This document shows, piece by piece, positions 1 to 64,000 of a stretch of DNA of 64,000 nt. The position numbers were made by a program, and so were the translations under genes. The stretch lies in assembly GCA_002448235.1 (NCBI GenBank), contig DIXF01000002.1, positions 249,706 through 313,705 on the forward strand, read 5' to 3'. Source of the stretch: Syntrophaceae bacterium UBA6087 (GTDB lineage: Bacteria > Desulfobacterota > Desulfomonilia > UBA1062). Within the stretch, counting starts at the first letter, position 1; the number at the start of each line of letters is the position of its first letter. The notes under the pieces were generated by a model that was not told the DNA's origin, did not search any database, and worked only from the letters and a program-made list of their open reading frames with translations.

Positions 1-25
1 ACCGATATAAGAGATTGGAAAATCC

Positions 26-823
26 TTGAAGATGACCAGAGATGTGAGCGAGAAGAAGGTTATGCTCGCCGTTGATGTGGGCAATACCCACATAACCAGT
101 GCAGTCATAGATGGGGCTGAGATCCGGCTCATGCTGCGTATCCCGACAGAAACGTGCCTGAAAAGCGGCGCTTTTTTCGAACACCTCGACTTTGGCGGCG
201 ACCCGGTGCCCGGGCAGATCGTGCTCTGCAGCGTGAGGAAAAGCGTTTCCGGCATCATCTGCCGGGAATGTGAAGACCTGCCTGGCGTAACCCCCCTGAT
301 CGTTACCAACGATACCCCCATGGGGATCACAAGCCGCTACCGGTCGAAAGCAACCCTCGGCACAGACAGGCTCGTAGATGCGGCAGCCTGCTTCCATCTC
401 CATGCAAAAGGCCGGCGGCCCGGGATCGTAATCGACATGGGCACTGCCACGACCATCGATTATATCACCGGGGAAGGGGAGTACCTCGGGGGTGTGATCG
501 CTCCCGGCCTTTTAAGCGCATACCGGGGACTCACTGCCGCTGCGCCGGAGTTGCCCGAAGTCGAGATATCGCCGGTGGACAGGCTTATCGGTACAACGAC
601 CCATGAATGCATCCGATCAGGGGCGGTCGCAGGTCATGCAGCCCTTGTCAAGGAGCTTTCCTCCATGATGGCCCGCGAGCATGGGTCAACTCCTGTTGTG
701 GTAGTGACCGGCGGGTTTTCCCGGATGGTGAATGCCTGGCTGCCGGAAGAATATATCCGAGACGAGCACCTCATGCTCAAGGGATTGTCGTTCATTTATC
801 AGGTAAATAGTAAAAATTATTAA
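26..823 (+). CDS. coaX: Type III pantothenate kinase (CoaX). The true start may be the internal Met at 62 (MLAVDVGNTH...).
   Basis: AVDVGNTHI N-terminal motif and the overall Bvg-accessory-factor/CoaX pattern. The ORF is 265 aa, and a GAAGG Shine-Dalgarno sits before the ATG at 62. Confidence 0.8.
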   Translation: MKMTRDVSEKKVMLAVDVGNTHITSAVIDGAEIRLMLRIPTETCLKSGAFFEHLDFGGDPVPGQIVLCSVRKSVSGIICRECEDLPGVTPLIVTNDTPMGITSRYRSKATLGTDRLVDAAACFHLHAKGRRPGIVIDMGTATTIDYITGEGEYLGGVIAPGLLSAYRGLTAAAPELPEVEISPVDRLIGTTTHECIRSGAVAGHAALVKELSSMMAREHGSTPVVVVTGGFSRMVNAWLPEEYIRDEHLMLKGLSFIYQVNSKNY

Positions 824-856
824 GATTTCAAAAAGGCTTTGCCGATAGTTTCCTTG

Positions 857-885
857 CCTAAGGTTTTTTACGGAAAAACCTTAGG
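857..885. promoter_or_regulatory. 29-bp perfect palindrome CCTAAGGTTTTT-tacgg-AAAAACCTTAGG between coaX and amiC. It could be an operator or a hairpin.
   Basis: Read directly: a 12-bp perfect inverted repeat with a 5-nt spacer, in the 95-nt intergenic gap. Confidence 0.5.
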
Positions 886-918
886 ACAAGTAAGGGATTA
901 CTTAATAAAGACGACGTA

Positions 919-2745
919 ATGGATTACATCAATGAAAAGCTAAGGCTTGCATTTTGCTTTCTTTTGTTCAGTTGTATGGCTGTGTCCGGTTTCGGAGGTG
1001 CGGCATACGCTTCAGGCAATGCTGCCTCTTTGTTCCAGAAAGCTAACAAATCCCATGTGGAGCTCAACAGGGACGCCTCCAAGAAGAAATTCCGGGACAA
1101 CTGGGTAAAGGTAATCTGCGAGTTCAGGGATATCGCCGAAAAGTATCCGGACTCCGAGTTCGCACCCCAGGCATACCTCAAGATCGGCAATGTCTACGAG
1201 CAGCTCCACCGGTACTCCGGGAAGAAGAACGATCTGCTGATGGCATCTCAGGCTTACCAGGATCTTGTCAGGGAGTATCCGGGCAACAAAAGCGCAGACG
1301 AAGCCCTGTACGAGGCCGGTCTTATCGAAGAACGTCTCGGCAGCAAGGACAAGGCCGCTGACTTTTACAGGCGCATCGTAGATGAATATGCCGAGAGGGA
1401 TTCGGCTGATCAGGCCCGGAAGAAATTGGGGATGAGTGTTTCTTCAGCGGGCAGAAAGGCTGCCGTCCCGGCTGAAAAATCAAAGACGGATACCCTGAAA
1501 AGAACTGCAGATAAGAAGGCAGGTGCGCGGACTGCGGTCAGAAATATCCGTGACTGGACAGTACAGGGCGCTACCCGCGTCATGATCGATCTTGACGAGA
1601 CCGTCTCCTACAAAAAATTTATCTTGCCTGAGGTTTCGAAGGAGAAGAGGCCGAAACGCCTGGTCATCGACCTTCAGGGTGCCTGGAAAACTGCCGCTAT
1701 CCCTTCGGTCCGACAGATCGAAGGATCGATCGTTTCCGGCATCCGCGTCTCCCAGTTTACCTCCGATAAGGTCAGGATAGTCCTTGACCTCACAGGCAAG
1801 TCGCGTTTCGAAGCCTTCACGATTGAAGATCCCTTCCGGATAGTCATCGATGTAGGCCCCAACAGCGCATCGCTCAAATCCGCTTCAGCCGGGCTGAATG
1901 CGGCATCCGGCCTGGATGTTTCTTCTGCCGTCGCTGCAGCCGATCAGGAATCGGCCCCATACAAGAGCATGATAAAGAAAGTCGCTCCCGGGTCCCCGGC
2001 AAAGACCAACAAAAATGAAGAGGTCCCGACGATTGCCTCCCAGCTCTCCCTACGGGTATCGCGCATCGTCATCGATCCCGGGCATGGAGGGAAGGACCCG
2101 GGCGCTATCAGCCCGACAGGCGTACGGGAAAAAGACCTCACGCTGGAAATCGGCATACTCCTCGCAAAGAGATTGAAGGCAGACGGATTCGAGGTCTTTC
2201 TCACCCGGAGCAAAGATGTGTTCCTCACCCTCGAAGAGAGAACGACCTTCTCTAATAAGAAGAGGGCGGACCTCTTCATCTCGGTGCATCTCAATTCCCA
2301 CCACAACCACACCGTAAACGGCATCGAAACGTATTTTCTGAATCTCACGACGGATTCCTCGGCCATCGAAGTCGCTGCCAGGGAAAACGCCACCACCCAG
2401 AAATCGATCAGCGACCTGCAGCTGATCATCAATGATCTCATGCTCAACTCAAAGATCAATGAATCTTCAAGGTTTGCCAACAGTGTCCATACCAGCATCA
2501 TCTCATCGGCGGTCACGACAGGATACGACGGGAGGAATCTCGGCGTGCGGCAGGCGCCGTTCTATGTGCTCCTGGGGGCGCAGATGCCGTCAATTCTTTT
2601 AGAACTCGGCTTCCTGACCAATTCCATGGACATAGGGATGCTGAAGCGGCGCGCGTACCAGGAAACTTTGGTAGATGGTATTGCAAAGGGAATAAATAAT
2701 TATATAATGAACACCACATATGCGTATAGCTGGAGGAATAAATGA
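919..2745 (+). CDS. amiC: N-acetylmuramoyl-L-alanine amidase (AmiC type). It has a signal peptide, an N-terminal CpoB/YbgF-like TPR domain, AMIN domains and a C-terminal Amidase_3 domain.
   Basis: N-terminal signal sequence. TPR repeats (YPDSEFAPQAYLKIGNVY, YPGNKSADEALYEAG). AMIN-like VIDLQG/VLDLTG repeats. Amidase_3 motif IVIDPGHGGKDPGA. The stop overlaps the next gene as ATGA. Confidence 0.85.
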   Translation: MDYINEKLRLAFCFLLFSCMAVSGFGGAAYASGNAASLFQKANKSHVELNRDASKKKFRDNWVKVICEFRDIAEKYPDSEFAPQAYLKIGNVYEQLHRYSGKKNDLLMASQAYQDLVREYPGNKSADEALYEAGLIEERLGSKDKAADFYRRIVDEYAERDSADQARKKLGMSVSSAGRKAAVPAEKSKTDTLKRTADKKAGARTAVRNIRDWTVQGATRVMIDLDETVSYKKFILPEVSKEKRPKRLVIDLQGAWKTAAIPSVRQIEGSIVSGIRVSQFTSDKVRIVLDLTGKSRFEAFTIEDPFRIVIDVGPNSASLKSASAGLNAASGLDVSSAVAAADQESAPYKSMIKKVAPGSPAKTNKNEEVPTIASQLSLRVSRIVIDPGHGGKDPGAISPTGVREKDLTLEIGILLAKRLKADGFEVFLTRSKDVFLTLEERTTFSNKKRADLFISVHLNSHHNHTVNGIETYFLNLTTDSSAIEVAARENATTQKSISDLQLIINDLMLNSKINESSRFANSVHTSIISSAVTTGYDGRNLGVRQAPFYVLLGAQMPSILLELGFLTNSMDIGMLKRRAYQETLVDGIAKGINNYIMNTTYAYSWRNK

Positions 2746-3404
2746 AGCGTAGTATCATGATATGCATACTTCTCCTGGGAACGCTCCCTCTCTGGGCGGA
2801 TTCCGGGTTGAGCAATGTGGTGACCAAGGAAATTCATCGCATCATGCCCCCTGCAGGGACAGTACAGGAACCTCAGGTGAAACCGGCACAGCCTGTACAG
2901 GCGCCGATGAAAGAACCTCAACAGGCAACTTTTACAAAGGACGCCAACTATCCCTATACGATCCACCTCGCTTCCTTTGAAAACCCCAACGATGCGGCAC
3001 GCCAGCTCGAGAGGCTCAAATCCAAGCTGGATATGCTCTTTATCACCAAGATCGACCTCGGCGCTCCGGGGGTATGGTACCGGCTGGATTACGGGGCGTT
3101 TCCGAACATAAAGGAAGCAGTGGGCAAGCTCCAGCAGCTCAAAGCCCAGGGGCTTGTTGACCAGAGTTCCTTTGTGGGCGGATCGGTCGCTTACGCCATA
3201 GAGATAGGGGTGTATCCAAGCAGGCAGGAGGCCCAGGCAAGGGCAAAGGCGTTGGCGGCAAAAGGCATGACAGGGTATATCATGCAGGAGCGGGAAGACC
3301 TCTACCGGCTCCTCTCAGGGGCCTACCCCAATGAGAAGAGCGCGGCTCCTGCACTCGAAGACCTGACGGCATCGAACTTTGCGGCTACCGTAAAGAAGAG
3401 ATGA
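2742..3404 (+). CDS. SPOR-domain (septal peptidoglycan-binding) protein
   Basis: Signal peptide followed by two SPOR repeats (YTIHLASFENPNDAARQLERLKSK..., YAIEIGVYPSRQEAQARAKALAAKG...). ATGA overlap with both neighbours. Confidence 0.75.
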   Translation: MKRSIMICILLLGTLPLWADSGLSNVVTKEIHRIMPPAGTVQEPQVKPAQPVQAPMKEPQQATFTKDANYPYTIHLASFENPNDAARQLERLKSKLDMLFITKIDLGAPGVWYRLDYGAFPNIKEAVGKLQQLKAQGLVDQSSFVGGSVAYAIEIGVYPSRQEAQARAKALAAKGMTGYIMQEREDLYRLLSGAYPNEKSAAPALEDLTASNFAATVKKR

Positions 3405-4285
3405 CCCATGCATTCTTAGACTCTTTTCTCGAGTACCTGATCGTAGAGAGATCCGCCTCCGAAAATACCCTCGCGGCGTATGAAAACGACCTGAAGTCGT
3501 TTTTTGAGTGGCTTGAGGAGCAGGACAAGGATATCAGCAATCTCCAATCCGTTGACCTGACGGAGTTCGCTTCAGCCTGCAGGAGAAAAAAGCTCAAAGC
3601 CACAAGCATCGGCAGGAGGCTCTCGGCCATCCGGCAGTTTTACCGGTTTCTCCTCGAAGAAGGAGGCCTGGCAAAGGATCCTACCCGCGACCTGGTAACC
3701 CCGAAACGGGCAAAGTATCTTCCCGAGGTATTGAGCATCGGCGAGGTCGACAGGCTCCTTGCTGCCCCGGATGTGTCGACCCCGCTGGGCACCCGGGACA
3801 AGGCCATGGTCGAGCTCCTCTATGCCACGGGCTTAAGGGTAAGCGAGCTGGTGGGCCTGAAGAGTCATATGGTCAACCTCCATGTGGGATACCTCATCTG
3901 CAGGGGCAAAGGCAGCAAGGAACGGCTCGTCCCCGTCGGGGAATCCGCCCTGAACAGGGTGAAGGAATACATCATTACCGTAAGGCCCGCACTGGCCGAG
4001 CCTTCTTCGGATGTCCTCTTCTGCTCGAACCGCGGCTCGGCAATGACACGGCAGAATTTCTGGTATATCATCCAGCGCTACGCTGCGAAGGCCGGCATTA
4101 TGAAGCATATCTCCCCGCACGTGCTAAGGCACTCTTTCGCCACGCACCTGCTTGCCGGCGGGGCAGACCTTCGTTCGGTTCAGATGATGCTCGGCCATGC
4201 GGATATTTCCACCACCCAGATCTACACCCACATCAATGCCGCCCGGCTCAAACAGATCCACGAGCAGTACCATCCGAGGGGGTAG
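3401..4285 (+). CDS. xerD: Tyrosine site-specific recombinase XerD (chromosome dimer resolution)
   Basis: N-terminal ENTLAAYENDL resembles the XerD motif ENTLNAYRRDL. C-terminal HSFATHLL...GADLRSVQMMLGHADISTTQIYTHI...LKQIHEQYHPRG matches the XerD tail, including the catalytic Tyr. Confidence 0.85.
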   Translation: MTHAFLDSFLEYLIVERSASENTLAAYENDLKSFFEWLEEQDKDISNLQSVDLTEFASACRRKKLKATSIGRRLSAIRQFYRFLLEEGGLAKDPTRDLVTPKRAKYLPEVLSIGEVDRLLAAPDVSTPLGTRDKAMVELLYATGLRVSELVGLKSHMVNLHVGYLICRGKGSKERLVPVGESALNRVKEYIITVRPALAEPSSDVLFCSNRGSAMTRQNFWYIIQRYAAKAGIMKHISPHVLRHSFATHLLAGGADLRSVQMMLGHADISTTQIYTHINAARLKQIHEQYHPRG

Positions 4286-4288
4286 GGC

Positions 4289-6922
4289 ATGCAGGTAATC
4301 ACCTCTCACACGCAGGCAGACTTCGACGCATTCGCATCCATGACCGCCGCACACCTGCTCTACCCGGAATCCGTTCTCTCCTTTCCGGGCGCCCAGGAAA
4401 AAAACTTGCGGGACTTCCTCGCCGAAGCCCCGGAGGAGATCACCAACCCCATCGTCAGGCAGAAGGACATCTCTCTGGATGAAGTCACGAGGCTCATCAT
4501 CGTGGACAACAGGCAGATTTCGAGGATCGGGGATTTCTCGCGGCTCATCGGCCGGGAGGGCGTAGAGATTGTCATTTACGATCACCACCCCTGTTCCGTG
4601 GAAGATATCAAGGCCGATGAAGAATACTGTATCGAGCTCGGCGCCAATGTGACGATCATGGTGGACGCCCTGAAAAAGAAAGGCATCACCCCCAGCCCGG
4701 TCCAGGCAACGGTCATGGCCATGGGCATTTATGAAGATACCGGGTCGCTGCTTTTTCCCTCGACAACGGCGGAAGACTGTCTCGCCTTAGCCGATCTCAT
4801 CCGGTGGGGGGCGAGCCTCAAGCAGGTCTCTCAAGCGATCTTACGGGAGCTCGAGGCCGAGCAGGTGGACGTGCTCGACCAGCTCATCAAGAATTCCTAT
4901 ATCCTGCATTTAGGCGGCATCGACGTGCTGTTCACCCGCTCGGAGTCATCCGGATACGTGGAAGATTTCGCCATGCTCGTCCACAAGCTCAGGGGCATGT
5001 TCGACGTGGACGCCATGTTTGCGCTCGGCCTCATGGGGGAGCGGATCTACCTGGTGGCAAGGAGCACGCTCCCCCAGATCAATGCAGCAGAGATCGCAAA
5101 CCATTTCGGCGGCGGAGGGCATCCCACCGCAGCGGCGGCCTCAATCAAGGAAATCTCTCTGGACCAGGTGGAAAGCAGGCTCGTCAAACTCGTCAAGAAG
5201 GAGACACGGCCGAGGATCACGGCCCGGGACATCATGACCTTCCCCGTTATCTCCTTGAACATGAGCTCCACGATCGACGAGGCAAGCCAAAGGCTCAACC
5301 GCTACAATATCAATGCCCTGGTGGTGCAGACAAAAGGCGGCCGCCCGGCGGGGATCATTACCCGGCAGGTGGTGAGCCGGGCCCAGGGGCACGGGCTCGG
5401 GAAGGCCCACGTCAAGGACTACATGATACGCGACATCAAGCAGGTCGACCCGGATGCTCCCGTCTGGGAGATCCGCACGCTCATCATCGACGGGAACCAG
5501 CGGCTGCTCCCTGTAGTGGAAAACAGGAAGGTTGCGGGCGTGATCACGAGGACGGATCTCATGATGATCATGCACGAAAAGATGACAAAGGACGAAGGGG
5601 CGCAGCCCAAGGCCCCCCAGGCGAAGAACCTGAAAAAGCTCTTGGAGGAAAGGCTTCCCAGCGAGTTCTACGACCTTCTCCGGCAGGCAGGCTCTCTCGC
5701 GGCCTCCATGGGATACAACGCCTATATCGTGGGCGGGATCGTCCGGGATATGCTGCTCAGGATCAGCAACCTCGATGTGGATATCGTGGTGGAGGGCGAC
5801 GGGATAACCTTTGCGAGGCTGTTTTCCCAGTCCATGGGAGCGCGGTACGCCGCCCATGAGAAATACAAGACGGCAGTCATAACCCTGCCGGACGGGGCCC
5901 ATATAGACATCGCGACAGCCCGGCTCGAATACTACAAGACTCCCGGGGATTTCCCTATCGTGGAGCAGTCGACGTTAAAGCTCGACCTCTATCGCAGGGA
6001 TTTTACGATCAACACCATGGCAGTAGCCTTGAACCCGCAGCGTTTCGGAGACCTCGTCGACTTTTTCGGGGCACAGCGGGATATCAGAGAAAAGCGGATC
6101 AGGGTCCTGCACGCCATGAGCTTTGTCGAAGACCCGTCCCGCATCTTACGGGCGGTCCGGTTCGAGCAGCGCTACGGGTTTACCCTCGGCAAGCAGACGA
6201 GCTCTCTCGTGCACGCCGCCGTAAAATCAGGGCTGCTGAGGAGCGTTCCCGGGAGGCGCATCTCGCATGAAATCCGGCAGATGCTCGGAGAGAGCGAACC
6301 GGGCAAGGGCATGGAAAAACTCGAAGAACTCGGCGTGCTCGCCGCCATCCATCCCGATCTCCATTTCGGACCGCCTGTCAGTGATTATTTCCTGCGGGTC
6401 AAGGAAACGCTTCTGTGGTTCAACATGCTTTTCACCCACGAAGAATACCGGTCGTGGTTCGTATACCTCCTCGCCCTGATAGACAGCATGAAGGGAAAAA
6501 AGATCATCGATATCTGCAAACGGTTCGGCCTCACCGACGAGGAGATCCGAGGTATCCTGTCGTCGCATGCGCGGGTGCATGAAATCCTTAAAGATTTTGT
6601 GGCCGCAAAACCGCTCAGGCCTTCGGATGTGGTGAGGATACTCGATAACTCGTCCCTGGAGGTGATCCTCTTTGCCATGTCAAAGACCAGGAGCAGCGAG
6701 GTCAAGGAGATGATCTCCTCATACATCACCACCTGGCGTTCATACAAGCCACCGCTCAGCGGCAAGGACCTCATCGCCATCGGGTTCGTCAAAGGCAGAT
6801 TTTTAGGCGATACCCTTCGCCTCATCCGGGATAAGGGCCTCGACGGAGAGATCAAGGATTTCAAAGACGCAGTCGCCTTTGCCAAACGCAGGCTGAAGGA
6901 AGAAAAGCAGAAAAGCAAATAG
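4289..6922 (+). CDS. Multidomain tRNA nucleotidyltransferase / poly(A)-polymerase family protein. Layout: DHH-DHHA1 phosphoesterase, tandem CBS domains, Pol-beta-type head and an HD-like C-terminal region.
   Basis: DHH motif (IYDHH) at the N-terminus. A CBS pair (ITARDIMTFPVISL..., VKDYMIRDIKQVD...). PolyA-pol head (GGIVRDMLLRISNLDVDIVVEGDG, RRDFTINTMAV, ED...RILRAVRFE). GAGGGGG Shine-Dalgarno 7 nt upstream. The start lies 4 nt after the xerD stop. Confidence 0.8.
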   Translation: MQVITSHTQADFDAFASMTAAHLLYPESVLSFPGAQEKNLRDFLAEAPEEITNPIVRQKDISLDEVTRLIIVDNRQISRIGDFSRLIGREGVEIVIYDHHPCSVEDIKADEEYCIELGANVTIMVDALKKKGITPSPVQATVMAMGIYEDTGSLLFPSTTAEDCLALADLIRWGASLKQVSQAILRELEAEQVDVLDQLIKNSYILHLGGIDVLFTRSESSGYVEDFAMLVHKLRGMFDVDAMFALGLMGERIYLVARSTLPQINAAEIANHFGGGGHPTAAAASIKEISLDQVESRLVKLVKKETRPRITARDIMTFPVISLNMSSTIDEASQRLNRYNINALVVQTKGGRPAGIITRQVVSRAQGHGLGKAHVKDYMIRDIKQVDPDAPVWEIRTLIIDGNQRLLPVVENRKVAGVITRTDLMMIMHEKMTKDEGAQPKAPQAKNLKKLLEERLPSEFYDLLRQAGSLAASMGYNAYIVGGIVRDMLLRISNLDVDIVVEGDGITFARLFSQSMGARYAAHEKYKTAVITLPDGAHIDIATARLEYYKTPGDFPIVEQSTLKLDLYRRDFTINTMAVALNPQRFGDLVDFFGAQRDIREKRIRVLHAMSFVEDPSRILRAVRFEQRYGFTLGKQTSSLVHAAVKSGLLRSVPGRRISHEIRQMLGESEPGKGMEKLEELGVLAAIHPDLHFGPPVSDYFLRVKETLLWFNMLFTHEEYRSWFVYLLALIDSMKGKKIIDICKRFGLTDEEIRGILSSHARVHEILKDFVAAKPLRPSDVVRILDNSSLEVILFAMSKTRSSEVKEMISSYITTWRSYKPPLSGKDLIAIGFVKGRFLGDTLRLIRDKGLDGEIKDFKDAVAFAKRRLKEEKQKSK

Positions 6923-6969
6923 TTGACGAACACCCGTTCCTCATGTAGACAGAATTCTGGAACATGCAC

Positions 6970-7042
<73 letters not shown>

Positions 7043-7062
7043 TTTCTTGTTCTTCTTCAGGA

Positions 7063-7884
7063 CTATACATCTTCCGGGTCGGGAAAGTCCGGCTTCGTCT
7101 TCGACAGGAAAGCCGTAATCCCATAGATGCATTCACCGCTTGCGATCAGGTCGACCGCTTCCCGGGTCTCCAGCGCGAGGGCCTTGTCATAAGGCAGATC
7201 AGGGGCGGATCTGATTACCTTCAGTGCGTGGCGCACCGACCGGGGACCGTTCTCCGCAATGCCGTGGGCGAGAGCGACAGCTTCTTCACATGCCTTGCCC
7301 GGCGAGCTGATTCGGTCGGCCAGGCCGAGCGACAAGGCCTCCTGCGCGCCGACCTTCCTGCCGGTGAGGATGAGATCCGCAGCGCGTGCAGGGCCGATGA
7401 GCCTCGTCAGACCGACCACTCCGCCATGATCCGGCATGAGGCCGAGCTTTACCTCCGAGAAGCAGAACACCGCTGAAGGGTCCATGACCCGCAGGTCGCA
7501 GCGGGAGGCGATCTCCGCACCGCCGCCATAGGCGAGTCCGTTGACGGCGGCAATCACGGGCACGGGCAGCATGACGAGGTTGTCGGTCGTTGTCCTGACG
7601 AGGCGTATGAGATCCATGGCAGGCCCCTTCTCGTGGTTCTGGACCGCTTCGATCAGGCGGCTCACCTGGGGGTTCTCAGGGTTCACGTCAAAGCCTGCGC
7701 TGAAGGCCTCGGTGCCGGCGCCCGTGACGACGACGGCCCGGGGCATGCGGTTTTTGAGATCGGACAGCACGTTCCCAAGAGAAGACCACATGTGCTCGTC
7801 GAACGCATTCTTCTTGTCCGGGCGATTGAACGTTACGACAGCTACCTTGCCCGGACGTTTCAGGACCACTCCGTAACCCGGCAT
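7063..7884 (-). CDS. Enoyl-CoA hydratase/isomerase (crotonase family)
   Basis: N-terminal VVTFNRPDKKNAF and the oxyanion-hole region AAVNGLAYGGGAEIA. 273 aa. Confidence 0.85.
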   Translation of the reverse strand: MPGYGVVLKRPGKVAVVTFNRPDKKNAFDEHMWSSLGNVLSDLKNRMPRAVVVTGAGTEAFSAGFDVNPENPQVSRLIEAVQNHEKGPAMDLIRLVRTTTDNLVMLPVPVIAAVNGLAYGGGAEIASRCDLRVMDPSAVFCFSEVKLGLMPDHGGVVGLTRLIGPARAADLILTGRKVGAQEALSLGLADRISSPGKACEEAVALAHGIAENGPRSVRHALKVIRSAPDLPYDKALALETREAVDLIASGECIYGITAFLSKTKPDFPDPEDV

Positions 7885-7907
7885 TATGGCTACCTCCTTG
7901 TGCTGCG

Positions 7908-8462
7908 TTAGAACGCCGCCCCGAATCTGTTACGGTACAGGAAGCCGGAGAGATCCTTGCGGGGGGGGCCCGATTTGGCAGGCGCTGCTGGCTTGCCTAC
8001 GGGTAGCACGGCAACGACCTCATAGCCTTCGGGCACGTTCAGGATTTTCTTGCAGGCTTCATGATCGATGAGTCCTACCACGACCGTTCCCAAACCCATG
8101 TCATGGGCCTTGAGGCTCAAGTTCTGGACCGCCATCCCCAGGTCGAACATGTACCAGTTTGAGAGCTTGGTGACGTCTTTGCCGTCGTAGCAGCCGGACA
8201 CGCCGGTCTTCGCGCAGGCTACGATGAGGACCGATGCGGAAAGCGAGCCTTTGGTGGCAGGGTTTTTCTCGGTATAGGTGCCGACTATCTTCTCGATGAA
8301 ATCCGAATCCCTCACCGCGATAAATTCCCACACCTGGGTATTGGCCCAGGATGGGGCCCATCTCGCAGCCTCGATAAGAGACCTGATCTCCTGGTCGCTC
8401 ACGACATAGTCGGTATACTTCCGTACGCTTCTTCTTCCAACGATTGCCTCATCGAGCTCCAT
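7908..8462 (-). CDS. Nitroreductase-family oxidoreductase (185 aa). The annotated ORF extends antisense into larC, so I chose the internal start.
   Basis: RRSVRKY...WAPSWANTQVWEF nitroreductase signature. AGGAGGG Shine-Dalgarno 4-5 nt before the ATG at 8462. 24 nt upstream of the hydratase gene on the same strand. Confidence 0.8.
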   Translation of the reverse strand: MELDEAIVGRRSVRKYTDYVVSDQEIRSLIEAARWAPSWANTQVWEFIAVRDSDFIEKIVGTYTEKNPATKGSLSASVLIVACAKTGVSGCYDGKDVTKLSNWYMFDLGMAVQNLSLKAHDMGLGTVVVGLIDHEACKKILNVPEGYEVVAVLPVGKPAAPAKSGPPRKDLSGFLYRNRFGAAF

Positions 8463-8714
8463 ACATCCCTCCTGTTTCATTATGACATGGTGTGGTCTTG
8501 ATCCGTATATCAGGAATGATACACGTTCGGGGCGAGATTTTCCACTGATTTCAATAGATACGAAAAAGCGTGCAGGCAAGCGGAAGAAAAAGAGATGATG
8601 GTCCAAAGGGAAGGGCTGATGAAGTATAAAGACATTGTCTGACAGGCATGAAGTATGGCAGATGAAAAAGAGGAGAGGACAGAAATCGGCGGTTATTTGT
8701 CCGGAGGTGGCGGC

Positions 8715-9905
8715 ATGACAATTCTCATCATCGATCCAGTGGGCGGTATCAGCGGTGACATGCTGCTGGGGAGTCTGATTCACCTGGGGTGTCCTGTAGA
8801 ATATCTGAAAGGGGTCCTCGATACGCTTCCCATAGACGGCTTCTCCCTTGATGCATCCCTTCGCCCTGTCCATGGGATCGATGCGGTGGGCCTGACGTTT
8901 GCCTGTGCGGATGCCAGTGAGCACAGGACGTTCGGCATAATCAGGGATACGATCCTTTCTTCGCTTCCCGGCCCGGTAAAAGACAGGGCTGTCGCGATCT
9001 TCAAAGCCCTGGCCGAAGCCGAGGCGCAGGTGCACGGCGTACGCGCGGATGACGTTCACTTTCACGAGGTGGGAGCCATGGATTCCATCCTGGATATCGT
9101 GGGCATCTCTGCCGCCCTTGAATATTTTGCGCCTGATGCCGTCTACAGCCGGACAGTGCCACTCGGCACGGGCACTACGAAATCCATGCACGGAACCATC
9201 CCCCTGCCCGCGCCTGCAACCATAAAACTCCTCGAAGGCAGGCTGGTCAGGTTCACCGATATCTCCTCGGAGCTCGCCACGCCGACCGGCGCTGCCGTTA
9301 TTGCTGCGCTTGCGCGAAAAGACTCCCCTCCGGCAGATCTTATTGTCCGGTCCGTCGGCTACGGGTGCGGCAAACGGCAGATACCCGGCTGGCCCAACCT
9401 CTGCCGCACGATCCTGTGCGAGTCACTATCGGCAAAGCCCGGGCTGCAGGTATACCTGGTGGCGGCGGACGTGGACGATATGCTCCCCGAGGACACCGAG
9501 GCAGTGATGGCGAAGCTCTACGAGGCAGGCGCAAGAGACGCGGGCCTTATTCAGAAGATCATGAAAAGGGGAAGGCCGGGCTTCTGCATCCAGGCAATCT
9601 GCATGTCGGAGCATCTTGACGATGTGCTGAACTGTCTGCTCAAGCATACTTCTTCCATCGGCGTCCGCTATCACCCGGTGGAAAGGCGCGTGCTCGAGCG
9701 GAGGATTTACCGCATAAGCACTCTCCTGGGCGATGTGAACGTCAAAGAAAGCATACTCCCGGACGGGTCGAAACGCATCAAGCCCGAATACCGCGACCTT
9801 GCAGAGATCGCGGAAAGAAACGGCATTACGATAGCAGCTGTCCGGGCGGAAGTGGACAAGGCCCTGGCGGAGGGTGAAGGACAAGGCCCTCGTACAGATA
9901 AGTGA
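8715..9905 (+). CDS. larC: LarC: nickel insertase (CTP-dependent) for the pyridinium-3,5-bisthiocarboxylate mononucleotide nickel-pincer cofactor
   Basis: Strong match to the LarC/DUF111 N-terminus (IIDPVGGISGDMLLGSL; AEAEAQVHGV; VHFHEVGAMDSILDIVG). GGAGG Shine-Dalgarno 7 nt before the ATG at 8715. Confidence 0.85.
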   Translation: MTILIIDPVGGISGDMLLGSLIHLGCPVEYLKGVLDTLPIDGFSLDASLRPVHGIDAVGLTFACADASEHRTFGIIRDTILSSLPGPVKDRAVAIFKALAEAEAQVHGVRADDVHFHEVGAMDSILDIVGISAALEYFAPDAVYSRTVPLGTGTTKSMHGTIPLPAPATIKLLEGRLVRFTDISSELATPTGAAVIAALARKDSPPADLIVRSVGYGCGKRQIPGWPNLCRTILCESLSAKPGLQVYLVAADVDDMLPEDTEAVMAKLYEAGARDAGLIQKIMKRGRPGFCIQAICMSEHLDDVLNCLLKHTSSIGVRYHPVERRVLERRIYRISTLLGDVNVKESILPDGSKRIKPEYRDLAEIAERNGITIAAVRAEVDKALAEGEGQGPRTDK

Positions 9906-9933
9906 GAAAGCAACCAGCCCGGCGGAGGAAAGA

Positions 9934-10710
9934 ATGATCAAGGATCTGATCGAAAAGGCCAGGAGCGGCGAGCTCAGTATTGAAGAGGCGGAGGAGATGA
10001 TCGTCCGCACGCTCTACGACCATGGAGAAGACTTTCTCCTGGACCTTCACCGCCACCACCGGACAGGGTTTCCCGAGGTGGTCTACGCGAGGGGCAAGAG
10101 TACCGGGCAGATAGTTGATATCGTCCGTAATTTCCTGGAAAAAAACAAGCAGGCGTTCGTATCCCTGGCCGACGACCCCACCCTGGAAGCCCTGAAAAAG
10201 GCGTTCCCCGCGGCACGGGTTGAGCAGGCCGGAAGCCTGGTGGTGCTGAAAACCGCCGATAGAGAGCCCAACGGGGAAATCGGGACCGTCGGCATCATTA
10301 CGGCAGGGACCGCCGATACCCCCTTTGCCAAGGAATGCGCCCTGCTTCTGGAAGAAATTGGGGCCCGGGTCATCAGGGCTTTTGACTTCGGAGTATCCGG
10401 GCTCCACCGGCCGTTTCTGGGGATCCGGAAGACAATGGACGCCGACGTGCTCGTTGTTTTTGCCGGGATGGACGGGATACTCCCCACCATGATCGCGTCG
10501 CTGACCGACAAGCCGGTGATAGCCGTGCCCACCCCGGTGGGATACGGCCTGGGAGGAGAAGGCGATACCGCGCTGAGAACCATGCTTCAGAGCTGCGTTC
10601 CGGGGCTTGTCGTGCTGAACATCGGCAACAGCGTCGGCGCAGCGGCAGCGGCAGCCAGGATTCTCGGGGCGGTAAGGAGGCGGAAAGATGGAAAGGCTGG
10701 AAGCGATTAA
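9934..10710 (+). CDS. larB: LarB: PurE-like carboxylase/hydrolase that makes pyridinium-3,5-biscarboxylate mononucleotide from NaAD
   Basis: PurE/AIR-carboxylase-like fold (IITAGTADTPFAKECALLLEEIG; VFAGMDGILPTMIASL). GGAGG Shine-Dalgarno 6 nt before the internal ATG at 9934. Overlaps larE. Confidence 0.8.
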   Translation: MIKDLIEKARSGELSIEEAEEMIVRTLYDHGEDFLLDLHRHHRTGFPEVVYARGKSTGQIVDIVRNFLEKNKQAFVSLADDPTLEALKKAFPAARVEQAGSLVVLKTADREPNGEIGTVGIITAGTADTPFAKECALLLEEIGARVIRAFDFGVSGLHRPFLGIRKTMDADVLVVFAGMDGILPTMIASLTDKPVIAVPTPVGYGLGGEGDTALRTMLQSCVPGLVVLNIGNSVGAAAAAARILGAVRRRKDGKAGSD

Positions 10711-11494
10711 GGAATCCATGAGGGACAGGGGAAGGCTCGCAGTCCTGTTCTCCGGAGGGCTCGACAGCACCTTCCTGGTATGGCTTGCCCATGAAGCGCT
10801 TGGGGATGAGGCAAAGGCGCTCACCTTCCGTTCTCCCATCATCCACGAGGAGGATGCCTTAGAAGCACGGATGCTCTCCGACCTCATCGGCATCGACTGC
10901 GAGGACCTCTTTATCGATGAGCTCGGGGCAGACCCGGCCTTTTCCCTGAACCCTGCCGACAGGTGCTACCTGTGCCGGAAGATCAGGGACCGTGAAGCGA
11001 GGCAGTGGGCTGATAAAAAGGGCATAGAAATAATCGCCGACGGCCTGAATTCTTCGGATTTCGGCGACTACCGGCCCGGCATGAGGGCCAGCCGGGAGGA
11101 CGGAATATGGCAGCCCTTTGTCGAGTTCAATTTTACCAAGGATGAGATACGGGCATATTCGAGGCACGTAGGGCTGCCCACCTGGGACAAGCCGAACACG
11201 GTATGCCTCTGCTCCCGCATCCCCTTCGGCATCGAGATCACCGGGGAGCGTCTCCGGAGGGTGGAAAAAGCAGAGACCTTTCTCAAGAGACTCGGCTTCA
11301 TAACGTGCAGGGCGAGGTATTTCCCTCTAGAGACCGCTGTGGTAGAGATTGACGACATGGACCGGGCGATGAAGCACAAGGGAGAAATCGTCACCGTCCT
11401 TCGGGATTTGGGCTTCCAGTTCGTCACGCTCGATCTCGAAGGATTTGCAAGCGGCAAGCTCAACAGGACGCTGCATCGAGGGTCCGACAAATGA
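10688..11494 (+). CDS. larE: LarE: ATP-dependent sacrificial sulfur transferase (PP-loop ATP pyrophosphatase)
   Basis: PP-loop SGGLDST. Cys-rich CLCSRIP (LarE-like). AAGGAGG Shine-Dalgarno 7 nt upstream. 23-nt overlap with larB. Confidence 0.85.
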   Translation: MERLEAIKESMRDRGRLAVLFSGGLDSTFLVWLAHEALGDEAKALTFRSPIIHEEDALEARMLSDLIGIDCEDLFIDELGADPAFSLNPADRCYLCRKIRDREARQWADKKGIEIIADGLNSSDFGDYRPGMRASREDGIWQPFVEFNFTKDEIRAYSRHVGLPTWDKPNTVCLCSRIPFGIEITGERLRRVEKAETFLKRLGFITCRARYFPLETAVVEIDDMDRAMKHKGEIVTVLRDLGFQFVTLDLEGFASGKLNRTLHRGSDK

Positions 11495-11796
11495 ACTACC
11501 CCGCAGCAAGCTACGGGGTAGTTCATTGAAAAAAATCACCGGCCCCTTGCACTCGATGCAAATGCCATTATAATATTATAGTTCTATCCAAGTGCCCATG
11601 GAAGAGATAATTCTTGTTCCTTCTCCCGATTTCCCGTGGCCAGGATCCGAACAGAGATGTCGCATTAACGGAAATATTCTGAGCAAAGAAACAGAGCCAG
11701 GCTTCATGGAACGGAAAGAACCGTGACTGCAGCAAGGCCCTCCGTTTTGCAGGCAGCCTCGGTGATCGGCTTTTTTTAAAGCCGGAAGGGAGGCCT

Positions 11797-12210
11797 ATGG
11801 ATAGCCAAACCAGAGGTTTTTACCTTCATATCGATCTGGATCTCGGTGTGGGCTACATCAAACATCAGGGGAAAATCAGCCTCAAGGATCTTAACGCAGC
11901 AGTAATCGATATGTCCCGCGACCCGAAATTCGAATCCGTTACAAGGGGGATTTCGGATTTCACAAAGGCAAGAGGCGTGTTATCCTCCGAAGATATCAGG
12001 AACCACGTAACCTTTGTTGCCAGGCATCTCTCCCCCAGCAAGAAGTTCAAGTGGGCGATCATCGCTCAAACGAACCTCGCCTACGGTCTTGCCCGAATGT
12101 TCGATATATTGATTGATACCAAAGGGCTGAATATCGAACTGCAGGTGTTCAAAGACCCTCACGAAGCAAAGGTATGGCTTGGCATCATAGAAAGAAAATA
12201 CGTTTCCTGA
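11797..12210 (+). CDS. Hypothetical protein (137 aa) with no confident family assignment
   Basis: GGGAGG Shine-Dalgarno 4 nt upstream. Stand-alone gene flanked by large intergenic regions. Confidence 0.55.
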   Translation: MDSQTRGFYLHIDLDLGVGYIKHQGKISLKDLNAAVIDMSRDPKFESVTRGISDFTKARGVLSSEDIRNHVTFVARHLSPSKKFKWAIIAQTNLAYGLARMFDILIDTKGLNIELQVFKDPHEAKVWLGIIERKYVS

Positions 12211-12439
12211 CTGTGTAGGAAGTCTTTGGATTATACTCCCCCTTTGCAATCGAGCCATGCAAAAGGCGTGTGTATCGACTATTATGCTTGCCGATCCTGT
12301 AGTTCTTTTTTTCCGAGCTGCCGTATCCTTCCGGAACATGTATTCTTAATCAGATATGATGTCTTGTCATGGATTCAGGCAATCAGGTAAATAATATATT
12401 CTGTTGAACGCGATACGTAAAAAATGAAGTGGAGGCATC

Positions 12440-14440
12440 TTGTCCCGAGCACTGGGGAACAGCAAACGGGAAAGTCTTTTCTTGAAAAAGGCGGGACGCA
12501 TTCTGGTCGTCGTCCTCCTCGTTCTTGCGCCGCTGGCTGTCTACTGGCAGGTCGGCGGGCATGAATTCGTGAATTTCGACGATGACGACTATATCTTTCA
12601 GAATCTTACCGTGAAAAGCGGGATGAATATCCAGGGAGTATGCTGGGCGTTTTCTTTTACAGAGAGCTCCTACTGGCACCCGCTGACCTGGATCTCTCAC
12701 ATGCTGGACTGTCAGTTCTTCGGCCTGGATGCGGGAAAGCATCACCTCGTGAATCTGCTCTTTCACCAGGTAAACGTCATCCTGCTCTTCGCCTTCTTGT
12801 CACTGACGACCGGCGCAGCAGGCAGGAGCGCCTTTGCCGCTGCACTTTTCGCCCTCCACCCCATCAATGTGGATACGGTTGCATGGGTTTCGGAACGGAA
12901 AAATCTCTTGAGCACGACCCTGTGGCTTGTGACCATGCTATCCTACCTGTACTACGTAAAAAAACCCGGGGTCTTGCGGTATGGAGCCCTTCTGCTGTCA
13001 TTCGTTCTGGGGCTCCTTGCCAAACCCATGCTCGTCACGCTTCCCTTTGTCTTGCTGCTCCTCGATTACTGGCCGCTCAGGCGCTTTTCTCTCATGGGAG
13101 GGGATGAGGGGAAAAAGGCAAGGAAAGGAAGCCGGCAGGCCTGGTACCAGGGAGAGCCTTTGTCGAGATTGATTTCGGAAAAAGCGCCGCTGCTTGTCCT
13201 GTCCCTGATCATGGTAGCACTTTCCTCCCACTCGATAAAAAGCCTGAACGCGGTCGTGAGTTTCGAGGCCGTGCCCCTGGGGCTTCGCATAGCAAACGGG
13301 ATCGTCTCGTATGCGGCATACCTCCTGAAAATAGCCTATCCTGCCAACCTGACCTTTTATTATCCTTATCCGACGATTGTTCCGGGATGGCAGATCGCAG
13401 GCGCAGCGGTATTAATCGGCGCCTTGACATATCTCGCATTCAGGTGCGCCAGGACCCATCCTTACGGCATAGTGGGCTGGCTGTGGTATATGGGAACACT
13501 CGTGCCGGTACTCGGTATCATCCAGGGAGGCTTATGGCCTGCCATTGCAGAGCGCTGGGCATATGTGCCGATCATCGGTGTCTCGATCGTTCTCTCCTGG
13601 GCAGGAGCGGATCTCGTATCAGGGGCGAAGTACAGGCGTTTTATCGCTCCGGCCGCCTGCACCCTGATTTTGGGCATTCTTTCGTGCCTTACGTATATTC
13701 AGGCGGGCTACTGGCGGAATGATTTTACCCTGTGCACCCGTGCGCTCGAAATCAATCCGGATAATTATGTAGCACACAACAACCTGGGCATTGTGTTCAA
13801 GAATGAGGGAAACAATAATAAGGCCGCTTTCCACTACCGGGAAGCCTTGAGAATCAGCCCTGCAAATGTAACCGTCCAAAGCAATCTCGCCAATGCCCTT
13901 ATGGGTGCAGGCCTGATGGACGAAGCGGTCAGGCATTACCGGGAGGCATTGAAACTCAGCCCCGATGAGGCCGATATCCATTTCAACCTTGGGGCAGCCC
14001 TGGAAAAAATGGGCAGGACCGAAGATGCGGCACGTTCATACAGGCAGGCTTTTGCACTCAATCCTCATCTGGAGTTACCTCATGATGCATTGGGGAATGT
14101 CCGTCTGGCGGAGGGAAAGTTCGATGAGGCTATCCGGCACTATCTGACAGCCATCAAGGAAAACCCTGCATCTGCTGTTATCAGATACAATCTCGGGAAT
14201 GCCTATGCGAGCAAGGGGGAGATGGAGGCAGCCGTCAGGAGCTATTCGGACGCGATCGATCTCGATAAGCGCTACGCGGAGGCCTACAATAATATGGGCA
14301 ATGCCCTGGCAATGCTCGGAAAAAACAGTGAGGCAATAAGCTGCTATAAAAAGGCCATCGAGATCAAACCCGGATTTGGCGATGCCGTAAAAAACTGCAG
14401 GATCATAGAGTCTCGGGAAGGGCCTTCGGCAAAGAAATAA
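12440..14440 (+). CDS. Membrane protein with an N-terminal multi-TM domain (PMT/O-antigen-ligase-like, DUF2723-type) and C-terminal TPR repeats. It appears to use a TTG start.
   Basis: About 11 hydrophobic helices, then 7 or more TPR repeats (AHNNLGIVFKNEGNNNKAAFHYREALRISP ...). GGAGG Shine-Dalgarno before the TTG. Confidence 0.75.
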   Translation: MSRALGNSKRESLFLKKAGRILVVVLLVLAPLAVYWQVGGHEFVNFDDDDYIFQNLTVKSGMNIQGVCWAFSFTESSYWHPLTWISHMLDCQFFGLDAGKHHLVNLLFHQVNVILLFAFLSLTTGAAGRSAFAAALFALHPINVDTVAWVSERKNLLSTTLWLVTMLSYLYYVKKPGVLRYGALLLSFVLGLLAKPMLVTLPFVLLLLDYWPLRRFSLMGGDEGKKARKGSRQAWYQGEPLSRLISEKAPLLVLSLIMVALSSHSIKSLNAVVSFEAVPLGLRIANGIVSYAAYLLKIAYPANLTFYYPYPTIVPGWQIAGAAVLIGALTYLAFRCARTHPYGIVGWLWYMGTLVPVLGIIQGGLWPAIAERWAYVPIIGVSIVLSWAGADLVSGAKYRRFIAPAACTLILGILSCLTYIQAGYWRNDFTLCTRALEINPDNYVAHNNLGIVFKNEGNNNKAAFHYREALRISPANVTVQSNLANALMGAGLMDEAVRHYREALKLSPDEADIHFNLGAALEKMGRTEDAARSYRQAFALNPHLELPHDALGNVRLAEGKFDEAIRHYLTAIKENPASAVIRYNLGNAYASKGEMEAAVRSYSDAIDLDKRYAEAYNNMGNALAMLGKNSEAISCYKKAIEIKPGFGDAVKNCRIIESREGPSAKK

Positions 14441-14549
14441 GGAGCTTATCATACATATGCTGCCTGTTTACTGCCGTTTTTTTCAGGCCGTCCGGATATC
14501 TGCAAGGAATGGTTTTGTAATACGTCTATAAGGGAAAGGGGTGTTCGAT

Positions 14550-14966
14550 ATGAAGTCATACAGGAAGGAACTCTGGTTTAATACGCAAAAGCGCCTCGAA
14601 TTCATAAACATCACCCCGGAAGTGGAAACATGCCTTCGGGAAAGCGGGATCAGAGAGGGTCTCGTGCTCGTCAACGCCATGCATATAACTGCCAGCGTAT
14701 TTATCAATGACGATGAATCGGGCCTTCATCATGATTTTGCACGATGGCTCGAGGAGCTCGCGCCCCATGAGCCTGTCTCGGGCTACAAGCACAATGTGGG
14801 GGAGGATAACGCCGACGGCCATCTCAAGCGCCAGATCATGGGCAGGGAAGTGGTGGTTGCGGTCACGGACGGCAAACTCGACTCCGGCCCGTGGGAGCAG
14901 ATCTTCTATGGCGAGTTCGACGGCAGGAGGCGCAAGCGCGTACTGGTCAAGGTCATTGGGGAGTAA
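14550..14966 (+). CDS. yjbQ: YjbQ/UPF0047 family protein (secondary thiamine-phosphate synthase-like)
   Basis: Collinear with the YjbQ family ([26 protein letters not shown]...). AGGGAAAGGGG Shine-Dalgarno before the ATG at 14550. Confidence 0.8.
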
Positions 14967-17655
14967 GCTCCTGCCCCGGCTGGGACAGGTGCGCTTTCAG
15001 CTTGTCCATGGCCCGGCCGAAATCGGTCCAGTTTCCCTGACGGAGAGCATTTTCCGCATCCTGCATCAGGTCGAGCACCGCTGCTCCCGGCCGTGGCAGA
15101 CCGTCCGGGCGAGGGGTAACGGCCTCTATCCCCGGTCTCCGGGGCGGCTGCATGCCGAAAATGGCATTGAGCGCATCCTGGACAGAGGCCTCCATGACAA
15201 CCTTTCCTCCGTACACCATGATGACCCGTTTCAGCTGGGGGATATTGGCCCCTTCTGCAAGGATATATACGGGCTCGACATAGAGGAATGAAGTATTTAT
15301 GGGAATCACGAGCAGATTGCCCCGGATAACCTGCGAACCCCGCTGATCCCAGAGGGAAAGCTGCTGAGAGATCAGCGTATCCTGGTTGATCATAGCTTCT
15401 ATCTGCACCGGGCCGTAGACGATCCGGTCTTTGGGAAGCTTGTATACGATGATCTCTCCATACCAGGGAAAATCCGACCTGCTGGCCATCCATGCGATCA
15501 TGTTATTGCGGTTCTGCGGGGTAAGCGGCATCATCATGATGTACTGGAGATCCTTTTCATCGGGCAGGCGTATGAGAACATAGTACGGTTCCATCCGGCC
15601 GGGCTTTCCCTGATAGTTCTCCCGGGGGAATGCCCAGAGGTCTTCCCTGTTGTAGAAGACCTGGGGGACGGTCATGTGGTAGGTACGGTACATATCGGCC
15701 TGAATGGTAAACAGATCTTCCGGATACCGGACATGGCCTTTCAGGTGCTCGGGTAACTCGTTCATGCCTTTGAAGACGCCCGGGAACGCCCGGCTGTATA
15801 CCCTGATGACCGGATCTTCCGGGTCGAATATATAGAAGCCTGTAGAACCGTCGTAGGCGTCCATGACTACCTTGACCGAGTTCCTGATATAATTCAGTTC
15901 CCCCCTGATGCTTTCGGAGTAGGGGTAATTCCTCGATATCGTATAGGCGTCCTGTATCCAATATAGCCTCCCCTCGCTCAAAACCAGGTAGGGGTCTTTA
16001 TCGAGCACGAAAAATGGTGCAATGCGGGTTACCCTCTGGGAGATGTTCCTCCACAGCTGGATACGGCTTTCGGGCTTCAGGTAGCGTGATATCAGGATGT
16101 TGATGTCTCTCGTGTCCCAGGCAAAGAGAACCTTCTTCCAGATGCTGTCGAGAAGGATGCCCCCGGAGCCCTGATAGCTGGTGTAGCTGTTGGTGTCTCC
16201 CTTGGGGTAATCGAGTTCCATGATGCGGGTATTCACGATGCGATAACCAGGTGTTCTCTCCGCATAGTAGAGAGCCGGCCGATCTACCTTCAGCCCGGTC
16301 GATACAGGAGGGATATCCTCAATAACGTACCGGGGAAAGCCTTCTCCCAAAAACTCCGAGACCGTGCTCATGACGAGCCCGTAGCCGTGGGTGAACTGGA
16401 GATTGCTGTTGACCCAGGTTCTGGCCTTTTCCGGAAGCTCTTCGGCAAGCTCGCGTGCCGAGAGCATCACCTGGCGGTATCCTTCACCCGGGATGTTATA
16501 CCTGCCGACATCCACTTCGTAGAACTGGTAGTAGAGACGTATGGCCTGGGTCTGGTTATAGGTCTGCAGGATCGGGCGCCAGTCCCAGAGACGGATGTTT
16601 ATTATCGTTTCTTCGTTGTCCGCAAGTTCGGCCTGGGTGAGATCGTCCACGGCGGAATACGATCGCTCCCGAATCCGGTCGAGGCCGTATGCCTTCCTTG
16701 TCATCAGGATATTGTATTCAATGTACTGTCTTTCGAGGTCCAGTTCGTTCGGGCGTACGATGTATTTCTGCGTGAAAGCCGGTACTATCCCGAGAGAAAA
16801 AAGGGAGAGCAGAAGGAATATGCCGAGTGCAGCGATGAGATAGCCGATCCGCTTGACATAAACGGTCAGTGCGATGGCCGCTGCAAGAACAAGGCTTGCG
16901 AAGAACATGACCGTCAAGCTTGGGCGGACAATGGTGTAATCGACATATCCCATGCCGGATACGACTCCCCGCGTCGAAAAGAGAAGGGCGTATCTATCCA
17001 GCAGGTAACCGGCTCCCAGGGTTATGACGAAGAGGATGCTCAAAATCGTGATGTGGATGAGTATCGGCCTTTCGATAAAGGTGAGCAGGGAGCTTTCCAG
17101 GGGAATCTTTTCCAGAGAGAAGTAAATCAGAAGCACTGTTACCAGCGCGATAAGAAACAGGGTGACAAGGCTGTTCTGTAGAAGATTGTAGAAGGGGAGC
17201 TCGAAGAAATAAAACATCAGGTCCATGTGATAGATCGGGTCTGTCTGCCGGATACTCTCTCTCCAGAAAAATTCGAGCAGGGTGCTCCACTGGTTCATGA
17301 GTATCAGGGCGAACAGAACGGAAAAGATCAGGGAACCGATTATGGCTATAAGCCGGGCCTTCTGCGGGCTTATTACGGTATTCTGCTGTCCTGCGACAAC
17401 GAGCTCTTTCTCTCGGAAGCTGTGCTTGACGGCTGTTCCGATATTTACCCAGGAGAAAAGGAAAACAAAAGCGAACGAGGCGATGAAAACGGACGCCTTA
17501 AGGAGCAGTGTCCGGAGAAAGATTGTTTCGAATCCGAGGTTGTCCATCCAGAGCCAATGGACCAGTGTGCCTGACAGGAGGGAAAAGAGAATAGGGATTG
17601 CGATCAGGATGATTGCTGCAACGCCGGCGATGACCGATCGCTTCCTGTTTCCCAT
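14953..17655 (-). CDS. UPF0182 family large membrane protein (900 aa)
   Basis: Seven N-terminal TM helices followed by a large soluble domain typical of UPF0182. AGGAGAG Shine-Dalgarno upstream. Confidence 0.8.
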
Positions 17656-18074
17656 ATATCCGCTCTCCTAAAAAAGGTATATCAAGAAGAACTGCTTCTC
17701 CGTGGGGAGGGGTTTTCAGGGGAAGCTTTTCAAAAAGAATGCCAGTGTCCCCGGAGAAGTGCTTACGGCGGTGTAATATGTGCATGCACCGGTTTGTGGG
17801 TGAGAGAAAAGCTTACGGTAAAGACCGGCGATGTCTCTCTGCGCGGGATAGAAATCCCCTTTCTCCGGACAAGTTTTCCGACCGGTCTTTCCCACACCTT
17901 CATAACCCCGTATGATCCGGCAGATGCCCTCCTTTACACCCCCCTTGGCATACTCATTGTATCTCCCTATATGAACAGTTCATAGAGAGCATATCCTGAC
18001 CGCCTTACGAGAGCCGGACCCGGTTGGGACCCGTTTATGCGGCCAAACGCATATGCTCGAAGGGAGTAGCGTAA

Positions 18075-19229
18075 ATGTTCGGGAAGAGAATGAAAATATT
18101 CAAGCTCTTCGGCTTTTCCGTCTATATCGATCTAAGCTGGCTCATAATAGCCATGCTCATCACCTGGACACTGGCACAGGGATACTTCCCTTATTTCAAT
18201 AAAGGCCTTTCCTTAAGGACGTACTGGGTCATGGGGGTTTTCGGAGCCCTTGGTCTCTTCCTGTCCATCATATTTCACGAGATGAGCCATTCCCTGGTTT
18301 CACGGATGTTCGGGCTGGAGATGAAAAGCATTACTTTGTTTGTCTTCGGGGGAGTTGCCGAGATGGGAGAGGAGCCTGCGAACCCGAAAACCGAATTTTC
18401 CATGGCCATTGCCGGCCCCCTTTCGAGCATCGTGCTCGGATTTCTGTTTTTCGGCCTCTCCCGGCTCGCGATGCAGCTTGCGTGGCCTGAGCCTGTCTGG
18501 GCTGTATTCTCCTACCTGTCCGTGATCAACTTCGTTTTGGCCGCATTCAACCTCATCCCCGCATATCCGCTGGATGGAGGGAGGGTGCTGCGCTCCGCTC
18601 TCTGGTCATGGAAGAAGGATTTGAGGGCCTCTACGCGGATCGCCTCCCGGATCGGTTCCGGGTTCGGGATGGGTCTTATCATCCTGGGCGTGCTCAACGT
18701 CCTGACCGGTAATTTTATCGGGGGGATGTGGTGGTTTCTCATCGGCCTGTTTCTCCGCAATGCATCGAACACGTCGTATACCCAGCTGCTCATAGAGCGG
18801 GCGCTCAAGGGAGAGCCTGTCAGGAGGATCATGAAGACGCATCCGGTTTCGGTCTCTCCTTCGACATCCGTGGACGAGTTGGTAAACGAATACTTCTACC
18901 GGTATCACTACAAGATGTTTCCGGTGGAAAACAAATCCGGCAGGCTCGAAGGGTGCATAACCATCGATAAAGTGAAGGAAGTGCCCCATGATCAATGGAA
19001 AGAGACGATAGTCGAGGACGTGGCGTCCGGGTGTGCGGAGAACAATACCGTAGATGTCTCGGCCGACGCCTTCAACGTCATGGCCCGGATGAACAGGCAG
19101 GGGGTGAGCAAGCTCCTGGTCACCGAGAACGGTGCGCTGGAAGGCATAGTAACTCTGAAGGATCTGTTTGACTTCCTTACCATCAAGATGGACCTCGAAG
19201 GCGAAGAAGTTATCCCCAAGCGGCCCTGA
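18075..19229 (+). CDS. Site-2 (M50) family zinc metalloprotease with a tandem CBS pair
   Basis: HEMSHSL HExxH motif within TM helices, and LDGG. C-terminal CBS domains. GAAGGGAG Shine-Dalgarno. Confidence 0.85.
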   Translation: MFGKRMKIFKLFGFSVYIDLSWLIIAMLITWTLAQGYFPYFNKGLSLRTYWVMGVFGALGLFLSIIFHEMSHSLVSRMFGLEMKSITLFVFGGVAEMGEEPANPKTEFSMAIAGPLSSIVLGFLFFGLSRLAMQLAWPEPVWAVFSYLSVINFVLAAFNLIPAYPLDGGRVLRSALWSWKKDLRASTRIASRIGSGFGMGLIILGVLNVLTGNFIGGMWWFLIGLFLRNASNTSYTQLLIERALKGEPVRRIMKTHPVSVSPSTSVDELVNEYFYRYHYKMFPVENKSGRLEGCITIDKVKEVPHDQWKETIVEDVASGCAENNTVDVSADAFNVMARMNRQGVSKLLVTENGALEGIVTLKDLFDFLTIKMDLEGEEVIPKRP

Positions 19230-19661
19230 AGTGATTCTTCAGGAAAAATCCAGTTTTACGGGAATATGTCTTGCCCGGCAGGACAAATGAGACATACCAT
19301 TCCAGGGCCACTCATTGCAACTATCTGATAAGATACAGGATATAAAATTACTCCCCGGTGGCATACTCCTTGTAATATCTCATGATACTGTGTTTCCCCA
19401 AGGGGATGTTGAAATCGGAAGGATTTAGGAAGGCATACAAGGGATAAAGGACTTTTTCCTTCAACCTTCTTTGAATAAAAGAAAACCCCTTGTGAAATGA
19501 TTCGGGCAGCACATTATATAAAATTATACGGCAGTCTTGACGCTGATGATGGTTATTAAAGGCTGATTCGTACATGAGTAGAGGCTCAGGACAAAACAGT
19601 GAACAAAGAAATTAGGTGTAAGGGCAAAGCAGAAACGGACCACGTATGCTCCTCTTAGCGG

Positions 19662-19710
19662 GGGTTGGAGAACCTACCTCAGCCCCGTTCTCCAGCCCTC
19701 TTTTTTTTCT
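19662..19710 (+). terminator. Rho-independent terminator (12-bp stem GGGTTGGAGAAC/GTTCTCCAGCCC followed by a T8 run)
   Basis: Read directly from the sequence. Confidence 0.6.
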
Positions 19711-19757
19711 CTCCCCCGCTTAAGGAGAGACCCGAGAGAGGACATAACCAATATACA

Positions 19758-19799
19758 CGCCATGCGAATTATGGGAATTCGCATGGCGTTTTTCTTTTA
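19758..19799 (+). terminator. Rho-independent terminator (13-bp perfect stem CGCCATGCGAATT/AATTCGCATGGCG, loop ATGGG, then TTTTTCTTTT)
   Basis: Read directly from the sequence. Confidence 0.7.
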
Positions 19800-19979
19800 G
19801 ATCATCTGTTATCCAGTTGCTTGATTTCATTAAAAATCCAGGCATTTCTGGGATATCTCAAGAGGCTGTAAGGAATAAAGCTGTTTCATTGCCTTTTTGC
19901 TCTTCTCTCAAGGCGGAGCATCTTGGGAAAAAGGCCCGGGACATGATATATATTGTTTATATGATGTTAGGGGGGGGCA

Positions 19980-20264
19980 ATGGAGGTAGTCTGTCCGTTC
20001 TGCGGAAAGGCAAAGGATCTGCAAAGAGAGTATCTCGGGCTAGTCAATGTCCCGTGCGAATGCGGTGCCGTGGGTGTGATCAACAGGGCCGATGCGTTGC
20101 ACAAGATGACAATGGAGCTTGCAGGAATTTTCGAGGTTGCCGAGGTATCGGTTTCGGATTTCGATGTGCATGAGCCGGTACGGATAAGTATGGGTGCCGA
20201 GACTCCCGGTATCGAAGTGCCGATGATGATAAAGTGGGCCAGGAGGAAGTATATTCCGGTATAA
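19980..20264 (+). CDS. Small hypothetical zinc-ribbon-like protein (94 aa; CPFC...CEC)
   Basis: Four Cys arranged CxxC-N17-CxC. G-rich stretch just before the ATG. Coding-like GC content, unlike the AT-rich flank. Confidence 0.35.
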   Translation: MEVVCPFCGKAKDLQREYLGLVNVPCECGAVGVINRADALHKMTMELAGIFEVAEVSVSDFDVHEPVRISMGAETPGIEVPMMIKWARRKYIPV

Positions 20265-20289
20265 CGGGCATGGCATAATGCTTGGCAGG

Positions 20290-22011
20290 CTATGTTCGCC
20301 TGATCTTTTCTTTCAGCTCGTCTATGGGCAGGCAGTTGAGGACGTCGCTTTTTTCCAGCCAGCCCCGACGCGCCTGATTGACTCCAAGACGCAGGTAGCC
20401 CAAGTCGTGGATGCTGTGGGCATCCGTTGAGATCGCGACCATAACGCCCAGATCTTTGGCCTGCTTGCAGTATATGTCGTTCATGTCGAGCCTGTCGGGG
20501 TGAGAATTGAGTTCGAGGAAACATCTTCTTTCGCGGGCGGCTTTCATGACCCGGCCAAGGTCTATCTCATAGGGCTTCCGTTCGTTGATGAGCCGTCCCG
20601 TGGGGTGTGCAAAAATGGTGAAGAATGGGTTGTCCATGGCCCTGATGACCCGTTCGGTCTGCTTGGATTCCGGAAGCTTCTGATAATAATGCACGGAACA
20701 AACCGTGAGATCGAGCGTTTTCAAAACCTCATCGGGATAATCAAGGGATCCGTCTTCCAGGATGTCGACCTCGGAAGATTTAAGGATCGTAATCTCAGGG
20801 TACCGGCTGCTGAGACGGTCGATCTCTTTCATCTGTTCCATGAGGGCATGCGTATCGATCCCGTGGGCGATGGTCGTTTTCGGAGAATGATTCGTTATGG
20901 CAATGTACTCATACCCCTTTTCGACTGCAGCCCGGACCATTTCTTCGAGGGTGTTCCGGCCGTCGGTTGCCGTTGTGTGGGTATGGAGATCGCCTCTGAT
21001 GTCACCCACCGTTACCAGCATGGGCAGCGTCCCTTTCTGCGCCGCTTCGATCTCGCCCCTGTCTTCCCGGAGCTCGGGCTCTATGTACGGGAGTCCTACC
21101 GAGAGATAGATTTCTTCCTCGGTGCGCCCTGCGATTTGTTTTTCGCCGTGAAATACGCCGTACTCGTTTATTTTTAAGTTTTTCTTCTGCCCCAGCTTGC
21201 GCACGGCAATGCTATGCTGCTTTGAGCCTGTGAAATAGTGGAGCGCGGCCCCATAGCTGATCCCAGTGACAACTCTCACATCCACCTGGAGCCCCGAACG
21301 CAAGAGAACCGTGGATCTGGTCGTTCCCTTGGATACGACTGCTGCCACGTCATCATATCCGGTGAAGGCAGTCATCACCTTTTCATGATCCGAGCAGATC
21401 ACGAGGATGTCGAGGTCTCCGACCGTCTCTCTTCTTCGACGGTAGCTTCCTGCAACCACGACCTCTGCCACCTCGGGCAGGGCTTTGAGTTTGCGCACAA
21501 TGGAGCGTGCCGTCTCGTCGGCAACGATATATTTCACCCGGTTCCCCAGATTAGCTCTGTTTGCAATATCTTCGAGTATCTTTTGCTCGATTTTGCTCCC
21601 GAAGCCCTCGATCTTGCTGATCTCCCCATGTAGTGCGGCTTCTTTGAGATCCGTTTCCGTTTTTATGCCGAGTCTGTTGTATATGGTGTGTATACGATTC
21701 GGGCCGAGGCCGCCGATGCCCATGAGCGAGCCAAGCTCTTCGGGGATCTGTTTTCCGATTTCATCGAGCTTGCTGAGCCTGCCCGTGCGGGTTATCTCTC
21801 CGATCTTGGCGGCCAGATCCTTCCCTATCCCCGGGAGCTCCGAGAGATCCTCTCCTTCCCGCACCATGTCCTCAATTTCCCGTGCCTGGGATTCGACGAC
21901 CCTGGCAGCGTTGCGGTAGGCCCGGACGCGGAACTGATTGGACCCCTGAATTTCCAGAAGATCGGCCATCTTATCGAGAACCTGTGCCACATCATGATTG
22001 TGCATAGGCAT
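20290..22011 (-). CDS. polX: DNA polymerase X family protein with a C-terminal PHP phosphoesterase domain (PolX)
   Basis: N-terminal helix-hairpin-helix/lyase region (QFRVRAYRNAARVV), Pol-beta palm, and C-terminal PHP His motifs (DLHTHTT..., HAHPT). Confidence 0.85.
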   Translation of the reverse strand: MPMHNHDVAQVLDKMADLLEIQGSNQFRVRAYRNAARVVESQAREIEDMVREGEDLSELPGIGKDLAAKIGEITRTGRLSKLDEIGKQIPEELGSLMGIGGLGPNRIHTIYNRLGIKTETDLKEAALHGEISKIEGFGSKIEQKILEDIANRANLGNRVKYIVADETARSIVRKLKALPEVAEVVVAGSYRRRRETVGDLDILVICSDHEKVMTAFTGYDDVAAVVSKGTTRSTVLLRSGLQVDVRVVTGISYGAALHYFTGSKQHSIAVRKLGQKKNLKINEYGVFHGEKQIAGRTEEEIYLSVGLPYIEPELREDRGEIEAAQKGTLPMLVTVGDIRGDLHTHTTATDGRNTLEEMVRAAVEKGYEYIAITNHSPKTTIAHGIDTHALMEQMKEIDRLSSRYPEITILKSSEVDILEDGSLDYPDEVLKTLDLTVCSVHYYQKLPESKQTERVIRAMDNPFFTIFAHPTGRLINERKPYEIDLGRVMKAARERRCFLELNSHPDRLDMNDIYCKQAKDLGVMVAISTDAHSIHDLGYLRLGVNQARRGWLEKSDVLNCLPIDELKEKIRRT

Positions 22012-22041
22012 GGTTGACTCCCTTGTATGAAATGTACGGAT

Positions 22042-23271
22042 CTAGATGCTGTGTTTCAAACGGTAGATAGTTTCGAAAGAAGAGAAGAGGTCGAGGTAAT
22101 CTTCCAAATTCCGGGTCATCAGAAAGTTGTCTCTCACCTGTTTTCGAGCCTCCTCTCCCAGTCTCCTGCGGAGAGATTCGTCACGGATCAGGCGGACGAT
22201 CCTGTCGGCAGCCTCTTCTATCGAGGATACCAGGAAGCCGTTGATGCCGTCTTTGATCTGATAGCGGATCCCCCCTGCATTCCCTCCAATTACCGCCGCC
22301 CCTTTCCACATCGCCTCGGTAACCGTGAGGCCGAATCCTTCCCGAAGCGACTTCTGCATAATCACCGCGGCTTTGCGCTGGAGCGCATTCACCAGAGCGG
22401 TATCCTGTCTGCTGATGATGACGATGTTTTCTTCCCTTTTGCTCAACAGCGAGTCGTACACCTGCTCTCCTTCGGGATCATCGGTGGCGATGTTTCCCAG
22501 CAGTACCAGGGTGCAGGGAATGTGTTTCCTGGCGATGTTGAATGCGCTGATCACGCCTTCGGGGTCCTTCCACCTGTCGAAGCGCGAGATCTGGGCAACA
22601 ATGGGCAGGTCGGTGGGGATATGGTAATAATCGAGCCGAGCTTGAACGTCTTCCTCACTCATCTCCCTGTTCTTGATGGAGAAAGGATCGATCGACGGTT
22701 TGAAAAAGAGCTGGGGGGTGGAGAGGTCCTGCCGGTATTCCTCAAGGGTGAAGATCGCCGCATCATAGCGTTCGATGAAGGGCCGTAAATAATTCCAGAG
22801 CTCCCGGTTGGGATTGGAGAGATCCACATGGCAGCGCCAGATCCAGGGGCCGTTTTTGCGGTAATGCTTGACTATGGGAAGGGGCTGGGGATCGTGAATG
22901 ATGACGAAATCATGGTCGTCCAGGTGATTGCGGATCGAGTTTTCAAAGATGATATCCTCGTATATCCGGCACTTACGATCCGAAAGATTGATATCGTCTC
23001 CCTGGAGTGCGTTATGCATTTTCTTTGTGATACTGAAGAAGTCCGCAGCGCCTTCCATTACGCGCCATCCTGTCTTGAGCCCAACGCTGTTCATCAGCAG
23101 GGTCAGCGGAGAAAGCACCTCGGCAACGCCTCCGCCGTAATACGTGGAGTTGATGTGGGCGATGTGCAGGTTTCCGAGCTTTTCAGCTTTTCCCCTGATC
23201 CGGGCGACAGCCTCCTCTCCGATATAGGGTTCATAATCCTCTACCGTTATCAGTTTAAATTTGTGATCCAT
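22042..23271 (-). CDS. treT: GT4 glycosyltransferase, TreT-like (trehalose glycosyltransferring synthase family)
   Basis: The N-terminus closely parallels archaeal TreT (EDYEPYIGEEAVARIRGKAEKLGNLHIAHINSTYYGGGVAEVL...FFSITKKMHNALQG). C-terminal GT4 E-x7-E region (EGFGLTVTEAMWKG). Confidence 0.7.
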   Translation of the reverse strand: MDHKFKLITVEDYEPYIGEEAVARIRGKAEKLGNLHIAHINSTYYGGGVAEVLSPLTLLMNSVGLKTGWRVMEGAADFFSITKKMHNALQGDDINLSDRKCRIYEDIIFENSIRNHLDDHDFVIIHDPQPLPIVKHYRKNGPWIWRCHVDLSNPNRELWNYLRPFIERYDAAIFTLEEYRQDLSTPQLFFKPSIDPFSIKNREMSEEDVQARLDYYHIPTDLPIVAQISRFDRWKDPEGVISAFNIARKHIPCTLVLLGNIATDDPEGEQVYDSLLSKREENIVIISRQDTALVNALQRKAAVIMQKSLREGFGLTVTEAMWKGAAVIGGNAGGIRYQIKDGINGFLVSSIEEAADRIVRLIRDESLRRRLGEEARKQVRDNFLMTRNLEDYLDLFSSFETIYRLKHSI

Positions 23272-23293
23272 TGGCTTTCCCCTTTCCCTTTGA

Positions 23294-24313
23294 CTAATCT
23301 TCACCTCGCAAGAATGCCGCATCTTCTTCGGGAAGATTGGTGTTTATGCTCATCCCTGAACCCATTTCAAACCCGGCCGTGGTGGTTATGCGCGGCTTGA
23401 TCTTGAGAAACCAGTGCAGGTGAGGTTCTTCCGAGCGGTATTTAATGCAGGAGCGTATCAGGTAATTATAGTCCGGGTTCCCAAGCCTCTCGAAGAGAAT
23501 CTTCAGCAGTGCATGATGAATGAAAGAGAGATCGGATTTCTCTTCATCGGAGATATTCCCGAAGTCGGCCTTATGGCGCCTGGGCATGATCCATATTTCG
23601 AAGGGCTGCTCGGCGGCGTAGGGCACGAAAGACACGAATGAACTGTTCTCGCCTATGGTGCGCCTCCCGTCTGCAAGTTCCTGTTTGAGGATGTCGCAGT
23701 AAATGCAGGTTCCCCGATCGTCGAAGTAGTGTTCTGCACGGCATTCCTGAGTACGGAGGTACTCGGGGGCGATGCCCGCCGTTATGATTTGCGAGTGCGG
23801 ATGCGGCAGTGATGCCCCCGATCGGGACCCTGAGTTCCTGAATATTATGGCGGCCATGTTCTGGTCCATCTTCATCAGGGACACGTACCGCCGGTGGTAG
23901 GATTCGATAACCGCTTCCACCTCCCGGTTTGACATGACAGCAAGCTGCCTGTTGTGGACAGGACTCTCGATAATGACCTCGTGGTGTCCGTATCCCGCCA
24001 TTGAGACGTGGAGGCCCTCTTTTTTTCTGTACTGGTCTCCCTCGGGGGTGAGGGCAGGGTACTTGTTTGCAACGGTGCGCGTCAGCCACTTCGAGCCGCG
24101 GCCCTTGTACTCCATGATGATTTCCGGGAGTCTGTCTTCATTGCCCGGACAGAACGGGCAGCTCTCATCATAGGCTGCCGGGCCTTTACCTTTCATCCCG
24201 TGGGTTAAGCTCTCTCTCGGCCTCTTCCTTCTTGACAGTGCATAAATTACCCACCCGCCCGTAATGGGGTTCCGTCGCATTTCGTTACCGGACTGAGCCG
24301 TGCTGCTCTTCAT
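23294..24313 (-). CDS. Galactose-1-phosphate uridylyltransferase family (GalT class I, HIT-like) nucleotidyl-sugar transferase
   Basis: Zinc ligands CPFCPGNE. Active-site HPHSQI (HxHxQ). AAAGGA Shine-Dalgarno. The stop is 22 nt before the treT start. Confidence 0.75.
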   Translation of the reverse strand: MKSSTAQSGNEMRRNPITGGWVIYALSRRKRPRESLTHGMKGKGPAAYDESCPFCPGNEDRLPEIIMEYKGRGSKWLTRTVANKYPALTPEGDQYRKKEGLHVSMAGYGHHEVIIESPVHNRQLAVMSNREVEAVIESYHRRYVSLMKMDQNMAAIIFRNSGSRSGASLPHPHSQIITAGIAPEYLRTQECRAEHYFDDRGTCIYCDILKQELADGRRTIGENSSFVSFVPYAAEQPFEIWIMPRRHKADFGNISDEEKSDLSFIHHALLKILFERLGNPDYNYLIRSCIKYRSEEPHLHWFLKIKPRITTTAGFEMGSGMSINTNLPEEDAAFLRGED

Positions 24314-24315
24314 GT

Positions 24316-25119
24316 TTATCCTTTCAGTAGTCCCGGCTGGCAGCAGGGACAGAAAACCGCACTCCTTCCCGAAATCCTCCTGTGCTTAAGACCCTCTGCA
24401 CACCTGGGACAGGCCGAACCCGGCTTTCTCGCCCGTATTATGTAATGATCCGGCATGAGAGCGGGATCTGCCCTGCACCGGATGGCGGTGGACAGCACGC
24501 TTCTGAGCGCGGTAAACAGCTGCCGGACCTTTTCCTCCGGAAGGGACCGTAAGTTCGAAACAGGGTTTATCCCCGACTGGAAAAGGATCTCGTCCGTATA
24601 TACGTTTCCGAGCCCTGCAATTACATGCTGATCCATGAGCACCGATTTGATCATGCCGCGTTTGGGCATGAGCGTCTTTTGAAAAAGGCCGAAGTCCATC
24701 CTGTCGTCGAGGGCATCGATCCCCAGGCCCTGCGTATGAATGAACTCGATGGGGGAAGAAATGAGATAGATCCCCCCGAGGTCCCTTCGGTTGATATATG
24801 CCAGGTGGTGCCCGTTGGAGAAGGAGAAGAGGATATTTGCATATTGCGGGTTCACATCGGGCTCCTGGAAGTACCGGAGCCCTCCTGTCATTCCGAAGTG
24901 CATGACGATCCACTGCTGTCCGTCCATGTTCACGAAGAGATATTTGCCGTATCGCGCTGTATCCGTCATATTCCTTCCCTTGAGATACTGCTCGAATTCT
25001 TCAACAGGCAGACCTTTCACCAGAAAAGGATCGAATACTCTCAAGCAAGCTATATCCCTGTGGAGAGATGTTTCGTGAAGATACTGCCGTAAACATTCAA
25101 TATCAGGCAGTTCAGGCAT
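24316..25119 (-). CDS. mutM: Formamidopyrimidine-DNA glycosylase / Nei family (Fpg/MutM)
   Basis: N-terminal MPELPDIE with catalytic Pro2/Glu3. C-terminal zinc finger CPRC...CPCC. AGGAGGA Shine-Dalgarno. Confidence 0.85.
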   Translation of the reverse strand: MPELPDIECLRQYLHETSLHRDIACLRVFDPFLVKGLPVEEFEQYLKGRNMTDTARYGKYLFVNMDGQQWIVMHFGMTGGLRYFQEPDVNPQYANILFSFSNGHHLAYINRRDLGGIYLISSPIEFIHTQGLGIDALDDRMDFGLFQKTLMPKRGMIKSVLMDQHVIAGLGNVYTDEILFQSGINPVSNLRSLPEEKVRQLFTALRSVLSTAIRCRADPALMPDHYIIRARKPGSACPRCAEGLKHRRISGRSAVFCPCCQPGLLKG

Positions 25120-25205
25120 CTTGAATCCTCCTTGATCCTAGGGTGCCTGCCGTACCTCGTCGATTGGATCGGGTTTGCGGCAGGGTTGGGAAAGACTCGA
25201 TTGTA

Positions 25206-25622
25206 TCAAGGTACTATCTTGAGGAGCTTTGCGTAAAATTCCAAACCGTTACCGGCAAGGGGGTGGTTGGCATTGATCGTCACCGACGCTTCCGAGACCT
25301 TCTGGACGATGCCTTTCAAGAGCTCTCCATCCGGCCGTATGATCTCCAGCCACGCTCCCACATCCGTTTTTCCGTCTTCCGGAAGCTCGGATTTTTCTAC
25401 TTCCCTGATCAGTTCCTCCCGATACACGCCGAATACCATCTGTGGCGGAACCCGTTCGGTGGCCGATTCTCCCGGCGACAAGCCGATGACTGCATCCTCG
25501 ACGGCAGGAAACACGTCTCCTTTTCCGATGGTAAACGTAAGTGGTGCACTCAGGATCGTTCCGTTTTCCATCAGTCCGGAAAAATCAATGATTACCGTAT
25601 CACCTTTCTGGGCTTTTTTCAT
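25206..25622 (-). CDS. slyD: FKBP-type peptidyl-prolyl cis-trans isomerase (SlyD-like)
   Basis: FKBP fold motifs (GDTVIIDFSG..., TFTIGKGDVFPAVEDAVIGLSPGE) and an IF-like insert. AAAGGAG Shine-Dalgarno. Confidence 0.8.
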   Translation of the reverse strand: MKKAQKGDTVIIDFSGLMENGTILSAPLTFTIGKGDVFPAVEDAVIGLSPGESATERVPPQMVFGVYREELIREVEKSELPEDGKTDVGAWLEIIRPDGELLKGIVQKVSEASVTINANHPLAGNGLEFYAKLLKIVP

Positions 25623-25646
25623 GGCAACTCCTTTCCCGTAATATGG

Positions 25647-26648
25647 TTACTGCACGAGATTTCCGGGCATCCCTCGGATAAAGGCATGGATATTTTCCAC
25701 TGTGGTATTGAGGATGTCGAGCAGCGCCTCCTGGGTATAGAATGCGCTGTGGGGCGTTATGTAGACGTTCCGCATGCGCAGCAGGACATGATCGGCCAGA
25801 AGGGTCTGCAGGTCATGGTCTCTCTGGAATATCGTCCTGACAAGCTCTGCCTCCTCGCGGATTACCGGCTCATCCGAGAGGACGTCCAGCCCTGCTGCGG
25901 AGATCTTGCCGGTGGACAGAGCCTCCACCAGTGCCTGTACATTTACGATAGGCCCGCGAGAAGTATTGATGATGACCGCGCCGTCCTTCATCAGACGAAG
26001 CTGCTCGTGCGAAACGAGATTTTTCGTTTTTTCGTTTGACGGGACATGCAGGGTGATAATGTCCGATGCCCTCAGGAGGTCGTCCAGGGAGAGGTAGGTA
26101 AATCCCAGTGAACGGGACAGGTTCTCATCCGGCCTGGCATCGAATGCGATCACCTCCATGGCGAATCCTTTAGCAATGCGGATCACGCATTGGCCGATAT
26201 GGCCTGTGCCTATCACGCCCAGGGTTTTTCCGTAAAGATCGAATCCTTTAAGTCCTTTGATAGAGAAATCACCTTTACGGGTGCGGTCAATGGCCTCGGT
26301 AAGGTGGTGGGATACGGTGAGGATAAGGCCGAAGACATGCTCTGCAACGGTGCACGACCCATAGGCCGGAACGTTTGATACCCGTATCCCGTGTGCCCTG
26401 CAGTAGGGCAGGGCGATGTGGTCGAATCCGGTGGAGCGGGTGGCGATGAACTTCAACGAAGGAATCTGTTTCAGCACCTCTTCGCCCAGTTCCGAGTATA
26501 TGAAGGTGGAGACTATCTCCGCATCGGCATACTGACCCGCATTGGATTCATTGAGGGCTTCTTCCCGGAAAAGGACATCATGGGTGCTTTTCAGCAACTT
26601 GTACAGATCCTGTTCCCAGTTTTCCGCTTCGAATATCGCTATCTTCAT
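25647..26648 (-). CDS. D-isomer-specific 2-hydroxyacid dehydrogenase (NAD-binding)
   Basis: GVIGTGHIGQ Rossmann motif. Catalytic R/E/H triad region (NTSRG...; TPHSAFYT). Confidence 0.85.
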   Translation of the reverse strand: MKIAIFEAENWEQDLYKLLKSTHDVLFREEALNESNAGQYADAEIVSTFIYSELGEEVLKQIPSLKFIATRSTGFDHIALPYCRAHGIRVSNVPAYGSCTVAEHVFGLILTVSHHLTEAIDRTRKGDFSIKGLKGFDLYGKTLGVIGTGHIGQCVIRIAKGFAMEVIAFDARPDENLSRSLGFTYLSLDDLLRASDIITLHVPSNEKTKNLVSHEQLRLMKDGAVIINTSRGPIVNVQALVEALSTGKISAAGLDVLSDEPVIREEAELVRTIFQRDHDLQTLLADHVLLRMRNVYITPHSAFYTQEALLDILNTTVENIHAFIRGMPGNLVQ

Positions 26649-26703
26649 AATTCCCCCTGGTGAAAAAATGGATGTACCGAAGAGATATTCCTCGTGCTGC
26701 CCT

Positions 26704-27633
26704 CTATGTGCTCATTCTCTCATAGAGCCTTTCGGTGTCCTCTTTCCGACATAGTTCGGTGCCCGGGGTCATGACTGCTGCGGCCCCTGCGGCTACCCCG
26801 AACCGCACTGCGTCGACGACCGAGAATCCCCGCGTCAGGCCGATGACTATCCCTGCCACCATGCTGTCTCCCGCTCCGACCTTGCTCACGATCTGCACCG
26901 TAGGCGCATGGATGCGTACGCACTCATCACTGGTTACGACCAGTGCGCCGGCCGCGCCGAGCGATATGGCGATGATCTCGACCGATCCCTTTTCAATAAG
27001 CTCCCGGGCACACCCCTCAATGGTTTGGTCGTCACCGATGTCCTTTCCGGAAATCATGCGCAGCTCGTTTAAGTTGGGCTTGATGAGGTACAACGGTAAT
27101 TTCAGGGAATGTCTCAAAGCCTGGCCGGAGGTGTCGACTATGCATTTCGCCCCCAGTCCGGCAGCTTTTTTGGCAAGATGGGCATAAAAATCATCGGGTA
27201 CTCCCGGCGGAAGGCTTCCGCTTCCGATGATATATTCCGGTGCGGAATGGAGCGAGTCCAGTTCGTCGAGCAAAGATTTCCACTCTTTTTCGCTTATGGT
27301 CGGTCCCGGCATCCCGAACCGGAATTGTTGTCCGCTTGACTCCTCAAGGATAATGAAATTCTCCCGGATTTCACCCGATATCGGTGTGGAACGGTAGTTC
27401 ACGCCATCCCTTTCGAGCAGGCCTTTAAGCATGTCTCCGAAATTTTTCCCGCCGGGAAAGACGGCAAGCGAGTCCCCGCCAAGCCGTGCGAGCGCACGGG
27501 ATACGTTGATGCCCCCTCCTCCCGGCTCGTGGCTCGGAGCAGAGCACCTGAGCTTGTGTTCAGCCATGACGTGTGGCACCCTCGTGTTCGTATCTATTCC
27601 GGGGTTTATGGTTAGGGTAACTATTCCACTCAC
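26704..27633 (-). CDS. PfkB-family carbohydrate kinase (1-phosphofructokinase/tagatose-6-P kinase-like); GTG start
   Basis: PfkB signatures (GGKGxN-like GGGINVSRAL; C-terminal DTVGAGD-like GAGDSMVAG). GGAGGA Shine-Dalgarno. Confidence 0.8.
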   Translation of the reverse strand: MSGIVTLTINPGIDTNTRVPHVMAEHKLRCSAPSHEPGGGGINVSRALARLGGDSLAVFPGGKNFGDMLKGLLERDGVNYRSTPISGEIRENFIILEESSGQQFRFGMPGPTISEKEWKSLLDELDSLHSAPEYIIGSGSLPPGVPDDFYAHLAKKAAGLGAKCIVDTSGQALRHSLKLPLYLIKPNLNELRMISGKDIGDDQTIEGCARELIEKGSVEIIAISLGAAGALVVTSDECVRIHAPTVQIVSKVGAGDSMVAGIVIGLTRGFSVVDAVRFGVAAGAAAVMTPGTELCRKEDTERLYERMST

Positions 27634-27655
27634 GTTTTCCTCCGTGAAAGGTTTT

Positions 27656-28546
27656 TTAAAGAGATCGTTCTCCTTCCTCGAGGGCGTTGAATCCCGATAT
27701 GATATCGAGCAGTTCCTCGGTAATCGAGACCTGCCGTTCCTGGTTGTACTGGTTTTTCAACTCGCCGAGCCTTTCCTTGATATTCTTTTCTGCCCCCTGC
27801 ATAGATGAGAGTCTTGCTGCGTTCTCGCTCGCCAAAGACTCAGTGAATGCGTTGAAAATGGATATATTGAGATGGTGTCTCACCAGGGCGGAGAAGAGCG
27901 TTTCGGCCTCCATGCGGAACACCGGCAAATTCCTGGTGGGCCAGGGTTTTCCGGTAAGGCTTTCCAGCCACTGTCTGTCAAGGGGCAGCAGCCGGAGCAT
28001 GCGGGGTTCATACGAAGCCCCTGAGATGTGGTGATTGTATTCGAGCAGGACCTGCCCAATCCTGTACCGGCTGTTCCATTGATCGATGGTTGTGATGATC
28101 TCCTGCACGGTGGGAGGCATACCATCAGGCGATAACGGCACCGGGATAAGGTCCTGTATCGGCAGGCCTTCACTCAGGAGGCGGGTATGAATCCTTTGTC
28201 CTACGCACAGGATCAGAACGTCCTGAGAGCTTATTTCATGGCTTTTGATGGTATTCAGGGTGTGCTCGGCGATCCTGTCGTTGAACTGTCCGCATAGCCC
28301 CTGATCCGATCCGAAAACCAGGATGCCGGTTGGGCCGGGTCCCTGCCGCTGGTCTTTTCCGGGGGGAAGGTTCCTGAGCAACCCGCGGAAAGCGAGCAAG
28401 ACCGCCCTGTTGTATTCCTTGAGAGATTCCTGGATCCTCTCGTATTCGCGGATGTTTACCGAAGCGAGGGCCTTCATGGTCTTGACCACGGAGAGGAGGT
28501 CTTCGGCAGTGTCATGCTTCTTTTTCAATACCTGGAGATCGGGCAT
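27656..28546 (-). CDS. atpG: N-ATPase gamma subunit (AtpG)
   Basis: N-terminus [10 protein letters not shown]...[13 protein letters not shown]-terminal [16 protein letters not shown]. Last gene of the operon. Confidence 0.8.
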
Positions 28547-30101
28547 CTTCTTTCCTTTGGATATATGCATCCGCAGTCTCCCGGGCGATCCTGACGAGAG
28601 ACTGCCAGTCCTCGTCCGAAAGGTCTTTGTCGGATTCGATTCTTTCACAAATTTCCGGAAGGAGTTCTCTGACCGAGGATCTGATGGCCTTTTCCACGGA
28701 AGTGATGTCTTCCATAGGGATACGGTCGAATACTCCTCTGGTGACGGCAACGAGTACGGTGATCTGTTCACAGGGGCTCATGGTATCGTATTGAGACTGC
28801 TTTAGGGATTCTCTGACGCGACGTCCCCTCCCAAGGATGCTCAGCGTCTGTTCATCGAGCCTGGTGCCGATCCTGGAGAAGGTTTCGAGCTCTTCGAACT
28901 GGGTGTAGGAAAGCCTCAAGTCTCCCGCTACCACCCGATAAGCCCTGCGCTGGGCTTTGCCGCCGACCCGGGATACCGATCTGCCGACATCCACCGAGGG
29001 AAGCTGGCCTTTATGGAAGAGTTCGGGCGAAAGGTAGACCTGACCGTCGGTAATGGAGATGAGATTGGTGGGGATATATGCGGAGATATTCTGGGCCTGT
29101 GTTTCCACAATGGGGAGCGATGTCAGAGAACCGCCTCCGAGCGCATCATTCAGATGCCCCGACCGTTCGAGCAGGCGCGAGTGTATGTAGAAGATGTCTC
29201 CGGGAAAGGCCTCACGTCCGGGTGGTCGTCTCAGGAGGAGAGATATCTCGCGATAGATCCTCGCATGCCTGGTGAGATCGTCATATACGATCAGGACATC
29301 CCGGCCACTGTCCAGGAAATATTCGCCGACTGTCGTGGCGCTGTAAGGAGCGGTATACTGCAGGCCGGGGGGGTCTTCGCCCACGGCCGTCATTACCATT
29401 GTATAATCCATTGCGCCCTGTTTCGTGAGCTCGGAGACGACCTTGGCGATAAAAGAGCTCTCTTTCCCGATTGCGCAGTATATGCAGATGATGTCCTTGC
29501 CTTTCTGATTGATGATGGTATCCAGTGCGATGGCGGTCTTGCCGGTCTGGCGGTCGCCGATGATGAGCTCGCGCTGCCCTTTGCCGATGGGGATGAGCGT
29601 ATCGATCACCTTGATCCCTGTCTGCAGGGGTTCGGTAACCGGGAGCCGGTCCATGATATCGGGCGCCTTCCGCTCGACATACCGGTATTCGACGGCGGTC
29701 ACGGGGCCTTTGTTGTCACGCGGCCTGCAGACTGCATCCACGACCCTGCCGATCAATCCTTCGCCCACCGGTACCTCGAGAACCCGGCCTGTCCGGTGAA
29801 CCTCCATGCCCGAAGAAAGGTCGCTTCCTTCATCCAGCAGCACTACCCCCACACTGTCGATATGGATGTCGAAAGCGATCCCCAGCCTGTTGCCGGGAAA
29901 TCGGATGAGCTCTTCTGCCTGGACGCCGGGCAGCCCTTTTACCCGTGCGATCCCCTGCTCTACCTGGGTCAGAATGCCGGTCTTCAAGATCGTGAGCTCG
30001 GGCCGGTAGCCGTCCAGTACACTCCGGGTAAGAGGAGAGGTTTTTTCCACAACCCGTAAGATGTCGGCCAGCAGCGATAGTCCTCCTTCCGCTTCACTCA
30101 T
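28512..30101 (-). CDS. atpA: N-ATPase alpha subunit (AtpA)
   Basis: Walker A GDRQTGKT, plus the alpha signature. The start ATG overlaps the atpF stop (ATGAGTGA). Confidence 0.9.
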
Positions 30102-30888
30102 GTGCGATCTCCCGCTCCCGGTGCTGACCGAAGGTATCGATAATGGACCGGGAGACCTTTTCCTCAATGTCCTCAAGAAACTGGTCTGCGTTCCAGCCGA
30201 CCTTGTATCCGTCGGCGCTCACTTCTATGCCCAGGCTCATAGCAGGGGAGTGCAGAAAGCGGACGGCAACGTTTTCGGAAAACACCTCTTTCAAGGTTTC
30301 CGAAATCGTGTGACGTACGGCGTGGTCCGGATCGAATGAGCTGGTGACGGTGAAAGTATTATCCCTTTTCCGGACAGCTGAAGCCAGATTATTTCTCTGA
30401 TCGGGATCGATTCCTTTCAATCGCTGTATGAAAACGTCAACCACTCCGGCTTCAATATCTTTTCCTGCAAGATCCCCGATGACGCGTTGCGCGATGCGGG
30501 TTGAGTCCTGAATGCTCATGAGCATAAGCCGCTCGGAGAGATCCTTTTTTTTCTGATCGAGGATATCGCGTTGCCGGATCATCTCTTTCCCGGCATCGTC
30601 TTGTGCCTGCCGGAGATATTCCTCACGCTTCCGGCCGGCCTCCAGAGCGGCCTCTCTCAAGATCTGCTCTTTCTGCTCCTGAAGTCTGACATTCTCCTGC
30701 CGGTATGCATCAAGCTCCTGCGCTGCCCGTTCCTGCTTTTCCTTTGCATCGTCGAGCTGGGCAGCGATCTGCTCTTTGCGTTCGCGCATGGCGGTCCTGA
30801 TCCGGCCGAAGAGGAAAAATCTCAGAAGCGCGACCAGGATCAGGAAATTGACTATCTGTGCGATTACGGTAAACCAGTCGATAATCAC
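30094..30888 (-). CDS. atpF: N-ATPase b subunit with a C-terminal delta (OSCP)-like extension. No separate delta gene is present.
   Basis: A single N-terminal TM helix, a long charged coiled coil ([29 protein letters not shown]...), then an approximately 100-aa delta-like C-terminal domain. Confidence 0.8.
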
Positions 30889-30930
30889 GCCGTCTCCTTA
30901 TTTAAGCCTCGGGGGCGTGTCTGTAAAGGA

Positions 30931-31200
30931 TCACCGGGATGCATAATAGTTCCAGAAGGGATTTGCAAAAATGAGGATCATGGACACGACAAGGCAGTAT
31001 ATGACCGTTGACTCTATCATTGCCAGGCCCACGAACAGGACCCTGCTCAAGGTCCCGGACTCGTCGGGCTGCTGGGCAATGGCGGTCATGGCCTGTGCCA
31101 CTGCCCTGCCTTCGCCCAGCGCGCTGCCGATTGATCCGATGCCTATGGTAATACCGGCGGTAAAGATCGATACGATCCCGACTAAGCTCAGTGCATCCAT
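30931..31200 (-). CDS. atpE: N-ATPase c subunit carrying the Na+-binding signature
   Basis: Two-helix hairpin. Helix 2 reads ...AMIESTVIYCL (E-S-T-x-x-Y, as in Ilyobacter tartaricus c subunit E65/S66/T67/Y70). Helix 1 carries an extra Glu (GEGRAVAQ). Confidence 0.85.
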   Translation of the reverse strand: MDALSLVGIVSIFTAGITIGIGSIGSALGEGRAVAQAMTAIAQQPDESGTLSRVLFVGLAMIESTVIYCLVVSMILIFANPFWNYYASR

Positions 31201-31261
31201 ACGATAACTCTCCTTTTCATATAAGGGAAAGAGGTGCGATCGTTTCTCATTCTTTCTGTTC

Positions 31262-31951
31262 CTATTCCGTCTCGCCTTGTGTGGCAGAGGTGATGTAGAC
31301 CATGGTGAGAACCGCGAAGATATAAGCCTGAATGAAGCCCGTAAGCAGCCCGAGCACGTGGATGAATACCGGCATCACCAGCGGTACGACAACCAGCAGA
31401 ATCGCGGCTATCTTGCTCTCGGACATGATGTTTCCGAAAAGCCGCACGGCAAGGGCCAGAATGCGGGTAATTTCGCTGACGACGTTGAACGGCAGCATAA
31501 AGACTGAAGGGGTGGTAAATGTCTTCAGATAGGCGAGAACACCCCTGTTCCCGATTCCATACAGCGGGACGGCGACAAAGACGCATGCAGCTAAAGCCGT
31601 GGTGGTCGCCAGGGACCCGGTGGGAGGGACATAACCCGGAACGGCCGTGAACAGGTTGGACAGGACAATAAAGAGGAAGAGCGTTCCGATGAAAGAAAGG
31701 TATTTTTCCGCCTTTTCCTGGGAGATTTCTTCGATCTGGGATGAAAGGATCTCTACGACCGCCTCAAGGAAATTCTGCCAGGGACCGATTTTTCTTCCGG
31801 TCGAGAGTCTGCGTGTGGCCAGCAGGGAGATGAGAATCAATATCCCCATGGTGATCCAGGTGAAGAGGATCGTAACATTGAGTTTTATCCACCCCAGTTT
31901 CAGGAGCACGATCGCATCCGGGGTTATTTCGCTTATGCTCATGATTTCCAT
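31262..31951 (-). CDS. atpB: N-ATPase a subunit (AtpB). The start is uncertain: ATG at 31951 or 31942.
   Basis: Five TM helices, and the conserved stator Arg in RLFGNIMSE. The ATG overlaps the atpR stop (ATGA). Confidence 0.8.
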   Translation of the reverse strand: MEIMSISEITPDAIVLLKLGWIKLNVTILFTWITMGILILISLLATRRLSTGRKIGPWQNFLEAVVEILSSQIEEISQEKAEKYLSFIGTLFLFIVLSNLFTAVPGYVPPTGSLATTTALAACVFVAVPLYGIGNRGVLAYLKTFTTPSVFMLPFNVVSEITRILALAVRLFGNIMSESKIAAILLVVVPLVMPVFIHVLGLLTGFIQAYIFAVLTMVYITSATQGETE

Positions 31952-32253
31952 TTTGTCCCCCCTGCAGGGCTTGTCTCCCCTATTGCTGCGGGGCGCCATA
32001 TCATGATCATTGTCTGCCTTGTGCAGAAGAATCCGAGAGTGCATGCGACGAGACGCAGCCACTCGCCGTTTGAAACCAGGGAGAAGATGACGGCGGTCAA
32101 ACCGGTACGCAGCAAAAAACTTCCTAAAAGGTATAATCCCGGTTTCTGCATTGACCGTATACGCCTGACCGTGAACAGAAGGCCGCCGAAGTAGCCGAAC
32201 CCTGTTCCCACTCCTGTCAGGAATACGAGGAACAGTGAGAAGGAATCATTCAT
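31939..32253 (-). CDS. atpR: AtpR: N-ATPase-specific small membrane subunit
   Basis: 104 aa with 2-3 TM helices and a conserved intramembrane Arg (LLRTGL). Sits between atpQ and atpB, as in N-ATPase operons. Confidence 0.7.
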   Translation of the reverse strand: MNDSFSLFLVFLTGVGTGFGYFGGLLFTVRRIRSMQKPGLYLLGSFLLRTGLTAVIFSLVSNGEWLRLVACTLGFFCTRQTMIMIWRPAAIGETSPAGGTKWKS

Positions 32254-32588
32254 TGGCTCTACCGTCCTTCCGCTGCATTCCTTTCCGGGCTTTTATCTTC
32301 AGCATGGTCTTTACCCAGAACCATGCATTCAGGCAGCCGAGGATGAGCCCGATAAAGAGCAGCATCAGCGTCCACGAGTATTGACTGGGGAATCGCGAGT
32401 CAATCCATGCCCCAAGCGCTATTCCGATGAGGGTGGGGATGATTACCGACCACCCCACGAGCCCGACCATGCCCAGCCCATACACCAGGCTTATTTTTCT
32501 TTCGCGCTCAGCCTTCTCCTTTCTCTTCTCCTTGACGTCGATTTGTCTGACAAACCTTTCTCCCCGTCTTTTCTTCTTTTCCTGGAAA

Positions 32589-32596
<8 letters not shown>
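32246..32596 (-). CDS. atpQ: AtpQ (AtpZ/AtpI-like, PF09527-type) N-ATPase accessory membrane protein
   Basis: Lys/Arg-rich N-terminus, then 2 TM helices (GLGMVGLVGWSVIIPTLIGIALGAWID). 8-nt overlaps with both neighbours. Confidence 0.7.
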
Positions 32597-34440
<1,844 letters not shown>

Positions 34441-35015
34441 TTAACGATAAAGCCGTTGATGTCGCGAAAGGACTCCATAAAGAGAACCTGTCCTTAAATT
34501 CATGAATAGGGCTGTTTGCCACATTCTCAATCCTTTTTTTGCCCGGGAGCAGGAGTCCGATCGCGAAGGTGCAGACGGTATTTTTAAGGTAAAGCTGTCT
34601 CAGGGCTCGTACTTTTCTGGAATGCTTCTCGCCCTGCAGGTTTGAGTGTGGACCTGTTATTGGGCAGCTTTAAAGAAGATGTATTGCTAATGATCATATT
34701 CGGGAGTATTATTGAGCAAGTACATGACGTGACTGCATTATAGAAAGCAAAGTTGACAGGCCTACATCAATAATGATAGAAAACATGAAGTAACGCATTC
34801 AACAAGGCAATATAATAATATAGCTACCTAAGATCTACTTATAAAATAATGCAGATATACTTGCAATTAATCTATATATATTGCATGTAAGCTGGCATAA
34901 GTCATTCCTGCAGACCGTCTAAACCCTCTCGGAAGGGAATTCAACCTGATGTACAGCTCCGATTGAACTCCCTCCCGGAGAGGATCTGAAGTCTTCAGAG
35001 GGATTATCCCAGGCC

Positions 35016-35783
35016 TTATTGCCCAGCCAGCCTGCAGGTCTTATCGCCGTTTCCTCCGGATCTCAAGTCATCGGAGCTCATCATGGTAATATCCTGGTCC
35101 TGTAGGAATTGTTTCATTTTCTGCAGTGATCTTACCTGGAGCTGTCTCACCCGCTCCTGGCTCAAACCGAGCTGCGACCCTATTTCCATGAGGGTGACCG
35201 GCGGGTCTGAATAAAAGCGTTTCAGGATAATGAACAGCTCCCTCCTCGTCAGCATGGTAAATCCCTGCTGAAAGAGAAAAGATACCTGCCGGGATATTTC
35301 TCTTCCGGAATAAAGCGATTCCAGATCAAAATCATCGGTCAGGTAATCAACCCACCGGTCGGTTTCACTCGGGTCGCCGGCTATGGTTTCGTCCAGGGAA
35401 AGAAGATCTTTTGTATGCCGCAAGGTCCCTGTGCGGATCTTGCTGCTCTTACGGATAAAATCCTTTATGGATGCTTCGATCCACCATACCGCATAATAAA
35501 TGAAGTGTACGCCACGATCGGGATCGAAACGGGTAAGGGCTTTCATAAGGCCCAGGTTTCCTTCTTGGACTATTTCCAGGTAGTTGTGGCCGCTATTGAA
35601 ATATTTCTGGCTAACCTTTACGACGAACCGTAAGTTAGCATGGATTATCTTTTGGCCCGCGAAGACGTCTCCCTGCTGGTACTCCTTTGCCAGCTTGTAC
35701 TCCTCTTCGGGTGTTAAGAGAGGGTATCTCCTGATTTTTCTTAAATACAACTGCAATTCTGAATAGTCATGTCTGTTTGCCAT
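35016..35783 (-). CDS. Sigma-70-family alternative sigma factor. It has regions 2-4 but no region 1.1 (group 3, RpoH/SigB-like).
   Basis: Regions 2.1-2.4 (ANLRFVVKVSQKY...LEIVQEGNLGLMKALTRFDPDRGVHFIYYAVWWI) and region 4 HTH (LMEIGSQLGLSQERVRQLQVRSLQKM). The start overlaps the upstream gene by 17 nt. Confidence 0.85.
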   Translation of the reverse strand: MANRHDYSELQLYLRKIRRYPLLTPEEEYKLAKEYQQGDVFAGQKIIHANLRFVVKVSQKYFNSGHNYLEIVQEGNLGLMKALTRFDPDRGVHFIYYAVWWIEASIKDFIRKSSKIRTGTLRHTKDLLSLDETIAGDPSETDRWVDYLTDDFDLESLYSGREISRQVSFLFQQGFTMLTRRELFIILKRFYSDPPVTLMEIGSQLGLSQERVRQLQVRSLQKMKQFLQDQDITMMSSDDLRSGGNGDKTCRLAGQ

Positions 35784-37548
35784 ATACCTTTACCTTTCCT
35801 GAAAGTAGCTTTACTGATTCTATGATTTCTTCCGGTTGATGAAGTTTACTGTCTGCCTTATAGCGCCTGATTGTCCGTCTGCCCGATATAACCGTTTCGA
35901 TGAGATTGGCGGTCTCCGGGTAGGTCTCTTTTAATGCCTTTTCTATATGCTCAGCGGTAACCATTCTGGTTTCCGAATAATCCTGGGCCCGTTCGATTAC
36001 GAGCAGCAGCTTCATAAGATGGCTTTCGAAGTCTCCCTTCATGAATTGCGGATGACTGCAGAGAGAAACGATTGCCTGCCGTGCGGATATATGGAAATAC
36101 TTCCTGCTGCTGATGGTACGCATATTATCAAATGACGTTTCCTTCGGCAGCCGCCGGCCCGACGCCGGCACCTTACTTCCGATGGGTCTCCCGACGAGGG
36201 AACAAAAATCCGGATCTACAAACGAAAGTATGGAATACGCGCACGTGCTTCCGCTAATTACAATGGTCGCATTGAAGGGTATTGCTTCGGCATTCGGGCT
36301 TCCGGTAGCAAAAAAGCTCCCATGCGGAACAGCAGGCATGAAAGAGATCTCTTTTTGAGAAACAGTACTTTTCAACATTTCCCAGAGGTGGAACCGGCGA
36401 AGGATCCAGGAAGCCTCGAACACGAGAATCCCCCCGTTTGCTCGGTGCAGATCTCCGGCCTTTATCTGGGTAAAATCTATCCGGGATAGGGGGAGGGATC
36501 TGTGAGTATTATTGAAACACCCAAACAAGTCTTCGCACCCTGCGTTCCGGACGAAAACAAGAGGGCGGCGTTTTGTGTCTGCCCTGCTGACAAGGACATT
36601 GACCGTGTAAGGTGAGTAAAGATCCTGATGTGAGGTATACCGCTCGGTGTTCACCGGAGCACCGGGAGAGTCTTCTTCAGTGGGTAAGGTGAAGATGTGC
36701 AGATTGTTGAGGATGTCTTCCTCTACATCTTCCAGATACACAAGCACCTTCGGCAAACGCCGATATTTTTTCCTGATTCTGGCCATCAGTGGGTGAATCG
36801 CTTCCCGTGCATGCTCTCTCGTCAGTGCATCGAGCTCTTCGGTGCACCGTTTTTTGAGTAGCCTTACCCGGTCGCGTATGATCCGGTAATCTACCGGCTG
36901 CGGTTGATCGAAAATCGCAACAGCACTGGTAGCGGCGGGTATCGTGCCTACCCCGGAAAACGCTATGACCGGATCGGCAAAGTTTTCTTCCGGGGTTTTA
37001 GATCCCTGTAAGACATGGTTGTGAAGACGTCTCTTGAGGCTCTTATAGAGAGGTCTGACCGTGGACTGCTCCTGCTGGTCATAGTACTCCTTGAGTTGCC
37101 CAAGCTTTTTCTGGAAACTGTCGGAAACCAGGATACCGCGGAGGCGCTGCCGTATTTCGTCGATAAGATGTTCCATATCGGAACGGAACTGCATCCCTCT
37201 TCCTGAAGGAAGATCAATAACTCTTGGCCGTGATTCTACCTGGAAGTTATGGACACAGCACAAATCGCAGGGTTGTGGGAGAGATCGTCCCATATGATTC
37301 AAATGCCGGATGAATTCCCTGCTGCCGTATGAATGATCCTCTGAAGAGAGGAGGAAGAGAAAATCCGTCCCCTTCTCAACAGGGATCGCCCATCTCTGTG
37401 CAAAGGACCAAATCGGGTTTTTAGCCAACTTTCCAAAAAGATCGTACATTATTCCTTGCAACGTATTTTTCCCCTTAAATATTTGCTTCCGAGCCTGGTG
37501 ACCGTCTTTCATGCGGGTTGCCAATTGTGGTTTCAGGTAGCTACCCAA
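35767..37548 (-). CDS. Lon-like/EBP-like degenerate AAA+ domain protein (593 aa) with no recognisable protease domain. The start is uncertain (TTG at 37548 or ATG at 37449).
   Basis: EDLFGC...DLHRANGGILVFEA resembles the LonB/sigma-54-EBP Walker B neighbourhood but lacks the DE pair. The putative P-loop FSGVGTIPAATS has lost its Lys. A C-terminal AAA lid-like helical bundle is present. No Ser-Lys Lon catalytic motif and no GAFTGA. Confidence 0.6.
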   Translation of the reverse strand: MGSYLKPQLATRMKDGHQARKQIFKGKNTLQGIMYDLFGKLAKNPIWSFAQRWAIPVEKGTDFLFLLSSEDHSYGSREFIRHLNHMGRSLPQPCDLCCVHNFQVESRPRVIDLPSGRGMQFRSDMEHLIDEIRQRLRGILVSDSFQKKLGQLKEYYDQQEQSTVRPLYKSLKRRLHNHVLQGSKTPEENFADPVIAFSGVGTIPAATSAVAIFDQPQPVDYRIIRDRVRLLKKRCTEELDALTREHAREAIHPLMARIRKKYRRLPKVLVYLEDVEEDILNNLHIFTLPTEEDSPGAPVNTERYTSHQDLYSPYTVNVLVSRADTKRRPLVFVRNAGCEDLFGCFNNTHRSLPLSRIDFTQIKAGDLHRANGGILVFEASWILRRFHLWEMLKSTVSQKEISFMPAVPHGSFFATGSPNAEAIPFNATIVISGSTCAYSILSFVDPDFCSLVGRPIGSKVPASGRRLPKETSFDNMRTISSRKYFHISARQAIVSLCSHPQFMKGDFESHLMKLLLVIERAQDYSETRMVTAEHIEKALKETYPETANLIETVISGRRTIRRYKADSKLHQPEEIIESVKLLSGKVKVYGKQT

Positions 37549-37790
37549 AATGCAGAGTGGCTTGAAGCACTGAACATCTTCATCTTATGAGATCTTCTCA
37601 TGCGTACCCTTGTTGTCCATTTCTTTAGTAAAGGCCGGGCAACGCGCCGGCTTGTATCGTTCCTTTTTTTATCAGGTACTTGAAGAAACTCTCCACTATG
37701 CGCCATATAATTTCTCTCATTCCCATGCTGCTAATGAAGGGTGAGAAGGCTTTAGGGGCCTCATGGAGCATCGCCGTCTTAATGATCAAA

Positions 37791-38055
37791 TCAGTCGAAC
37801 AATTCAGGAAAGCTCTCCCTTACGTCGCGAGGGTGTTTGAATCTGATCCGACCATGTAAAAACATGCTGGAGATCTTTTTTGCGATAAGCCTGTCCTGAG
37901 CGGGAATGTATTTCCCCTGGACAGATTCGGAAAAGCGAGAGCCTTTCGTATTGTCAATGCTCTCGCCTATTGCCTCCATGAGGTCATAGAGGGTGGTGGT
38001 GATTTCTACTTTTCTGCTCCTCGATCCTACTGAACTATAACCACTATGTATGCTC
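37791..38055 (-). CDS. Hypothetical small protein (88 aa) with a very strong RBS
   Basis: GGAGGAT Shine-Dalgarno 5 nt before the ATG (MSIHSGYSS...). No family recognised. Confidence 0.55.
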
Positions 38056-38377
38056 ATAGTAAATCCTCCTATTGTCTCTGTTGAGGTTCGGGCATTCATC
38101 TTCTTCAGTACGGATGAAGCCCGTGCGTCACAGCCTCTTTATTCAAATGGTGTGCCGTTGTTGTGAAACTGAAATAAATCACATAAATTCATTCAGGTAA
38201 GAAATTGGGCTCTGAAACACAGTTCTCCTGTGCACCGATTGCTGTCCTGTGAAGCGGGATAAGTCCTCTCTGATGAGATTCTCACTCGTGAAGATATAAA
38301 TTCAGGCGAAATCCCGACGCGTTATGTCCATCGATCACGCCGGACATTACATTTCTATGATTAGCTATACCTATTAG

Positions 38378-38396
38378 CCTGCTCCTCCGGTGCCAT
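38378..38396 (-). promoter_or_regulatory. Candidate sigma-54 (-24/-12) promoter on the minus strand: TGGCACcggaggaGCA
   Basis: Perfect -24 TGGCAC with the GG-N10-GC spacing. The -12 box carries only the GC. Lies about 115 nt downstream of the Fis-like gene and about 320 nt upstream of the 88-aa ORF. Confidence 0.35.
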
Positions 38397-38511
38397 GAAA
38401 AAAGAATCACTCCCCGGCATTATGACCGGCGGGATAGAGCAGGTTCCTGCCCGGCATCGGATTAACCTTTACGGCCGTTCTTGGAAGGACTGTTTTTCAA
38501 GGAAGTACTGG

Positions 38512-38754
38512 TTACATATGCCTTGAGAGGTCATGTTTATGGAGCAGTGCGTATAATCGGGAGCGCGACAACCCGGATATCCTGCAGGCATTCGATACAT
38601 CGCCAGAGGTGCATTTCATCAGTTCCACGAGATAGAAGCGCTCTACCTCTGTAATGTACCGGTTACGGATCGAGCGCAGCCGAGGAAGATCGGGCGACGG
38701 CGACCGGTTCATTTTTATGAGGATCTGAGTGAATGACGGTTTCTGAATATCCAT
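38512..38754 (-). CDS. Small stand-alone Fis-type HTH (HTH_8) protein, a paralog of the C-terminal DNA-binding domain of the adjacent sigma-54 response regulator
   Basis: ERFYLVELMKCTSGDVSNACRISGLSRSRLYALLHKH is collinear with the response regulator's C-terminus EEQYLKELLRQAKSDIKTACRVSGLSRSRLYALLKKY (about 70% nucleotide identity). Weak Shine-Dalgarno. Confidence 0.45.
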   Translation of the reverse strand: MDIQKPSFTQILIKMNRSPSPDLPRLRSIRNRYITEVERFYLVELMKCTSGDVSNACRISGLSRSRLYALLHKHDLSRHM

Positions 38755-39023
38755 ACGGCACAGTTATAACAAGGTATATGCCAACATGATCGAACTGAAT
38801 AGAAACAAAAACCATAAAAATTATGAATTCAGCAGGTTAGAAGCATAAAAACCCTTCTAACTGCTATGAATGAATAGAAAGTCGCCTCTCACTGGATTTC
38901 CTGAATGCGAATACCGGGGAAAGGAGAGTCCACTGGGAGAGAGACGATCTGCCGTCCAAACATGACTGTCCGGAGGAATCCTGTTTTTTAATAAAAATGG
39001 ACGCTGAGAAGGAAACAGGCCGA

Positions 39024-40427
39024 TCAGGAGATCTCGTACTTTTTCAGCAGGGCATATAAGCGCGAGCGGGAGAGTCCGGAGACCCTGCAGGCGGTCTTGA
39101 TATCGGATTTTGCCTGTCGCAGAAGCTCTTTAAGGTACTGCTCCTCGATCTCGCTTACTGCCTCTTCGCGGACATCTTTGAGGCTTGGCAGACTGTTGTC
39201 CCCCGACACAACGATTGTTTCTGGTTGGACCTGCTTTTTAGCAGCGGCAGCCCGCTTGACATGGACATGTATATGATAGGGAAGGTGCTTTGGCACGAGG
39301 ATCGGGCTGTCATGAGCTACAGCAAGTGCGCTCTCGAGGGCATGTATGATCTCCCGGACGTTGCCCGGCCATGAGTACTGCAGAAGGATGTCGCGGAAGG
39401 CGGCACTGACACGCTTGGGCTTTATCCCGTATTTTTTGCTGTGCCGCTTGAGGTAATGATTTGTCAGCTCCTGGATGTCTTCGGGGCGCTCTCTCAGTGG
39501 AGGCAGATCGATACTGATGGACCTGAGCCTGAAGAGGAGATCCTTCCTGAATCTCTTGCTCTGAACCACATCATCCAGATTGCGATTCGTAGCGGAAATG
39601 ACACGGAAATCGCTCTCCACCTCGCTCGATTTTCCTATGGGCCGGAAACGCCCTTCCTGCAGGACGCGCAGGAACTTTTTCTGGACGGAAAGGGGAAGCT
39701 CTCCCACTTCGTCCAGGAACAGTGTCCCTTTATGGGCCTGGCTCACCAGGCCGGGCTGGGCTTTGTCTGCGCCGGTATACGAGCCTTTCTCGTATCCGAA
39801 GAGAATGCTTTCTACGAGATTGGGTGGCAGGGCCGCACAGTCGACAACCACAAAATCGTTCCCGGCGCGAAGCGAGTGATTGTGTATTGCCCGGGCAAAA
39901 AGCTCCTTGCCGGTGCCCGTCTCTCCGGTAATCAGTACGCTCGCGTCATTGGCGAGTGTCTTGCTCAAGAGCGTCAGGCATTTTTTCATCCCCGGACTGT
40001 GCCCGATAATCCCTTCCTTTTCGAAATTCAGCACTGCCTGGGGGAGGCAGTTGCTCTCGTGGTAGAGGATCGCATCTTTGAGAAGCTGCGACAGATCGTT
40101 TTTTGAGAAAGGTTTTTCAATATAATCCCATGCTCCCCGGGAGAGGGCCAGTTCCACTGATTCGGGGTCTCCATAAGCGGTAATGACGATTACCTCGGGA
40201 GATCCGCTGTTCTTGCAAACCTGGGGAAGAATGTCGATGCCGTTTCCGTCCGGCATGCGGACATCGAGGAAGACAACGTCGTATGCCTCTGCCCTGACCG
40301 CATCGAGCCCTTCCTCGAGGGTAAAGGCCTGGTTGCTGTTATATCCCAGGAGGCGCGACACGTTTGCAATGGAGCTGCAAACAAGCTTGTCGTCATCGAT
40401 TACGAGGATCTTTTTACGTTCTTCCAT
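39024..40427 (-). CDS. Sigma-54-dependent response regulator (NtrC family): receiver, AAA+ EBP domain and Fis-type HTH
   Basis: Receiver domain with phospho-accepting D (VVFLDVRMPDGNG). Walker A GETGTGKE. GAFTGA-equivalent GSYTGA. ESILFGYEKG. Walker B TLFLDEVG. C-terminal HTH. Confidence 0.9.
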   Translation of the reverse strand: MEERKKILVIDDDKLVCSSIANVSRLLGYNSNQAFTLEEGLDAVRAEAYDVVFLDVRMPDGNGIDILPQVCKNSGSPEVIVITAYGDPESVELALSRGAWDYIEKPFSKNDLSQLLKDAILYHESNCLPQAVLNFEKEGIIGHSPGMKKCLTLLSKTLANDASVLITGETGTGKELFARAIHNHSLRAGNDFVVVDCAALPPNLVESILFGYEKGSYTGADKAQPGLVSQAHKGTLFLDEVGELPLSVQKKFLRVLQEGRFRPIGKSSEVESDFRVISATNRNLDDVVQSKRFRKDLLFRLRSISIDLPPLRERPEDIQELTNHYLKRHSKKYGIKPKRVSAAFRDILLQYSWPGNVREIIHALESALAVAHDSPILVPKHLPYHIHVHVKRAAAAKKQVQPETIVVSGDNSLPSLKDVREEAVSEIEEQYLKELLRQAKSDIKTACRVSGLSRSRLYALLKKYEIS

Positions 40428-40449
40428 GCGAAATTCTCATAAGACTGTT

Positions 40450-42897
40450 TTATAGAAATGTAAAGCATTCTCGGTTGAGCGCCCGGTTGACGGTTTCGGA
40501 CAGAAGCGACGAGGTGAAGGGCTTGGAAAGATACGAAAAAAAGCTTATCTGGCGGGATTGAAGTTCCTGCAGCGCCTCTTCCGATCCGGAACAGATGATG
40601 ACAGGGAGGTCTTTGCGCACATCGACCATCCTTGAGGCCATTTCGTCGCCGTTCATGACAGGCATGATCTGGTCCGTGATGAGCAGATCGAACGCCTCGG
40701 GTGTCTTCATGAAGAGATCGAGTGCTTTGATCGAATCGTTCGTCGATGCGACTCTATACCCCATCCGAACCAGCATATGGTGGATGCTGCGGAGCTCTAT
40801 GGCATTATCGTCGACAAGGAGGACCCGTCCTTTCCGGTCTCCGCCGGGGTGGAGTATTTCCGGTGCGGGCTCTTGAGAAGGCTCTTCCTTCTCGGCTGAG
40901 TGCTTCGGGAGGTAGACCTCGAAGGTCGATCCTTTCCGGGGTTTGCTGTGAACAATTATTGAGCCTCCGGCATTCTTGACTACCGCGTGAACGACTCCAA
41001 GCCCCAAGCCCGATCCCTTGCCGGACTTCTTGGTGGTGAAAAGGGGGTCGAAGATTTGCTCCATGACTTCCGAGGACATGCCTGAGCCGGTGTCTTTGAC
41101 CGTGATCTTCAGATAATCACCGGGGCCCAGGATAGAAACGGACGCAGGCGTAGCAGTGTGGACTTGCGTTTCTTCGAGCTTGACCGTGAGAACGCCCTGC
41201 CCCTCTTCCATGGACTGTATCGCGTTCATGCAGAGATTGGCGAGTAGCTGATAGAATTGCGGCGGATCGGTCCTCACGAGGCCCTTGGTTGACGCGATTG
41301 TCTGTCGGAGCGTGATGCGGGCAGGGAGGGACTGGCCGATGATCCTCAATGCGTCCCGCACGACAGGCGCTATGGCCACTGGCTTGAAGAGGACCTTTTT
41401 CCTGACCCCGAACATTTTGATCTGGTTCGTAATATCCTTGCCTATACGTGCCGCCTCCATGATTTGATAGAGGTATTCACGTTCCGGGGCATCCTGGGGC
41501 AGCGAATCCGCAACGAGCTCCGCATTGATGAGGATCGGCTGGAGGATATTGATGAAATCATGGGCAATGCCTCCTGCGAGCATGCCGAGCGCCTCCATCC
41601 TGCGCTTCCGCTCAAGGGCGCTCTGCAGGGCTTTTTCATCCGTAACGTCATGTTCGATAACCGTATAATTCGTAACTGCTCCTCCGTCATCTCCCACAGG
41701 GGAGATGATGATATCCAGTTCGCGTCTGGTGCCGTCATTTCTCGTCCTCTTGATAAAGCCCCTCCAGGGCTTGTCTCCGATCTCCTTCAAGGACAGCACG
41801 CCTTCCTGTACGCCATCGGGGGAGGCGTACTTTTCATACAGCTTGCCGCCCGGTTCCTCGCGGGTGGTTCCCAGCGACCGTTCCGCTGCAGGATTAAGGT
41901 ACTGGATCATCCCGTGCGAATCGAGGATGAGAATGCTTTCGGTGGCGTTCTCAATGGCAGATATGAGGAGCTTTTTTTCCTGCTCGGTTTTCCGGTATGC
42001 GGTTATGTCTACTGATATTCCTCCGATAAATTTCGGGGAATTATTACCGAGTATGGGAAACTTCTGGGTGAAAAACGTCAGTTGCCGGTTCCTGGCGGAA
42101 AACTCTTCAACCGTCTTTAAATCCTTCCCGGTGCTCAGGACAGTTCTATCGCCTTCGTGAATACTTTGGGCAATCTCTCCGGGCCAGAGGTCGGAAGCGG
42201 TTTTCCCGATGCACTCATTGACCTGTATCCCATAGATTCCTTCAATATATCGATTGAGATACAGGAAACGGCCATGCTCATCCTTGAGGTAGACCATGCC
42301 CGGGAAATGGTCCATAAAGAGTGAAAACTGCTCCTCGTTTTGCCGTAAATCTTCTTCCAGGCGTTTTCGTTCTTCAATTTCGAACTTGAGGCGACGGTTG
42401 GTCCTCAGGAGCTGGGCGGTCCGCCGGAGTACTTCCTGCTCCAGAGTCAGGTGGGCATCCTGAAGCACTGCTTCGGCCTCTTGTCTCAACAGCGAGTCTT
42501 TATGGCGTCGAATGACATTGCTCAAGATCACGGGCAGCAGATCCTTATATGCAGCGGAATCTTTTAAGAGATAATCGCACACGCCTTCTTTGAGGGCTTT
42601 GGGGATTTTATTTATCGAATCCTGGGAGGTGATCAGGACGAAGGGCGGCAGCCCGTCTCTTTTCTTTACCTTTCTGAAAAGGTCCAGGCCTGAAAGATCG
42701 GGCAACCCGATGTCCGCAACGACAAGATCGAATGATTCGTTCCGGTCTTTGATCAGACTGAGAGCTTCATCTGCCCGGGCGCACTCACGTATCTCGCAAC
42801 AGAAGCTGCTTTTACCCAGGGCTCGCCGGAACGCAAGGCGGTCCTGTTCGATGTGCTCAATGAGAAGGATGCGCAGCGTGATCTCCGGTTTCGTCAT
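40450..42897 (-). CDS. Hybrid sensor histidine kinase: N-terminal receiver, two PAS domains, HisKA/HATPase_c and a C-terminal receiver. The ORF extends to 43050.
   Basis: Receiver 1 (DLVVADIGLPDLSG). PAS (FMDHFPGMVYLKDEHGRF; SILILDSHGMIQYLN). H-box GIAHDFIN. G-boxes DTGSGMS/GLGLGV. Receiver 2 (LLITDQIMPVMNG). Confidence 0.85.
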   Translation of the reverse strand: MTKPEITLRILLIEHIEQDRLAFRRALGKSSFCCEIRECARADEALSLIKDRNESFDLVVADIGLPDLSGLDLFRKVKKRDGLPPFVLITSQDSINKIPKALKEGVCDYLLKDSAAYKDLLPVILSNVIRRHKDSLLRQEAEAVLQDAHLTLEQEVLRRTAQLLRTNRRLKFEIEERKRLEEDLRQNEEQFSLFMDHFPGMVYLKDEHGRFLYLNRYIEGIYGIQVNECIGKTASDLWPGEIAQSIHEGDRTVLSTGKDLKTVEEFSARNRQLTFFTQKFPILGNNSPKFIGGISVDITAYRKTEQEKKLLISAIENATESILILDSHGMIQYLNPAAERSLGTTREEPGGKLYEKYASPDGVQEGVLSLKEIGDKPWRGFIKRTRNDGTRRELDIIISPVGDDGGAVTNYTVIEHDVTDEKALQSALERKRRMEALGMLAGGIAHDFINILQPILINAELVADSLPQDAPEREYLYQIMEAARIGKDITNQIKMFGVRKKVLFKPVAIAPVVRDALRIIGQSLPARITLRQTIASTKGLVRTDPPQFYQLLANLCMNAIQSMEEGQGVLTVKLEETQVHTATPASVSILGPGDYLKITVKDTGSGMSSEVMEQIFDPLFTTKKSGKGSGLGLGVVHAVVKNAGGSIIVHSKPRKGSTFEVYLPKHSAEKEEPSQEPAPEILHPGGDRKGRVLLVDDNAIELRSIHHMLVRMGYRVASTNDSIKALDLFMKTPEAFDLLITDQIMPVMNGDEMASRMVDVRKDLPVIICSGSEEALQELQSRQISFFSYLSKPFTSSLLSETVNRALNRECFTFL

Positions 42898-43211
42898 CTG
42901 CTCTTGCGTGCGTTCATTTTTCCTGGAGTGTGTTTCATTCCCTCTGGTCCGATCGTTCGCCTCTGCTCTCTTAAGGGAGATTTTTCCGTTATGGAGAAAG
43001 ATCCCCCGGAAGGCCTCATGGCCGGATGCCTGATTGCACATACCATTCAATGCTGTATATCACCCTGAATATTGCAGGCCTTGATGAATGAAGCTTCTGA
43101 AGTATTAAAAATGCTGCAAAATACGAAAAGTGCTCTATCACGGATCGTTCTTCATGGCAAAGAGAAAATATATATGGAATGGAAGGCTTTATCACGAGGG
43201 TATTCATGAAC

Positions 43212-44228
43212 TCAGAAGAAAACCCCTTGAATCTCCCGGCCGCAATTGGCGCATCGCCCGTTTTGCAGATTCCGGGCAACTGTCTCTGCACCCGGCCCCC
43301 TTTTCAGGACGGTTATGCGGCAGTTCGGGCAATTGATGTCCATGGACTCGCCGGGAACATTGCCGGTGTAGATAAAGTGAAGTCCCTGGCGTTTGCCGAT
43401 CTCGTATGCTTCGAGCATTTTCTCGATCGGGGTGGGTCCGGTGGCGGTTGACTTGTATGCGGGGAAGAATCTGCTAATGTGCCAGGGAATGGAAGGATCG
43501 GTTTGAGCGATAAACGAGGCGATATCCGTCAATTCTTCCCGACTGTCGTTGGCGCCCGGAATGATGAGGGTGGTAATCTCTGTCCAGACATCGCTTTCTC
43601 CGAGCAGTTTGATCGTATCCAGAACAGGCTGCAGACGTGCTCTGCACGTTTTCCGATAGAATTCATCACGGAAAGATTTCAGGTCGACGTTGCAGGCATC
43701 GAGATGCGGATGGATGGTTGAAAAAGCCTCGGGCGTCATGTACCCGTTGGATACGAAAATATTGTATAAGCCGCTATCACGTGCAATCCGTGCGGTGTCG
43801 AAGGCATACTCGAAGAAAATGGTAGGCTCGGTATAGGTATATGAAATACTCCTGCACTCAAGCTTCCGGGCATCCTCGACGATCTCCTCAGGGCTGAGCA
43901 AGTAACCGGGAATTTCGTTTCCCTTTTCCTTTGTAACCTGGGAGATTCTCCAGTTCTGGCAGAAGTCGCAGCGGAAATTACAGCCGAAAGCTGCTATGGA
44001 GAAGGTATTCGTACCCGGGAGAAAATGGTAGAGGGGCTTCTTCTCCACCGGGTCTACGTTTGCAGCAACCGCTTCGCCGTAGGCATAGGTGTACAAAGTC
44101 CCTCCCTGGTTCCGGCGGACACCGCAGATGCCGTATCGCTGATCCGCGATCCTGCATCTGTGGCTGCACAGAAAACAGTCGACCCGATCATCCTTACCAC
44201 GGGTGTACAGCATTGCCTCGTGGAGCAT
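43212..44228 (-). CDS. Radical SAM enzyme of the AmmeMemoRadiSam-system type (PflA-like activase family). Start chosen at the internal Met MLHEAMLY.
   Basis: CNFRCDFCQNW CxxxCxxC cluster. Overall collinearity with AmrS/COG1180. C-terminal Cys-rich tail CPNC...CANC. AGGAGGG Shine-Dalgarno. Confidence 0.7.
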   Translation of the reverse strand: MLHEAMLYTRGKDDRVDCFLCSHRCRIADQRYGICGVRRNQGGTLYTYAYGEAVAANVDPVEKKPLYHFLPGTNTFSIAAFGCNFRCDFCQNWRISQVTKEKGNEIPGYLLSPEEIVEDARKLECRSISYTYTEPTIFFEYAFDTARIARDSGLYNIFVSNGYMTPEAFSTIHPHLDACNVDLKSFRDEFYRKTCRARLQPVLDTIKLLGESDVWTEITTLIIPGANDSREELTDIASFIAQTDPSIPWHISRFFPAYKSTATGPTPIEKMLEAYEIGKRQGLHFIYTGNVPGESMDINCPNCRITVLKRGPGAETVARNLQNGRCANCGREIQGVFF

Positions 44229-44366
44229 TCCCTGGCACCCTCCTTCTTTCCCTGAAGAGAATAGATGAATACCTGTATTATTTATACGAGCAGGGATCTG
44301 CTTTCCCAATGTTCCGAGACAGAAAAGAAGAATTGCGGCCTTTGTTTCTCCGGAGCCTGCCGGAGG

Positions 44367-44957
44367 TTAGAGTGCTTCGAGAACGGCCGTTTTCGGGATA
44401 ACGCCTTCCCTGAGAATGACAGGCGGCCAGGAGGTGAGGTCGACCAATGTCGAAGGTTTCCCGCCCGGTGTCTTTCCTCCGTCGAGAATTGCATCGATAT
44501 CGAGGCAGCCGGCAGCGATTTCATCGGGCGTGGTTGCGGGCGCCTCTCCCGCTGGGTTGGCAGAGGTCGACGTTATGGGTCCTGCCGCCCTCGTCAGGGC
44601 AAGTGCCAGGGGATGGGGGGAAACGCGCAGGGCTACCTTTCCTTCCGGGGCAAGGAGAGGGTCGATATGCTCTCCTGCAGGAAGCAGCGCGCTTAAGGGG
44701 CCCGGCCAGAATCGTCCCAGAAACGTCTTTTGCCTTGTATCCATCCCGGCAATGCTGCACGCGGATTCCAGATCGGGCACGAGTATGATCATTCCCTTGG
44801 AGGCATCCCTTCCTTTGGCGCTGATGATCCGCATCAGCCCTTCCGGGTCATCGATGCGGGATCCCAGTCCGTAAAAGGTTTCCGTGGGATAGGCGACGAC
44901 AGAACCCGGCCTTTGGAGGATAAGTGCTATTTCCGATGCATCTGCGGTGATGTGCAT
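44367..44957 (-). CDS. tsaC: L-threonylcarbamoyladenylate synthase (TsaC/YrdC family)
   Basis: YrdC fold motifs (VVAYPTETFYGLG; STSANPAG). 196 aa. Confidence 0.8.
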   Translation of the reverse strand: MHITADASEIALILQRPGSVVAYPTETFYGLGSRIDDPEGLMRIISAKGRDASKGMIILVPDLESACSIAGMDTRQKTFLGRFWPGPLSALLPAGEHIDPLLAPEGKVALRVSPHPLALALTRAAGPITSTSANPAGEAPATTPDEIAAGCLDIDAILDGGKTPGGKPSTLVDLTSWPPVILREGVIPKTAVLEAL

Positions 44958-45448
44958 CAGGAGATTTTCTTGATGCTCTCGTCGGCTTCCAGTACGGTCT
45001 TCTTCATGTCCTGCCGGTATGCCACGAGTTTTTCCTGAAGGCCGGGCTGGGCCAGAGAGAGAACTTCTACGGCCAGGAGGCCTGCATTCTTTGCCCCGGC
45101 TTTGCCGATACCCACGGTGGCGACAGGGATGCCGGGAGGCATCTGGACCATGGAGAGGAGGGCGTCCATGCCGTTCAGTGATGATGCGTCGATGGGTACG
45201 GCGATGACCGGCAGCGTGGTATGCGCTGCGATCACGCCGGCCAGGTGGGCCGACATGCCTGCGCCGGCAACGAAGAGAGAGAAGCCGTTATCTCGTGCCG
45301 ATCTGGTGAACTCCGCAACTTCGTCCGGCGTGCGGTGCGCCGAGAGGATTCTCATTTCAAAGGGTACGCCGAACTGGCGCAAGATCCCCGAGCACTCTTC
45401 CATGACCGGAAGGTCGGACTTGCTTCCCATGAGAATGGCTACTTTCAT
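44957..45448 (-). CDS. purE: N5-carboxyaminoimidazole ribonucleotide mutase (PurE)
   Basis: MGSKSD...VFVAGAGMSAHLAGV...PVIAVP PurE signature. Confidence 0.9.
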   Translation of the reverse strand: MKVAILMGSKSDLPVMEECSGILRQFGVPFEMRILSAHRTPDEVAEFTRSARDNGFSLFVAGAGMSAHLAGVIAAHTTLPVIAVPIDASSLNGMDALLSMVQMPPGIPVATVGIGKAGAKNAGLLAVEVLSLAQPGLQEKLVAYRQDMKKTVLEADESIKKIS

Positions 45449-46725
45449 GTCAACCTCTTGAGGGCCTTATGCCCTATGTCTTTCCGGTAGTGCATATTTT
45501 CGAAGGAAATCCGGGATACTGCCCGGTAGGCCTTGTCGATAGAGGCTTTCAGATTGTCACCGGAAGCGGTCACCCCGAGGACCCTGCCCCCGGACGTGAC
45601 GATCATATCGTCCCGCAGCCTGGTGCCGGCATGGAAAACCTTGACCCCTTCTATCTTCTCCGCCTCTTCGATTCCATCGATGACCTTGCCTTTTTCATAC
45701 GATCCCGGATAACCGCCGGAAGCCAGTACCACGCATACACTCGGGCCTTCTTCCCATACGAGATTCATCCCCTTGATGCTACCGTGATTCGCCACCTCTG
45801 CAAGAACAGGCACGATGTCGCTTTTCAGGCGCATGAGAAGAGGTTGCGTTTCGGGATCCCCCATCCGGGCATTGAATTCCAGAACAAAGGGACCTGTCCG
45901 GGTCATCATGAGACCGGCGTAGATCACTCCGCGATAGACTATCCCGTCATTCTTCATGGTATGGATAAGGGGGTAGAGGATTTTATCGAGCACTTCTCCG
46001 TACGAGCTTTCATCGAGCACCGGCGCGGGAGAATAGGCGCCCATGCCGCCGGTATTCGGCCCCTGGTCGTTGTCGAGGGCCGGCTTGTGATCCTGTGATG
46101 ATGCCAGAGGGATGATATGCTCTCCGTCACAGATCGCGATAAAGGAGGCCTCTTCTCCGATCAGCCGTTCTTCCACTACGATGGATGTCCCTGCGTCCCC
46201 GAAAGATTTTCCGACCAGGATCTCGTCGATTGCGGCCAAGGCTTCATTTTTTGTAGACGTTACGATTACGCCCTTGCCCGCTGCGAGGCCGTCGGCCTTG
46301 ACGACAACGGGGAAATCGACCTCGCGGATATAGTTCCCGGCTTTTACCGCATCGGTGAAGACGCCGAACCGTGCAGTGGGGATCGATGCTTTCTGCATGT
46401 ACTCTTTGGCGAAAATTTTCGACCCCTCAAGCCGGGAGGCCCTTCTTTCCGGGCCGAACACAGGGATATTTTCCGCCTGGAACGCATCGACGATTCCCGC
46501 CACCAGCGGCATTTCGGGACCGACGACAGTGAGATCTACGGCATTGTCCCTGACGAACTTCAGCAATCCCCGGATATCCTCTGCAGGGATGTCCACGCAG
46601 ATGGCATCCCGGGCGATGCCGCCGTTTCCCGGGGCGCAGAATACCTCATCCACGATACCGCTCTTTCCGATCTTCCAGCTCAGGGCGTGTTCCCTACCGC
46701 CCGAGCCTATGACGAGGACCTTCAT
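45445..46725 (-). CDS. purD: Phosphoribosylamine-glycine ligase (PurD)
   Basis: MKVLVIGSGGREHAL N-terminus and the ATP-grasp domain. Confidence 0.9.
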   Translation of the reverse strand: MKVLVIGSGGREHALSWKIGKSGIVDEVFCAPGNGGIARDAICVDIPAEDIRGLLKFVRDNAVDLTVVGPEMPLVAGIVDAFQAENIPVFGPERRASRLEGSKIFAKEYMQKASIPTARFGVFTDAVKAGNYIREVDFPVVVKADGLAAGKGVIVTSTKNEALAAIDEILVGKSFGDAGTSIVVEERLIGEEASFIAICDGEHIIPLASSQDHKPALDNDQGPNTGGMGAYSPAPVLDESSYGEVLDKILYPLIHTMKNDGIVYRGVIYAGLMMTRTGPFVLEFNARMGDPETQPLLMRLKSDIVPVLAEVANHGSIKGMNLVWEEGPSVCVVLASGGYPGSYEKGKVIDGIEEAEKIEGVKVFHAGTRLRDDMIVTSGGRVLGVTASGDNLKASIDKAYRAVSRISFENMHYRKDIGHKALKRLT

Positions 46726-46734
46726 GGTCTCTCC

Positions 46735-48306
46735 CTAGTGCCGGAAGTGGCGCATGCCGGTAAAGATCATGGCCATGTCGTGCTCGTTCGCCGCATCGAT
46801 GACCTCCTGATCCCTAACCGATCCTCCGGGCTGGACAGCCGCAGTGGCCCCTGCCCTGGCAGCCTCGTCAATTCCGTCCCTGAACGGGAAGAACGCATCG
46901 GAGGCAACCACGGAGCCTTTCGTGGAAAGGCCTGCATTGCCGGCCTTGATGATGGCGAGCTTCGAGGAATCCACCCTGCTCATCTGCCCGGCCCCTACGC
47001 CGACAAGCTGATCCTTTGTGGCATAGATGACCGCGTTCGATTTGACGTACTTGACGATCTTCCAGGCAAACTTCAAGGCCTCCATCTCGTCTGCTGTGGG
47101 CTGCCGCTTGGTAACCACCTTTGCCTTATCCAGATCGACGTCGCCTAAGTCGCGGTCCTGAAGCAGGAGGCCTCCGGTGACCCTGCGGGTGAACGGGGTC
47201 TGCTTCTTGGCCGATCTCCCCTTCGTAATCTCCGGGACCTTGAGCAGCCGGATATTTTTCTTCCGGGTCAGTATTTCCAGGGCTTCTTTCGTATAGTCGG
47301 GTGCAATGACCACCTCGGTGAAAACGTCGCCGATGGCTTTGGCCGTTTCCGCGTCCATGACCCTGTTTAAGCCCACGATACCGCCGAAGGCAGAGGTGGC
47401 ATCTACATTAAAGGCATTTGTGTAGGCTTCGGCGAGAGATTTCTCCGACTGGGCTGCGCCGCAGGGATTGCTGTGTTTGAGGATCACGCATGCGGGCTTT
47501 TCGAACTCCATGATGAGATCGAGCGCTGCATCTGCATCCATGATGTTGTTGTACGATAGCTCCTTTCCCCAGAGCTGGTCTGCAGTGGAAATCGAGGGCT
47601 GGTTTATGGCCGTGTCGCTGTAGAAGGCCGCCTTCTGGTGAGGGTTCTCGCCGTAGCGCATGATCTGTCTCCGCTTGTACTGTGCCGTGTAGGTGAGCGG
47701 AAACTGTCCTTCCTCGACATCGATGCCCTGGAGATGGTTGGATATGGCGGCATCATAACGTGCCGTCAGCGAGAAGGCATTACGCGCGAGTTCGAAGTTG
47801 GTCTTCTCGGAGATCTCGCCGCCGGTGCTCTTCATCTCTTCGATGATCTTTGAGTAATCTGCGGGGTCGGTGACTACGCTGACGTAGCGGTAGTTCTTCG
47901 ATGCTGCACGCACCATGGCAGGCCCGCCGATATCGATGTTTTCGATGGCGTCTTCCAGCGACGCTCCTTTTGCAACCGTGTCCTCGAACCGGTAGAGGTT
48001 GACCACAAGCATATCGATGGGCTTGATGCCCTCTTTTTTCATGGATTCCACGTGCTCGGCGTTATCCCTGATGGCGAGCATGCCGCCGTGGACCTTGGGA
48101 TGGAGCGTCTTCAGCCTGCCGTCCATCATTTCAGGAAAGCCGGTATAATCCGAGATGTCCACGACCTTGACGCCGCTTTCCCTCAAGACCTTGGCCGTAC
48201 CGCCGGTCGAGATGATTTCCACGCCGAACGACGCGAGTTGCCGAACAAAATCAACGAGTCCTCCCTTATCCGTAACACTGATCAATGCCCTTCCAATTTT
48301 CGGCAT
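46735..48306 (-). CDS. purH: Bifunctional AICAR transformylase / IMP cyclohydrolase (PurH)
   Basis: MGS-like N-terminus ALISVTDKGG and the AICARFT domain. Confidence 0.9.
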   Translation of the reverse strand: MPKIGRALISVTDKGGLVDFVRQLASFGVEIISTGGTAKVLRESGVKVVDISDYTGFPEMMDGRLKTLHPKVHGGMLAIRDNAEHVESMKKEGIKPIDMLVVNLYRFEDTVAKGASLEDAIENIDIGGPAMVRAASKNYRYVSVVTDPADYSKIIEEMKSTGGEISEKTNFELARNAFSLTARYDAAISNHLQGIDVEEGQFPLTYTAQYKRRQIMRYGENPHQKAAFYSDTAINQPSISTADQLWGKELSYNNIMDADAALDLIMEFEKPACVILKHSNPCGAAQSEKSLAEAYTNAFNVDATSAFGGIVGLNRVMDAETAKAIGDVFTEVVIAPDYTKEALEILTRKKNIRLLKVPEITKGRSAKKQTPFTRRVTGGLLLQDRDLGDVDLDKAKVVTKRQPTADEMEALKFAWKIVKYVKSNAVIYATKDQLVGVGAGQMSRVDSSKLAIIKAGNAGLSTKGSVVASDAFFPFRDGIDEAARAGATAAVQPGGSVRDQEVIDAANEHDMAMIFTGMRHFRH

Positions 48307-48363
48307 AATTGCTCCTTTCGCAGATGTATTAAATAAAGAGAATAACAGGCGGTCGATGAAGAA

Positions 48364-48951
48364 TTAATTGTTGCTCGCTCCGTTAAACCCCACTCTTTGC
48401 ATATAATACCAGGTAAGGAACGGTACTATCCTCTCGAACAACCCCGTGTCAAGATACCCGATATGCTCGACGTGGCTCTTCACCTCTTCACCGGAAATCT
48501 CGCCCGAGATCATCCCGTCTCTGAGGCGGGTAATCCGGTAATAGAGCCTGTCTCTCATAGCGGCATCCTGGATTCGTGAAGATACATACCGGCTCATCTC
48601 GGCAAAAAGACTCTCCATGTCCATGAGTCCCGGCGTACTGGTGCTCTCGGACTCCAATTCATCGATCAATGAAGAAAGGAACGACCTGGCATCTTCGAGA
48701 CCCAATCTGTATGTCTCTTCGACAACGACATCTCCCAGGTCTTCCAGAAACGAGGTGGAAAACTCTATCGCATGAAATTCCTCGACATAAGGATGTTCGT
48801 CCCCCAGGATCTTGGCAAGAACGGAATCAGCCCGCTCCTTCCAGTCGAGGCTTGCTTCCCTCTCGAGAGAGTCCATCAGCAGGCCGTTCACCTCTTCGAA
48901 CAAGTCCTTTATCAGAACGATATACTTGCTGATGCTGCGATTCATCTTCAT
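48364..48951 (-). CDS. Hypothetical acidic protein (about 195 aa); start uncertain
   Basis: Long ORF with coding-like composition and no recognised family. Divergent from the Nudix gene. Confidence 0.5.
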   Translation of the reverse strand: MKMNRSISKYIVLIKDLFEEVNGLLMDSLEREASLDWKERADSVLAKILGDEHPYVEEFHAIEFSTSFLEDLGDVVVEETYRLGLEDARSFLSSLIDELESESTSTPGLMDMESLFAEMSRYVSSRIQDAAMRDRLYYRITRLRDGMISGEISGEEVKSHVEHIGYLDTGLFERIVPFLTWYYMQRVGFNGASNN

Positions 48952-49026
48952 GACGCTATCATACACACCGAGACGCGATACGGTCAAGCCTGTTCATTGA
49001 ATGACATTCATGGTACTATATTTTTT

Positions 49027-49746
49027 ATGTGCTATGAAAACATCGAGTATTTACTTGGAGACAAGGAAGCATTGAAGGAACATATACGGGGTATTTTGAA
49101 ATCGCGGCACAGGAGGGTGATCCCACGGGGAGACTTGAGGGAATCTGCGGTTCTCATTCCCCTTTCCTGGGAAGGAAACGAGCCGTCCATCCTCGTTACC
49201 AAGCGATCCATGGCCGTTGAACATCACAAGGGAGAAATATCCTTTCCCGGAGGGAGGGCGGAGGAGACGGACAAAGATCTCATTTTCACCGCCCTGCGGG
49301 AAGCCGAAGAGGAGATCGGCCTCAATCCAGGCGATGTAGAGATCCTGGGCCTGCTGGATGACCATATCTCCATTGTCGGGTTCCATATCACTCCTGTGGT
49401 AGGCACCGTCCCCAGCCCGTATACCTACACGATCAATTCGGAATCCGAGGTTCTGCTCAGGATCCCTCTTCCGGCAGTCTTGACCGATTCGGCGTGGATG
49501 GCGGAGAAGACAACCTTCATGGGGAGGGAAATCCATATTTATTACCTGGAAATAGATGGAGGGGTCGTCTGGGGGGCAACCGGCAGGATGGTCAAGCATT
49601 TCGCAGACCTTATCGCAGGAAAGACCATACCCTTCTCTCCCGTATCGCAGAAGGCAAAGGCATGGGTCCAGGAACTCCTGGTGCATCAGTCGGGATACGG
49701 CAGTCGCGAGCCGGGGGCCGGCCTTAAGGACTCTGAGCCTGAATAG
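49027..49746 (+). CDS. Nudix hydrolase, CoA pyrophosphatase-like (NudL family)
   Basis: Nudix box GGRAEETDKDLIFTALREAEEEIGL. The upstream CoA-type motif LLTKRS is present as LVTKRS. Confidence 0.8.
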   Translation: MCYENIEYLLGDKEALKEHIRGILKSRHRRVIPRGDLRESAVLIPLSWEGNEPSILVTKRSMAVEHHKGEISFPGGRAEETDKDLIFTALREAEEEIGLNPGDVEILGLLDDHISIVGFHITPVVGTVPSPYTYTINSESEVLLRIPLPAVLTDSAWMAEKTTFMGREIHIYYLEIDGGVVWGATGRMVKHFADLIAGKTIPFSPVSQKAKAWVQELLVHQSGYGSREPGAGLKDSEPE

Positions 49747-49751
49747 CGGCA

Positions 49752-49770
49752 GCCGGACGGCCGGTTTTTT
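49752..49770 (+). terminator. Weak intrinsic terminator after the Nudix gene (short GC stem plus a T6 run)
   Basis: GCCGGacggCCGGTTTTTT read directly. Confidence 0.4.
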
Positions 49771-49981
49771 CAGAGTGCGGCGTGAAGGAGTGTATTTACT
49801 CCGATAAAATAATGTCTTAAGTGATCCTCTATCGAACCGATGAGAATAGGTATGGAGAGGCGCTGGGATACACGAAAGGCCGGATTCCTTGGAGGGCTAA
49901 CCGCCTAAAAGAGCGTCATCTATGGAGAGAAGAGAGCCGTGCAAGGCTGGTTCTCCGGTATCTCCGGCATCTCCATAGTTT

Positions 49982-50875
49982 TTATCCCGAAATGGATCTT
50001 CCCGTCAGAATTTCGTAAGCAGCCAGATATTTACTCGATGTCTTCTTAATGACCTCTTCGGGCAATCTCGGACCCGGGGCTGTCTTGTTCCAGTCAAGGC
50101 TTTCCAGATAATCCCTGACGAACTGTTTGTCGAAGCTGGGCTGGGGCCCTCCCGGCTCATAGACGTCCTTGGGCCAGAACCGTGAGGAGTCGGGTGTCAG
50201 GGCTTCATCTATAAATATCAGCTCGCCGTCCCTGACGCCGAACTCGAACTTTGTATCCGCGATGATGATCCCCTTCTGCAGGGCGTCTTCGGATGCCATG
50301 GTGTAGATTGCGAGCGAGATGTCCCTGACCTGCTTCATGAGGTCTTCCCCCACGAGATTCTCTGCCTGGTCAAAGCTGATGTTCTCGTCGTGCAGACCCT
50401 GCTCTGCTTTCGTAGAGGGGGTAAATATGGGCTCCGGAAGCCTTTCTGACTCTTTGAGTCCCTTGGGAAGTTCGATCCCAGAAACGGACCCGGTACCCTT
50501 GTATTCCTTCCATCCTGAGCCGGAAATATATCCCCGGACTATGCATTCGACAGGCAGGGGTTTCGCCTTTCTCACCAGCATGGACCTTCCCTTGAGACTT
50601 ATATCACCCCTAAACGGCTCGGGATACTTATTTACGTCCGAGGTCACGACATGATTATCGATGAGATGGGAGGCCTTCCTGAACCAGAACAGCGAGATCT
50701 GATTCAATACATGCCCCTTGGTAGGGATAGGATCGGGCAACACGACGTCGAAGGCTGAGATCCTGTCCGTGGTAACGATCAGGAGGTGGTCGTTGTCGGC
50801 TTCGAAAATTTCCCGGACTTTTCCGCTGGCGATTTTCCTGCTTCCGGGGATAGTATAGTCGACCAGAGTTTCCAT
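49982..50875 (-). CDS. purC: SAICAR synthetase (PurC)
   Basis: GKVREIF...[12 protein letters not shown] PurC signature. Confidence 0.9.
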
Positions 50876-51018
50876 AACTCCTCCTTAGGGAAAAATAGAC
50901 GGTTAAGATGCCAAAAAAGTATTGAAAAAGTCAATAGCCTATTATACATTGTCGACCTTTGAGAAAGGCGTAAGAGGCAAGAAGATTTGCACGCGTATAT
51001 GCGATCGACGAGGCAGCA

Positions 51019-52401
51019 ATGACGGATGAAAATATGCCCGGAATCCAGGGAGAGCTGGTTTATTCCTGCATCGGGTGCGGGAATACCTACGATATTTACG
51101 ACTTCGTCTATACCTGCCCGGCATGCGGGGCTCTTCTGAAGATTGAAAACCTCAGGTTCGACGAGTACAAGAAGATCCCGCCTGCGAAATGGAAAGAGAT
51201 CTTTGACTCAAGGAAGAACACCACGCTGCCCGAGCTTTCCGGCGTCTTCCGTTTCCACGAACTGATCCTGCCCATCGTGCCTTTAAAGGATATCATCTAT
51301 CTGGGAGAGGGACAGACCCCGATTGTGAGGGCGAATCCCGAGCTGAGCGAGTGGGTCGGAGCCCCTTTCCTTATAAAGAATGACGGGCTCAATCCGTCGG
51401 CCAGCTTCAAGGACAGGGGCATGGCCTCTGCCATCAGCTTCCTGAATCATGCCATACGGGAGAAAAATCTGGACAATGTGCTCGGCATCTGCGCATCCAC
51501 CGGGGATACGTCCGCGGCCGCTGCCCTGTACTTAAGCTACCTTCCCAAGTCCAAAGTCAGGGCCGTCGTTCTTCTTCCCAAGGGGAAGGTCACCCCTGCC
51601 CAGCTTTCCCAGCCTCTGGGGTCGGGCGCCGTGGTCATCGAGATGCCGGGGGTATTCGATGACTGTATGCGCATTGTGGAAGAGCTGGCCCAGAACTACC
51701 ACGTATTTCTCCTTAATTCCAAGAACCCGGTACGGATATTGGGTCAGAAGTCATATGCTTATGAGGTTGCCCAGCAGCTCAGCTGGGACACCGACGGCCT
51801 TGTGGTCGTCGTGCCCATCGGCAATGCCGGAAACATTACCGCCATCATGGAAGGGTTCATCGATCTCTTCGAACTCGGCGTCATTACCGTTCTTCCTACG
51901 ATTCTCGGGGTTCAGAGCCACCATGCCGACCCCATCTCCCGCTGGCGTGCCTCCGGCGTTTATACGCCCCTGAAGGTTACGCCGTCGGTTGCCCAGGCCG
52001 CCATGATCGGCGACCCGGTCTCCTTCCCCAAGGTTAAAAAACTTGTGGAGACCCATTTTAACAGCAGGTTCCATGTCGTATCCGTAAGTGAGACGGAGAT
52101 CATGGAGGGGATGCTCACGGCAAACCGACACGGCCATGTGGTATGCACCCAGGGCGGTGAATCGGTTGCAGGGCTGAAAAAGGCCCTTAAGGAAGGTATC
52201 GTGCCTTCGGCAAGCCGTTTTGTCCTTGATTCCACCTCGCATCAGCTAAAATTCGCTCTGTTCCAGCAGATGTATTTTGAAGATACCTTTGATTCCGAGT
52301 ACGGGGTCCTTACCAAGGAGTGCTTGAAGAGCAAGCCCGTGTCGCTCGATGCGGATGCGCAGAACATAGCCCGGTACCTCGGACTGGAAAAGAAGGGTTA
52401 G
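51019..52401 (+). CDS. thrC: Threonine synthase with an N-terminal zinc ribbon
   Basis: PLP-Lys motif SFKDRGMA. N-terminal CIGCGNTYD...CPACG. Confidence 0.85.
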   Translation: MTDENMPGIQGELVYSCIGCGNTYDIYDFVYTCPACGALLKIENLRFDEYKKIPPAKWKEIFDSRKNTTLPELSGVFRFHELILPIVPLKDIIYLGEGQTPIVRANPELSEWVGAPFLIKNDGLNPSASFKDRGMASAISFLNHAIREKNLDNVLGICASTGDTSAAAALYLSYLPKSKVRAVVLLPKGKVTPAQLSQPLGSGAVVIEMPGVFDDCMRIVEELAQNYHVFLLNSKNPVRILGQKSYAYEVAQQLSWDTDGLVVVVPIGNAGNITAIMEGFIDLFELGVITVLPTILGVQSHHADPISRWRASGVYTPLKVTPSVAQAAMIGDPVSFPKVKKLVETHFNSRFHVVSVSETEIMEGMLTANRHGHVVCTQGGESVAGLKKALKEGIVPSASRFVLDSTSHQLKFALFQQMYFEDTFDSEYGVLTKECLKSKPVSLDADAQNIARYLGLEKKG

Positions 52402-52577
52402 GGCTGCATGACAGGCGTTTTCATCGTCAGGGGCAAGAACACGGCTGTTCGCATGGGGCTTCACCGGTGGAGCGATGATAAGAGTACAGTTTCATATTTC
52501 CTGATGTCAGAAGCGATGAACGATATCCGGGGATATAATCTCATATGAACTGAATAAAGAGTTAGGAGGAGCAACTC

Positions 52578-53747
52578 ATGTCAAACAGAAATTTTTTATT
52601 TTCGTCTGAATCCGTCACGGAAGGGCATCCTGACAAGGTAGCGGATAATATCTCCGATGCAATCCTTGACGAGATAATCGGGAACGATAAAAACGCTCAT
52701 GTAGCATGTGAGACCATGGTCACCACAGGACTTGCCATCGTTGCAGGCGAAATTACGACCACGCATTCCTTCGATGTCCAGAGGGTGGTACGGCAGACAA
52801 TTAAAGAGATCGGATACACCGAGGGTATCATGGGATTCAGCTGGAACACCTGCGGGGTCCTGGTATCTCTGGATAGACAGTCCCCGGACATAAACCAGGG
52901 AGTTCAGGAAGGCGAAGGTCTCTTCACTGAGCAGGGTGCCGGAGACCAGGGCATGATGTTCGGGTTTGCCTGCGACGAGACCGATGTGCTCATGCCTTCA
53001 GCTATCTACTATGCCCAGAGGCTCAGCAAAGGTCTTTCAGAGGTAAGGAAGAACGGTATCCTGGAGTTTTTGAGGCCCGACGGCAAATCCCAGGTAACCG
53101 TCCAGTACGAGGACGGTATGCCCAAGAGGGTGGATGCGGTCGTCGTCGCTGCGCAGCACGATGAAGACGTAAGCAACGCCGAAATTACCGAGGGCATCAT
53201 GGAAGAGGTCATCAAAAAGCAGATCCCCGCGCATATGCTCGACAGCAACACCAAATACTACATCAATGCCACCGGACGGTTCGTGCTTGGAGGTCCTCAT
53301 GCCGACTGCGGGCTCACCGGCCGGAAGATTATCGTAGATACCTACGGCGGATGGGCCAGCCACGGCGGCGGTGCCTTCTCCGGCAAAGACCCGTCCAAGG
53401 TTGATCGCTCGGCAGCTTATATGGCCCGCTATGTTGCAAAGAATATCGTGGCGGCGGGGCTTGCGAAGTGCTGCACCGTGCAGCTCGCATACGCGATCGG
53501 CGTGGCCGATCCGGTATCGGTAATGGTGAATACCCAGGGAACAGGCCGAATCGACGATGAAAAAATCTCCGCAATCGTGCGGGAGGTGTTTCCCTTGAAG
53601 CCAAAGGGGATCATCGAAAAGCTGGATCTCCTTCGTCCGATCTTCAAGAAGACAGCCGCATACGGCCATTTCGGAAGGACAGAGCCTGAATTCTCCTGGG
53701 AAAAGACCGACATGGTCGAGAAGCTCAAGGAAAAGGCAGGTGTATAA
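52578..53747 (+). CDS. metK: S-adenosylmethionine synthetase
   Basis: [23 protein letters not shown]-terminus. [19 protein letters not shown]. Confidence 0.95.
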
Positions 53748-55195
53748 TGGCGGAAAATGTAAAAACGTTGGCGACCTCCCGGCTGCCTGACTATTCAGGT
53801 TTGGCGTGCAAAGTCGCAGACATTGCTCTGAAAGACTTCGGCAGGAAAGAAATAGAGATCGCCGAACAGGAAATGCCCGGTCTGATGTCGGTCAGGCGGA
53901 AGTATTCAGCCGCAAAGCCTCTTGCCGGGGCACGCATCACCGGGTCTCTGCACATGACCATTCAGACGGCAGTCCTTATCGAGACGCTCAAAGATCTCGG
54001 CGCTGACGTGAGATGGGCATCGTGCAATATATTTTCCACCCAGGACCACGCCGCCTCGGCCGTCGCCGCCACAGGCACCCCGGTATTTGCGTGGAAGGGC
54101 GAGACCTTAGAGGAATACTGGGCGTGCACCCTTGAAGCGATAACCTTCCCCGGGGGCAAAGGTCCCAATCTCATTGTCGATGACGGCGGTGACGCAACGC
54201 TCATGATACACCGGGGATACCGGAGCGAGGAAAACCCGGCGCTTTTGGACGAACCTACGACAAACAAGGAGCTCGCGATCATCAATGCCGTTCTGAAAAA
54301 CAAGCTGACACAGGATCCTACGTTCTGGCACCGGATGGTCAAAGAGATAAAAGGCGTATCGGAAGAAACCACGACCGGCGTGCACCGTCTCTACCAGATG
54401 TTCGAAAACAAGACGCTTCTCTTCCCGGCGATCAACGTCAACGACTCGGTTACCAAGAGCAAGTTCGACAATCTCTACGGCTGCAGGGAGTCGCTTGCGG
54501 ACGGCATCAAGCGTGCCACCGACGTGATGGTGGCGGGCAAGGTGGTCTGCGTGTGCGGATACGGAGATGTCGGCAAGGGCAGCGCACAGTCAATGCGCGG
54601 ATTCGGCGCGCGTGTCCTTGTCACGGAGGTTGATCCCATCTGTGCTCTGCAGGCAGCGATGGAAGGCTATAAGGTCACCACGGTAGAGGATGCTCTGAGC
54701 GAAGCCAATATCTTTGTGACGTCTACGGGCAACTGCCATGTCATCCGCATCGAGCATATGGAAAAGATGCTCGATCAGTCGATACTCTGCAACATCGGGC
54801 ACTTTGATCATGAGATCGAGGTAGACAAGCTCCAGAGTTACCCGGGCATCGTGCATACGAATATCAAACCCCAGGTGGACAAGTATACCTTCCCGGACGG
54901 ACACTCCATTTACCTTCTCGCAGAAGGCAGGCTGGTGAATCTCGGCTGTGCGACCGGCCATCCGTCGTTCGTCATGTCGAACTCGTTCACCAACCAGACC
55001 CTGGCCCAGCTCGATCTGTGGCAGAACCCGCGTGAGGTCAGTGTGAGAACGCTGTCCAAGGCACTCGACGAAGAGGTGGCGCGTCTTCACCTTGAAAAGC
55101 TTGGAGTCAAGCTGACCACTCTTACCGAGGAGCAGGCGGATTATATCGGCGTTTCCGTGAACGGACCGTTCAAGCCGGAGCATTACCGGTACTGA
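53747..55195 (+). CDS. ahcY: Adenosylhomocysteinase (S-adenosyl-L-homocysteine hydrolase)
   Basis: [16 protein letters not shown] site GYGDVGKG. 1-nt TAATG overlap with metK. Confidence 0.95.
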
Positions 55196-55220
55196 TCTGA
55201 AGCGATCAGCAGAAATGAAA

Positions 55221-55262
55221 AGACCGGCCTTTCCGGGAAACCGGAGGCCGGTCTTTTTTTTT
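55221..55262. terminator. Bidirectional intrinsic terminator (stem AGACCGGCC/GGCCGGTCT with flanking A and T runs)
   Basis: Read directly. It lies between the convergent ahcY and hydrolase genes. Confidence 0.7.
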
Positions 55263-55280
55263 GACGAAGCTCGATCCGGA

Positions 55281-56117
55281 TCAGACTCGGGCGTCGAGCC
55301 AGGTGCGAAGGTCTGAGAGCACTTTTTCACGGTCGGTGGGCAGCTCGTTGTACACCTCGTGCTTGAGGCCTTCATAGCGTTTGAAGGTTTTATCCGCTGA
55401 TCCGATGGTTTCGAAGAGCTCCTTCTGGCCTGAGAATGCCGTATCGAGAGACCCGAATTGGACGAGCGCGGGCATCTTGATCTTTCCGGCATTGGAGGCG
55501 CCGATCAGGGTATATGTATTCATCTGCTCCGCCAGCCTCGGGGTGATCACGTTGAAGACGAGCGGGTCGTCGATATACGCCTTCACTACATCCTTGTCCC
55601 GTGAGATGAACTCGGGAGGCAAGGGGGATTTTATATGGATCTTCGGCAGAATCTTTGAGAGGATTTTGGAGAGCCCGATGAGCACCTTGCTTATATCCGG
55701 GCTGGGACCTGAGCCGGTGCCCGAGAGCACGACTCCTTTGAGTCCGTTGGGGAACTGCTCGACGAAGTTTAGTGCAATAAGGCTCCCCATGGAGTGACCG
55801 AGAATGAAATAGGGGACATCCGGCAACATCTTTCTGACCACCTCTTCACTGAACTGCTTTTCATCGTCGATGAACTCCTGGAAGCTGTTGACATGTCCGC
55901 GCCTTCCTTCGCTCCTGCCATGTCCGCGGTGATCTGTTCCGAATACGGCGTATCCGGCGGGAAGGAGCTCATCAATAACAAACTTGTAGCGCTCGATGTG
56001 TTCGGCGTAGCCGTGAATAACCTGGAGAACCGCCTTGGGCTTTCCTTCCGGAAGCCATGCCTTCCAGAATACCGAGAACCCGTCCCTTGTCTTTAACATC
56101 CCTTGTTCAACAGCCAT
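55281..56117 (-). CDS. Alpha/beta hydrolase (lysophospholipase / monoacylglycerol-lipase-like)
   Basis: GHSMGS nucleophile elbow. HGYAEH...HRGHGRSEG. AGGAGGA Shine-Dalgarno before the ATG at 56117. Confidence 0.8.
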   Translation of the reverse strand: MAVEQGMLKTRDGFSVFWKAWLPEGKPKAVLQVIHGYAEHIERYKFVIDELLPAGYAVFGTDHRGHGRSEGRRGHVNSFQEFIDDEKQFSEEVVRKMLPDVPYFILGHSMGSLIALNFVEQFPNGLKGVVLSGTGSGPSPDISKVLIGLSKILSKILPKIHIKSPLPPEFISRDKDVVKAYIDDPLVFNVITPRLAEQMNTYTLIGASNAGKIKMPALVQFGSLDTAFSGQKELFETIGSADKTFKRYEGLKHEVYNELPTDREKVLSDLRTWLDARV

Positions 56118-56250
56118 AGAAATCCTCCTGATCATTCGATAGCATTTGTAACGATTAAATAATGTCATAAAGAAAGAAACAGTACAACCGGGGATTTGCG
56201 GGATATGACACGGGAAACGACATAAGGCAAGCGATATACATGAAGATCTG

Positions 56251-56318
56251 TTGACAGACAACTTTATTATAGGTATAAGAATGAATGCTCATTCATAAAA
56301 CGAGTACAAGTCTGTCAA
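56251..56318 (+). promoter_or_regulatory. Sigma-70 promoter of the acyl-CoA dehydrogenase gene (TTGACA-17-TATAAG) with nested inverted repeats that look like operators
   Basis: -35 TTGACA at 56251-56256, 17-nt spacer, -10 TATAAG at 56274-56279. Palindrome ATGAATGctCATTCAT at 56281-56296. Outer inverted repeat TTGACAGAC (56251) / GTCTGTCAA (56310). Confidence 0.55.
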
Positions 56319-56342
56319 GACAATTAAAGTAAGGAGGATATT

Positions 56343-58163
56343 ATGGCAAGTCAATGGCTAGACATGAGGGATATGAGATTCCTGATCCATGAGGTCTTCA
56401 GGGTTGGGGATATTCTCGGGAAGGCGCCGTACCAGGACCATGATGCAGACATGATCAACATGGTGCTCGACGAGGCAGCCAAGCTCACGGAGAACGAGAT
56501 CGCTCCCACGTATCCCGACGAGGTGAACAGAAAACCTGTAGAGGCACGGTTCGAGAACGGCAAAGTCTATGCCCCTGAGTCATACAAGAGACTCTGGCAG
56601 CTTTACGCCGACGGCGGCTGGTTCGGCACATCCGATCCTTATGATGTCGGCGGCCAGGGCCTTCCCTTCATCGTCAGCGCAGCGGCTGCGAACATGTTCC
56701 TTTCAGGGAACCAGGCATTCCTCATGTATCCCGGTCTTACTCACGGTGCTGCCCGGTTGATCTATGACTTCTTCCAGCATCCATTGAGAGACACCATCCT
56801 CCAGAATATGTTCAACGGCACCTGGGCAGGCACCATGTGTCTGACCGAGCCGGGCGCCGGTTCCGACGTGGGCGCTCTGAAGACCACCGCCAAGAGAAAT
56901 CCTGACGGCTCATTCTCCATCACCGGCACCAAGTGCTTCATCTCCGCAGGCGACCATGACCTCGCAGAGAACATCATTCACCCGGTTCTTGCCAGGATCG
57001 AAGGCGACCCGAACGGAACGAAGGGCATCTCCATATTCGTGGTTCCCAAGTACAAAATCAACGAAGACGGATCAATGGGCGAGTTCAATGACGTGACCAC
57101 CGGCAACATAGAGAGCAAGATGGGTATCCACGGCAACTCCACCTGTACGCTCAATTTCGGTGAGAACGGCAAGTGCATCGGCTGGCTTATGGGCCAGGAG
57201 CGCGAAGGCATGCCGATCATGTTCCACATGATGAACGAAGAGCGCCAGGGCGTCGGCATGATGGGCGTCGGCCTCTCCACCGCCGCTTACCTCCATGCGC
57301 TGTCCTATGCAAAGGAAAGGCTCCAGGGCGTCAACATCATGGAGATGAAAAACCCCGATGCCAAGCAGGCACCGATCATTCAGCACCCCGATGTCAGAAG
57401 GATGCTGCTCAAGATGAAGTCCATGACCGACGGCATCAGGGCGCTGGCATTCTACTGCTACTTCGCAATGGACAAGAGAGCTGCGGCAGCTGACGACACC
57501 GAGAAGGACAAATGGCAGGGCGTCATCGAGGTCATCACCCCGATGGTGAAATCCTACTGCACAGACGCGGCCGATGATATCATCAAGATGGCCATCCAGA
57601 CCTACGGCGGCTACGGATTCTGCAGAGAGTATCCGGTCGAGCAGATGGCACGTGACAACAAGATCAACACGATTTATGAAGGCACCAACGGCATCCAGGC
57701 TCTGGACCTCCTCGGACGCAAGCTCGGCATGAAGAAGGGTTTGTACTTCATGACGCTCTTGGGCGAGACCCAGGCCGAGATCGCAAAGGGCAAGAACAGC
57801 GAGAACATGAAGGAAGAGGCAGCCATTGTGGAGAAGGCACTCAACAAGTGCGCAGAGACAGCTATGACCTTCAGCGCGCTCATCAAGACAAATCCCTTCA
57901 TCCCGCTCATCGGCGCATACGACTACCTCAACTGCCTGTCAGAAGCCTTGGTCGGCTGGTTCCACATATGGATGGCCAACGTTGCCACCGAAGCACTTAA
58001 GACGGCAACCCTGGATCAGGATAAGGCATTCTACACCGGAAAGATCGAAGGCGCGAAGTTCTACATCAACCGCACCACCGCCCTCGTTCCTGCAAAGTGC
58101 GAGAACCTCGTAAAAGACGAGATCAGCGCTGTCAGGATTCCCGACGCGGCCTTTGCAGTCTAA
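56343..58163 (+). CDS. Acyl-CoA dehydrogenase (long, about 600 aa, FadE/AidB-like)
   Basis: ACAD N/M/C domains (GTWAGTMCLTEPGAGSD; YEGTNGIQALDLLGR). AAGGAGGA Shine-Dalgarno. Confidence 0.85.
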   Translation: MASQWLDMRDMRFLIHEVFRVGDILGKAPYQDHDADMINMVLDEAAKLTENEIAPTYPDEVNRKPVEARFENGKVYAPESYKRLWQLYADGGWFGTSDPYDVGGQGLPFIVSAAAANMFLSGNQAFLMYPGLTHGAARLIYDFFQHPLRDTILQNMFNGTWAGTMCLTEPGAGSDVGALKTTAKRNPDGSFSITGTKCFISAGDHDLAENIIHPVLARIEGDPNGTKGISIFVVPKYKINEDGSMGEFNDVTTGNIESKMGIHGNSTCTLNFGENGKCIGWLMGQEREGMPIMFHMMNEERQGVGMMGVGLSTAAYLHALSYAKERLQGVNIMEMKNPDAKQAPIIQHPDVRRMLLKMKSMTDGIRALAFYCYFAMDKRAAAADDTEKDKWQGVIEVITPMVKSYCTDAADDIIKMAIQTYGGYGFCREYPVEQMARDNKINTIYEGTNGIQALDLLGRKLGMKKGLYFMTLLGETQAEIAKGKNSENMKEEAAIVEKALNKCAETAMTFSALIKTNPFIPLIGAYDYLNCLSEALVGWFHIWMANVATEALKTATLDQDKAFYTGKIEGAKFYINRTTALVPAKCENLVKDEISAVRIPDAAFAV

Positions 58164-58188
58164 GGATTATCGATCAGAAAACAAAAAA

Positions 58189-58217
58189 GGGAGGCTTTAT
58201 AAGCCTCCCTTTTTTTA
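58189..58217 (+). terminator. Rho-independent terminator (GGGAGGCTT tat AAGCCTCCC followed by T7)
   Basis: Read directly. Confidence 0.8.
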
Positions 58218-58323
58218 TCTCTCTTCCTGCCGGAAAAATCTCCCGTTCCTTCTCCCGTTGACTTCCTGCCGGAGCAGGTCATTCACAGGAGATCTTGTCC
58301 GCTTGTATCTATAAGAATCTTCT

Positions 58324-58794
58324 TTACCTCTCTCCCCTGTATGCATGCGCATATTTTTTCGTTGAGAGGGATGTCCCTGGATTATTCACTTCACCCGATT
58401 GTACGCGAGTGATAAACAGGGTGTGGTCGCCGGTTCGGACTGTCTGCTCAACGATACAGTCCAGATATCCAAGAGCCTGGCCGAGGACAGGATTCCCGCC
58501 GGGGGAGAGATTGAAATCCAAGCCGTCGAACTTCTTTCTCCAGTCAGGCATCTTGAAATTGTTTATGGAATCCAGGAAATCTTCTGGAAGGACATTGATG
58601 GTGAATTTTCCGGAGCTCGATATCTGGGAATGGGACAGACGGTTGTTTCTTATTGCCACTGCAACGAGAGCCGGTTCATGTGAGCATTGCGTCACCCAGG
58701 ATGCGATCATCCCGTTGTAGCTGTCACCGGCGGTAATTGTTATCAGATAAATACCGTAGTGGAAGGTATCGAGCACATCCTGCCATGCCTTTTC
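58324..58794 (-). CDS. Flavin reductase-like (FMN-binding split-barrel, HpaC/NADH:flavin oxidoreductase family)
   Basis: GIYLITI...GMIASWVTQCSHEPALVAVAI motif. GGAGGG Shine-Dalgarno before the internal ATG at 58794. Confidence 0.75.
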   Translation of the reverse strand, partial: EKAWQDVLDTFHYGIYLITITAGDSYNGMIASWVTQCSHEPALVAVAIRNNRLSHSQISSSGKFTINVLPEDFLDSINNFKMPDWRKKFDGLDFNLSPGGNPVLGQALGYLDCIVEQTVRTGDHTLFITRVQSGEVNNPGTSLSTKKYAHAYRGER

Positions 58795-59069
58795 CATTTT
58801 GCCCTCCATATACCAACATATAGGAAATACGGACTGGTAGGTAAAGGCCTTCATCACTTTATAAGGTATCAAAGCCAACCGGGCGCAAAGGAAGAGAAAA
58901 ATCGGTGAGCAGGGGAACGCATACATGCTCCCTGGAAGGGACAAGAGCCTCCTGCAAGTAACTCTTATTGTTGAAAATATAAAGGTTCATGCATGGAAAA
59001 CCGAAAGGTATCCTTGGGTGCAGCTATGCATTAATTATATCCTTTTGATTCGAAACAAAGGGGACACCA

Positions 59070-60707
59070 ATGAAAGAAAGCACGAAGATACTTTTTTTAC
59101 GGCCGATTCTGTTCCAGGAAATGATACCTTTTGTTGTGCTTGTACCTATCCTGGTTTTCTTTTTCAGATACATCTCTGAGTCGGTAATGCATAACTTCAT
59201 ACCTGTTGTCATAGTGGCTTCTGTTGCTGCTAACCTGGGCCTTTTCCTTGGGTGCATGACGAAGTATTATTTTGTGAGTCCTGCCATCAGAATATTGGAG
59301 AAAGTTTCCTGCACCCCTGAAGAGATTCAGCATGCAGTTCACCACGCCGCTTACCTTCCTTTAGCCGAGTCGATCGTGGTTTTTTTAAGATTCGCCTTTT
59401 TCGGAAACCTGATCGCGGCTACGCCCCTGTACCTCAAGGGCTATATACAATATTCGGAGTATTTGTTTGCCCTGAACTCCGTCACCATGATCGGGATGCT
59501 GGCGATACCCATATTTTATCTTGCTTCAGAAAACAGCCTTGTGCATTTTTTTATAAAATGCAATTTCAAAGGGATTTTTGATTCCGAGAAAGGTTTTTTC
59601 AGTATAAACATGAGCAGCAAGACACTTTTGACCATCTTGCTGATTGCTGTTCCCCCTATCGGTCTCCTTACCGGACTCATTTACCTGTCTCCGGCAACAG
59701 CTCTCAATCCGGCATCACTGCAGATGAGCTTTTTCATAATTCTCTTCGAAACAATACTCATCGCTGTCATCTGCGGATTTCTCCTTATGAAGAATTTTTC
59801 TCTTTCGGTAGGAAGGATGTCGATCATGTTCCAGGATATGGCAAAGGGCCAGGGAGATCTCACGAAGAGACTGCACGTCACCGGGTTGAATGAAATAGGA
59901 AAGCTTTCGTTCTGGTTCAATGAATTCATGAACGATATCGAAGAGATAATCGGTCACGTCATGGAAGCTTCATTTCAGCTCCACCAGACCATTGAAGATG
60001 TCAGCTCAGGATCGCAGGTACTTTCGCAGGCAACGCAGGAACAGGCCTCCTCGATAGAGGAAATATCCGCTTCAATAGAGGAGATGAATGCCACGGTACA
60101 GCACAATGGCGGACTCATTATCGAAGGACAGGAGTCATCGAATGCCATTACCAAGCTCATCGACCAGAGCAAGCAGCTTTTCAGCGAGCTTATGAAGGCA
60201 ATTGAAAGCATATCGATGGACTCGAAAAAGATCTGGGATATCGTATCCACCGTGAACGAAGTTGCCTTTCATACAAATCTGCTTGCGTTGAACGCCTCCG
60301 TTGAAGCAGCCCGGGCAGGAGAGCATGGAAAAGGATTTGCAGTGGTTGCCGGAGAAGTCAGGTCTCTGGCTCAGCGTTCTGCAGAAGCTGCTTCGGAAAT
60401 AAAAGTTCTCATTGAAAGTACGGTAGGCAGGATAAAGAATGGCGACGAGATGATGAAGAAGACGTCGGCCTCCCTTGAAGAGCTGATGTCCCGTATGGAA
60501 TTTTTCTTCAAGATGATGGATATTATCAGTACCTCCAGCACGGAGCAAAAGCAGAATATCAGCGAGCTCAACATGGCCATCGGACAGATAGACGGATCTA
60601 CCCAGCATAATGCAGCCACTGTAGAGGAACTGGCAGGCACCCTTGACAATCTTCGCACAGCAGCTTTCCTCCTCGCGGAAGATGTTCAGAAGTTTAAGAC
60701 ATCGTAA
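59070..60707 (+). CDS. Methyl-accepting chemotaxis protein with an N-terminal multi-TM (about 6 helices) sensor module, a HAMP domain and an MCP signalling domain
   Basis: Six hydrophobic helices in the first 230 aa. HAMP-like region. Conserved MCP signalling segment around ASIEEMNATVQHN. Confidence 0.85.
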   Translation: MKESTKILFLRPILFQEMIPFVVLVPILVFFFRYISESVMHNFIPVVIVASVAANLGLFLGCMTKYYFVSPAIRILEKVSCTPEEIQHAVHHAAYLPLAESIVVFLRFAFFGNLIAATPLYLKGYIQYSEYLFALNSVTMIGMLAIPIFYLASENSLVHFFIKCNFKGIFDSEKGFFSINMSSKTLLTILLIAVPPIGLLTGLIYLSPATALNPASLQMSFFIILFETILIAVICGFLLMKNFSLSVGRMSIMFQDMAKGQGDLTKRLHVTGLNEIGKLSFWFNEFMNDIEEIIGHVMEASFQLHQTIEDVSSGSQVLSQATQEQASSIEEISASIEEMNATVQHNGGLIIEGQESSNAITKLIDQSKQLFSELMKAIESISMDSKKIWDIVSTVNEVAFHTNLLALNASVEAARAGEHGKGFAVVAGEVRSLAQRSAEAASEIKVLIESTVGRIKNGDEMMKKTSASLEELMSRMEFFFKMMDIISTSSTEQKQNISELNMAIGQIDGSTQHNAATVEELAGTLDNLRTAAFLLAEDVQKFKTS

Positions 60708-60751
60708 GAATAGTTCTGCGGGAAAAAGGATACTTTAAACATAATACAAAT

Positions 60752-60778
60752 GGCCCCTCGTCCTGAAGGCGAGGGGCC
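60752..60778. terminator. Terminator hairpin GGCCCCTCG-tcctgaagg-CGAGGGGCC between convergent genes
   Basis: Read directly. T-rich on the minus-strand side. Confidence 0.55.
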
Positions 60779-60811
60779 ATGTCCTTTAAGTGATTGAAGA
60801 ATCCGTTTTGC

Positions 60812-62284
60812 TCAGCTCCGAAGATGTTCGTTTTGCGCGGAGCTGCGGGTCTCTTCTTTTGCCGGAGCAGGCTCTTCGCCGGTCGTCTCTTTCGCGGCTG
60901 GCAACTGGTTTGGCTCGGCAGGGGGATCGACCAGGAGGTCCTTGCTCGCAGCCTGTGTCTGTTTCGGCTCCTTAGCTTCCGATACGGCCTTTGTCTCCTG
61001 GCCATAATACGGCGCGGTTTTTTGCTTTGTGAGATTTTCCATGGCGATATAGGCATCGGCATAGCGATTCCCCGGACTCCACAGCAGCCAGCCGGAGCCC
61101 CCGGCATCCTTTGCGGCCTCGATTTGAGCCCTGACATACTTCTCGTCGTATCCCTTCGTCACCCGCAAGGGGAACGACTGGAGCCAGGGACGGATAATTA
61201 CCTCGTCGCCCACGAGGTCTTTCATCCTCTTAACGCCGTTATAGATAAAGCGATAGGGGTCATCGGCAGGATTTTTCACCCCGCCGAACCCTGAGTTGAA
61301 ATGCGACGGATAGAGCATGGGTGAGATGATGTCAACGTGCTTTTTTATCTTGGCGACATCCTGGCCGACCACCAGCACATCAACATCTCTCTGCCAGATC
61401 ACGATCCCGAACATATCCACCGATAAGAGGACTTTCTTGGCGGCGGTGATATCGTGCACCTTCTTTAAAAAACCGGCTATGGCATCCGTGCGGGAGAGCC
61501 CTTCAATGCCGGAACCGGTCTTGCCGTCGGCATGGTATCGGACATAATCGAGCTGGACTTCATCCACTCCGCTTTCCGTGAGCTCCCGGACCACTTCCAG
61601 GACATAGTCCTGTACTTCCTGATTCGCAGGATTCAGCCAATGCCTTTCTTTATTAATGCACCATTCCGGCTTTGTCTTCGCCATGATCGGGTCCCTGAAC
61701 GCCACCACCCGGGCGACAACATGAATACCCACCCGGTGCAGATAATCGACCAGCTTGGGAAGCTCTTCGATATTCGGTGTATAATTCTCATTTGGGCAGT
61801 ATTTGTCAGGGATTGGGCTGGGATAGGTGATAGCGCCCATATCGTCTTTTGCATCGAAAACAATGGTATTGCCGCCATTCTTCTTGAGCTTGACAGCTGA
61901 TTCGAAGATAAAGCGTGTGCCCGAAGAGGATGTATTCATATAGAGGCCTTTTGCTACATATTCTTTGGGCTTCTCGATGGTTTTCGGCTTAAGCGGCTCC
62001 TTCCATGCGATCGGGATATTCAGGTTCTGGCCGGGAGATAGGGAGCCGGTGATATTGTTGACCGACCGAATACTGTTAATGAGCTCTTTCTTTGTATACG
62101 CTGCCGTAAGGGGCATGTACTTCGCGGCAATTCTCCCGAGCGTATCCCCTTTTTGAACCGTGTAGACCGTCCATTCCTGGGTGGTTGCTGCCGCACCCAG
62201 GAAGAAAAAAGAACACAAGCACAGAACACATAGTGTAACGAACTGTTTCTTCATGCTGCCCTCATTTTTTAGTTTTAGATTCAA
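60812..62284 (-). CDS. Secreted LysM-domain protein with a putative glycoside-hydrolase-like TIM barrel (GHL/DUF4015-type) and a Pro/Lys/Glu-rich C-terminal tail
   Basis: Signal peptide. LysM (YTVQKGDTLGRIAAKY...). A roughly 330-aa domain with GHL-like features. Low-complexity C-terminus. Confidence 0.7.
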   Translation of the reverse strand: MNLKLKNEGSMKKQFVTLCVLCLCSFFFLGAAATTQEWTVYTVQKGDTLGRIAAKYMPLTAAYTKKELINSIRSVNNITGSLSPGQNLNIPIAWKEPLKPKTIEKPKEYVAKGLYMNTSSSGTRFIFESAVKLKKNGGNTIVFDAKDDMGAITYPSPIPDKYCPNENYTPNIEELPKLVDYLHRVGIHVVARVVAFRDPIMAKTKPEWCINKERHWLNPANQEVQDYVLEVVRELTESGVDEVQLDYVRYHADGKTGSGIEGLSRTDAIAGFLKKVHDITAAKKVLLSVDMFGIVIWQRDVDVLVVGQDVAKIKKHVDIISPMLYPSHFNSGFGGVKNPADDPYRFIYNGVKRMKDLVGDEVIIRPWLQSFPLRVTKGYDEKYVRAQIEAAKDAGGSGWLLWSPGNRYADAYIAMENLTKQKTAPYYGQETKAVSEAKEPKQTQAASKDLLVDPPAEPNQLPAAKETTGEEPAPAKEETRSSAQNEHLRS

Positions 62285-62550
62285 TCAAGCCAATACATAT
62301 CCTATTTGCCGGTGTCTAACAAGGTGGTTAATAATTAATTCACAGGCTGAAAACCTTGTCTGGAGCATGATTGTCTTGAATTGATTTGAGAAAGTTACAA
62401 AAAATGCCGGGTATATTTCGTCGATTTTTTCCATGGCCGATCAGGTGGAAATAGATCGACGAATGATTAGAGGATCATGAAAGCCTGCAAGGAGAACGGC
62501 CTTGATATAAGGTATATCATATGAGAGGAGGCCTGCATGGTAAAGGCAGC

Positions 62551-62769
62551 CTACCGGACGATAATGCCGTAGGTCCCGATGTCATCTTCGGTACCGATAT
62601 AGAATGTATCCGGGTACCCGTCTCCGGGACGGGTTAGGGCAACCCCATCGATGATTTCTTCTGCCTTAACGCGGTTATCAAAAGGACCTGCATAGTGATT
62701 TTTCGCATAGCGGATGAGACCTCCTGGTGTACGTGCATATGTGGTTCTGATTACGTACCACTTGTTCAC
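62551..62769 (-). CDS. Small hypothetical protein (72 aa); GTG start
   Basis: AGGAGGA Shine-Dalgarno 8 nt before the GTG. No family recognised. Confidence 0.45.
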   Translation of the reverse strand: MNKWYVIRTTYARTPGGLIRYAKNHYAGPFDNRVKAEEIIDGVALTRPGDGYPDTFYIGTEDDIGTYGIIVR

Positions 62770-62972
62770 CCGGATTATCCTCCTTTAGGCCGATATCCTA
62801 TTATATAGAAGCAGGGATGCATTGCTCAAGGCTCCGGAAACAGGCAATGTTCCGGTAATCAGGTTAAAAGAGGCGTTTATTCAAAGGTATAGATACAATA
62901 TTTGATGAATTCAGGGAGAGGTACAACATGCCATGATGCGCATTATCTAAGACGGCAGGTAAAGGCCCGCCC

Positions 62973-63959
62973 CTATTCCTGGCGGAGCCCCAACTTTCCG
63001 CGGCCCAGAAGGTCATGAAGATGGACCACGCCGATGAGTTCTTCCTTGTCGCCGGAAACGATCAGCGAGGTAATCTGATGCTTTTCCATCATCTCGAGGG
63101 CGTCCAAAGCAAGCTTGTCGCTTGAAATCCTCTTGGGGTTTTTCGACATGATGTCACGGGCGGTAAGGCCTTTCGTATTGTCCCCCCATTTCAGTATCAC
63201 CCTCCGCAAGTCGCCGTCGGTGACGATCCCTTCGACCTTAGGAATGCTTCCCACAAGGGTGAATCCGAGCGCTTTATCCGTCATTTCAACGACAACCTCC
63301 GGAAGCGGCCTCGATGGCTCCACCAGAGGGACGCGATCCCCTGTGATCATGATCTGGATTATCTTGAACATCAGCTGCTTGCCGAGCTCGCCGGCAGGAT
63401 GGATCATTTTGAATGCGGCGCGGTCAAAGCCTTTGACATGGGACAGGACCACTGCCAGGGCATCTCCCAGCGCGAGCTGCGCGGTGGTGGACGCCGTTGG
63501 AGCGAGGTTGAGATTGCAGGCCTCGCGCTCAACCGAGCAGCTTAAGCAGATATCCGATTGTCCGGCGAGCGGTGAATCCGGATTGCCGGTGATTGCGATG
63601 ATGGGAATAGACAGGCTCTTCAGCGGCGGGAGGAGATTCAGGATCTCTCTTGTAGTTCCGCTGTTGGAAAGCACGACAGCTGCATCTGCGGGCATGATGG
63701 TTCCGAGGTCGCCATGAAGGCCGTCCACCGGGTGCATGAAGACCGCAGGCGTCCCTATGCTTACCATTGTCGCAGCAATCTTCCGGGCAATGATGCCCGA
63801 CTTCCCGACGCCGGTTAAGATCACCTTTCCCTTGAGATCGGCGATGGTCGTAACCGCCCTGGCGAAGGACTCGCCCATCTGTCCGATAATGCCTTCCAGC
63901 CCTTCGATCTCGGTTCGAACCGCCTCTTTGCCCAGTTCAATGATTTCATTCGTGTTCAT
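62973..63959 (-). CDS. kdsD: Arabinose-5-phosphate isomerase (KpsF/GutQ/KdsD family; SIS plus CBS pair)
   Basis: SIS domain (GKVILTGVGKSGIIARK) and C-terminal CBS domains. 328 aa. Confidence 0.85.
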   Translation of the reverse strand: MNTNEIIELGKEAVRTEIEGLEGIIGQMGESFARAVTTIADLKGKVILTGVGKSGIIARKIAATMVSIGTPAVFMHPVDGLHGDLGTIMPADAAVVLSNSGTTREILNLLPPLKSLSIPIIAITGNPDSPLAGQSDICLSCSVEREACNLNLAPTASTTAQLALGDALAVVLSHVKGFDRAAFKMIHPAGELGKQLMFKIIQIMITGDRVPLVEPSRPLPEVVVEMTDKALGFTLVGSIPKVEGIVTDGDLRRVILKWGDNTKGLTARDIMSKNPKRISSDKLALDALEMMEKHQITSLIVSGDKEELIGVVHLHDLLGRGKLGLRQE

Positions 63960-64000
63960 ACAATTCTCCCAAGAAGATCGTACTCCATTGTGTCGGTTAT

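Follow-up and report, generated by a model that had tools for sequence, protein, structure and literature searches.

In E. coli, DnaK/DnaJ/GrpE and GroEL bind RpoH (sigma32), which places that sigma factor under chaperone feedback. Sigma-54 heads cascades that lead to alternative sigma factors, as in the Hk2-Rrp2-RpoN-RpoS pathway of Borrelia and at the sigma-54-dependent P6 promoter of E. coli rpoH. Members of the LonC subfamily of Lon proteins have no ATPase activity and carry degenerate Walker motifs (PMC3391209). MtaLonC (TTC1975; PDB 4fwd, 8k8v) is a heat-shock protein that works as both chaperone and protease (PMC13069640), and its helical-hairpin extension has been implicated in the chaperone activity (PMC13069640 and its reference 3).

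Here we describe a locus in which a LonC-derived protein, LonC', is encoded between an 88-aa protein, s88, and a sigma-70-family factor. The host belongs to the Desulfomonilia-type (UBA1062 / Ca. Phosphitivorax-related) deltaproteobacteria, a lineage of uncultured, anaerobic syntrophs important in anaerobic digesters. A literature search under the Pfam names found nothing relevant. The cassette, in which s88 is paired with an RpoH-like sigma factor that lacks region 3, under the presumed control of a PAS-kinase/sigma-54 regulator, is compact and previously undescribed.

Layout and predicted control of the locus

All genes of the module lie on the minus strand of the window (the whole 64-kb stretch of DNA that was analyzed), in the order s88 - lonC' - sigma. 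The features of the locus, in the direction of transcription, are as follows.

40450..43041, minus strand: hybrid histidine kinase (Pfam: receiver, three PAS domains, HATPase_c, receiver), presumed sensor of the module
39024..40427, minus strand: sigma-54 enhancer-binding response regulator (Pfam: receiver, Sigma54_activat, AAA lid, Fis-type HTH)
38769..38785, minus strand: sigma-54-type -24/-12 element TTGGCATATACCTTGTT, about 12 nt 5' of the s80 ATG
38512..38754, minus strand: s80, an 80-aa stand-alone Fis/HTH_8 protein (Pfam HTH_8, E=0.0013)
38237..38290, minus strand: block GAGAATCTCAT...GGACTTATCCC...ACAGGACAGCAAT, candidate enhancer (UAS), columns kept in a 15-locus alignment
38141..38157, minus strand: sigma-54-type -24/-12 element CGGCACACCATTTGAAT, presumed operon promoter, about 85 nt 5' of the s88 ATG
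37791..38057, minus strand: s88, 88-aa protein, with its Shine-Dalgarno sequence AGGAGGA at 38064-38070
35767..37461, minus strand: LonC-derived pseudo-AAA+ protein (LonC'), 564 aa from TTG 37461; maximal open reading frame to 37548
35016..35783, minus strand: sigma-70-family factor, 255 aa, its start overlapping the LonC' stop by 17 nt

The sequence-only reading had placed the cluster between a sigma-54 two-component system and the N-ATPase operon, and Pfam analysis of the flanks agreed: upstream are the PAS hybrid kinase and the sigma-54 enhancer-binding regulator, and downstream is an N-ATPase operon with AtpR and ATPase_gene1. Every related locus has the kinase in syntenic position (57-82% identity), and the regulator was 86-94% identical across them. 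We rejected the N-ATPase operon as part of the module, as a search upstream of it for a conserved block that could hold a sigma-dependent motif found none and several lineages do not have the operon next to the module. An Rfam scan of 34300-39200 returned nothing at E<=1, and the whole window yielded one tRNA-Ala only.

The 88-aa reading frame with a strong Shine-Dalgarno sequence, reported earlier on the same strand, was borne out, with AGGAGGA 7 nt 5' of the ATG and invariant in 15 related loci. Its end had been given as 38055, which is in fact the last base of the ATG; the frame spans 37791-38057. The 17-nt overlap of lonC' with the sigma gene (35767-35783), from which obligatory co-expression had been read, was also correct, but the overlap itself is not obligatory: in related loci the two genes overlap by 17 or 11 nt or stand 5-15 nt apart, and the short gap occurred in five lineages.

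Both promoter-like elements were conserved in 15 loci. At s80, TTGGCA and TTTGTTA were invariant and the flanking sequence could not be aligned; at s88, CGGCA and TTGAATA were invariant, and the base after CGGCA was C in 14 of the 15 (T in L007). The GG and the 10-nt spacing (GG-N10-G(T/A)) were invariant in both, and the enhancer-binding regulator is adjacent. The -12 dinucleotide reads GT at s80 and GA at s88, and not the consensus GC, so that sigma-54 dependence is putative. The invariance of these sigma-54-type elements suggests that the neighboring PAS kinase and enhancer-binding regulator may drive the operon. An AT-rich spacer follows the 38237..38290 block, which we infer could act as the enhancer. 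The s80 protein was 51-58% identical to the C-terminus of the regulator, as a paralogue of its DNA-binding end, and was 71-91% conserved across loci. The region between s88 and lonC' in related loci was unalignable and held no conserved motif or promoter, so a second promoter there was rejected.

The arrangement resembles the known sigma-54 cascades in that a kinase and an enhancer-binding regulator stand beside an alternative sigma gene preceded by a -24/-12-type element. It differs from them in the GT or GA at -12, in the position of sigma as third gene of the operon after s88 and lonC', and in the additional HTH paralogue s80.

LonC' is a LonC paralogue without a protease domain

We analyzed the LonC' sequence with Pfam, which found AAA_32 and LonC_helical and no Lon_C protease domain. 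Residues 327-450 matched PF13654, the LonB/LonC-type AAA-like alpha/beta domain (E=4.4e-23), and residues 95-128 matched PF20437, the LonC-specific helical-hairpin insertion (E=1.8e-10). The closest PDB sequence was MtaLonC. The AF2 model had a pLDDT of 72, with confident folded domains and long helices (H84-149 and H187-248), and its top Foldseek matches were MtaLonC 8k8v and 4fwv, with a target-normalised TM of 0.70 against the N-domain 4fwv. The N-terminal region of about 250 aa, earlier thought to match nothing recognizable, is accounted for by the LonC-specific helical hairpin and the N-terminal half of LonC's AAA-like domain. Besides its AAA-like alpha/beta core and helical-hairpin extension, the protein has a lid, and its 40-aa tail is disordered. 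Enhancer-binding proteins were more distant fold matches, ranked behind Lon proteins, and LonC' was not classed among them by the Sigma54_activat criteria, having neither PF00158 (Pfam) nor GAFTGA.

The nucleotide-binding motifs were degenerate. GxxxxGK[ST] was not present in the LonC' sequence; the P-loop position is erased to SSEDHSYGSRE, where MtaLonC has GPPSLGKHE and the nearest canonical relatives have GxSGTGK(M/T)T. The Walker-B-like motif is GGILVFEA, with Glu in place of the Asp of the LonC subfamily. Motif scan and Pfam therefore agree with the sequence-only reading that the core is a presumably inactive Lon-like pseudo-AAA+ domain with no P-loop Lys, FEA at Walker B and no GAFTGA.

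That reading had also reported the lack of a Lon protease domain, and had named as refutation a profile match to an intact Walker A/B and protease domain, for example one broken by a frameshift. None was found. The Ser-Lys protease domain (PF05362) was missing from LonC' in an alignment with canonical LonC, and tblastn with five canonical LonC queries against every frame of the window matched the AAA-like part only, so a frameshift cannot conceal a protease domain. These data show that LonC' is paralogous to LonC, the ATP-independent chaperone-protease. It retains the AAA-like fold, the lid and the hairpin, the last being the part of MtaLonC linked to both chaperone activity and the recognition of substrates. 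The P-loop and the entire Ser-Lys protease domain are gone; LonC' is derived from LonC, yet is not a LonC protease. Its oddity is the absent protease domain, as degenerate Walker motifs are already typical of LonC, with which it shares PF13654, the PF20437 hairpin and the lid. LonC' is in effect a natural form of the MtaLonC N-domain fragment (4fwv) plus the lid, although identity to that fragment is only about 20%, the LonC' hairpin tip is unconserved in the clade and a chaperone role is putative. As a natural Lon-family protease cut down to its substrate-recognition/chaperone half, it lets the LonC hairpin module be tested alone.

The 593 aa first assigned to this protein hold for the maximal open reading frame (35767-37548, from the first TTG). 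A conserved AAGGGGA-N9-TTG makes TTG 37461 the likely start, giving a product of 564 aa; the public gene call, at 475 aa, is too short. Invariant motifs of surface type, such as EASWILRxFHLWELLK and DPDF, are peculiar to this clade and missing from canonical LonC. A conserved GKVxxYGKQT at the C-terminus is explained by the sigma Shine-Dalgarno sequence and the overlapping codons. A redox switch through a WCC motif was considered and dropped, since Gly replaces the second Cys in L015, L016 and L018.

The sigma factor, s88 and their conservation

The sigma protein matched PF00140, PF04542 and PF04545 above cut-offs (regions 1.2, 2 and 4) and scored 93.4 against TIGR02937 (cut-off 42.9). Its best NCBIfam matches, RpoH and RpoS, were far under their cut-offs (RpoH TIGR02392, 175.6 bits against 323.1). 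Aligned with E. coli RpoH, it shows no RpoH box and a gap of about 55 aa in region 3; RpoH-like regions 1.2-2.4 and 4 are followed by a C-terminal tail of about 25 aa. By its profile matches, then, it is a sigma-70-family, RpoH-like, region-3-less factor that falls outside the RpoH equivalog. PADLOC gave a weak, partial match to MzaA, whose profile matches only generic sigma region 2 (89 bits, cut-off 800), and no MZA partner genes for sigma were present.

The s88 protein belongs to a tiny orphan family marked by two sequence motifs, TTLYDLM and MFxSGRI(R/K)F. It had no match in Pfam, NCBIfam or PADLOC and a sole match in PHROGs at chance level (E=0.048); a Sel1-repeat match of its profile (P0088) was put down to chance or low complexity. 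Three short helices make up the AF2 model, and a fold search against the PDB found no meaningful match. The family is rare, with just 13 representatives among 1.84 billion proteins. Of 31 fetched loci with this sigma gene, 29 had a family member directly upstream of it, and distant sigma relatives (54-63% identity) had an s88 gene directly upstream and no lonC'. Since s88 is kept beside distant sigmas that have no lonC', it is a core sigma partner. Judged by gene neighborhood, s88 is the deeper conserved partner of the region-3-less RpoH-like sigma factor, and lonC' was inserted, specifically in this clade, into an s88-sigma cassette.

In its strict linkage to sigma and its stronger ribosome-binding site, the small s88 gene is like those of sigma/anti-sigma operons (ECF-type and others), from which it differs in lying upstream of sigma. 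We found no zinc-binding anti-sigma motif, transmembrane segment or known anti-sigma family match in s88, and neither s88 nor LonC' matched described anti-sigma or defense domains in Pfam, NCBIfam or PADLOC, in keeping with the earlier statement that this is no described anti-sigma module.

We also examined whether the pairing of lonC' with sigma recurs, a check proposed with the original observation. It does: all 13 distinct lineages with protease-less LonC-like genes had the 255-aa sigma gene directly downstream, and canonical LonC genes had no neighboring sigma gene. The truncated architecture was repeated in 13 independent assemblies, in stable chromosomal synteny. The gene was deleted or decayed in 3 of 16 lineages with sigma intact, namely L017 (Phox-21), L020 and L026, and the sigma of Phox-21 hardly differs from the sigma of its neighbors. 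L017 and L020 keep remnant open reading frames that overlap the sigma ATG, and L004/L011 carry a frameshift in lonC'. In L010, L015-L019 and L031/32 a superoxide reductase gene lies between s88 and lonC'.

Rates of evolution differed sharply across the locus. Over the same lineages sigma was 93-98% identical, whereas LonC' was merely 35-63% identical. The dN/dS was 0.002-0.011 for sigma, 0.07-0.12 for s80 and 0.2-0.45 for lonC', the fastest-evolving gene of the neighborhood. Within LonC', the core, the lid and hairpin helix 2 had values of 0.1-0.4, against near-neutral ones for the hairpin tip, one loop and the tail (about 1 in loops); the tip was the least conserved part of the protein (mean pairwise identity 0.17). 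Synonymous sites were saturated (dS above 1), and a frame of more than 500 codons was intact in 12 of 13 lineages. The folded domains are thus shown to be under purifying selection, far weaker than that on sigma. Fast evolution and a fixed place upstream of sigma also set LonC' apart from the LonC subfamily. The Lon-like/sigma partnership proposed at the outset stands as a conserved pairing; as an obligate partnership it is weakened by the rate gap, the losses in 3 of 16 lineages and the relatives with s88 alone.

Possible roles of LonC'

We tentatively favor, at somewhat less than an even chance, a stress operon of s88, lonC' and sigma under two-component/sigma-54 control, with LonC' as a holdase-like accessory. 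The PAS hybrid kinase would sense a signal and activate the enhancer-binding regulator; since one subclade carries a superoxide reductase gene within the operon, oxidative or some other proteotoxic stress is a possible signal. The regulator would then fire the sigma-54-type promoter 5' of s88. With its strong Shine-Dalgarno sequence s88 would be made in excess, as the dedicated partner of sigma (anti-sigma or co-factor), and LonC', with a TTG start and a weaker Shine-Dalgarno sequence, would be made with sigma at lower, coupled levels, sigma translation depending on ribosomes that complete the upstream frame. The remnant frames overlapping the sigma ATG in L017 and L020 support such coupling. 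LonC' itself would most likely be an ATP-independent holdase or scaffold, the LonC chaperone half without degradation.

It would probably be an accessory effector of the response, chaperone-like, independent of ATP and induced by stress, and not the essential regulator of sigma. The effector-type superoxide reductase gene in the lonC' slot, the sigma/LonC' rate gap and the three losses support an accessory role. Against a holdase, the hairpin tip, which is the hydrophobic-hook site of MtaLonC, is the least conserved part, which is odd for a client-binding site; and because Lon rings are held largely by the protease domains, a protease-less LonC' may not form an MtaLonC-type chaperone chamber. 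The co-occurrence of LonC' and sigma in 13 of 13 lineages also counts against an accessory role, being equally expected of a dedicated sigma regulator.

That LonC' regulates sigma directly is possible, if unlikely. It could be a holdase-type anti-sigma or chaperone-titration sensor, or else a pseudo-subunit or adaptor passing sigma to a real protease. In the first version it would bind sigma or s88 and let go when unfolded proteins compete, as with DnaK/DnaJ and sigma32. Every protease-less LonC-like gene found lies directly 5' of sigma, tightly juxtaposed to it or overlapping it, and canonical LonC genes do not. The invariant surface-type motifs of the clade and the match of an RpoH-like sigma factor with a relative of a heat-shock chaperone-protease also fit. 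Against this stand the extreme rate asymmetry, three independent losses of lonC' with sigma unchanged, a wider sigma subfamily that works with s88 alone, and the unrelated superoxide reductase gene that fills the same slot. The sigma32 feedback offers a possible model, in which an RpoH-like sigma factor would be held by a co-produced chaperone until clients titrate the chaperone away. The sigma32 chaperones, however, use ATP, have their genes outside the rpoH operon and work by way of region 2.1 and the RpoH box; the sigma factor of the window has neither an RpoH box nor region 3, and its binding to LonC' is hypothetical. A fuller version, in which LonC' and s88 form a nucleotide-free, sigma-sequestering holdase downstream of the sigma-54 cascade, and unfolded or oxidised proteins compete for the hairpin basket and so free sigma, strikes us as doubtful; it would make LonC' a novel type of sigma regulator, derived from a dead AAA+ protease. 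If LonC' or s88 binds sigma, a new class of anti-sigma or adaptor would be at hand; if neither does, the locus would be a clean case of pseudo-enzyme evolution beside an extremely constrained regulator.

It is improbable that LonC' is a decaying relic with little function as a protein, its frame kept mainly through translational coupling to sigma. Loss of the P-loop and protease domain, the fastest evolution in the neighborhood, the three losses, the L004/L011 frameshift, the remnant frames that run into the sigma start codon, and a conserved C-terminus accounted for at the nucleotide level would all fit decay. A short leader frame would suffice for coupling, however, and the long frame has persisted in 12 of 13 lineages despite saturated dS, with clear constraint on the core, hairpin helix 2 and lid compared with the loops, and with confidently modeled folded domains.

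An ordinary AAA+ Lon protease with artefactual defects beside sigma, or a mobile defense or phage system with an MzaA-like sigma factor, is scarcely credible and was rejected: the weak MzaA match and a slightly lower GC at 34-38 kb of the window are outweighed by a tblastn blank for the protease domain in every frame, by the confinement of the MzaA match to generic region 2, by the lack of defense-family matches for LonC' and s88 and the chance-level PHROGs score, and by recurrence of the same truncation in 13 independent assemblies with stable chromosomal synteny.

Gene order and gene calls

The sigma factor, the Lon-like protein (LonC') and the genes flanking them are all encoded on the minus strand.

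Features of the locus (window coordinates)
28512-34434, minus: N-ATPase operon (beta, epsilon, ATPase_gene1, AtpR, a, c, b, alpha), downstream of sigma
35016-35783, minus: sigma-70-family sigma factor, 255 aa (ORF list)
35767-37548, minus: Lon-like ORF, 593 aa from the first TTG (ORF list)
37791-38057, minus: s88, 88-aa protein, from an internal ATG at 38057 within a 102-aa ORF
38512-38754, minus: s80, 80-aa ORF between the regulator and s88
39024-40427, minus: enhancer-binding response regulator, upstream of the cassette
40450-43041, minus: hybrid PAS histidine kinase, upstream of the cassette

The sequence-only reading had described a sigma-54-type regulator and kinase on one side and an N-ATPase operon on the other, and we found both, the latter with AtpR and ATPase_gene1. 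The 17-nt overlap of the Lon-like and sigma ORFs was likewise borne out by the ORF list, and the strong Shine-Dalgarno sequence that it saw before the 88-aa ORF is AGGAGGA, the ribosome-binding site ahead of the s88 ATG. It did not mention s80, which lies between the regulator and s88. The N-ATPase operon directly followed sigma in most lineages and was not adjacent in four related loci (L010, L014, L015 and L018). The spacer between sigma and atpB (580 nt, AT-rich in the window) held no conserved motif when compared with related loci.

The likely start of the Lon-like protein is the TTG at 37461, which is preceded by a conserved AAGGGGA-N9 and gives 564 aa. The public gene call (P0001, 475 aa) begins at an internal Met and omits 37195-37461 (minus strand), so that the conserved beta1 strand is lost along with the first part of the LonC helical insertion.

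A LonC relative with no protease domain

In the Lon-like protein, Pfam AAA_32 (“LonB-like AAA”) matched residues 327-450 (E 4e-23) and LonC_helical residues 95-128 (E 2e-10), with no Pfam match to the Lon_C protease domain and none of any kind in NCBIfam or PADLOC. The only solved relatives by sequence were chains of MtaLonC/TTC1975. In an AF2 model (pLDDT 72) the AAA-like core was joined by a long helical hairpin and a lid, with a tail that was disordered. Foldseek matched this model best to MtaLonC (8k8v, E 1e-16); the MtaLonC N-domain (4fwv) matched with a target-normalised TM of 0.70, followed by archaeal LonB and then sigma-54 activators. The N-terminus of about 250 aa, earlier taken as unknown, is thus LonC core and hairpin, as both LonC_helical and 4fwv indicate.

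Alignment A1 set the window protein beside nine relatives that lack the protease domain and seven that are canonical. In the canonical LonC proteins, of about 800 aa, GxSGTGK(M/T)T and GGYLV(I/L)DA were present and the protease domain was complete, whereas the window protein has neither Walker A nor protease domain. At the positions of the P-loop and the Walker-B-like motif, the window protein and those closest to it had, respectively, a variable Gly/Lys-free stretch (SSEDHSYGSRE in the window) and GGxLVxEA; in the window clade the lid was followed only by a tail of about 45 residues. GAFTGA and GxxxxGK[ST] were both absent from the protein. An ordinary protease or an assembly artefact could be dismissed, as profile searches found no protease domain and no frame of the 64-kb window had protease-domain similarity.

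The description of this protein as a pseudo-AAA+ therefore stands, given its erased P-loop, degenerate Walker B and missing protease domain. The degeneracy is real, but as a departure from known proteins it is in part a family trait, since LonC proteases have degenerate Walker motifs and lack ATPase activity (PMC3391209). With the N-terminus also explained, what actually sets the protein apart from LonC is the absent protease domain. It is best described as a LonC-family protein of which the recognition half is left and which has become fixed in a sigma operon. The heat-shock protein MtaLonC acts both as chaperone and as protease, and the LonC helical-hairpin extension has been implicated in the chaperone function (PMC13069640).

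The nearest metagenomic canonical relatives had an intact-looking Walker A, G(E/S)SGTG(K/R)(M/T)T (A1 columns 99-108), unlike MtaLonC, which has GPPSLGKHE at this position; some “LonC” proteins may for this reason still bind nucleotide.

Partners of the sigma factor

Protease-less LonC-like proteins formed about 10 clusters at 90% identity among 5.8 billion proteins, and JGI metagenomes added only four further loci. The 255-aa sigma gene directly followed the protease-less gene in 13 of 13 distinct lineages, while the two canonical LonC genes examined had unrelated neighbors. When genomes were scanned for the sigma protein, 16 loci were returned, all in Desulfomonilia-type “deltaproteobacterial” MAGs, including Ca. 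Phosphitivorax Phox-21 and UBA1062. Seen from the Lon-like side the pairing was always kept, but the Lon-like gene was absent in three of the sigma orthologues of at least 85% identity. N- and C-terminal scraps of it flanked an internal deletion in Phox-21 (L017), the gap in L026 held nothing recognisable of it, and in L020 its position was taken by an unrelated lipoprotein-like gene and a fused remnant. The overlap, which had been read as a sign of obligatory co-expression, was 17 nt in seven of the 13 lineages and 11 nt in one, but was replaced by a gap of 5-15 nt in the other five.

The remnant ORFs of L017 (6040-7011) and L020 (6676-7017) still ran over the sigma ATG, with overlaps of 11 and 17 nt respectively, which suggests that translational coupling of sigma to an upstream ORF is itself maintained. 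The L020 remnant had the N-terminal s88 motif AVEITATLFEL and a LonC'-like end, ...YGEQT. In L004/L011 (one MAG, same contig) the Lon-like gene had a frameshift near residue 419, with the tblastn match split over two frames, which misassembly or incipient pseudogene formation could explain.

The deeper partner of sigma is s88. Pfam, NCBIfam and PADLOC had no family for it, PHROGs gave a single match at chance level, and among 1.84 billion representatives a profile search returned only 13 members. Distant members (26-34% identity) were the immediate upstream neighbors of sigma genes belonging to this subfamily (54-63% identity), where the contexts were unrelated and a Lon-like gene was lacking. 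Of the fetched loci, 31 hold this sigma gene, and by HMM scan 29 of these had an s88 homologue immediately 5' of it. Gene order in L024 was s88, sigma, kinase, regulator, s80; the regulatory set therefore moves as a unit of which the Lon-like gene is not part. Neither a LonC without its protease nor the s88 family turned up in our literature search, and s88 makes up an undescribed family of small sigma-linked proteins that accompanies the reduced LonC.

In a subclade a superoxide reductase gene, absent from the window, had entered the interval that separates s88 from the Lon-like gene, which hints at an oxidative-stress-responsive operon. This gene (desulfoferrodoxin/neelaredoxin-like, 79-96% conserved) was present in L010 (7583-7978), L015-L019, L031 and L032 (e.g. 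L017 6107-6538). The parsimonious history would be an ancestral s88-sigma cassette that recruited effectors, first a LonC paralogue, whose protease was then lost, and later the superoxide reductase.

Constraint, putative promoters and proposed function

Identity and dN/dS across the clade
Sigma: identity 93-98%; dN/dS 0.002-0.011
Response regulator: identity 86-94%
s80: identity 71-91%; dN/dS 0.07-0.12
s88: identity 49-89%; dN/dS mostly 0.12-0.4
Lon-like protein: identity 35-63%; dN/dS 0.2-0.27 in clean pairs, up to 0.47

By region, the Lon-like protein had dN/dS values of 0.1-0.4 in the core, hairpin helix 2 and lid, and values close to neutrality in the tail, the tip of the hairpin and one loop. 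These regional values indicate a genuine, folded and selected product under much weaker constraint than its sigma neighbor. We consider it improbable that the protein is a decaying relic retained chiefly as a coupling ORF, a reading favored by the remnant ORFs of L017 and L020 that still reach the sigma ATG. The conserved C-terminal GKVxxYGKQT is accounted for by the sigma ribosome-binding site that is embedded there and by the sigma codons that overlap it.

Intergenic regions from 15 loci were mostly unalignable apart from conserved elements. TTGGCA and TTTGTTA were invariant ahead of s80, about 12 nt from its ATG (window: TTGGCATATACCTTGTT), and CGGCA and TTGAATA about 85 nt before s88 (window: CGGCACACCATTTGAAT), the latter element preceded by an AT-rich spacer and conserved upstream blocks. 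Both fit the sigma-54 -24/-12 geometry, but the -12 GC is GT or GA; given the enhancer-binding regulator next door, they are best read as putative sigma-54-dependent promoters. No conserved promoter was found between s88 and the Lon-like gene, and Rfam gave no match at E<=1 in 34300-39200 of the window. Because the s80 element is so near the ATG and no Shine-Dalgarno is present, a near-leaderless mRNA is implied. s80, a stand-alone Fis/HTH_8 protein kept in more than 15 loci (38512-38785, minus, together with its element), shared 51-58% identity with the DNA-binding end of the neighboring regulator, and could compete with it for enhancer sites as negative feedback.

The kinase and regulator would fire the sigma-54-type promoter, and a single transcript from s88 through sigma would then be expected to begin close to 38133, some 12 nt past CGGCACACCATTTGA. 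s88, with its strong Shine-Dalgarno, would be made in excess as a dedicated partner of sigma, and the Lon-like protein (TTG start) and sigma at lower, coupled levels. We tentatively favor the Lon-like protein as an accessory effector, an ATP-independent holdase or scaffold, of a stress response, perhaps an oxidative or proteotoxic one. That it instead regulates sigma directly, as a chaperone-titration anti-sigma or adaptor, seems rather unlikely. A defence system was rejected, PADLOC finding nothing for either the Lon-like protein or s88. The cassette with the Lon-like protein is confined to a narrow uncultured lineage, and we infer its function from sequence.

The sigma factor was RpoH-like in regions 1.2-2.4 and 4, lacked the RpoH box as well as some 55 residues from region 3 relative to E. 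coli RpoH, and scored far under the RpoH and RpoS cut-offs. One MAG had two paralogous copies of the subfamily about 18 kb apart on one contig, CAWCTR010000017.1 (L022 and L025). In another MAG, a probable canonical LonC gene (L023 318-551) and a sigma paralogue lay on opposite strands some 6 kb apart, likely by coincidence. The sigma factor extends about 25 residues past region 4.2 (35016-35090, minus), ending in ...CRLAGQ in most of the LonC'-containing clade, in RRLAGQ in L020 and differently in distant subfamily members; this tail could be a degron or bind a partner.
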